A stretch of 60,067 nucleotides of DNA, the filler included, from Perkinsus olseni (taxonomy: Eukaryota), in the NCBI GenBank assembly GCA_013115125.1. It is 4 parts of 4 records of this genome, joined end to end, with 100 filler letters (N's around TTAATTAATTAA, not from the genome) between each part and the next. Parts side by side here need not be neighbours in the genome. Positions count along the whole stretch, not along the records: positions 15,085 to 30,053 come from JABANN010000713.1; 3 more parts are not named here. The stretch is one strand, 5' to 3'. Under the pieces are notes generated by a model, which worked only from the letters and a program-made list of their open reading frames with translations, made no database searches and was not told where the DNA came from. Positions within the stretch are counted from its first letter, which is position 1; each line of letters starts with the position of its first letter. The translations under genes and the position numbers were made by a program. Below are positions 1 through 60,067 of this stretch, piece by piece.

Positions 1-400
1 CTCAAACACGTAGTATGTGCTGAATTAGACTGATTTTTGTGATTTGCATATCGAATTGGAACACCCTGTATAAAGAGAAGATACCGGCTTCCAGTTTCTA
101 TAATGTTGAGCCGGCCGAGCAGAGCTTCTCAGCGTTCATGGGCCATGCAGAGAGAAGTAGCCCTCCGCCACTGAGATAGTGCCTTGTACGAGTTAACTGG
201 GTTTTTACTGTAGCTACCGGGTCTTGGAGATTCCCGTTTAATTGCTACACCAGACCTCACCGCGTCGTAAAAGCACAGAGAAAGGATCCAATCAAAAATA
301 TTTTCCAATGACTATGGCATATCCGAAAACAGACTGTCGTTGTTTGATTCTGGTGAGCAGAAATCTCAAACCCATCGACGTGGACGTTCCCTTCTCTCAC

Positions 401-2188
401 GTAAGGACTGCAGGTCGCCGCTCTCTGAAACACTCCCCCACCTCCCTTCTTCGGCAAATCTTCAGCCTTGTACACCTTCAAGCAACAAATCCACAGCACC
501 GACCGTCGCCACAGCGCCAAAAATCACGTTAAAATTGAGCATGACCAGATTGAACTTGGAGTCGGGTGTCTGCAGTACCCTCTCAGTGATGGAGCTCACC
601 GCTTCATCCTCATCCGATACTAGACGGAATCCGCTAGGCACCTCGAGAGCAGTAAAGATCGTTATGATAATCACGCCCATACGACTTTTAAAACCACAGT
701 GCACGTACTGATATACATTCAGCCCCATCGAAAACAGGGCGGTCAGATTCCCATGTCTTGGGCATTCCTCTGGCCTATTTTCAACACACCGGCACTCGAT
801 GGGCTCGATTCCATGGCAGTTTGTGCGAGCTTATAGCCCAACGCTTACGGTTCCGGCTTAAACTCTCACCGATGTGCTCACTCGGGGAGTCTCTATAGCG
901 TTGAAATGCAGTGCGATCAGACAGTTCAGACAAAAGCTTTCCTGCGACCGTCAGTCCGCATCACTACATCGTCTCCCGGTCCATAGATACCAACGCTAAC
1001 ATTGACATATCCCCGCACATCACCGGGCTTCTCAGGGAAGGTCAGCGGCATCCACTGTCGCAACAGAGTATGGCGCACCAAGGAGTACCTCCATCACCAA
1101 TGACAACACCAACCACCTCCCCAAACAGCGCTCACACTCTGCTGAACCCAAACGTGCAGGCCCCAATCAGCTCGTCCTTCCGAATGGCGTTACGGTGCCA
1201 ACATTCCAGAGTTATCTGAGATGTGGGCACGTGCTGTTCCGATGGCTCACCGTCGACGAGTCGCCATCAACGCTCACGCAGGGCGTTCAATAGTCTGCTG
1301 CCCCTCCCTCATTTCAGCAGGCTTCCAGTATTTAATTCAACGTGTGAAAGACGATCCCTGGAGCGCTCTCGAAGCTCGGGAGAGGAAGTCTGTTGAACGC
1401 CCGGGCATTTTTCAAAAACCAAACCAAAGTTTACCCAACATAAGTCGGACAATGAAAAGGTCGAAGTACAAAACTCCGACAGTGGATGACTCCGTTAGGC
1501 TGTCTGATTTTACTCTCTTACCAGTGACGGTTTTAATTCGAATTCAAAATGCCACAGAAGGGGCTCAGCTATCTTTCCTCCCCTACAACTAGGAGACGAG
1601 GAACTCAAGGAGCTTCCACCGACAGTGGGCTATTCTGCTGCCGTCCCAGCGGTCATACCGCAACAAGGTGATGACAGAGATAATCATGAACAAAGGAATC
1701 GTATTTCAGATGACGATCATGAGTATCCGAGGTCAAGATGAAGGCAACTTTCCAGAGAAGACGCTCACTCCTACGCCAAGACGAGCTCGATGGGAATGCA
1801 CCTCAATAGATTGATCAGTACATGCTACAGTAATAAGCCACGTATTTCTACTCCAAGACCGCCAGCTCGCACGCAGTGAGCCGACCACTGCATGGCTACA
1901 GCCATAATCATGGTAAATTATTTTCACTGTGCGAGGGGAAGGCCGCCGCCTACCTTAGATCGTTTAAACTCAGCCTTAGCCAGGCTGCCATCGAACAGAA
2001 AGAAGCAGTTGAACGAGCAGCTAGCAGAAGCATTCTGGGAACTCGTCTTCTTTTCAACATCCCCTTCCTCTCCCGGGTAATCCACTATGACCTTCAAGTA
2101 CCTGCTCGACTCACTACATCACCGTCGTCTCGCCAATATTACGGATTTGGGAGCTCAGTGCTTCCCTCTGGCCTCCTAAGGGCGTATA
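401..2188 (-). CDS. Ferlin-family multi-C2-domain protein, partial and multi-exon. The 3' part runs off the contig; the 5' boundary is uncertain, with candidate upstream exons to about 3900.
   Basis: Manual splicing gives YALRRPEGSTELPNP|YLKVIVDYPGEEGDVEKKTSSQNASASCSFNCFFLFDGSLAKAEFKRSK|ITLECWHRNAIRKDELIGACTFGFSR|VYSLVRHTLLRQWMPLTFPEKPGDVRGYVNVSVGIYGPGDD...DEDEAVSSITERVLQTPDSKFNLVMLNFN|VYKAEDLPKKGGGGVFQRAATCSPY. This is a C2 domain, a FerI-like linker and the start of the next C2, as in ferlins. Introns are GT-AG. Confidence 0.8.
822..924 (-). mobile_element. Short retroposon (SINE or LINE 3' tail) family, copy A, diverged, in a ferlin intron
   Basis: Aligns by eye with 6975-7090, 16287-16400 and 22394-22556 (shared ccaacgcttacggttccggctta...gatgtgctca...tagcgttga.atgcagtgc.atcagacag). 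Confidence 0.7.
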
Positions 2189-5100
2189 CTGAGTGAATGT
2201 CAACTTTTATTTTCCATTCCGTTCGACCCATCTCATAGGAAACTTCTACTGCTGCTGCAGCAGCAGAGGCAGTCCGAACGAGAACGTCCTTCCTTCACAG
2301 AGCAGCTCATCAGCATTTTCCTCTTGCTATTCCGATTTCTTCACCGTTGAAGCCTTTCTGCAGAAAATCTTCGCCGCGTAAGGGGAAATCAGTTTTGGGT
2401 GAAGATTTTATAGCACACCGTTAACTTAGGTACCGAGATACGATACGGGAAGATGAGAGTCCCGAAGTAAAGGCATTGGTCTGGGTAGCCTCCCCACACA
2501 AATTTTGTTCCTTCGCAAGAACCAGGAGTAACGGTTGTGAGGATGGTGCCCATTACATAACGACTTTTTTCCTTCTCGGCGACTAAACTGCTCAAATTTT
2601 TTCCCTTTGAAAAAATTTGTTGGCGCTTATGAGTTTCCGTAGCTAATAACCACGTCTTCCCAACCCGACCCAACGTCCCTCGAAAATGGGGACCCTTCCG
2701 ATTAACAATTAACTCACGCAAGTTGATAGTACTCGTTCGAGCGATGTTTAGTTTATCCAGAAGAGGAGAGGTGTTAAGTCTACATTGTGTGGTGGTGGTG
2801 GTCTTATTATATACAAGCATGAGGATCGGAGGAAATACGAAAAGAAGCAATGCTCACCGGCGGGTAGCGAAAGCCAATAACGATAACAAGCAGCAGCCCG
2901 CGTGATGGCGATCACGATAATTCTCCTCGACGACGGATCCTTCGGTTTTAGTACGTTATTGGTATAATACAAATCACAGCCGAACCGCACTCTTCGCTTC
3001 ACGCCTCTCGCGACACCGTCGTTTCCGGTGACCGCCACCATCAGCCGACTCCAACTCCCTCAGGTAGTCTACTATCTGAGGGTTGTCAATATGCAGCCTT
3101 CGCTTAACCCTGGCCGCATGCGACTTCTCATCCTCTTTCAGCTGCTTTTGAGTGCGATAAATAGCGTTGTCGCGCCAATCAGGCACCGGGGAACGGGCCC
3201 TAGGCGTTGGACAAAATCGACACGGTGGCCCGGCCGAATACCTGACGATATAGGACCTTCCGGCTACTTCCCCCGATGGAGAGCATTGCATCATGCAACA
3301 AGCGCCACTTTCGATGGAAAGCAGCCCAATCCCGCAGTATAGAAGAAAGTGCATCGGGTGGTGAAAAGACTGCTTCTAAAGTCTTAAAAATGCTTCCCCG
3401 GTTCGTCGTTTTACGTAAAAGCCACGGTCACGTCAAAACGTATCTGACGTTGGATTCAATCCTAGGAGCGCTTCTGAACTTAAATAAAGGTCCCCTACGG
3501 TTTTCACCCACTACCAGAACTGAGCCCGCCATCTGCCTCAGCCACCCACGATAGCCCTGTGGTTGTTATTACTGATAGCTTCCCAAGGACCCAGGGGTCC
3601 CTTGAAAATATTCCACCTTATTCCGCATCCACAGCGACGAGCTATTGTGGAAGCGTTCTTTCCACTCGACATGGTCTTTGAATTTCTTCGAGTCCCTAGT
3701 GACACCCCGAGCCAGGAGGACCGCTCCCCGGTCACTCTTAGAGGCCAGCGGGAGGGCACCAGCTGCGGTGCCGGCGGTAGTAGTAGACGATGCAGCATCC
3801 TGGGTGGGGGCCTCCGTGGAGACGCTGAGTAGGCCACTGGACTTACGACAAGTCGACTCTCGGAGAAGAAGCTTTGAATCCATACAAAAGCGATGAGTCA
3901 ACTATACACGAGCTCACTGTGGTTCTTCCCCCGTTCAACAAACTGATTCGGAAACTCAGAATCGATTCTGGAATTAATTTTTACTCGGTAATTTGAGTTT
4001 AAATTCCGGAATTGGTTGATTAAACACCTTTTGAGAGGGTTCAACCGGGAAAATTGTCAAGGGCAGAGGGGCTACCTGACTGGGGACGGCCTGCGTGACT
4101 TGGATCTGGGAGACACGAGAATGCCGTCTCAATGGGATTTACGAAAGGGGTGGTACGAAGCGGGTGCTGTAGGAAAGATGACAGACTCTTACTTCGCAGT
4201 GGCGTTGATGGTAGTTGATGGGCTGGGGTCCAGCGATCACTTCAAAGGGAAAAGCGAGGACGATTTGCTCTCTTTACGGTATTGCAAAATGCACGAAAAA
4301 ATCTCTTTGTGACCAATATAAACCGACTGCGACTAAAGCGAGCTGTCCACTAATTGGCCCGACGGTTCCACCCGAGTACTCTGTGACACAGAGCGTCGCC
4401 CTCTCTTCTCTAGTAAGAGGTTAACTAGCAGTAGGACTCCTGTGACGGTGACGGTGACGACACGCTAATGCTATGACGCGACGATCTAGTTCGCGCGTCT
4501 GGCTTGTCAAGCACCGACTCAAAGCTGCTGTTTCTTCGAAGGGAGTATGCTGGGTCAACTTCGTAGCGGCCACCAGCGCATCATACTAGCTTTAAGATTA
4601 GATACTAGATCGAATCTCTGTCCTCGCGCCACGATCCCGCCCTGCACGCCGACGTTTTGGCCTGTCCCATGACTTGCACTATAACTCAGTGAAGTGTGGC
4701 TACTTGAGACGGGGCTCAAAGAAAGGTAAAACCGGACTCGAGAGGAGTTCGGGAAAACTGATCTAGTTGGTGGATCTATGGTGAACGTACGCTCCATAGC
4801 ATGAGGAGGAACGCACGCGATCACTGGGACGAACGTACGTACCACGAGCAAAGGCGAACAAAGAGCAAGGTGGGTACGTAGCAGCAATGAAGGTAGTTAT
4901 CACTATAGTGCAGACTGCTTCGGATGATACGCTTTCCTATTAAGACGTTAATGAACGAAAGAACAGCAACGGTTCGCTCGCATTTAACTTGCTACGTCGG
5001 TCCGATACGAAGCCTATATGATCTCCCCTCGGAGGGACGCTTCTTGACAGGTCTTTCTGACCCGGTTCCGAGTCACTGAACTCATACGCACTAACCGAAA

Positions 5101-5816
5101 CCCGCTTCGCAAGTGACAAGGGCGCGTTCGGAGATAGCTAAGTGAGGCTAGCGTGTGTTCCGGCTGGACAGGGTCCAGCGTGCTATCCTTGTTACAGGGA
5201 TGGCAGGCATCGAGACCGACCGAGCACACAACTCCCGTACAGGACGTGCTTAGCCTTGGCCTTAACAGCCACAGTTATTTTGGTCTTTTCCCAGAGACTC
5301 AATACGTCAAAATATAGTGAGGCTTGTGAGCTAGCTAAAAGCCAAAATACGAATGGAGTTCCTCCGGGAGAAAGCGTGCGGACTTGCACGACAGTGCAGT
5401 CAGCAGAACTCGAGACGAATGACTCCGATGAAGACGGGCAGACTTAACTGCCCGTGGCCCTCTCACGTACATTACCCTGCACTCATCTTGAACGTGAAGT
5501 CTGCTTGCTGTACTTGCGGTATTAAGGCCGTGTTAGCGACCAACGGATTGAGAGCACAACACTCTAGTCCCATCGTCTGGAATCCGATCTGTCATCTTCT
5601 TATCATCAGCGCTTCAGCTCAGCTTCAGCGTAGCTCCTTATCCAAGCAAGATAGGTTCAGTGGGATAATCTCCACAAGCGCCTCCGCCGGAGATGATCTT
5701 TGTTACAGCACACCCTGCTGATGACGAACAGCTCCCGAGATGAACTTGCCGAAGAAAGGCAGTACTTTTTCAACTCGGTACGTCGTATACGAACGAAACT
5801 AGCTGAAACGGATTAC

Positions 5817-8167
5817 TCATGTGCCACCACCAGAGAACGCTTCACTGTGCAATTTTGCCAGCGTCTCTTGCTCAGGCTCCACGTCTATCAATATACTCGC
5901 CCCCGTTGGGTTGAGGGGGTCGGGGAACTCTAGGCGACTCAGTTGCATGTGAGGGAACCCTTCGTTGTTCCTGACGATATCGAGTCCCCCTTCTGCGAAA
6001 TGTGCCTGAAGGGTTAGCAGCTCAGGGACGGCCAAGAACGATAACGCTTGATAATGGTAAAGGAGAGTGCCTTTGAGTCTATCCGTGAGTGACACGAGAA
6101 TAATATGAACGACACGCGAACACAAAATCAAGTATATGCCGTCCATAGCATAGCACGTTAGGTAAATAAATGGAAACCCAGGTGGTTAGCCTGAAGGACA
6201 GTCGTTCGCAAAGCGGCCAGAAAATGAGTCGTTCGAGTCGTCAAAAAGCCAAACTTGACTCGATAAAACGACGGAGATGAGAAGCGGGACAGAACCCCGG
6301 ACGGTATTCCTCTACGTAATCTTGTCTCAATTTTGTTAGCCAATCAAAATACTTCTGCCGCCGTATTGAGAACGAATCTTCGAGTTACCGTCTCATCATT
6401 CCAGACGACTTAATCGTACTGAGATCGCTGTCAAAGTTTCCGTATCGCAGAGCTCGGAGAATGGGCCCTCCACCCTCACTGCAACAAAGGCCGCGAGTAT
6501 CTCACCATGATGTAGCCAGGCTTCGACGGCGTGGCCATAACCTCATACAACAACAACCCGCCGGCACCGACCTCTACCAGTCTGAACTCGGTCCCAACGC
6601 TGGAGTCAGTCGGCGACGAGCATTCCACCTGGGAGGCAATGGCCTCGCGCTAGGTTGAAGATGCCTGCTCACCGATTGCCATTGTTGGTCATCTTTGGAC
6701 CACCGCATGCATGACTCGACCAGCCCGTAGTCGAGGGGCCGGCCGTCGTCGGTGAAGAAGGCGTTGGAGGGACGCGCTTGGGTGGGACGAGCTAGCAAGC
6801 GGTAAGTCTGGCGCAGGGAGTACCTGGTAGGGACCAGAAACTGGACGGGACGAAACTGGAGATGAAGATCATCGAAAAGGGGTAGTTGTCGGATGAACTC
6901 TTCCCGACTCGTCCTCGAAGACCAGAGCAGCAGCAGCAGCGGCAGCACAGACCGCGACGTTGCTGTATTCGCCCTGTGTGTGTGAGTTTACAGGCCAACG
7001 TCGGTCCCGGCTTAATTTGACTGGAAGCCAATGTGCTCTGTTGACGACTTTCTGCAGCGTTGACATGCAGTGCAGTCAGATAGATCGTCAAGACGCTTTG
7101 CTCTGCTTCCTCACGCTAGCCTTCATGTTATCGAGAAGGGGCGGCGGTCAGGCTGTACGTGCGCTCCTATCGACCGCCACCTGCTGTTCACAGCGACACC
7201 CCGGACGTACTCTCGGTAATGAGTTTTGAACTGCCGTGAGATGCTCTTGTCCAAGCACACCACACAGAGGCCCGAAACACCAACGTCAACATTGACCGGG
7301 AAGTGCCTGAAAATCGTCAGAAGTCATCAGCAGCGATTGTGGAGTGATTCCCCCACTCACAGTTTGCCATCCCTGAGCCTGTCGGCTGGCTGGCTTATTT
7401 CATCCGGCAATGGAAGATCACGTTTGATACGGTCGAGTTCCTCACTGTGACTAGACTGGGCATCATTGCCTCGATCGGGATCGTCGGGAGCCAAACATGG
7501 GGTAACTATCAGAAGCACACGACGAGAATGGCCTCCATTTGCCAGACCGATCCCTATTGAAATAAGATATTCTCGTGCTAGTCCGACTGTTTACGGCCTT
7601 AGACTTGAACTCCCATACACACGCCATCGAGAGGTGCTTATCGAGAGCACTCCTCCGCGGAGGAGAATAGGGTAACTCCAAGCCCATCAGCCCTGCCTTA
7701 AATCCGATTGGCTACGATGATCCGAGCGGCACAGTCCAATTGACGCACACACGGTCAAAGTCCTATGCGGTCGCTAGGGAACGAGGGGCGAAGTGAAAAA
7801 CGCGAAAATCGCGATGCCACTAGTGTTTTCCACATCACGGGTCGAACTCCATTGTTTTCGGCAAATTATCATACTTTAGTATTAAGACTGGTATATGATA
7901 AGTTTATCCTGAATAAAGAATAGGGTTGTAGACTAACGATGATGTTTTGGATGAAGATACTAATACGACAGCTGGCCTACAGGTCGTTGCTAGTGAGGGC
8001 CTGTCCAGCGTCTTCCCGTCACCCCTCAAGGACCACCCAGAGGGCTTGTACACGACACAGTAACGATCATCCCAGGAGTTGAAGACAACCCTCGGCAGCA
8101 AAGACGTATGCTTTGGCACGGGTACCCGAGACGAGAGGCGGCACGCAGTAAGTGAAAACAAGAACAT
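5817..8167 (-). CDS. RluA/RPUSD-family pseudouridine synthase-like protein, multi-exon, with divergent catalytic motifs
   Basis: Spliced reading: MFLFSLTACRLSSRVP...YCVVYKPSGWSL...KL|HFPVNVDVGVSGLCVVCLDKSISRQFKTHYRE|YSLRQTYRLLA...TEFRLVEVGAGGLLLYEVMATPSKPGYIM|AHFAEGGLDIV...PHMQLSRLEFPDP...GGGT*. Motif order matches RluA (VxKPxG; HRLDxxTSG; KxYxA; GRTHQIR; HPIVGD; LHAxxLxFxHP). Confidence 0.7.
6975..7090 (-). mobile_element. Short retroposon family, copy B, in an intron of the RluA-like gene
   Basis: (TG)5 followed by agtttacaggccaacg...ggcttaatttgactggaagcc...agcgttgacatgcagtgcagtcaga; homologous to copies A, C and D. Confidence 0.75.
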
Positions 8168-8310
8168 CTCTACCGTCAGAAGACGTTGACGAAGGCGCTG
8201 CTGTGCTCTCGAGACAAACGAAGGGTGCCACCGCGACGGTTTGCCACCGCTGTTATAGAGTTATTGTTGGCTATGGAAATTACGTAACTCTTACGGAAGG
8301 TCTCGAAAAC

Positions 8311-8379
8311 CGGCTTTGAGACTAACTGAGGCAGTAGTAGCGGCCCGCTACAGACTTTGAACTATAGAATCACACACAC
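8311..8379 (+). mobile_element. Diverged relative of the short retroposon family (3' tail only)
   Basis: cggctttgagactaactgaggcag ... gaactatagaatcacacacac resembles copy D cggcttcgagtctaactaagccag ... ggactataaactcacacgcac. Confidence 0.5.
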
Positions 8380-8402
8380 GCAACTTCTGCCGCGTCCGGT
8401 TC

Positions 8403-8454
8403 AGTTATGAACCGGACGAGTTATGAAGTTATGAAGTTATGAAGTTCAGTTATG
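8403..8454. repeat. Short tandem repeat (AGTTATGA)n
   Basis: About 5 copies of agttatga, partly interrupted. Confidence 0.7.
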
Positions 8455-8616
8455 CTCCTCCATCTGAAGAAGCGGTGAGATCCGCACATTTATGAACGAG
8501 GGGGTCACGCCTGTTAATACCTCGAGAACCCCTGTATGGCTTGACGAAGGCCAGCGGCCCGATACCACATTTTGCGCAACTCCCGCCGTACTAGCGAACG
8601 CAAAGCCGCGCTGCAG

Positions 8617-11600
8617 TGTGACAACGCAAGTGCGAGGAGTAGATGGGTGAGTGGTAATAACATTAGAGAGATAATGAAGGGAACTACAGCTTACGCAGCG
8701 TAACACAATGATATAGACAACAGGTCCTTAATGGAAGTCATCTCTGATGAACAGATTACCGATCAATCGGGCGAGCGCTATATCGCATCTCCCCTCCTTC
8801 GAAAGAAGATGCTCATAACAGCTTAAGATTGACGGTATGAACAGTTACAGGCTTGTTGTCTTTGTCACCGTCCTTGATAACTTCAACTCTGTTAGTTCCA
8901 ATATGTTGAACTACTCTCGCAGGAACCCACCTGCGTTGGAGCTTCGGAACAGTACCAGTAACACGTACTAGCACATCAAGCCCTGGCTTCAGCTTCCTTG
9001 AAGACGGGCTCTTAAATACCGACTGTAAGTAATTGTAAGATTCGTGGCATTCAATTGGTACTTCAGGTCTTATGCTCGGCTTAAATCTGAAGACCATCTC
9101 ATGAGGACTAACACCTCCCCTTCTTGACGATGGTGTTATATTATATTGATGAGCTGCTTCCTTTGCATACTGCATGAACGTATCGGCTGTCATTGTTATA
9201 TTGGCATTATGAGCTCTCAAGTATTCGTTTAAATATCTATGCCACCTTTCTATTTTACCATTGGCAAAACTAGCATTGATTGGAGTTACGATATGCGCCA
9301 CATTCCATTGCTCTAAAGCACTCTCCATTTCTTTACTCACAAACTGACTCCCATTATCACTATGTAAGATCAATGGCCTACGGTGGAACGTTTCGAAGAT
9401 TAACGTTAGGAAATCCTTGACGTTAGTCGACGTAGGAGCATTCATGCTAGGTCTTATCGACACGTAGTTTGAATGACTATCGATCGCCGTTATTGCATAA
9501 TATCGACTGGTTCCATCTGACAATTGGCGATATGGTCCACATATATCGATATGAAGTCTGTCCCAGCACTTAGGAGCTGGGGTTATTGAGTGTAACGGCA
9601 CTAACGGTTTCCGATCATTCGGGAATGCTTTCGCTGACGAGCATGTGCTGCACTTGAAATTATTACATTCTGATGCTAATCCGGGCATGTTTACCCATGT
9701 TTTCAGTTTTGCGAACTGTGCCGCACGACCTTCGTGATTGTGTGTTAATATCAACAATTTCTGTGCTCTAGATCGTGGAATATCGACTTTACCGCTTACT
9801 ATGGGGAATTCTTTTAACCATTCTTTTAGCATGGCTGACTTTTCTTTTCTAGCGCCAATGATTTGAATAGGCAGCGCGATATCTTCATCCTCGTTTTCCT
9901 GCTCAACAGCATGTATCACCTTATTAAATTGCACTAGTAACTCTTTTGGTATTCTCGATGGTATATCAGCCTTATTTTGTTGCGACGATACGTAATGAAC
10001 AACTAATGATATGTTGTATGTCAACTTTATATCTTCTATCAGTTGTAGCCGGCCTTCAATTGCGTTTCGGCATATCCCCTTTATATGTCTCCAGTTTCTC
10101 TCATCTGGTCGCGTCAGCCAGTGTTTGACTGAAATATTATCAACGTACAAGTGAATTGTTTTTGATTTTATATTGTATGCTCTCATGTAATCTATTGCTA
10201 ACTCGAGTCCTCTCAGGACTCCTTCGGTTTCGGCTACATTTATATGCCTCTTGCATCCTTCCTTTCTCAACCAGGCTCTGTCCTCTACCTCCTGATTTTG
10301 GAAGCAGAGAACTGCCGCTATTCCGTATGATGATGAATCGGTATACAACTGCCATTCCTGATCTGGCTGTATTCGCCATTGTCCATGGCATGGATCATTT
10401 TCTTTGATGTATGATGCAACATGTTTCCACAATTCTTGAACTTGATTTGGTAAATCATAGTCATACTGTGGATGATCCTTTGGTTTCGCTGCTGCGCTGA
10501 CACGAGTTAACATAGCCGCTACCAACCGCAACCATGAAGCGACGGGATAGACAGTCACTAACTTCCCAACGATTGACGCAAGCTCCGAGCGAGTCTTCGG
10601 AACCGTGTTCAACTCCTTCTCTATTGACTTTCCTCTCGTCCAGCGTCCGTCTTCCTCGACATGAATTCCTAGTAATGTCGATCCGGCCACGCGTTGAGGT
10701 GGTTTTGTATTGAATGAATTTTTTGACAATGATGACTGAACCTTTTCTAAATCATCTTCCGCGACTAGTATATCATCGACGTATTTCTTCGCTGGTTTAT
10801 TCGTTTCTGTTTCGTCTAATATCGTTGTAACGGCTTCGTCTAGGGCTTTGCCTGACACATTCAGACCGAAGCCTGCTCTCGTCATTTTATACGTTTGCTT
10901 ATCCTCTGGCAAATGTACGAATCTACAGCATTGGTATAATTGTTGTTCTGGTATTACATGTAGTTGCATATACGCATGCTTTATATCGACGATGAAGCTA
11001 TGTTCAGGATCGTATGTACGCCATGTTCTGATCACTTCTGTTGCTGATGTTGGCTTTCCTTTCGAGTTAGGCATAGATTCTATTCTTTGGTTTAACCACG
11101 TATAATCTAGACAGACTCTCACGGGTGTACTACGCCCTAACGATACGACAGGAAGGGTTGTAATCCAGCCTTTAACATCTCTAGGTTCTACTGGTTCAAA
11201 GTAGCCTCTACTGATCATATCCTCTATCGATTTATGGTATAATTCCAACTCTGCGCTTGATAATTTCTGTATTGCTCCTGGATAATATGGCGGTTTGTAG
11301 ACAACTGATTCCGGTTTACTCTGCCATTTCCATTGCACTTCCCATCTGTAGCTATCAGGGCCTATTTCCTTCCGCTTCACTATCAGATCTGGTTGATCTA
11401 TTACTAATTCTTTTCCTTTGTCATGATGCACTATATTAGACGACGATGAAGATCTTCTACGCTTCGCAATACTCAAGTCATTGCGTTCTGGTGATACTTC
11501 GTCAGTTGATTTCTTATCCTGTGGTACCACAATTCCAAGATTTATTGCGTGGGGTTTACGTTCTCGATTCTTTCTATCATTATCGTCATTTATCGATAGC

Positions 11601-13445
11601 TCAATTGCTTCCTCGCTATGGGGTGTTGATTTGATAACGAGTGTACCACACGAGGCAACCCAGTCCATTCCGAAGATGGCACTAATATTCCTAGAACCGA
11701 CAGTTAATATATTTGCTTTTTGTAACACCCATGGCTTGACTGTAACACCACGCAAACTTAGTACCGGACAATTATCAAACTTATAAGCTTCAATCTGTCC
11801 TGTGACACTTCTCAGCAATAGTTTGTGCTTCCGATATTGGCCGTCGACCTGAATTACACTCATTAATCTGAGCAGCTCTTGACTCACTAAGCTCACTGTA
11901 CTACCGGTATCAATCATCCCGTAGCAAACATCACCGCTATCATCACGGCAATTACTACTGCTATCATCACTCCTTGGTGATGTGAAAACAACAGAGAGAT
12001 AACGGCTCTCATTCTCATTCAACATCCCTTTTATTACTTTATTACTATCATTATTATCACCGCGCTGGGATGGGCACTGCCTGGACAGATGTCCTCGGCC
12101 CCCGCAACAGAAGCATCTCACTGATGACTGTTGATCATTATTTTTATATATGGCCTTCCCTCGAAGATGGAATGGCCCAGCTCGGCCCTTTCCTTTCCAA
12201 TAACGGCCTTTGCCCTTATATCCTTTAGCTTTGCCTTTACCGGAAGGCTGATAGGCTGAAACGGCAGCCACTGTCTCGGGCTCGGTCACCACAATGCTCT
12301 TAGCGAGCCTCAGGCATCCTTCAACGATGTCCCCTCGAGCTTCCCAGAGACTTTTCCACTGACTTTTCAACGCCGGAAGACCGGGAATATCGCTTGGCAG
12401 TCCTTCCCAGAACATCAAGCAGGCAGCCGCATTCTGCCACGTACGGTCCAACGATATGCTGGAAGGCCTCGCAGACGATATCAGCCTTTGAAGATCGGTC
12501 AAGTACTCAGCGGGACTCTCACCGGGACGCAGCTTACGGCCGATAAACGTATGCCAGCATTTGAAGATGTCTTCACCGTATCGTTCTATCAACACCGCCT
12601 TGGCCTTCTGGTAGAGCTTTTTATCATCAGCGACGCTGATGGTAGATGATGTCGGACAAACGTTGGCTTGGACAGTAGTGTAAGCACCACCTTGTAGGTT
12701 TAAGCGCAGAAGCGCGAACCTCTTGCCAGCCGGGACACGATCGCCCAACATTTCCAGCGTGGAGTCGAACCGTGCCAGCCACTGTACGGGATCCTCTTTA
12801 CCAGTAAACGGACTCGGCATTATGGCGAAGGAGCGAAGGGACCCATCGATGGCTGATGTTGACGATGATGATGATGATTTCACCGAAGGAACAGGAGTAG
12901 TCTTAGTCTTATCGCCACCGCCACCGCTTTGAACAGAATGGTCATCACTCTTATCACCATATTCTTGTTCGGTCTCTTCTTCTTGTCTCTCCTCCTCTTC
13001 TTCTCCTTCCTCATCACCTCCGGTCACATCTCCTCCTTTATTCTTCTCGACACCATCACCGGTGGCCTCCTCGTCACCCAAGGCGGCGACGAAGTCGTAG
13101 AAGGGCTCGTCGACAGCTAGGTCAGCCGGGTCGTAGGAGTCGCTCGAAGTCGATGGTCTGGGCACCATGTAGTGTGACAACGCAAGTGCGAGGAGTTGAT
13201 GTAGTGATGCTGGTTACAAGGGTCCTCGGCGCCGAAGGAGGTAAAGTTGAGATCATAGTGGTTCTAGTAGTACTGATTACAGAAGCTGTCCACGATATGA
13301 GAGACGCGAGCTCCCAGCGTGTTTCGAGAAGCGAAAGGGGAGGGAATCATAAAATCGGGTATCCCGGTAGAAACTGCGGGGGTATTCTTGAGCTCTTAGG
13401 ATATTTCAAGTATTTGCCCGGGGCGCGCGGCTAGCGAGCGTCACA
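8617..13445 (-). mobile_element. LTR retrotransposon with PR-RT-RH-IN order (Ty3/gypsy or BEL/Pao type)
   Basis: Putative 5' LTR 13445-13173 (TGTGAC...GTCACA). PBS TGGTGCCCAGAC starts at 13167. PPT GAAGGAGGGGAGA directly precedes the putative 3' LTR 8787-8617 (TG...GTCACA). A single gag-pol ORF lies between them. Confidence 0.9.
8813..13168 (-). CDS. Gag-Pol polyprotein (zinc knuckle, aspartic protease, reverse transcriptase, RNase H, DDE integrase)
   Basis: Uninterrupted ORF, first ATG at 13168. Motifs: CFCCGGRGHLSRQC knuckle; MIDTGS protease; DIKHAY...GFGL...YVDD RT; LYTDSS...E...YVDN...NKAD RNase H; HIDICGP/HSDNG/IERWH integrase. Confidence 0.95.
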   Translation of the reverse strand: MVPRPSTSSDSYDPADLAVDEPFYDFVAALGDEEATGDGVEKNKGGDVTGGDEEGEEEEERQEEETEQEYGDKSDDHSVQSGGGGDKTKTTPVPSVKSSSSSSTSAIDGSLRSFAIMPSPFTGKEDPVQWLARFDSTLEMLGDRVPAGKRFALLRLNLQGGAYTTVQANVCPTSSTISVADDKKLYQKAKAVLIERYGEDIFKCWHTFIGRKLRPGESPAEYLTDLQRLISSARPSSISLDRTWQNAAACLMFWEGLPSDIPGLPALKSQWKSLWEARGDIVEGCLRLAKSIVVTEPETVAAVSAYQPSGKGKAKGYKGKGRYWKGKGRAGPFHLRGKAIYKNNDQQSSVRCFCCGGRGHLSRQCPSQRGDNNDSNKVIKGMLNENESRYLSVVFTSPRSDDSSSNCRDDSGDVCYGMIDTGSTVSLVSQELLRLMSVIQVDGQYRKHKLLLRSVTGQIEAYKFDNCPVLSLRGVTVKPWVLQKANILTVGSRNISAIFGMDWVASCGTLVIKSTPHSEEAIELSINDDNDRKNRERKPHAINLGIVVPQDKKSTDEVSPERNDLSIAKRRRSSSSSNIVHHDKGKELVIDQPDLIVKRKEIGPDSYRWEVQWKWQSKPESVVYKPPYYPGAIQKLSSAELELYHKSIEDMISRGYFEPVEPRDVKGWITTLPVVSLGRSTPVRVCLDYTWLNQRIESMPNSKGKPTSATEVIRTWRTYDPEHSFIVDIKHAYMQLHVIPEQQLYQCCRFVHLPEDKQTYKMTRAGFGLNVSGKALDEAVTTILDETETNKPAKKYVDDILVAEDDLEKVQSSLSKNSFNTKPPQRVAGSTLLGIHVEEDGRWTRGKSIEKELNTVPKTRSELASIVGKLVTVYPVASWLRLVAAMLTRVSAAAKPKDHPQYDYDLPNQVQELWKHVASYIKENDPCHGQWRIQPDQEWQLYTDSSSYGIAAVLCFQNQEVEDRAWLRKEGCKRHINVAETEGVLRGLELAIDYMRAYNIKSKTIHLYVDNISVKHWLTRPDERNWRHIKGICRNAIEGRLQLIEDIKLTYNISLVVHYVSSQQNKADIPSRIPKELLVQFNKVIHAVEQENEDEDIALPIQIIGARKEKSAMLKEWLKEFPIVSGKVDIPRSRAQKLLILTHNHEGRAAQFAKLKTWVNMPGLASECNNFKCSTCSSAKAFPNDRKPLVPLHSITPAPKCWDRLHIDICGPYRQLSDGTSRYYAITAIDSHSNYVSIRPSMNAPTSTNVKDFLTLIFETFHRRPLILHSDNGSQFVSKEMESALEQWNVAHIVTPINASFANGKIERWHRYLNEYLRAHNANITMTADTFMQYAKEAAHQYNITPSSRRGGVSPHEMVFRFKPSIRPEVPIECHESYNYLQSVFKSPSSRKLKPGLDVLVRVTGTVPKLQRRWVPARVVQHIGTNRVEVIKDGDKDNKPVTVHTVNLKLL

Positions 13446-13682
13446 ATGTCACGTAGACATGGCGCTACAAGGCGCCTCTACCGACTAAGGATGTCACCCT
13501 AATATTGGCGCTCCATCCACCGTCCTCTGTCGTAATCCTGCGTGAGTGACGCGAGCGTGACGTGACCCCGTCACGCCGTGCCCTCCCATTGAATTCCGGG
13601 TTCGAGTTACGGTATTTTATCTCTCTCTCCTTCTTACCACATGTTGGGTTCGTCAGTGACGAATCGTCACAGACACCCATGA

Positions 13683-14504
13683 ACTGTTATCACCACCACA
13701 GAACCTACACCAAGCCCCACAAGCACAAAACCTACACCAAGCCCCACAAGCACAAAACCTACACCAAGCCCCACAAGCACAAAACCTACTCCGTTTCCTA
13801 CAAGCATGAACCTCCCTGGCATCAAGAAACATGTTGATGTATTCGTCTACGAGTCCTTCCTCACCGAAATTACCTTCCTCGCCGACCATGACTCCGGTTT
13901 TGGTATGATTTCTATTGAGTGCAGTGCCTCAAATCCGTACCAAAGTACCTGGTTCAGACTTCAGCCCGATGCAAAGAACCCGGCGTCCATTCATGCAGTC
14001 CCGCCATCTGGCCCTGGGAGGGAGGCTCACGATGCTTGGCTTGCTGGGGCACGAGCTGCATGTCCGTTGTCTACATTCGACCAAGACGACTTCGAGTCCT
14101 TCGTAGTCGACGAAAATGGTAACGCACATGCCGGTTTCGTACTCCATCGTCGCTGGGTTCCATACGTCCCAGGGGTTTTCAAGGTCCGCCCTGGAAGCTT
14201 GCATGGACTCGATATGTTTACACATGTCTCGGCGGAGGGACTCTGTCAAGTTGTACTCACTTGTAGTTGGACTTCCGCCTACCGCTTTAAGCTCGTGGGA
14301 ATGGGTATTGGTCAAGGTTACAAGGTGATGGCAACGGATACATATACTTTGGACCGTCTTGTCACCGACCTCAAGAAGAACTGTCCTAATCTTCCTGAGG
14401 AGTATTACGCCGTAACGAAGTGGAATACTATGAGGTTTGACTCCCCCGACGCGGTCTTCCTTACCGGTAACTACATTACCGATCGTGCTTACCGCACATC
14501 TTAA
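13683..14504 (+). CDS. Hypothetical protein (232-aa ORF from ATG 13806) preceded in frame by a Pro/Thr/Ser mucin-like repeat; probably 5'-incomplete
   Basis: The frame is open from 13683 (after TGA 13680-13682): TVITTTEPTPSPTSTKPTPSPTSTKPTPSPTSTKPTPFPTS-MNLPGIKKH.... No recognisable domain. Confidence 0.55.
   Translation, partial: TVITTTEPTPSPTSTKPTPSPTSTKPTPSPTSTKPTPFPTSMNLPGIKKHVDVFVYESFLTEITFLADHDSGFGMISIECSASNPYQSTWFRLQPDAKNPASIHAVPPSGPGREAHDAWLAGARAACPLSTFDQDDFESFVVDENGNAHAGFVLHRRWVPYVPGVFKVRPGSLHGLDMFTHVSAEGLCQVVLTCSWTSAYRFKLVGMGIGQGYKVMATDTYTLDRLVTDLKKNCPNLPEEYYAVTKWNTMRFDSPDAVFLTGNYITDRAYRTS
13703..13790 (+). repeat. 27-bp tandem repeat, about 3.3 copies
   Basis: Unit acctacaccaagccccacaagcacaaa. 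Confidence 0.95.
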
Positions 14505-14984
14505 GTACTGATTGGTAAAACTGGTCGTACCTGTTGCAGATTGACGGCAACTCATCAAGTGCTACTCAATCTTGATCCATTTTCTCATGTACACGGTGTA
14601 CCGTTGACTCGACGGTGACCGTCAATCCGCGGACACGCTTTGTCACAAAGCTCATTTTTTAAGATTCTCTCGTCTGGTGAAGATCATTGACTGAGACAGA
14701 CTTCGATATGTCAATAACTGTCATGAGCAGAACCAGTGTTGGTCGATAAATCATCCTGAGAATACCCACTTTTTCCTCCTCACCAACGTTGCCGTTGTTG
14801 TGTTATGAGTAGTTGATCCAAGCTGTCACTAGTAAACGCCAGCCTTGGTAATACCAAGTTGGTATTCATCTCATCATCCAGTATGATAACAGTGTTATTA
14901 TAAAATGGGCATGTCTGACGAACTACACGAAGCCCGCGCAGTGTAGAGTGGTGCAAATACAGAGACGAAGCAAGCGCTCGCCTG

Positions 14985-15084
14985 NNNNNNNNNNNNNNNN
15001 NNNNNNNNNNNNNNNNNNNNNNNNNNNNTTAATTAATTAANNNNNNNNNNNNNNNNNNNNNNNNNNNNNNNNNNNNNNNNNNNN
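14985..15084. other. Artificial contig linker (N-run, TTAATTAATTAA, N-run)
   Basis: 100-bp spacer with a six-frame stop cassette; same design as the other two linkers. Confidence 0.97.
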
Positions 15085-15200
15085 AGGGCAAGCAAATCGT
15101 TGCTCACTACCAGCATTATAGATATAACATCGCGAAGTTGTTGATACGAGCTCGCTACACACAGGCTATACACCAGAGCTGGGTGATTCATACTTGCGAG

Positions 15201-16255
15201 CTAACTCACTGAAACAGTCTCAGTCTGACTCTCAGTGACGCTCAGGGAGACTTGGTGACTAAACGAGTCTGTCATAATGCAAGTGCCCCTCCTACGGTCA
15301 GGGGGCCATTTGATGACGCTGTATTGCTGCGGCGTGTCGTCGAATAGTTCGTACTTGAGGGGAAGCTCCTTGGGCTCGGGATGGTCCAGTCTCCACTGAG
15401 CCTGTAGTAGATCGTGGTTAGCCCTCTTCGCGCTGGCTAGCATGTGAGTAGGAATACCTCCTCACTTCGTCTGTGAGCATGTGAGTGTTTCCATTGCAGC
15501 TCTCCCTTCTCGTTCACTATGGTCGCGTGTGACCCTGATTGCAATTGCGTTTTTTCGTACACAATTTCCTGACCGAATTGAATTGACCCCAGACCAAAAT
15601 CGTGAACTACTTGAAGGGCAATTTCAGAGCAGCATTGAGGCTAAGTGTAGCAGCAGTGTGATGATTGTATCGCTGATCCTATCTCGCCCCGTGTAATCCA
15701 GGGAACACAATACCCAGATATAGGCGAGGTTAATCTCAATTGATTATCCAATCTCAATCAATCATTCACAGTTGAATAATAGATCACTTAAGCCTAGCAG
15801 TAGACAATATCACAATACATTGCGTGGCGAGCGACAGCCGACACGACAACACCCCGATAAGAAGCTACGTTCAAGTGGCGGATGACAAGAAGACAGCAGA
15901 TGAAAGATCGGATTCCAGATGGCAAGACCCGGGTGTTGTGTTCTCAATCAGCCAGTCTCTTCACGACAGTATTATGACGACGAATGACAAAATAGCGAAA
16001 CATAACTATAGTGGGCACGTGACGCCGATTCCTCTTCTACTGTGCTGCTCACCATGCCCGTGTTGATGAAGCGCGAACTCCTTCAGAACCCTGAAAGGTG
16101 ATCTCAGTTTCGTCACTTTCAGTGCTTGTCGCCCCTTACAAAGGGTCACCTTCTTGATAGGTCACAGTGGGTCCGGGCCTTTGTAGAACTGATTGCAAAT
16201 CACCCATACGTGGCACAACTATCCAGGGAAGAACTGGGCAGAGCGCTTGTACATG
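15201..16255 (-). CDS. Hypothetical multi-exon protein fragment
   Basis: Phase-compatible GT-AG exons: ...LQRPGPTVTYQEGDPL|VLKEFALHQHGH|ASAKRANHDLLQAQWRLDHPEPKELPLKYELFDDTPQQYSVIKWPPD. No domain recognised. Confidence 0.35.
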
Positions 16256-16286
16256 ACACACGGTGAGTTGAATGATCGTTCAACGT

Positions 16287-16400
16287 CTGTGTGTGAGTTT
16301 ATAGTCCAACGCTTGCGGTTCCGGCTTAGTTAGACTCGAAGCCGATGTGCTCAGTTGGGGACTTTCTGTAGCGTTGACATGCCATGCAATCAGGGAGATT
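16287..16400 (-). mobile_element. Short retroposon family, copy C, with 12-bp TSD
   Basis: Flanked by ATCGTTCAACGT (16275-16286) and ATCGTTAAACGT (16401-16412), 11/12 identical. (CA)n tail on the minus strand. Confidence 0.85.
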
Positions 16401-16742
16401 ATCGTTAAACGTAGCCCGATAGATGAGAGGCTGAGCACGCGACCCTCCCATTCAAGAAACTATTTTAGAAACCCAGGATCAATGCCGAAATTGATTTTTA
16501 GACGCGAAATGCCTTCTGAACTTCAGACTTGGTTTACTGAACATCCCATTCTTGCCAGTGAAACTACTTCTGAAACCCGAAGATTTCGGGTCGAGATGAA
16601 TTTCAAGATCGAATTTTACTCAATGATGGTGAACTTGAGGCCCTTAAGTTGAGGGCCACGCACGCAGTAAAAATGTCGGCAAAACACCGATGATCAACTC
16701 ACCGGCAAGACAGTTCACACTCAGTCACCACCCGCTGGGAGA

Positions 16743-17477
16743 TTGTCGAGCCCGGAAGGTTCGGTTCAGCTTGGTGTTAACACTCCACGCCACGATGAGG
16801 CGCTAAACGAGACCTACCTAAACACGGATTCATCTCTTGCGTCTTGTGTGCGAATCTTGCGCACTTCCACTTCCTCAACTTGTGTTTTTCGTACGTTTCA
16901 CAAGGTTTGCTGCAAACCGTTTGCAGTCGGTCGAGCTCCTTCACCGACGGAAATCGTATCAGGTTGCTCCATTGTTCGTATGGTTACAGCCTCTCCAATA
17001 TCGTATTCAAGTCTTGCTCGACTCAAACCCCCCAGTTACGTGCGTGATTCTGACATCGATCGCTCCGATTTGACGGAGGTCCTGGGGGCCATTCTACCGA
17101 GGCCCTCCGCGGCATCAACATGCAGTACCTCTGTAGTGGGCCATGCTCCTCCCACTCTTGTAAAGTTGAGCCCCTTGCCGGCTAGAGTCCGGGCGAGGAC
17201 GTTCGGAGAGACCTTGAGGTCGCTTGGTGTGAATCTAAGGTCGGTCACGGTACGCAGGAGCAATGACGCCTCGCACTCAGCGGTCTACGCGGAAGTTTAT
17301 GAGCGGAGCGATGCTGATATTATCCTTTCACGGTTGAACAAGCGTCCCTATGTTATCAATTTGGGAGATGAGGTTGGGCCGTGTCGTATCTGTTTAACTG
17401 TGACTGTTCTCGACGGCTACGTTCTGTCTCAAGTCCTCTCCCTCTCTGGCATCGTTGAGGTTATTCGTAACATCTAG
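16743..17477 (+). CDS. Hypothetical protein, 244-aa ORF with a non-ATG start in the ORF track
   Basis: Long open frame. The C-terminal half has an alpha/beta, weakly RRM-like pattern (HSAVYAEVYERSDADIILSRLN). No firm homology. Confidence 0.3.
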   Translation: MSSPEGSVQLGVNTPRHDEALNETYLNTDSSLASCVRILRTSTSSTCVFRTFHKVCCKPFAVGRAPSPTEIVSGCSIVRMVTASPISYSSLARLKPPSYVRDSDIDRSDLTEVLGAILPRPSAASTCSTSVVGHAPPTLVKLSPLPARVRARTFGETLRSLGVNLRSVTVRRSNDASHSAVYAEVYERSDADIILSRLNKRPYVINLGDEVGPCRICLTVTVLDGYVLSQVLSLSGIVEVIRNI

Positions 17478-18678
17478 CCGGGACGCCCCATTGTGTCTTC
17501 GACTGCGGTATTCAACGGTTTTCGTTATTTCTCCACTTCTTCGCAAGCATCGCCACTCGACCGCTCTTACTTGGCCGGTCCGAGTCGGTATTGGGCGCTC
17601 ACGTGTTCTCATCACTCTGTGAGGGCCTCTTTTTCGTCACCGTAGGTCGTGTATAATTGTCTATTACTAGCAGTACCATCAGTGTCATCTCCAGTGCTTG
17701 CAGCGGCAGTTCGTCTCGACCGTTCACGTTTTGCGTGAGTCCAATAATTCATTCGGCAGTGATCGTTGGGCTGTGAATTTGCGCGGCGAAAGGGGAGTGT
17801 CGAGTTCATCAACCACCGGACCGCTGCGCATTGCCCTCGAGGAATTTCACCCTTGTTTTGCACCCGGACGCATATCGCGATATGATATGTGGTATGTGCC
17901 CGCGTGTCGGAGAAAAGAGGAGCCAACCGTCGGTGACCACAACGGTCAATGCGACCTGTGGTCGGCTGGACTACACCTTCACCTGTGATAGCTGTATTCT
18001 CTTTTCTGTATAGCTCTCTGCTACTGGTCGAACTTGCTCTCGTCACGTTGTTGAGTGTGAAAGAATCCGGGAAGAGAATTTTCGGCGGCGTCATCCGACC
18101 GAATCCAGAAGCCAGAGACTGGGAGAGGCTCTCCCGGAGAGATTGTCAGCAGTGACCAGGCCACTGTGGCCTGAATTGTCGAAAATCTAGGCGTGGATTT
18201 CCGTGGAGGTGTGATAATCTGTGATTATCTGATTCACCCAGCTTCGCTTATCTGATTCTCTGATTATCTGATTCACGGAGAAGCAACAATGATCGATGGC
18301 GTGGCGGAATGGCCACTGTTGATCGATTCATCCACAGTCCCCCTCATGTTGTGAGACATCTTCGTGTAATTACGACAGCATGATCGGGCCCGCTGAGGTA
18401 TAAGGAAATTCCTTTATTCGTTTTCCAAAGTTTTTCAGTGACTCTCTATATTCTCGTTTGGCTGGTGACTGTATCCTTCCCGTCGAGGAGCTGAGCGGAG
18501 TTGTTGTTGACGCGAAGGCAGCAGGCCGAAGAATGCATTCCACATAGCAAAAGCCAGGTGTTGTTGGCCCAGTCAGGCGTTTTGATGAACCACCAACATT
18601 CAGTTTTAATAAACCGGCCTTACTAACACTGAGTATTGTGTCTGTCAGGGTTCATGGTAAGATTAGCGTTTCAGTTGC

Positions 18679-19728
18679 TTGCTGATCTCGATGGTGTCTT
18701 CAACCTTCCGGAGCCGCCAGATGACGGCACTTTCACTCGAGTTGGCAGCAGTGGAGAGGCTCTGCCAGCGAAATTCAAATCTCGACCTGTCGATGGGTAT
18801 CTTTCAACTTGTATTCGACCATCTTGGCCGTCGTTCCTTTGTTCTGGAGAAAGTCCGCAAGGACTCGAAGGTTGAGGTTCCGGAGGGGTCTCCAGGGTGG
18901 TACATGTTTACACGAGGGGGAGAAGTATGTATCGCCGGCTACTCGATGCAGAAGGGTTGTGCATGCGTGCAAATTCATACCACTCCTTTCTCAAATCCTA
19001 CACGGTTCACTATAAGCAATACTGTTGGTCATGGAAGATACTGCTTTGCCTACGATTCTCTCTTCGACCGTCTATTTGTATTTTCGGAGAGCGCCTTTTC
19101 CCTCTATTCACTCAACTTGGCGACCGGCCAAGTTTCGCGTCACGGCGTGCTTGATCTTCCTTCGCAACAACCACTATCTAGCTCTTCCGTCAGTCGCTAC
19201 GCCATTGATTGTGCCAAAAACTGTATTATTATAACGGCTCTTGGAAAGGCCCCTCAAGACCCTCTCGCGGCTACTGTAATGACAGTGTATTCAGTAAGGC
19301 TCAGTGGCGAGGTTACCGATGCGACGATGATATGGTCGAAGACCGTTGAAGGGTTCCTCTACCCTGAGTATGCGGAATTGTCGGTTAATTGCGACGAACT
19401 GGGAGAGCTGGCGAGGAGAACTCGACTGGTGGCTTGTGAGGGTGGAGAAAGTGGCTGTTTAGAAGTGGACATTATTGTTCGGAAAACTGATGGCAAATTA
19501 ATTCACGAAAGTGTTTCTCCTGGGCGTGCGGGAGAGTTCTCTAGATGGCTAGACATTTCAGAGGAGCTGAAAATTAGCGGAGCGAAGCTGTCGGAGGAAG
19601 CCTCGTCATTTGGTCCGATAGTATGCGTTCAACAGAGGGGTAAATTCATTGATATTTTGAGGACGCCCTGGGGCTCACCCAGTCCCAAGGAACTTGTTTT
19701 GGAATCTTTCATCATCGACCTAAGATAG
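18679..19728 (+). CDS. Hypothetical intronless protein (about 340 aa)
   Basis: 349-codon ORF with protein-like, beta-rich composition. The true start is probably one of the first ATGs (about 18691 or 18721). Confidence 0.65.
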   Translation: MLISMVSSTFRSRQMTALSLELAAVERLCQRNSNLDLSMGIFQLVFDHLGRRSFVLEKVRKDSKVEVPEGSPGWYMFTRGGEVCIAGYSMQKGCACVQIHTTPFSNPTRFTISNTVGHGRYCFAYDSLFDRLFVFSESAFSLYSLNLATGQVSRHGVLDLPSQQPLSSSSVSRYAIDCAKNCIIITALGKAPQDPLAATVMTVYSVRLSGEVTDATMIWSKTVEGFLYPEYAELSVNCDELGELARRTRLVACEGGESGCLEVDIIVRKTDGKLIHESVSPGRAGEFSRWLDISEELKISGAKLSEEASSFGPIVCVQQRGKFIDILRTPWGSPSPKELVLESFIIDLR

Positions 19729-20271
19729 GATTAGATAGAAAAGCATGCATTGTGTAGCGTGACGAGTGTTGAGTTTTGTGGCGCGCGGTCAATCCTGGAA
19801 GTCTCTGGATTCTTAAGGTCGGATCTATGGGTAAGCTGGAATGACCGGGCAATGGCATCGTGACGCTGCACGCATGCGCAGCGTAGGAAAACAAGGGAGT
19901 GTTCACGTTAATTGATCGACCATCTTTCCACTAGGTCGCCTTCGGCGATCTCTCGTCCACGGTTTATAGCAGAGAGTTAATAGTTGATTGATTCTCCCGT
20001 GGTTTGCGAGAATTTTTCTATCTTTTCGAAACTGTCAATTTCCTCTTAGTTGCCGAATCGGTCATACTCGTCGAGTGTTCCCGTTGTATAATACAGCCAC
20101 ATCCATGGGAGTGCATCTTGCCAGTTAGTGTAGCCTATATTTTGCTCCTCTGCGTGTAGCTGATGATGCTTACGTGATGAGAAACTGCTTCTATTTCGGC
20201 ACATCCCTTGGTAAATCGAAACCTCAAGGTCGTCGCTGTGCTTTTGCACGTGGGTCTGCATCTAGCTATCA

Positions 20272-21656
20272 TCAATCGACATTCTCTGTGCATTTGGCTT
20301 GGCTGCCTTCGTCATACATCGTGCTGTACGTGGTAAGATCGCCACGTCTCTCTGAGAGACCCTCCCAGCTCCAAAAGGTGCCGGCTGTCACGCCGATGCC
20401 GTCGCCAGCTGCTGCTGCTGCTGCTGCCTTGCTGCGCACTGGATTGAAGCTTTCCTCATACAGCGTGCTGTACAGGGTACGTTCACCACGTCTCTCAGCG
20501 CAGAGGCCGCTTGCGGCTGGCACGCCAGTTCTCGGTTTGTTCAGCTTCTCGTCTTCCCCTCTCTGATCTCCTGAAAAATGAGCACCTACGCTTCGATGAC
20601 CATCGCTGAGCTACGCAGTCTGCTGACGAGGAATGGCGTTAAAGTACCGCAGAGCAGCGTCAAGAAGGCTGTGCTGGTCAAGTAAGCAGCTTCAGTGTCA
20701 TGCCGCTCCTCGTTGCATGATTTCCGGATGGTGTGGTATGTATATATCTAATTTGGTTCGCATGCATGGGAGTTTTACCGGCAGTCATAAAAACACTCAC
20801 ATTCATGTCGTTCATTATCCGAAAACCCGCCGCTCGTTTTACGGGTAAAACTCCATCGTTTACGGTCATTCTTAAGTGAGTGGAAGTGCAGCGAGTCCGG
20901 AGGGCAACGGAACAGCAAAGCTCCTGTGGTCGGTGATGCGATCCACAGGAGAAGCTTACAGCGGAGCGTAGTTCTGTGTCGTGCAAAATGGGGCAGCTAA
21001 GGTTTCACGATATTGCTATCATTACTCGGATTGATCTCCGGACTTTGCGAATTGCGGGAGTTGATCATTTCGAGATCAACTCTTTCTCTCTGTTTCCGTC
21101 ATCAACTCTTTTGTCTATCTTCGATGAACCTCATACCACACCATGCCCAATTAATAGGGGAAGGCCTCTCACTTTGATATTCAATCTTGTAGTAGGCAGC
21201 TCGTCAGGAGTTATATCCTTCATGAGGTCAATCGCTTCGATCTGTTGATTGCGATAGACCTTCCCCGTGTTGTTTGGTACGGTTCGTTTTCAGCATGTGT
21301 CTGAAGGAGCTTGGGCCGGAGGGCTCGCGACGGGAGTCCTCAGTCGTCAGTCCGCCGCCACTGACGCCACCAAGTTCGAGAGGAAGCAGTAGGTTGGGGC
21401 TGATTCTGATAGAATTTCCGGGAAATTGATAACCTTTCTAGTGCTCTTGGGATATCTACCGGCCTTCTTAATGAGGATTTCCTCTCCTCCGAAGATTTCC
21501 GTAATTTTTCCGGCAATATTCTACCAGGACTGGTCGTTGTGATAATATCGGCAAAGATCGCTTCGCTCCGCCTTTTTTAGGCCCGATCAGATCAACGACA
21601 TCACATCGCGGCAAATCCAGTAGAGAAAAGCGATCTGCAGCTAGCAAGGAATCCAT
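20272..21656 (-). CDS. Candidate antisense gene interleaved with the 5' introns of the Src1-like gene
   Basis: Minus-strand segments MDSLLAADRFSLLDLPRCDVVDLIGPKKGGAKRSLPILSQRPVL|VYRNQQIEAIDLMKDITPDELPTTRLNIK|..., plus a terminal exon with a duplicated motif ERRGERTLYSTLYEESF / ERRGDLTTYSTMYDEGS. Not all phases resolved. Confidence 0.35.
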
Positions 21657-24600
21657 AGCGAATCAGAGGAGGTCAGATTTCACTCTATGACGGAAGCCAT
21701 TTTTGAAGTGTGCTGTTCTCGTCACGTTTTCAATCGATCAGTCGTGCGACCAGGAGTTCTCGGGGGTCTGCCGCGACAAGGAGAGGATCAAGGAGAAGGT
21801 CCAGCCTGGCCTCTGCCACCAATAGCGAAGGCAAGTTCTCTACCGTCACGCGCCACGAAATTATGGACTCAGGCACTGATCTGGTGGATGTGGCCAGAGT
21901 GTTCTCTAGCGACGACGAGGAGCTCTCGGAGATGAGCGAATCGCCGATCACTTCTAGGTGGGCGAGCGCGCCGTACTTTGGTTGGAATCCTCATGTGACA
22001 GATACGAACGAGGGCGTAGAAGGACGAGCATGGAAGATTTTCCGAAGGCATCACCCTCGTCCGCTGAAGGATCGTCGGTGGCTCGCCGGCGAAGATCAAG
22101 TAAGCTATTGATAGTGTAATTGTAGCATAAAATGAGAATGGTGGTGGTACTGAGTGGAAGCTGGCATTGGAGATATGTGTGAACTGGTGCGAGCTCACGA
22201 TTCTAAATGAGGAGAAATTTTAATAGAAAAGATCGTGGGAAAATTCGGGTGATTGAGGAAGTACGTGAAAAATTGTGAATGTGGAGATTCTGATTTTTTG
22301 CAGTATTTTACCGCTAGGAAAAAACGATAGGCGGTGAAAATACAAACTGGCGATCCGCTCTACAGCTTGGCGGGATTGACTTCGTTGGACTCGGAAAGGA
22401 AGCTTCTCTGGTTTGGTATACCCCTGAGGGAAGCTTCTCGACCATCTGTCTGATTGCACTGCATGTCAACGCTACAAGAAGTCCCCTACTGAGCACATCG
22501 GCTTCGAGTCTAACTAAGCCAGAACCGTAAGCGTTGGACTATAAACTCACACGCACTCGTTGGACTCGTTCTTTCATGTCCCCCATTATGAGTGAATCCT
22601 GGGGGCTGCCATTTTTCTTCATAGACTTCATTTTAATACCTACTTATTGCATGCATAGGAACTAGGAGTATTACTATGTGGTAATGAGCACTGCTTTTTT
22701 ATGGGAGGTTAACAACTGCGTTTTTACTGCTGCATTTAATAGAAGGAGATAATGATAAGAATTTGAATGGGTGGGGCGAATGGCAAGATCCACCTTTCAG
22801 GTCGTCCTCCTAGTCGGTCAAGTGCACTGTCATCAGCGTCAGTGGACAAGGTAGTCGAGCCGCGATTTCGCGCGCCACGAAATTATCTGGGCTGCTCACA
22901 TCTTGTTGCATGACGTCGCCGTCGTTGGAAGAGTCGGTCTCGATTTTCCCCCGCTGGACTAATCGTCTTTTCGACATTCATAAGTTCGTGAATTCACAAA
23001 TCGCCCACTTCTCTGGTTACGTTGGTGACGGGTTGCCTCAGACTCTCTTCGCTTCACCTGAGGATGATGGTGCGAAGTCGCGGCGCGTGACGATATCTCC
23101 TCTGAGCTATCTGAGGCCTCTCAAGGAAGCACAGACGAGGCGAAGATTCTCTAAGGTAAGCTCATGGTATCCTGAGGTTCACTATGGGCGTAGAAAGTTA
23201 GCCTGTTGCGTGAGGAACACGGATGAGCATAAGATATCAGGTTAATACCGTGCTGGGGATCTTTCTACTGGTAGCAGCTATGGCAGCTTACTGGTGAGTC
23301 AAGGTGTATCTTCCAGTGTTGCTTGATCAATCTCGAAGCTCATAGGTATCTTCCGGGACCGCGGCTGCGTTATTGTGATGGTCTCTCTTCTTCGGCTGTG
23401 GACTGTGAGCCCTGTCCAGCTCACGCGGTCTGCCAAGGGTATACGATGAAGTGCAACCCCCTGTTCAAACGAGATGGCGACGTTTGTATCCGAGACGAGC
23501 ATTTGTAAGACCTTCGTCATCCGGCGCAGTAGTACTGGATAGGAGGTGGATACTCTGAGGCTTGGCGCGATCTCAGCGTGACGCTGGCAGCGTCTGCCTT
23601 TCTTCAGTGTTGGGATTAGATAGCCGCCACCCTCCTTACAGTAGTTGCGTCAATTCATTATTATAATATGATAGTTCGACGACCGCCGTTCTCGCCTCGC
23701 CATGACGTGGGATAGTGGCCTCAATCTGCATTTCGCACCTCTTCCGTATCACGGCACTTGCTGTCTATTATATAGATATCCTAAGACATCTTCTCGTCGT
23801 TCTTACTTTGTTCTTCCCGAGGTACATGGTGTCTCATCACATGGCGGCGTCATTGGCGGATCATCTAGCTGATCGGAGAGGCGACCATGAATGCTACAAG
23901 ACGCGGTATCAGCTGGATGCGGCTGAAGCCAAGAGGTGATAGCAGTAGTGGTAGTAATGGTACTAGTAGGAAACCTCTCGAGAGAATTCTAGTGAGCTTA
24001 GAAAAATTGTCGTGAAAATTCTCACGAGGCTGTGCTGACAGCTCTGAAATTTGTTAAGTCTTTCTGTCACGGCGGATTTTGTCTCCCCTTTGTCGTCCGT
24101 TGCCTGCAGATATGCTTCACTAGTAGGTTTGGCTCACGCGCTGAGAGCCGCCGGGAAAAGTTGTGGCTGAGCGTGTCTTTGGACCTCTCAGACATCCTGT
24201 TGTCCTTCCTGCTCAGATATCTTCGAGAGAGATGTTGGGAAGCTCGAAGGCTCGGCAAAGCCGACTTCGAAACAGCATTCAACCTCATGTGTAATACCAA
24301 AGCGTGGGGAATATAATCCAGAGTTGGTCTATGTCGCTCCGCTGTCGTCCGCATTTTTTGGGAGTTCGGCGGAGAAGTACTGTGGCAAACTAATGACTCA
24401 CTGACTGTCGGTGGTAGACGAACAATAGCATCGACTGCTTCGTGAAATACTCGGGAGTAGTTTCTAGCGACCAACATCGGTACCGGAAACTTGGTTCTAG
24501 ACATATCGTTTAAGTGTCCGCATTTGTTGGGCATGTTACGTTGGTCAGTATCGGAGTCCCTTCCCAACGAGTATGGCAGCCAAGTGGTGTATACCACAGG

Positions 24601-25123
24601 AGGCACCTTGTGGTCGTTGAAGTCGTCAAAGCGGCTTTCGTGTAGAATCACGGAGGCTGTAGAGATGTGGTGGAAAGCTGTCTTCCTGGTGGGCGTGCTG
24701 ATACTCTTCACAGCTTGGCGCTTCAAGAGGTAGGAGCATGAACATGTTCGGGTCGTATCTTGGGGTCCTGTGAAGTACTAGCTTCAACCTTGGATGCGCC
24801 ATTGCTCAAGGCACAGCATTGCGTTGAAGGAGTGGTGCAATTTCAGATGGTCGGACCGAAGATGGGCTCGTAGATCGGCCCTACAGGCCGTCACAGCCTG
24901 CACTCGTCTTGGCTCCGATGGAAGTATTAGAGGGGTGAGAGTCCACGACTTGGCCACTGAGGTCCTCGGCTGGCCGGAGAAGAGAGTCCGAGAGTACATG
25001 GACCAACTTTCGAAGGAAGAAGCCGATGTACAGTCGTCTGGGGATGGCGAGTACTGGTCGGATGCTGCAGTGAAAAAGCTGATTCCGAATCAGCAGGAGG
25101 GCCAGAGGTATCGCATGTTCTGA
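20578..25123 (+). CDS. HeH/LEM plus MSC-domain inner nuclear membrane protein (Src1/Heh1/MAN1-like), multi-exon
   Basis: N-terminus MSTYASMTIAELRSLLTRNGVKVPQSSVKKAVLVN|MCLKELG (HeH). Then a Ser/Arg-rich linker; TM1 VNTVLGIFLLVAAMAAYW; lumenal YCDG...DCEPCPAHAVCQGYTMKCNPLFKRDGDVCIRD; TM2 MWWKAVFLVGVLILFTAWRFKR; and a C-terminal winged-helix-like RVHDLATEVLGWPEKRVREYMDQL...GEYW. Confidence 0.75.
22394..22556 (+). mobile_element. Short retroposon family, copy D (longest), with perfect 12-bp TSD, in an intron of the Src1-like gene
   Basis: TCGTTGGACTCG at both 22382-22393 and 22557-22568. The element ends ggactataaactcacacgcac. Confidence 0.85.
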
Positions 25124-25534
25124 ATTTATTGTCTGAGTAGTGCAGGATTCACGGAAAAGATGGTATGCAACTTGATTTCTAACGTAGCTTCTGGGGGGAC
25201 TGAGTGGTTGAGTTTATCAATGTCTTGGCGTTTGTTATCAGAGAGAGAATGTTTAGGGACTACACTCGCTATGCTACTCGGAAGGGCTACGCGAACCCTA
25301 CCTTGGACGCCTTCGCTGTGAGCAGCTCCAACCACACGTTTGGCGTCATTTGGGTTGTCCCAATCGCCACTCTCGTGGCGGTGGCCCGCACAGGCCAGGA
25401 CCCCGCTCAAAGGCTCAGTGATGGTTTCCGCGTCATCAAACAACCGCCCGAAGATCGCATTTCCAATCGATTTTCCATAACGTGAATTCGTTCTGTCGCA
25501 TTTCCTTGCCCTCAAGTTAGCCATCTACCGCCCG

Positions 25535-26249
25535 ATGATTCCTAAGAGCCCTGCTCGCCCCCTCTGCCTGGCCTTGATGTTGATGCCGACGGCCCTCGTC
25601 TGCTTGACGACCCACAAGGGAGGAGGGCATCTCACTCCTGACGTTTCCAAACTTGAATATCGCTTGGCCGAACCATCCGATGTTCTGTTGGAAAATAAGA
25701 TACAGCCGGATGCTGGAGTCTTCGTGGCAGTGGACACCAGGCAGAATGTACGGAGCTGGTCGTATGCGTCTACCGGAGTGGCTCCTTCAGGTTGTGGTGG
25801 GCTCTGTTGAGTTCGGCCTCGTCAACCAAACAGATGACAGTCCAGCCACGGTGTATATACCCCGAGTAATTGTGAGGGAGGATTGGAGGCGACGCGGAGT
25901 CGCTCCGGGAATGTTGAAGGGACTGACGAAATACGTGAGTGTTTTCTCGTCTCCCCTCTCGACACGGACTCGCCGATGATCAGATTCACCGTGTGGCACC
26001 GCAAGTGGCTTTCGCGTGGATGCGAGTAGATACCACCAACGAGGCTGCAATCAAAGCGTATACGAAGGCTGGCTTCGAAAGCTATGGTGAGTTCAGTGAC
26101 GGTTGAATCCGTCAGAAGCTCCTGTTTCAGAGTCGCCTGATTGGGGATGGCTCAATTTCTTCTACGACTTCCGTGAGAACCTCGAGAATGATCCTGCTGT
26201 TGTTCGCGATGAATCTTTGCCGGTTATTCCTGAACCTTATTTCGGCTGA
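25535..26249 (+). CDS. GNAT-family N-acetyltransferase with predicted signal peptide, 4 exons
   Basis: MIPKSPARPLCLALMLMPTALVCL...GVFVAVDTRQN|VVVGSVEFG...VYIPRVIVREDWRRRGVAPGMLKGLTKY|IHRVAPQVAFAWMRVDTTNEAAIKAYTKAGFESY|ESPDWGW...PYFG*. Motif A (RRRGVA) and motif B (N.AI..Y.K.GF) are present. Confidence 0.85.
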
Positions 26250-27647
26250 TAGCCCATGTTTTGGGCAATGTACGGTATACGTATGTAGATGAGATGTGTT
26301 ACATGATGTGTGCTGTTCAGAAGACTCCCCCACACTGCAGGCTGCTTTCGTTTTATCAACTCAGTGACTCGTACTTCTGTTAAGAGACTGGCTGATTGAG
26401 AACACAACACCCGGGTTTCGCCATCTGGAAGCCGATCGTCCATCTGCTGTCTTCTTGTCATCCGCCGCTTAGCTAAGCTTCAGCGTACAGTAGCTTCTTG
26501 TCTGAGCAAGATAGGATCAGCGATATAAAGATTGTACTTCCATCTCTTGTGAGAATCAGCCGGGGAACCGCAGGGCTATCGATTGGTGATTCTATTGCGC
26601 CCGATGTGACAGCCTCGCGGCAGCCAGAGAGGGCGCCTTTGACCACCTCAAGCCTCAAAGATCTCCTTGCCGGATCTTGACGCGGATATGCTCACTTCAG
26701 GCGATCTCGAATCGAGATCGCCCAGAGTGAACCGAATCGAGATTCTCGATCTACAAGCATGGTTAGCCAAGTAATCGCGTGGCAACCGCTTGGGAGATAA
26801 TGTGGACAGGGAGCATCTTTCTCGGAAAAGACTTGTGTTAGCATTTGGGAACCCGAGACACTGTCTTTGGTGACTTATTCTATTTTCACTGCTAGTGAAG
26901 TTCCGGACATGACGAATCAGGATTCACCAGTTCAGCTTCTCTGTAGCAACTGCGCTGTGGCTACGTTGCTATATGGAATAGCTATCGGCAAATTTGTACT
27001 CGGCGGTCTGAGATAGAGGAGTCGCGCGTTGAGGCTAGACCGTCGTTAAACGTTATGAAACTGGATAGGATGAAGCTCGCTAAGCTTCATGGTGAAGCTC
27101 GGCTGTTGAAGAGTATCGAAGCTTACTCTGCTTTACTCTGCTGGGGACTTGCTTCATCTTGCTAACTCTCTGTTTTCTTAGTGTGTGACATAGCTACGGA
27201 CAGTTAGTTTCTACCATATTAGTGGTATACACGGTGTATAATACACCCTTCTGAAGAAGGTTTCTTCTGTAGTCCACCGTATCTTGCGTTTCTACGAGTA
27301 CGTCTCAGCCACCGAGTTCAACAACATGGCGTGACCTTGCGCATGCGTGCAAGTCCGTGCAAGGCGCCGTGGAGAGTTTGCGACTGTCGCTTCTCCGTTG
27401 TTGCTCATAGTCAACGCCCCGCGAGAAGGATTGTGAAGCTTATCTACCTAGTTTTATTGGGGGGGGGCTGGAGTATTACCTATGCACGCATGCACAAGAC
27501 GATCGGCGGCGCATAATAAGTAACAGCGATAAAGGATTCCTGTTTTGTGAATCTCCCCTTGTGATGGTCCGAGAGATGGGACGGGGTAGCACTTGTGATT
27601 GACTTTTCCTCTCAGTGTATTGAGGATGTGGTAAGTAGCCCTACACT

Positions 27648-29270
27648 ATGAGTGGCGACACTAAGCGCGTGCTGAGTTCAGCAAGCATCAAGAAGGAATA
27701 TTCATGGAAGGACCTGTATGGCAATGAATGCTTCTACTACAAGGACCCTATGAAGGGAGCGGTTCCTTTTATCCTATTACAAGAGCTGTGTGAACGCCTG
27801 GCGTGCTACGGTCTCACTCCGAACCTCCAGACGTTCCTCAAGGAGTATCTGGGTTACACCGACACTTTGGCGAACTCGTACGTATTATCATTCAACTCGA
27901 TCCTGTACGTGACCCCTCTGCTCTCGGCGGTTATCTCGGATACTCTCCTCGGCCTCTACTATACAATAGTAATCTTCTCATTCGTCTACATGGCGGGCTT
28001 GGCCCTACTTACGGTATCCTCGGTGAAATCGATCAGCCAACCATGGATGATCCACCTTTCTCTACTCGTGCTGATCGCCTTCGGTGCTGGTGGGATCAAG
28101 AGCTGTGTTAATGTAATGGGAGCCCAGCAGTTCCATCCTGAGCATCACAGGGACCTCATAACACGCTTTTACACCTACTTCTACGCAGCCATCAATCTCG
28201 GAGCGATTGCCCGTGGGATCGTCACTCCGATCCTGCTTGAAGAAGCTGGATTCACGGCAAGCTTCACCTTTCCGCTGGCGTTATTCATCCTAGCAACGGT
28301 CGTTTTCATAACTGGAGACGTCATGGATCGATACGTCAAGCCCAAACCCCAGGGGTCAGCTGTGCTGCAGATTCTTAAAGTGGTGGTGTACTCTGTCTTC
28401 AAGTGCTCCTTAGAGAAGAATAAAGTTTCCCGCGGTGGGAAATTCGAGGACAACTTCATTGAAGACGCCAAAGCTGTATTCACACTCCTACCGATGTTCG
28501 TCTTGATCATACCATTCTGTATGGCCTACAACAACATGACGACCGCTTTCCTCACTCAAGCCAAGAAAATGGATCGTGCTACGTTCGGCTGGAACATGCC
28601 CCCCGCGATGATCCAAAACGTAGATCCTATTGCGGTGGTCATCAGCTCCTTCGTGGTGGACTCCTTCCTCTTCCCGTATCTACGGAAGCATGATTGGATG
28701 CCCGAGCCATTGGTCAGGTTCTGCATAGGTTCGCTCTTCGGAGCGGTGGCTTTGGCTTGTGCCTTGGTCGTTGAATACCAGATAAAATCACAGCCCCTAT
28801 TCACTATATCGGTTTGGTATCAAGTTCCACAGTTCTGGATGATCGCCCTCGGTGAGATCTTCCTAATGTCGACCTCTTACGAAGTGGCCTTTACGTATTC
28901 ACCGGTCTCTCTGAAGGCTGTAGCCTCGGCATTCAACCTGTGCTTCTTCGCTATTGCTAGTGCACTATCTGCCGTACTGTTCTCCCTCTGCCAGCCGTGG
29001 TTGCCGGACTTCGATCCTGCCCTTCCCATTGAGGAGTCTTATAAGGATGCTCATTATGATTACTACTACTACCTCCTCATCGGGCTTTGCCTGCTGGGCT
29101 CGATCGGGGCTATACTCAGTGTCCCCTATTTCAACAAGGTTAAGAAGAAGAGCACTTTACGTCGAGCGGGAGTGAAAAGTCATGGTGGAAAGAGACCCCC
29201 ATCATCAAGTTTCGCGGAATCTCTCGCCGAAGGAGCCATCCGCAGGAGATCGGTGGCATCGATGGCTTGA
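27648..29270 (+). CDS. POT/PTR family proton-dependent oligopeptide transporter, intronless
   Basis: 540-aa ORF with ExxER motif (QELCERLACYG), GAGGIKSCV...GAQQF, FYTYFYAAINLGA, YQVPQF...GEIF...SYEVAFTYSP, and about 12 TM segments. Confidence 0.95.
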   Translation: MSGDTKRVLSSASIKKEYSWKDLYGNECFYYKDPMKGAVPFILLQELCERLACYGLTPNLQTFLKEYLGYTDTLANSYVLSFNSILYVTPLLSAVISDTLLGLYYTIVIFSFVYMAGLALLTVSSVKSISQPWMIHLSLLVLIAFGAGGIKSCVNVMGAQQFHPEHHRDLITRFYTYFYAAINLGAIARGIVTPILLEEAGFTASFTFPLALFILATVVFITGDVMDRYVKPKPQGSAVLQILKVVVYSVFKCSLEKNKVSRGGKFEDNFIEDAKAVFTLLPMFVLIIPFCMAYNNMTTAFLTQAKKMDRATFGWNMPPAMIQNVDPIAVVISSFVVDSFLFPYLRKHDWMPEPLVRFCIGSLFGAVALACALVVEYQIKSQPLFTISVWYQVPQFWMIALGEIFLMSTSYEVAFTYSPVSLKAVASAFNLCFFAIASALSAVLFSLCQPWLPDFDPALPIEESYKDAHYDYYYYLLIGLCLLGSIGAILSVPYFNKVKKKSTLRRAGVKSHGGKRPPSSSFAESLAEGAIRRRSVASMA

Positions 29271-30053
29271 CTGAATATTTACCACGTTGTTCAGACTCCG
29301 AATTGGGTAATTGCTGATGGTATAAGTCTCCTGCTCTGCAAGTTGAGCGAATCCGATGTTTGTTTTGCAAATCACGGAAGGGTGTTGTGTGCCAGTACTG
29401 AGTGAGTACTGAGTCTGGATTGAGAGTCAGCTCTACCGACTCTTAAATCGGACCGTCCATAAGGCGCAGAAAGCCTTGAGGTATACGCCTGAGTGTATGA
29501 ACGGTACAGCTCCCTACGCAGCAGCAGTGTACGTTGTTTATTGCAACACAACCCTTCTCGCGGTGCTGGCTCGAATGTCATCAATGCCCTTACGCTAAGG
29601 AGGAATTTAACAGGTGGATGTCTTGAGCCTGGATAAGCCAATACCACTACCGCGGGACAGAAGTGGTCCACTTCTGATCTTTTCTGCTCTGCAGCACGGC
29701 CTAGGCCTCTCGCTACCCCAGACGATCGGTATTGGGCTCATCAGCTCTAGGAGAGCTGCTAAGGTCTGACGTCGTCTCGGGACTTGACGAAACTTCCGCA
29801 GCATGCTCAGAGCCAACAAGTGGAGTACGCGAGTATCTGAAGCGCTAAACGAAGCGTGGAGTGCTGCAAATTAAGCTGTGAAACTTTCAACGTGAAAGCG
29901 CGCCAGCCTCTAACCAGGACTATCCTGTCAGTACAAGCGCGAATAATCATCATGCACCATAGCCAAATCCAAACCTCTCCGTGTTGTGACTCGTGCGAGT
30001 GTCCCGTACTAGCGCAACGCCAACGTGTCGCCAGTCAATGATATCAGTATGCA

Positions 30054-30153
30054 NNNNNNNNNNNNNNNNNNNNNNNNNNNNNNNNNNNNNNNNNNNNTTA
30101 ATTAATTAANNNNNNNNNNNNNNNNNNNNNNNNNNNNNNNNNNNNNNNNNNNN
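30054..30153. other. Artificial contig linker
   Basis: N-run, TTAATTAATTAA, N-run; 100 bp. Confidence 0.97.
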
Positions 30154-30263
30154 CTCATCAGCGTCGTAACGCGGACGACTTTTGACCGGAACATTGCTTC
30201 GAGCGAAGATCGGGCGGAATTCTTCTGAGGCTTTAGCGGAGCGAAGCTTCTCAGTTTCCACTC
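30154..30263 (-). repeat. Contig-terminal repeat, inverted copy of 44961-45070
   Basis: Its reverse complement is nearly identical to gagtggaaactgagaagcttcgctccgct...cgcgttacgacgctgatgag. Confidence 0.9.
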
Positions 30264-31446
30264 TGTTATGAGTTAGATCTACCCCGACTCTCCGGTCAGC
30301 ATTTGGATGACAACAAGACTGAACCATTCGACAAAGTGCAGCCAAAAGCGCTTAGTTTGACAGAATTGGTCGAGGAGTTAGCAATGCCCCCCTTGCCGGT
30401 GGAGTGGTAAGCCTCTCGACCGATGTGGAGGTTCAGCATGACTGGCCGAGAGCGCTCCTTTGCTACGTTAGTCCCCCAGAGAGGGTGTGATGGGGATGGA
30501 AATTATAGAGCTGCCTCCGTTATTCTGACGTTTGCCAAGTGGTGCGTAGAAAACTTATTATAGCAGTTTCTTTGGGATTCTCATGGGCTCGTGAGTGTTC
30601 CGCTGTCCTCCCTTGTGCGGCAGCGACCCCTTTTGGGGTCGGTCGAGATCGCGCCCTCAGTCTAGACGTTCTAACTTTCGTTAGCAAGCTGACTCCAATG
30701 AGAAGGCGGTGGACTGCCACAGCGAGATGCTTGGCTGAAATGTACCCGAAAGATGAGTTTCCCAGGTACGCCTCGATGGTAATTCGTTGTACTCGTGATA
30801 TGTTAAGGGCTAGTGTAGTGCGATTAGTAACGCAACTAACCTAGGGAAAGACGCGATAATCACCGCTCCATTCAACACTCAGCATGTTTCCGCGAAGCCA
30901 TAACGCGAGACGAGGAAAGGTTAGGAATTCCCGAATTCTGATCTCTTCGGTCGATGGTAACGAGTTCCTCGCATGATCGAGGATCCAAATGTTTCCTCAG
31001 TTCGAATATCTCACAGATAGCTTAAAGCGTCAAGCTTCGAATTCATCAACGCATAGGCTGTGAGTTCAATTCTACCCCTAAAATTCTGAGGTAGTATTGA
31101 ACCCAAGGCTTGAATGCCGTATTACGGTCCCACGTGGACCACTGAGCGATCATCGCGCTCAACCAGCTCAATTCCACTCTTCCGAGAAGGCACTAATTCC
31201 GTGAACACAACCCCGATACTTCACGACAGGAAGCTCAACCTGACTGATCACCAACTCAGCAAGTACCGTCATTAACGACTACCCACAACGCAAGCCCAGG
31301 AACCAGTCTGAGACACTCGATAACAAGCGGTCGGCCGAGAGAAGCAGGACGGAAGGGAAGGCGAACGACAGCGCTTCGCCTCGGGGACGACGCCGCCAGG
31401 CGAAGCGCTCTGCGACCGGTCAACAGAGATGCCGTTGGGAGCTCGG

Positions 31447-44239
<12,793 letters not shown>

Positions 44240-44568
44240 TGTGGTGGTGGTGGTGGTGGTCGTCCGAGGAAAGAAGGGCGGGAAGAAGAGAGGCAAACAC
44301 AGAGTGCTGTGGGAGACAGCTGCCACAATACTCCCCATTGGGGCGTGCCCAACAGTACCGGACGACCCTTGGCGGGATGAACTGAGCTTAGAAACTCAAC
44401 TCACTTTGGCTGCTGTTTATGAGAAAAATGCGAGAAATGTAACGAAGAATGAAAGGAAAAAATGAAGAACATGCCTGTTGAACAGAGTGACGCATCAGAC
44501 AGGTGCAACCAGGAAATGATACTCGGCAGCGTATTGCTCAGAAGCTCCGCGGCAACTGTACAAGATTC

Positions 44569-44827
44569 TAGAGGTGGGCGATAGTACGGGTACGGTCTAG
44601 TACGGTACGGGTACGAGTACGGCTCCGTACTAACCGCACTACCCGTCGCAGCGGTTCCCAAGTACCGTAGTAGTACGCCGTACTCGAAGTACGGCGTAAT
44701 TTAGTACACGTATGCGTTGTTTGATATATTTAATACGTACTAGGTCTCCGTACCCGTACTAGGTTGACAGTGTGAAACGTACTGCGTACCGTACTTTCCT
44801 CGACCCCAGTACGGTTGCCCAACTCTA
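44569..44827 (-). mobile_element. hAT-type MITE, copy 2, about 330 bp upstream of the PKG ATG
   Basis: TIRs TAGAGGTGGGCGA / TTGCCCAACTCTA; perfect 8-bp TSD CAAGATTC (44561-44568 and 44828-44835). Confidence 0.92.
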
Positions 44828-44960
44828 CAAGATTCCGCTTCCTTCGATTGTCCCTGTTATCCCCGTGTTGAGCTGGATTCAGCGCAGACATTAGTATGTT
44901 CTCGCTCGTGGCTAGGATGCAGGAAGAGCATTCGAAAAGAGAATGGACACGAGGGAGGAT

Positions 44961-45070
44961 GAGTGGAAACTGAGAAGCTTCGCTCCGCTGAAGCCTGAGA
45001 AGAATTCCGCCCGATCTTCGCTCGAAGCAATGTTCCGGTCAAAAGTCGTCCGCGTTACGACGCTGATGAG
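44961..45070 (+). repeat. Contig-terminal repeat, inverted copy of 30154-30263
   Basis: About 110 bp nearly identical in reverse complement; both copies break at the same base. Confidence 0.9.
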
Positions 45071-45170
45071 NNNNNNNNNNNNNNNNNNNNNNNNNNNNNN
45101 NNNNNNNNNNNNNNTTAATTAATTAANNNNNNNNNNNNNNNNNNNNNNNNNNNNNNNNNNNNNNNNNNNN
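45071..45170. other. Artificial contig linker
   Basis: N-run, TTAATTAATTAA, N-run; 100 bp. Confidence 0.97.
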
Positions 45171-45787
45171 TGTGCATGGGACAGCAGCTTCAGGGACATC
45201 GACGGCGGGTGAATGTGCGATCGTGTGCAACGATGCTTTAAGATGACAAGATAATCACTCTGACAAGAACGAACAAGATTGGGACAGATTATGCATGACG
45301 CTCCATAATATCGCATTCCCGAGACGCTCCACTGCCAGGGGACACTGGGTGGAGAAGCCGACACAAGCTAAGCGAGTAATGACTACGTCGGGAAGGCGCT
45401 CGCTCCGAGCGTCTGAGGCGCACCCTCAAAAGTGGGTAAAGGCCTTATGCGTCGCATAACGTACCGACTGCAAGCTGTGTGAAGCTGCGGCGGATCTCTC
45501 GCGCGCGTGCGGGACCGGACACAGGCGGGCGAGATGGTGTTGAGCAGCAGCCGTAACACAACAGAGACCTTGCCTCTCGAAGAAAGATAGTGAAGTAGGT
45601 ATAGCTATGATGATGGAGGTGGCAGTGGTGATGGTTGTGCAATGTGTATCAGACAACTGCGCAATGCAGTAATAATAACAACAACAGCCACAGCGACAGC
45701 AGCATCCAAGGAACGGGTAGCCTCAGCGACGGGCGCCAGTACAAGCGGTGTCACCGAGAGTGCTACGTGTGAAGTGTAGTAAGACGT

Positions 45788-45839
45788 TTATCGAACACGC
45801 ATGTCCGTTGCTCTCTTCGGGATGAGAGCCTCGATATCC

Positions 45840-45871
<32 letters not shown>

Positions 45872-48568
45872 GCTGCTGCTACTTGCCCATTCGTCATCAT
45901 CATCCTCAGTAGCCTGAGAGCAAAGCCACAAGTATCCATCAGTTCCAAAACCCTGCACACAGTGCCCGAGCTCACATCCTTAGTAGCTTCTCCCTCATCA
46001 GGAGTGTTCAGCCAGTCACGGAGAGCTTGAGTTTGGAACACTATCTTAGTGCGGTCGGCCGTGTCCGCCTCTGGGCCCGAGTACCTACAGTGTAACGACG
46101 TCTCGCCACAGCAGAGATATCGTTGAACCTACTCGTCGCTCCAGAAGGTTATGAGCTCTGCAGTGACAGCATCGATATCATACAGCGAGTACCAAACAGC
46201 CTCGATGAGAGTGCAGTCCTTAGCCAGCCGAGGACACTTGAGCGCCTCAACGGTCTTCTGGGAGGAGGTGAGGAACTGGAAACAGTACCTAAGGCAGGGA
46301 TGCAAACAAAAAGAGGACAATGCTGAACAGCTCTACCCCTGAGTCTGACGGTTCGAGTCGATGAGGGCGTTGATGACGGGAGCATGACGATGGAAGAGTT
46401 CCAAGCATTCGTCCAAGGATGTTAACGTTGATGCTCTGAAAGGTAACGAGTAAACACCCGACCCGCCCACAACGCCGCCTACTTAGTGACCAAAGCCTTG
46501 ATGATGCTATCCAGCAAGTAGGAGCTCTGCATCTCCGCTACGCCGAGATTCTTAGGCATCTTCGCGGCGAGATGCTCGTTCTTCTTGGACGCATCATCCA
46601 CATGCTTCTGATAAGCCCCGAGGAACTTATTGATCTTAGCAGTATCGAAGGCAGGCTCCTGAAGACGTAGTAAGCTCAAAACTACAGAGCCTCCACCATC
46701 AGCAGAACTCACCGTTTTCTTCTCTTCCTCGTCTTCCTCATCAGCCCACTCATCCGTGGTGGTGGCCATAGCCTTCAGCTCCTCTGTCGTCTTCTTAACC
46801 GCCTCCTTCTCCTCAACGGTGGCCTCGCGACGGGCAGCAGCCGACTCAGGTCGACTGGCGGGCTGCTCTTCCCTATCCGCGCCTCTCCTCCAGGGAGCAA
46901 AGCTCCTAGTAGGCTCCTCTCGCCTGAGGGGCTCATCAGACCTCCTCGAAGGTTCATCACGCCTCAACGCTTCAGCTCGCCACGAACTGGTCTCGCGGCG
47001 GGGAAGCTCGTCCCGCCTGAAGCTGTCGCCGCGTCGCACGGGCTCGTCATTACGGCGACTGCCGAAAGCGTCGTCGCGACGAATGTGGTCATCCCGAAGA
47101 GCATCGGCGCGAGCTGAACAACACCGAGGGATGAGCCGTTCTCCAAGCTACACTCTACTACATGAGGACGTCCATGGTCTGCTCCTAGGCTCCTCAGTCG
47201 CACTCGATCCGGCAGGGCGGTTGCGATTCGCAAGGTCGGTCCTAGGAGAATACGGCGAGTCCCAGAGCGATCTCATCCAGCCGAAGCAACATACTTCCAA
47301 TCCGCAGCGGGCGCTGTACCGGGGCGTCTCCATGGCTTGGGAGCATCCGAAGACCGGGGCTCCTCTGCCGTGCCAGGCCTGATCGAAAACGTTGACGGCC
47401 ATAACTGGGCTCGTAAAGAGCCTACCTCCTCCACGGTGGAGCTGCTGACGACGAAGTGTGGGCAGGTGCGGCGCTTGCTCTCCAATTGTCGTCAGCTGGA
47501 AGAAGCGAAAAGTGCCGACTAGAACTCGAATCCGTCACCCTACTGTCCGCGCGATCAAGATCGCGAGTCGAGTCCTCTCTGGAGATAGATCGAGGTTCAC
47601 CCCGAGATACAAAGCCACGGGAGCCGGGGCGATTAAAGGCGTCCTCGAGTCTCCTGCCCCTGTCAAGCGGGAGCGATGCACGAACAGACAGCGGGAGAAA
47701 AACTCACCTCTCATCGTCTTGGCTGTCGCCCTCGCTGGATCTCTCACCTTGACGGCGGAGTCTCTCAGCCTCAGCGCGTTCACGCAGCTGCTGGCGGAAG
47801 GGAGTTAGACCACTGGCAGCGCAGAACAGTGAAACCATCCACTACCCCTCCTGTTCCCTCACCTATCGTCCGCTCTAGAAAGCCTGCTGGGACCGGCTCG
47901 GTCCAAATTGGGTCGGGGGCCAGCGCGCCAGTCGTCGTCCTGGAGAAAGCACGGGCTGAACGTTGAACAATAGGCAAGCTATCCTCACCTCATCAGCTGG
48001 GTCAGGACGGCCGTCGAAGCCTTCCCAGCGGTCACCGAAGCCTTCCCGGCGGTCACCGAAGCCTTCCCGGCGGTCACCGAAGCCCTCGCGACGATCACCA
48101 AACCCTTCACGACGATCACCAAACCCTTCACGACGATCACCAAACCCTTCTCGGCGGTCGCCAAACCCTTCTCGGCGGTCGCCAAATCCCTCACGGCTCC
48201 CCGACGGGCGCAGCCTAGCAGATCCACGCCAGTTGTCATCTAGATCGCCACGACCCGCATCGGGGTCGCCGCGCTCTCGAGAACCTGAACCGCACCCAGT
48301 GGACACCGTGCGTCACAGCCTCTCCCGCTCACCACTGCGTCCATCATCACCTCCACGACGCCAAGTCCCCTCCGAGTCTCCTCGACCGGGCTCATCGTCA
48401 CGACGACGATGCACTGAAACGACCCCTTCCGAGTTTCCATACGACATGATCCGGGGCCCTACTCGGCTGACGCTCGAGTCCAATACTCCTGGTGGGCAAA
48501 AGATCTTCCTTGGGTTCCCCCTGGAAGTCGAAAAGCGACATCTTCGTCGCTTTTGGTTTCTGCGGCAT
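45788..48568 (-). CDS. Translation-factor-like protein: eIF4B-like N-terminus and low-complexity region plus C-terminal W2 (eIF4G/eIF5/eIF2B-epsilon) domain, multi-exon
   Basis: MPQKPKATKMSLFDFQGEPKEDLLPTRS; DDNWR motifs; (EGFGDRR)n; W2-like IEAVWYSLYDIDAVTAELITFWSDE...KIVFQTQALRDWLNTPDEGE; acidic tail ...EDIEALIPKRATDMRVR*. Confidence 0.7.
48015..48192 (-). repeat. 21-bp coding tandem repeat, about 8 copies (EGFGDRR)
   Basis: Unit ccgaagccttcccggcggtca and synonymous variants, arranged in blocks. Confidence 0.95.
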
Positions 48569-49099
48569 GATTTATCTGATCACACCCGACCCATACCAGA
48601 CAACCGACCATCACCGAACTCAACCGAACGACGGTTCCCTGTGCCAAGCGATATCTTCTTTACCATTCTACGTTTAACGACATCCAGTAGTACCTCTTTG
48701 CAGCTGTAGGCTTGTTACGGCGAACTGCTGCAGGGGCGGCGGAGGCGGCGCAGTGTCGGAAACACCACAAAGATAACCACTAAAATCGACCCAGCTGTTC
48801 ATTTCCATCGCTTCCACCGGCAGCAGCGTGAGTCATCGTCAACATTGCGAAGTCTCAAGTGCGATCACGACACCAAACGTTTACACAACTTCTGTCCCTC
48901 AAGACTTGCCGGAGAAGCCCGAGGAGATTTTAGGGCGCGCGAGAATGCGCCCCTTCATTAGCTATGTACTTCATCGATCGACGTAGTGTCTACCATTGAC
49001 CGAACTGTAGCAACTATGATGAGCACCATAAATCACCTTATCTACTTTGCCTGAAGGCCCTGTGTAGATGCATTTAACCCTCTTACTGAGTTCGACTAA

Positions 49100-51090
49100 C
49101 TGCATCGTCATCTCGCTTGCTTCAAGCGCGAACGATACGATTCGTAGTGCTTACCTTACAGCGAGGAAAGCAACTGCGGGAAATCCCTTCTGGGAGCCCT
49201 CTGTGGCTTCGCTGATCTACTATTCTCGCTCACTCCCACCGCTTCGCAGCAGTCCTAATTTGCAGCGATGTGGCCCTTTCTGACCACTTCGTGTTCACCA
49301 GGACTCAGACCGTAAGGTCGCTCTTCTCTCCTGGCTACTTCGTCAGTAGTGGATTGGGAATTTTCTGGTGCTCGACAAATCTTAGTCTGCGGCCCGTGGT
49401 TGCCGCCGAGATCTGTATCATTTGCTACCATGCTGATTGGTTGTGAATATAAACATCTCGGGACAATGGTGATGCCCTAATACTCGGTCAGCTGGGTCCC
49501 TTCATTTCCGAGCTTCGCTTGCATCGTAGACCTAACCATTGTCATTGTGAGGAGAAGCGTCGTGATCCTGACATGTGAGTAGCAGCTCTTCATGCAGCTC
49601 TGCACAACTGTACTCGACGTAAAATGCTCGGGGTGGGTTAGAACCGTCCATCAGTGATGGGCGGCGTAGAACACTCCTACATGCTTCGACGAGTTTCGTA
49701 GACTTACCAGTCGTTCAAGTTTGAGAGCGAACGACCAAGAGTATCTTAGAATTGTCTGTCACACAGCTTTGCTTGCGTGAATGCGAAGACCTCGAAGAAT
49801 CGATCAACCGGCGAGCGGGCTTGCTGAGGGATCATCGCCATCGTACGAATATCAGCCACCCGTGCCAGCGAAGCCTCATCTAGTGAGGAACAGTGGGAGA
49901 GGAGTATCCGCTGAGTAATGGCTCGTTCTAGGTCAAGACGAGACCCTGCAAGCATCACTTGCGAGGCCTCTGCAAATACGGCAATGACTGCTGCTTCACG
50001 CACGGACTGGACGATCTTTCACCGGAAATTCGACAGTGAGTTCACTGGGCCCCGTCGCCGGCGGGCTCGAGTCCCCGACTAGCTACTTTCAAAAGAATCT
50101 GCTTGATTCTTTCCTTCAGATCTGCCACTGCGCTTCCATTATCGCCCAACGAACTAGATATATCGCGAACTCACGGGTTGAGGTAGTCCCGAAGTCTGTA
50201 AGGATGTACTTCGCCACGCTGTCTTGCAGTTCTTCCCGAGCCCTCACGGTGGAAGCGCCCGGAGGAAAAGGCCCCAGTGGAAGGCTCTTCTCCATAGGAG
50301 TACGTTCTCTATCGCTGAACGTCGGCGATCCTTGTTGTCCTGGCAGGGCGCATCGACAGCTGCATCTTCCTCCGGCCGCGCCTCATTAGAATTGGACCCG
50401 GCGATACTCGCTGCCGTGCCCAGGTTTACTCCACAGTAGGGGATTTTCTTACGCTCCGCTACGCGTGCTTAGGAAGTTGTTCTTTGCATATCAACATGAC
50501 GGCGCTGTTGTCATTTCCGAGTTTCAGACAAAAGAACGTGAGCCATCCAGTCACGATCTCATCGAACCGGCGGTGCAAGGGGCAGCTATCGGCTCACGAC
50601 GATCGGCGGCTCCCTGAAGTAACCTGCGCACTCTCGTTGGTTGTTGTCTCCAGCGCGTCACAGCTTACGATTCCAGGTCGCCGACTGTACCCTCGCTGGC
50701 GTACCCGGTCGGCTGGAAAACCAGAGATATCCGGCGCCCAGTGCTGCTGTGGAGCCGCGGATGCCATCGACTAGAGACAGCCCGGCGGAACCTCCTACCC
50801 GAATCGTCGAGACTCTACTGGCTCTCATGGAAGGTGAAATCGCTGGACGTGTGTAGCTCCTTCGATTTCCTTTGTCAGATTTAGGCCCGCTCGAGTCCAT
50901 GTCAGCCGAAGAGCTGTCTGCTCTAGCCGCCACTGCTCTCCTGCGAGATCCACCGCTCCCGCCTGGGTGTCGAGAACCTCACTAGCCGCGGTATTCGAGC
51001 ATGTTCACGCCTTCGAAGGCGCCCCCGTTGTCTTTGCCTGTCTTCCTTGCCGCGAGCGATACAAAATCCGAAGTCAGTAATCTGGAATAT
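49100..51090 (-). CDS. Hypothetical multi-exon protein
   Basis: Several minus-strand protein-like segments with GT/AG borders (for example REAAVIAVFAEASQVMLAGSRLDLERAITQRILLSHC and EQWRLEQTALRLTWTRAGLNL). Model unresolved. Confidence 0.35.
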
Positions 51091-51917
51091 AGCGAAACGA
51101 AGCCACTGAGACTATAAGGCCACCGTTCCGCTCTAGGTATCACCTTTTCACTTTTACTAGCCTAGTGCTACTCGACATCTTTTTTACTGTGAGGGAACGA
51201 CCCAACGTGTAGGCTATTCTACTGCCGAATCCGTCTCGATTGCCATTCTTGTGTCGGGAGCGGTACGCGTTCCCTGTTGAAATGAAGCGCGCTGCCTCGA
51301 AATATAGGGGAGCAGATGCGTCGTGTGGGGACTTGTGCCTTCATCCCATGAGGCTTTGTGTTTGCCAGTATACCTGCCTCGGTGACACATCCACGAGGTG
51401 ATGCACTCCCAGAGGGACGATAGACGAACACCCTCAGGGTAGTCCGACCAAGCTCAGCATTTCGCTTATACCGTGCACCGACCCTCGCGATGAATCAGTC
51501 ATGGAGTGCGATAGGAACGCTCCATTTGGTTTCATGGGTCCATGTATTGAGCCATGCCATCATCATAGACGATCGAGTGTCGCCACCGGAACTTCGTCGT
51601 TGCTCCTTAGCGGACCTCATCCGCTCCTCTCATTCATATCTCGGGCAAGCCTCTCCGTCTGTCAGATCAATTCAACTGTCATCTGTCAGCAAGTTTACTA
51701 TGGCTGTGAGCTTCCCTACATGCTCTTGTGGTTTTTCTAATAGGTTGAATCGCGAAATACGACCTCGGCGTTGCCACTGTAAGCCGCACCAGTGCAAATG
51801 ATACTGCTATGCACCAGTACTGATGATGGTTGGAAATAATCGGGCAACCCAACTCCTATGAGTGAAACAAGGCAAAGTTGACAGAAAACGCGTTATTAGC
51901 TTGCTTTTTATTGCTTT

Positions 51918-52943
51918 TTAGCTTGCTTTGAGACACTCTTCATCCGGGAAGGTCATTGTGGCGGTTGTTATATGGTGCTTCGCCGAGATGGCCCGTATGC
52001 CAACGCCGGTCAGTAGCTGCGGAAACGTGAAGGCTTCCAGACAGACGGGATGTCGCTTCTCGCGCTTACACCGGCAGATATTGCGAGTGGCCCTGGAGCG
52101 CATACACTGAACAAGATGTAGGTAAAACTGGTCAATGCCGCTGCCACGGCGTAGAGGCTCTGGTTGTTATGGAAGATTCTCACTGGCCGACCGGTGACGA
52201 CGTCCCGAACAGCGCCTGAACGGAACAGTCTGACGGACAGGGTATCAGGACCGTGAGTCACCTCCGAAAGTGGCGGTCATGACTCCGGCGATGACACAAT
52301 GCGGCAAAGTGACAAGCCGGACGCCACCCAAAGCTCTGATGGCGTTCATGCTGCCGATGACAGCAAAGGCCGCGACGCCGATGTGATCTGTCCAGTCCAG
52401 AATAGTCGAGAAGATTTTTCGGCTCTCCTCCGACTTGAGACGTCGGTACCTAGCAGGCACGTCAGATGACACGAAGAGACCAGCATTTCTCATACTGGCT
52501 GTACGTCAGTGCCGCTGCAAGAAGGGACATCCACAAATATTCATGTTCATCCAACCAGAACGGCCGTTGGTGGCCCAGGATAACATCTCTGATTGTGCCA
52601 CCGCCTGAGACCAATGCACTTAACGTGCAGTATGCTGGGTGCTTGACTTTACCTATGGCAGTGATGGTACCGACAGCAACGCAGCCGACCACGTCCATTC
52701 CAGCGGCTCCGGCCACTAGGGCACCCGAGCTAGCGAAGGAAACCGTGCCTGTTGCGTTACGGCGTCAATAGTCTTCCTGAGTCACTTGATCTCACCGGTG
52801 TAATCACAGAGCCTCAACAAGCCAGCGGTGGTTAACCCAGGGTATCGCGGCATGGTGTGTGGTCGGATGATCCGTCCGTTGGATGCATTCGAGCAGAAGA
52901 AGCGACGGAGGGGGATGTGCGGATAAATGCGATTGAATCCCAT
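51918..52943 (-). CDS. TRIC / UPF0126 (YadS-like) membrane protein, about 6 exons
   Basis: LRLCDYT|GTVSFASSGALVAGAAGMDVVGCVAVGTITAI|GGGTIRDVILGHQRPFW...DHIGVAAFAVIG...GVMTATFG|GAVRDVVTGRPVRIF...LYAVAA. Two UPF0126 repeats with GGGxxRD motifs. Confidence 0.88.
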
Positions 52944-53158
52944 GAAAACAGCAACGCAACGAGGAGTTACATCGTGAAGAGAGCAATCGGAAGTCGACTT
53001 GCGCTGTTTTAACTCGAGGTAAACCACTACGGGTTCGCGATTATTAGCGCGCATAAACGTTTGTCCTTCTTAATCGCAATCGGACTTCTGTTTGAGCTTG
53101 GTTGCTTCCATCGACATCTACTGGGATCAGTTGCTTTACCGCCACTTCCATTGCCTTA
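52944..53158. promoter_or_regulatory. Putative bidirectional promoter/5'-UTR region between the TRIC and CDPK genes
   Basis: Divergent start codons separated by only 215 bp. No motif identified. Confidence 0.4.
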
Positions 53159-57714
<4,556 letters not shown>

Positions 57715-58749
57715 TGAACGATAGACCGTCTCTCCTGTGAACTAAACCGTCATGTTCCTGTGATATCGCAGCGCTAGTGTCAATTCCCATTGCGATTGAT
57801 GTGCAATGCAAAGTCTATTTTTTCGTGCGTGTTTAAGATTGGATTTATGAATACATTTGACTGCTGCCAAGTTGATAGTCTCTATGCCCGACAGCCTTGT
57901 GTCAGTCTTTCGTCTATTAATTGGCACTCGATTTGCGAGAGGGCGGTACGTCGCTGTATCTAGGCGCTACGGGGTCATTGTGAGCACTTCGCTGCAGAGG
58001 AAGATACAGTGGTGATGAGCATAGGCTCGAGCTATCTCGCTCCGCGTGAGACAGTCGTTGGGTGGATCGGAGAATTTTCTCGACTGAACTACTTGTCTGG
58101 AAGCTGGTGAAATAACAGTAGCTCCAGCGTGTTTCTCAGAGTGGTGAACTCGTCGTTCTCTCGCTCGTGCACAGTGTCAAGCAGTTCCTACTGTTGCATC
58201 GCTCTGCCCGACTCAGCTCGGCAGTGGGGTGTTGAGCTGGAGAGGGACTCGGGTGCTGGGTTCTGTTCAAGGGAAAGATGAGGATGAGGTGGGAGCCGTC
58301 GCCTCAGGTGAGCTGATATCGCGGTGGTGTATACGCCCTTCCTACTACGGACACAAGACTTTCCTGTTGTGGTCCAGTCAGTACGGTCGCAGTATGTGTA
58401 CACACTAGAACACGGCGGTAACGATTAGTTTCCATCGCTGCGAGTTTGCGAAAGGTGCGAGAGATCGGCCTCGTCGGCTCTGCCGCGGGGCGGATAGATG
58501 GTATGTTGATCATGTTTCTCCCTCACCACAGTGCTTCCAAGCCAACCACCATCGTGGCACTGACCGGACTGGACTAGGGCGCGGGAAACCGGAACGGTTA
58601 GAACTGGCACAAGCGATACCTGTCTGAATCTCCGCAGCGGCTGCGAGTTGAAATTTGCAGCCCCCCACCCCCCCTCACAAAGTATGAACCCAACACTTAA
58701 TCTTTATAAGTAGACAATAACAATGCGACTTGGCTGCATAACAATGCAG

Positions 58750-59940
58750 TCAATTCTTGAGCAGGGCTATCTTGTAGTCTTCGTAATCCACATGAACGCT
58801 ATATGCTCTCAAGAATGGTGTACCCAAGATGCCTTCGGTGACGCGCTTGCTGCTCCGAGTAACATCCGGAAAAATGTCTCCCTCTTCGGGAAGCCCACAA
58901 TAATGCTTCGGATGTATATCAACCCCCATAGAATGTGATTCTCCTCGCAATCGGAGCCCCATGACCGGAAGGCTATCGAAAGCTTCCTCTTGAACATACA
59001 CCAACTTTTCCTCGTCTGCCATGTACATTTGGGTTATTTGCTCATCGCCATACCGCTCCTTTCTCAACCCCATTCGGAGCCCGCTCTCCATCTCGTCGAT
59101 GATTACTGGGCAAGGCAGTGAAATGCCACTAGTACCGGTATCGATGATGGCTAAGAAAGAGGGGGGATGTCTGCGCGAAAGAGGTTCTCTGGCCGTGAGC
59201 TTCCGGCCCGCTTCGAACAACTCCACCGATGACACCCACACAGCGGCGAATGCTCTGTGGGTTTCAGGACTCACTGCGAATTCTGGAAATGAATGTTGTT
59301 TTGCTTCTAGCTCGTCTAGCGCTCCTCCCAGAGTAAGCTCCCCAGAGATAAATTTGGAAATCCGGTCTGCAGTCGTTTGGATGGTGTATGACCGGCGCCC
59401 AGTAAAGTTGTAGCGCACGAGCATCTCGAGCGTGCTCTCCGTACTGGCCAACCCTTGAAAGGGTTCCGAGCTCGGTGGTGCCATCGATATCCCGAAAATC
59501 CCTGTCGGCCTAGTTTCGTCGTCCCAGGAGATCCCTCTACAAACTCTAAAAGGAAACTCACTGCCCTCTTGGCTCTCCAATACCAGCTTGCCGGACCGCA
59601 TGATGCATTTGAGAATCTTGCCATCCGCGAACTGCAGGTTCTCTGACGATTCGTCCCCCTCGAAAACGCAAGGGTCCTCTCTCGGACAAAAGTAGCAGCC
59701 CTGGCGACGCTTCCTGCACGCGTACTTGCCGAATGTTTTCTTGTACCAGTCACCGTCCAGTACTGCAATTCCCCAGAAGCCAGACTCCAACAACAAGTCC
59801 AAATTCTGGTCGTCGATACCAAGACTGACGAATCCGCTTTCGACGGGCATTGTCAAAGTTTTGGCGGGGGCATGCGTCACCACCGGGGCGGCTTCGCTTG
59901 AGATTCGCAATGCTATGATCGAAGTAAAGACTCGCCTCAT
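58750..59940 (-). CDS. Pepsin-like (A1) aspartyl-protease-like protein, intronless, probable signal peptide; first catalytic Asp replaced by Glu
   Basis: 396-aa ORF. N-lobe LLLESG (expected DS/TG), GIFGIS, GELTLGG; C-lobe IIDTGTS, GILGTPFLRAYSVHVDY. Confidence 0.85.
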   Translation of the reverse strand: MRRVFTSIIALRISSEAAPVVTHAPAKTLTMPVESGFVSLGIDDQNLDLLLESGFWGIAVLDGDWYKKTFGKYACRKRRQGCYFCPREDPCVFEGDESSENLQFADGKILKCIMRSGKLVLESQEGSEFPFRVCRGISWDDETRPTGIFGISMAPPSSEPFQGLASTESTLEMLVRYNFTGRRSYTIQTTADRISKFISGELTLGGALDELEAKQHSFPEFAVSPETHRAFAAVWVSSVELFEAGRKLTAREPLSRRHPPSFLAIIDTGTSGISLPCPVIIDEMESGLRMGLRKERYGDEQITQMYMADEEKLVYVQEEAFDSLPVMGLRLRGESHSMGVDIHPKHYCGLPEEGDIFPDVTRSSKRVTEGILGTPFLRAYSVHVDYEDYKIALLKN

Positions 59941-60067
59941 CAGGTAGGGGTTGGCATTAGCAAGTTGAAACCGCTGAAAACCTGGACCTCAATAATACTG
60001 TGTGTGCCAGTTTGATATGCAAATGACATTTATGCTTATATATGACTCATATGATGGAATCTCGGGA

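Follow-up and report, generated by a model that had tools for sequence, protein, structure and literature searches.

I-group non-LTR retrotransposons comprise the I, Nimb, Ingi, R1, Loa and Tad1 elements and are defined by their layout. An RNase H domain usually lies between the reverse transcriptase (RT) and the C-terminal knuckle in I, Ingi, Tad1 and Loa, and is missing from other clades of the group. PMC3747384 describes TAA repeats at the end of the I element and a short repeat at the end of UnaL2 from eel, as well as pairs of SINEs and LINEs with a common 3' end, in which short and numerous copies bear the tail of a LINE. A conserved hairpin with a bulge in its stem is found in the 3' tail of UnaL2 and of ZfL2-1 and ZfL2-2 from zebrafish, all of them L2-clade elements (PMC1636434, PMC4176376). 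According to these papers, retrotransposition of UnaL2 depends on the bulged base, and the tail of the element is recognised by its own ORF2.

The genome of Perkinsus olseni contains short, numerous repeats that likewise carry a LINE tail. They are not a new short element, but the cut-off tails of an ordinary LINE. Very probably, an autonomous APE-type LINE of I-group type, whose lineage was seen here only in Perkinsus, left them as dead copies truncated at the 5' end. Unlike the SINE-LINE pairs described in PMC3747384, the Perkinsus copies consist of truncated 3' UTR that belongs to the LINE itself, and they have neither an independent head nor a fixed 5' end. No paper on this tail family was found in the literature on Perkinsus retroelements, within a search whose scope left out most of the subscription literature. 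An abundant short repeat of this shellfish parasite is tied to a LINE parent, and the value of this link lies mainly in repeat annotation.

Copies in the window and in the genome

The window, that is, the whole stretch of 60,067 nucleotides analysed, is made up of four contig pieces with N spacers between them, and has copies A, B and E on one contig (G000:C3027) and C and D on another (C3028). The first-pass annotation had listed these five as homologous, and the searches bear this out. With copy D as the blastn query, copies A-D were recovered with identities of 80-89% (E 4e-22 to 3e-42). A profile of 41 genome copies, from which C and D were left out and to which A, B and E never belonged, found A-D at E 3e-29 to 3e-49, together with E and two further copies, while the best match in the reversed window had an E of 0.8. 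Copies A and B extend about 15-20 nt further 5' than first listed. The features are collected in the table.

Features of the LINE-tail copies in the 60-kb window
Feature	Position	Strand	Remarks
Copy A	820-943	-	~124 nt; blastn and profile search; first listed as 822-924
Copy B	6976-7104	-	~129 nt, family A; blastn and profile search; first listed as 6975-7090
Copy E	8309-8379	+	Diverged tail fragment; profile E 0.0015
Copy C	16287-16400	-	114 nt; 12-bp duplication with one mismatch
Intron enclosing copy D	22100-22800	+	GT..AG; joint 22099->22801, runs X7 and X8
Left target-site duplication of D	22382-22393	+	12 bp, exact
Copy D	22394-22556	+	Last 163 nt of the LINE 3' UTR; 5'-truncated insertion
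Conserved 3' hairpin in D	22507-22540	+	22507-22514 pairs with 22533-22540
Spacer and short, nearly fixed (CA)n tail of D	22541-22556	+	
Right target-site duplication of D	22557-22568	+	12 bp, exact
Extra short tail copy, not listed before	32175-32222	-	Family-B profile E 2e-6, family-A profile 2.4e-5
Extra diverged copy, not listed before	38567-38687	+	Profile E 5.8e-6

In the 39.9-Mb genome, copy D used as a query gave at least 40 scored matches among 173 candidates, an 18-nt tail motif had at least 94 exact matches (against none for a control motif), and the fetched loci held at least 151 distinct tails, all of these counts being lower bounds. The copies are clustered, since seven lie in the 60-kb window and none turned up in loci that were picked arbitrarily and amount to 74,294 bp. 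The nearest-neighbour identity of 41 copies ranges from 78 to 98%, so that the family comprises both old and fairly young insertions.

Of the 94 motif matches, 93 yielded copies (one was not fetched), 63 with their best match in family A and 30 in family B, an assignment which is ambiguous for the shortest copies. Two copies at contig edges were dropped, and the remaining 91, which have 5' flank, show lengths that run continuously from 20 nt to the longest of 808 nt, with a median of 115 nt; the 3' end is fixed, and the 5' end is variable. The simple repeat at the 3' end is short and nearly fixed in length, as the alternating run that follows the CTCACAC anchor measures 4 nt in 38 of the 93 copies and at most 6 nt in 89. 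The variable 5' ends and microsatellite-like (CA)n tail noted in the first copies therefore hold for the family.

In 3 of the 93 copies (L164, L003 and L163; G000:C1070, C2616), the truncation point is immediately preceded, on its 5' side, by another tail, an arrangement that template jumping or repeated insertion may have produced. Further element sequence occurs within 500 nt of 17 of the 93 copies, some of which are single copies that have been split. Other LINE lineages of this genome (L252, L258, L248, L249 and L119) have (CA)n, (CAA)n or (AAG)n tails and different 3' ends, and the CA tail alone is for this reason no marker of the family. At L117 (C2636) and L121 (C3206), LINEs with (CAA)n tails run into the threonine-codon repeats of mucin-like frames, junctions that hint at microhomology between tail and target.

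The LINE parent and its relatives

The start of copy D is extended in the 5' direction by many copies, of which those of 200-385 nt have their own target-site duplications, and the walk reaches a locus (C1025) whose frame ends in a C-x2-C-x7-H-x4-C (CCHC) knuckle. Another locus in this walk, C1189, is 97% identical over 245 nt and holds an open 293-aa frame with a YADD motif. Over 53% of this frame, it is 95% identical to P0001, a protein labelled Perkinsus olseni with an RVT_1 domain (E 1.6e-22), so that a predicted 'hypothetical protein' is largely retrotransposon. The extension of the copies, first proposed as a way to find either an RT-encoding parent or a tRNA/5S-derived head, leads to a LINE ORF2. 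Continuity is given by C2938, where a single copy runs from ORF2 into the tail with 332 nt from the stop codon to the tail end, which sets the 3' UTR at about 330 nt. In family B (C2788), which is 57% identical at the amino acid level, ORF2 is joined to the same tail across an insertion, and the middle of the UTR is its own. A relative that bears the label P. chesapeaki shows 58% identity.

No full-length family-A element was found in the assembly, in which the best match to P0001 covers residues 713-879 only, and the parental ORF1 and APE consequently rest on P0001, a chimeric gene model. The endonuclease of P0001 is not called by Pfam, and only the end of the domain is present, as read by homology to the sister elements described below. 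P0001 matches the ORF1 of one of these sisters (C213) at 30%, the gene model not including the knuckle part.

The first-pass annotation had left the choice between a SINE and a LINE tail. The LINE tail stands; it is very unlikely that most short copies are instead a SINE with a tRNA or 5S head that borrows the LINE tail. The median copy length of 115 nt would suit such an element, as would the tail common to several families and a third tail type (C2361, C2718, C3189 and C2648) for which no parent was traced. All extended copies of families A and B, however, are collinear with the LINE UTR, and the 5' ends defined by duplications range from about 25 to 380 nt. In the Rfam comparison that had been proposed, no copy was matched, ARAGORN gave no match on the window copies, and the copies of the family show neither a Pol III head (tRNA, 5S or 7SL) nor a fixed 5' end; a candidate head beside one tail turned out to be a separate repeat of about 120 bp. 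Remnants of a DNA transposon or MITE, or chance similarity, are extremely improbable: nothing was found in their favour, the copies have one fixed and one variable end with duplications of variable length, the tail motif and its control differ by 94 matches to 0, and the transposon or MITE reading is already refuted by a tail continuous with a reverse-transcriptase frame.

With the repeats read as truncated LINE copies, the type of LINE can be approached through C2636 and C213, which are its nearest intact relatives in this genome (29-30% amino acid identity). Both contain RVT_1, and both contain Exo_endo_phos_2 (PF14529) and RNase_H according to Pfam. The ORF2 of these sisters follows the order APE-RT-RNase H-C-terminal CCHC knuckle. 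The ORF1 of C213 shows three cysteine knuckles, which were read by eye and are not called by Pfam, and CCHC-type knuckles were likewise read by eye in the ORF1 of P0011, a relative from P. chesapeaki. In a quick tree of 42 rows with no labelled references, C2636, C213, P0001 and the P. chesapeaki relative P0002 form one lineage (SH-aLRT 99), the deeper forks being open, and this lineage stands apart from P0003 and P0004 (CR1/L2-like) and from the L1-like rows, labels that are our own reading. Identity between the lineage and non-Perkinsus matches is 22-33%; the named matches include one R1-labelled and one BS-labelled protein, and the endonuclease matches include the R1Bm and TRAS1 structures.

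The ORF2 order of the sisters and the short-repeat tails are features shared with the I group, as the apparent knuckles of ORF1 may be, and by these general criteria the layout would be I-group-like rather than RTE or CR1, the quick tree not assigning it to a named clade. The RTE/CR1-like machinery first invoked for these repeats does not agree with the apparently knuckled ORF1 and the RNase H of the sisters, nor with the separation of the lineage from the CR1/L2-like rows. Family A differs from the usual I-group layout in that RNase H has been lost: it aligns with the sisters on both sides of the domain, the domain itself is absent, and a motif there is possibly its relic.

The 3' hairpin and a proposed mechanism

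The conserved hairpin of the tail has a stem of 8 bp with a UAA bulge, topped by a short GC stem and a variable loop. In 118 of the 151 tails (the other 33 having no locatable left arm), the stem pairs are kept in 107-118 copies per position, at least two rows being mis-anchored. C2636 and C213, whose protein identity to the parent is about 30% and whose tails are (CAA)n, carry the same hairpin at their 3' ends; both had been identified by protein similarity, with no use of the hairpin. Compensatory changes in these sisters replace A-U by G-C in both and C-G by U-A in one. Two-sided changes affect 2 of 11 pairs, a score reached by 23 of 500 shuffles, and this modest covariation amounts to two lineages (three cells) in an alignment (A1) picked partly by its pairing pattern. 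In the sisters, the hairpin folds at z -2.8 and -2.3; the folds of D and C are no better than shuffles (z -0.8 to +1.2). Among 26 loci examined, several of which stop before the 3' UTR, 21 have an RT frame and only C2636 and C213 of these carry the hairpin; these RNase H-bearing sisters are also only 2 of the 44 hairpin-pattern matches.

A different structure had been drawn for the best-preserved copies, namely a CAACGCT/AGCGTTG pairing around a GGCTT..AAGCC hairpin, and depending on the span, folding of copy D gives either this structure or the conserved one. The earlier structure does not find support in the family. Of 53 family-A copies, 12 have its GGCTT arm and 31 have GGCAA instead, and its outer pairing, compatible in 46-50 of the 53 copies per position, shows no two-sided change among the pair types listed; no such arm was seen in the sister lineages. 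Upstream in the UTR, a weak consensus fold was obtained from 13 of the 17 loci tried, with single-sequence z values of -1.95 to +0.78 against rough doublet shuffles.

The Perkinsus hairpin resembles those of UnaL2, ZfL2-1 and ZfL2-2 (PMC1636434, PMC4176376) in being a conserved 3' tail hairpin with a stem bulge. It differs from these L2-clade hairpins in its 8-bp stem, its 3-nt UAA bulge and the short (CA)n tail that follows, as well as in being nearly unchanged across lineages of about 30% protein identity.

By analogy with stringent LINEs, the following mechanism can be proposed. The parent would encode ORF1 followed by APE-RT-CCHC lacking RNase H, and its 3' UTR of about 330 nt would finish with the bulged hairpin and a short (CA)n stretch. 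Its ORF2 may bind its own RNA through the 3' hairpin, as work on stringent LINEs suggests (PMC4176376, PMC1636434). A putative endonuclease would make nicks staggered by the 8-15 bp seen in the duplications, and reverse transcription, as in stringent LINEs, would be primed at the nicked target from the fixed CA end, with 1-5 bases of tail-target pairing perhaps sometimes assisting. Judging by the lengths of the copies, it would usually halt after 50-200 nt.

It has also been considered, as an unlikely extension, that the hairpin is an RT-recognition signal shared by Perkinsus LINEs that are about 30% alike and have (CA)n or (CAA)n tails, and that loss of RNase H may explain the many short copies. 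If such a signal were shared, the LINE lineages could cross-mobilise each other. It is speculation to link the loss of RNase H to the very short, SINE-like copies of this branch, which number well over a hundred. The natural compensatory variants of the hairpin, together with lineages with and without RNase H, constitute a small natural comparison for RNA recognition by stringent LINEs.

Insertion sites and neighbouring features

Duplications of 8-15 bp flank 32 of the 91 copies, compared with 1-3 of 91 in six shuffles, and are undetectable at the other 59. RNA-mediated insertion with target-site duplications, as first proposed, is therefore upheld for the family. The 12-bp duplications reported for copies C and D are exact only in D; in C, one of the 12 positions is mismatched and the left side reads CGTTT instead of CGTTG. 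No duplication is visible by eye at copies A and B.

The idea that insertion is directed by sequence, either to CGTTG-like sites through microhomology or to tRNA genes, is very unlikely. In its favour, the duplication of D resembles the element's own end; among the 25 exact duplications, however, CGTTG is present in one, that of D itself, and when one mismatch is allowed it is present in 3 of 32, two of which are C and D. The insertion sites have no sequence consensus. The AC overlap between tail and target is modestly greater than expected (mean 1.24 nt vs 0.68 nt simulated, p ~0.007 under a simple null); this overlap, however, involves the CA tail and amounts to zero in 13 of 25 cases, and selection may have raised its mean, as an overlap lengthens a duplication and so helps it to pass the 8-bp cut-off. 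As for tRNA genes, individual copies are found within or next to tRNA-like sequence, but tRNAs are not enriched over the control: at the default score, 90,728 bp around copies hold 4 and the control of 134,061 bp holds 4, and at a relaxed score the counts are 20 and 33, respectively.

The two loci that had raised targeting to tRNA genes, a candidate rejected for this lack of enrichment, are L033 (C1025), where the copy starts just after the 5' half of a tRNA, and L036 (C2872), where the copy appears to interrupt tRNA-like sequence in antisense. In the window, the sole Rfam/ARAGORN match is a tRNA-Gln gene at 42120-42191 (-), unrelated to the copies.

Three copies had been described as intronic. 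Copy D does lie inside a spliced intron: the GT..AG joint around it is present in two of the four runs compared, which are RNA at a guess, a status supported by neighbouring GT..AG joints. For copy C, no spanning joint was found among the joints listed, and none of these corresponds to an empty site lacking D. A contig of the diverged run X9 covers 22522-22844, and D is thus probably shared by that run. The copies could be used as strain markers if some of them are polymorphic.

Several other features were noted in the window. Copy E is placed about 430 nt past the end of an LTR retrotransposon with an open 1466-aa frame (8813-13213, -) that includes a zinc knuckle, RT, RNase H-like and integrase regions. 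A second dispersed repeat family, 72-92% alike, is found at 5546-5668, 15873-15964 and 26379-26528, and DNA contig depth is high at 15584-16082, in the region of this family. The sequence at ~27380-27510 was tried and rejected as the head of a SINE partner: it resembles by eye a separate repeat family of about 120 bp, which has numerous matches across the genome and whose ends are fairly uniform, these matches end before the tail, and no link to the LINE tail was seen. It is followed by an intronless frame for a POT-family transporter (27639-29270, +). Two pairs of inverted repeats were also observed, one at 37471-37726 and 44569-44827 (259 bp, 93%) and the other at 32224-32382 and 33679-33836 (160 bp, 92%). 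The latter pair spans about 1.6 kb and adjoins the short tail copy that ends at 32222, as a DNA transposon inserted in the tail might do.
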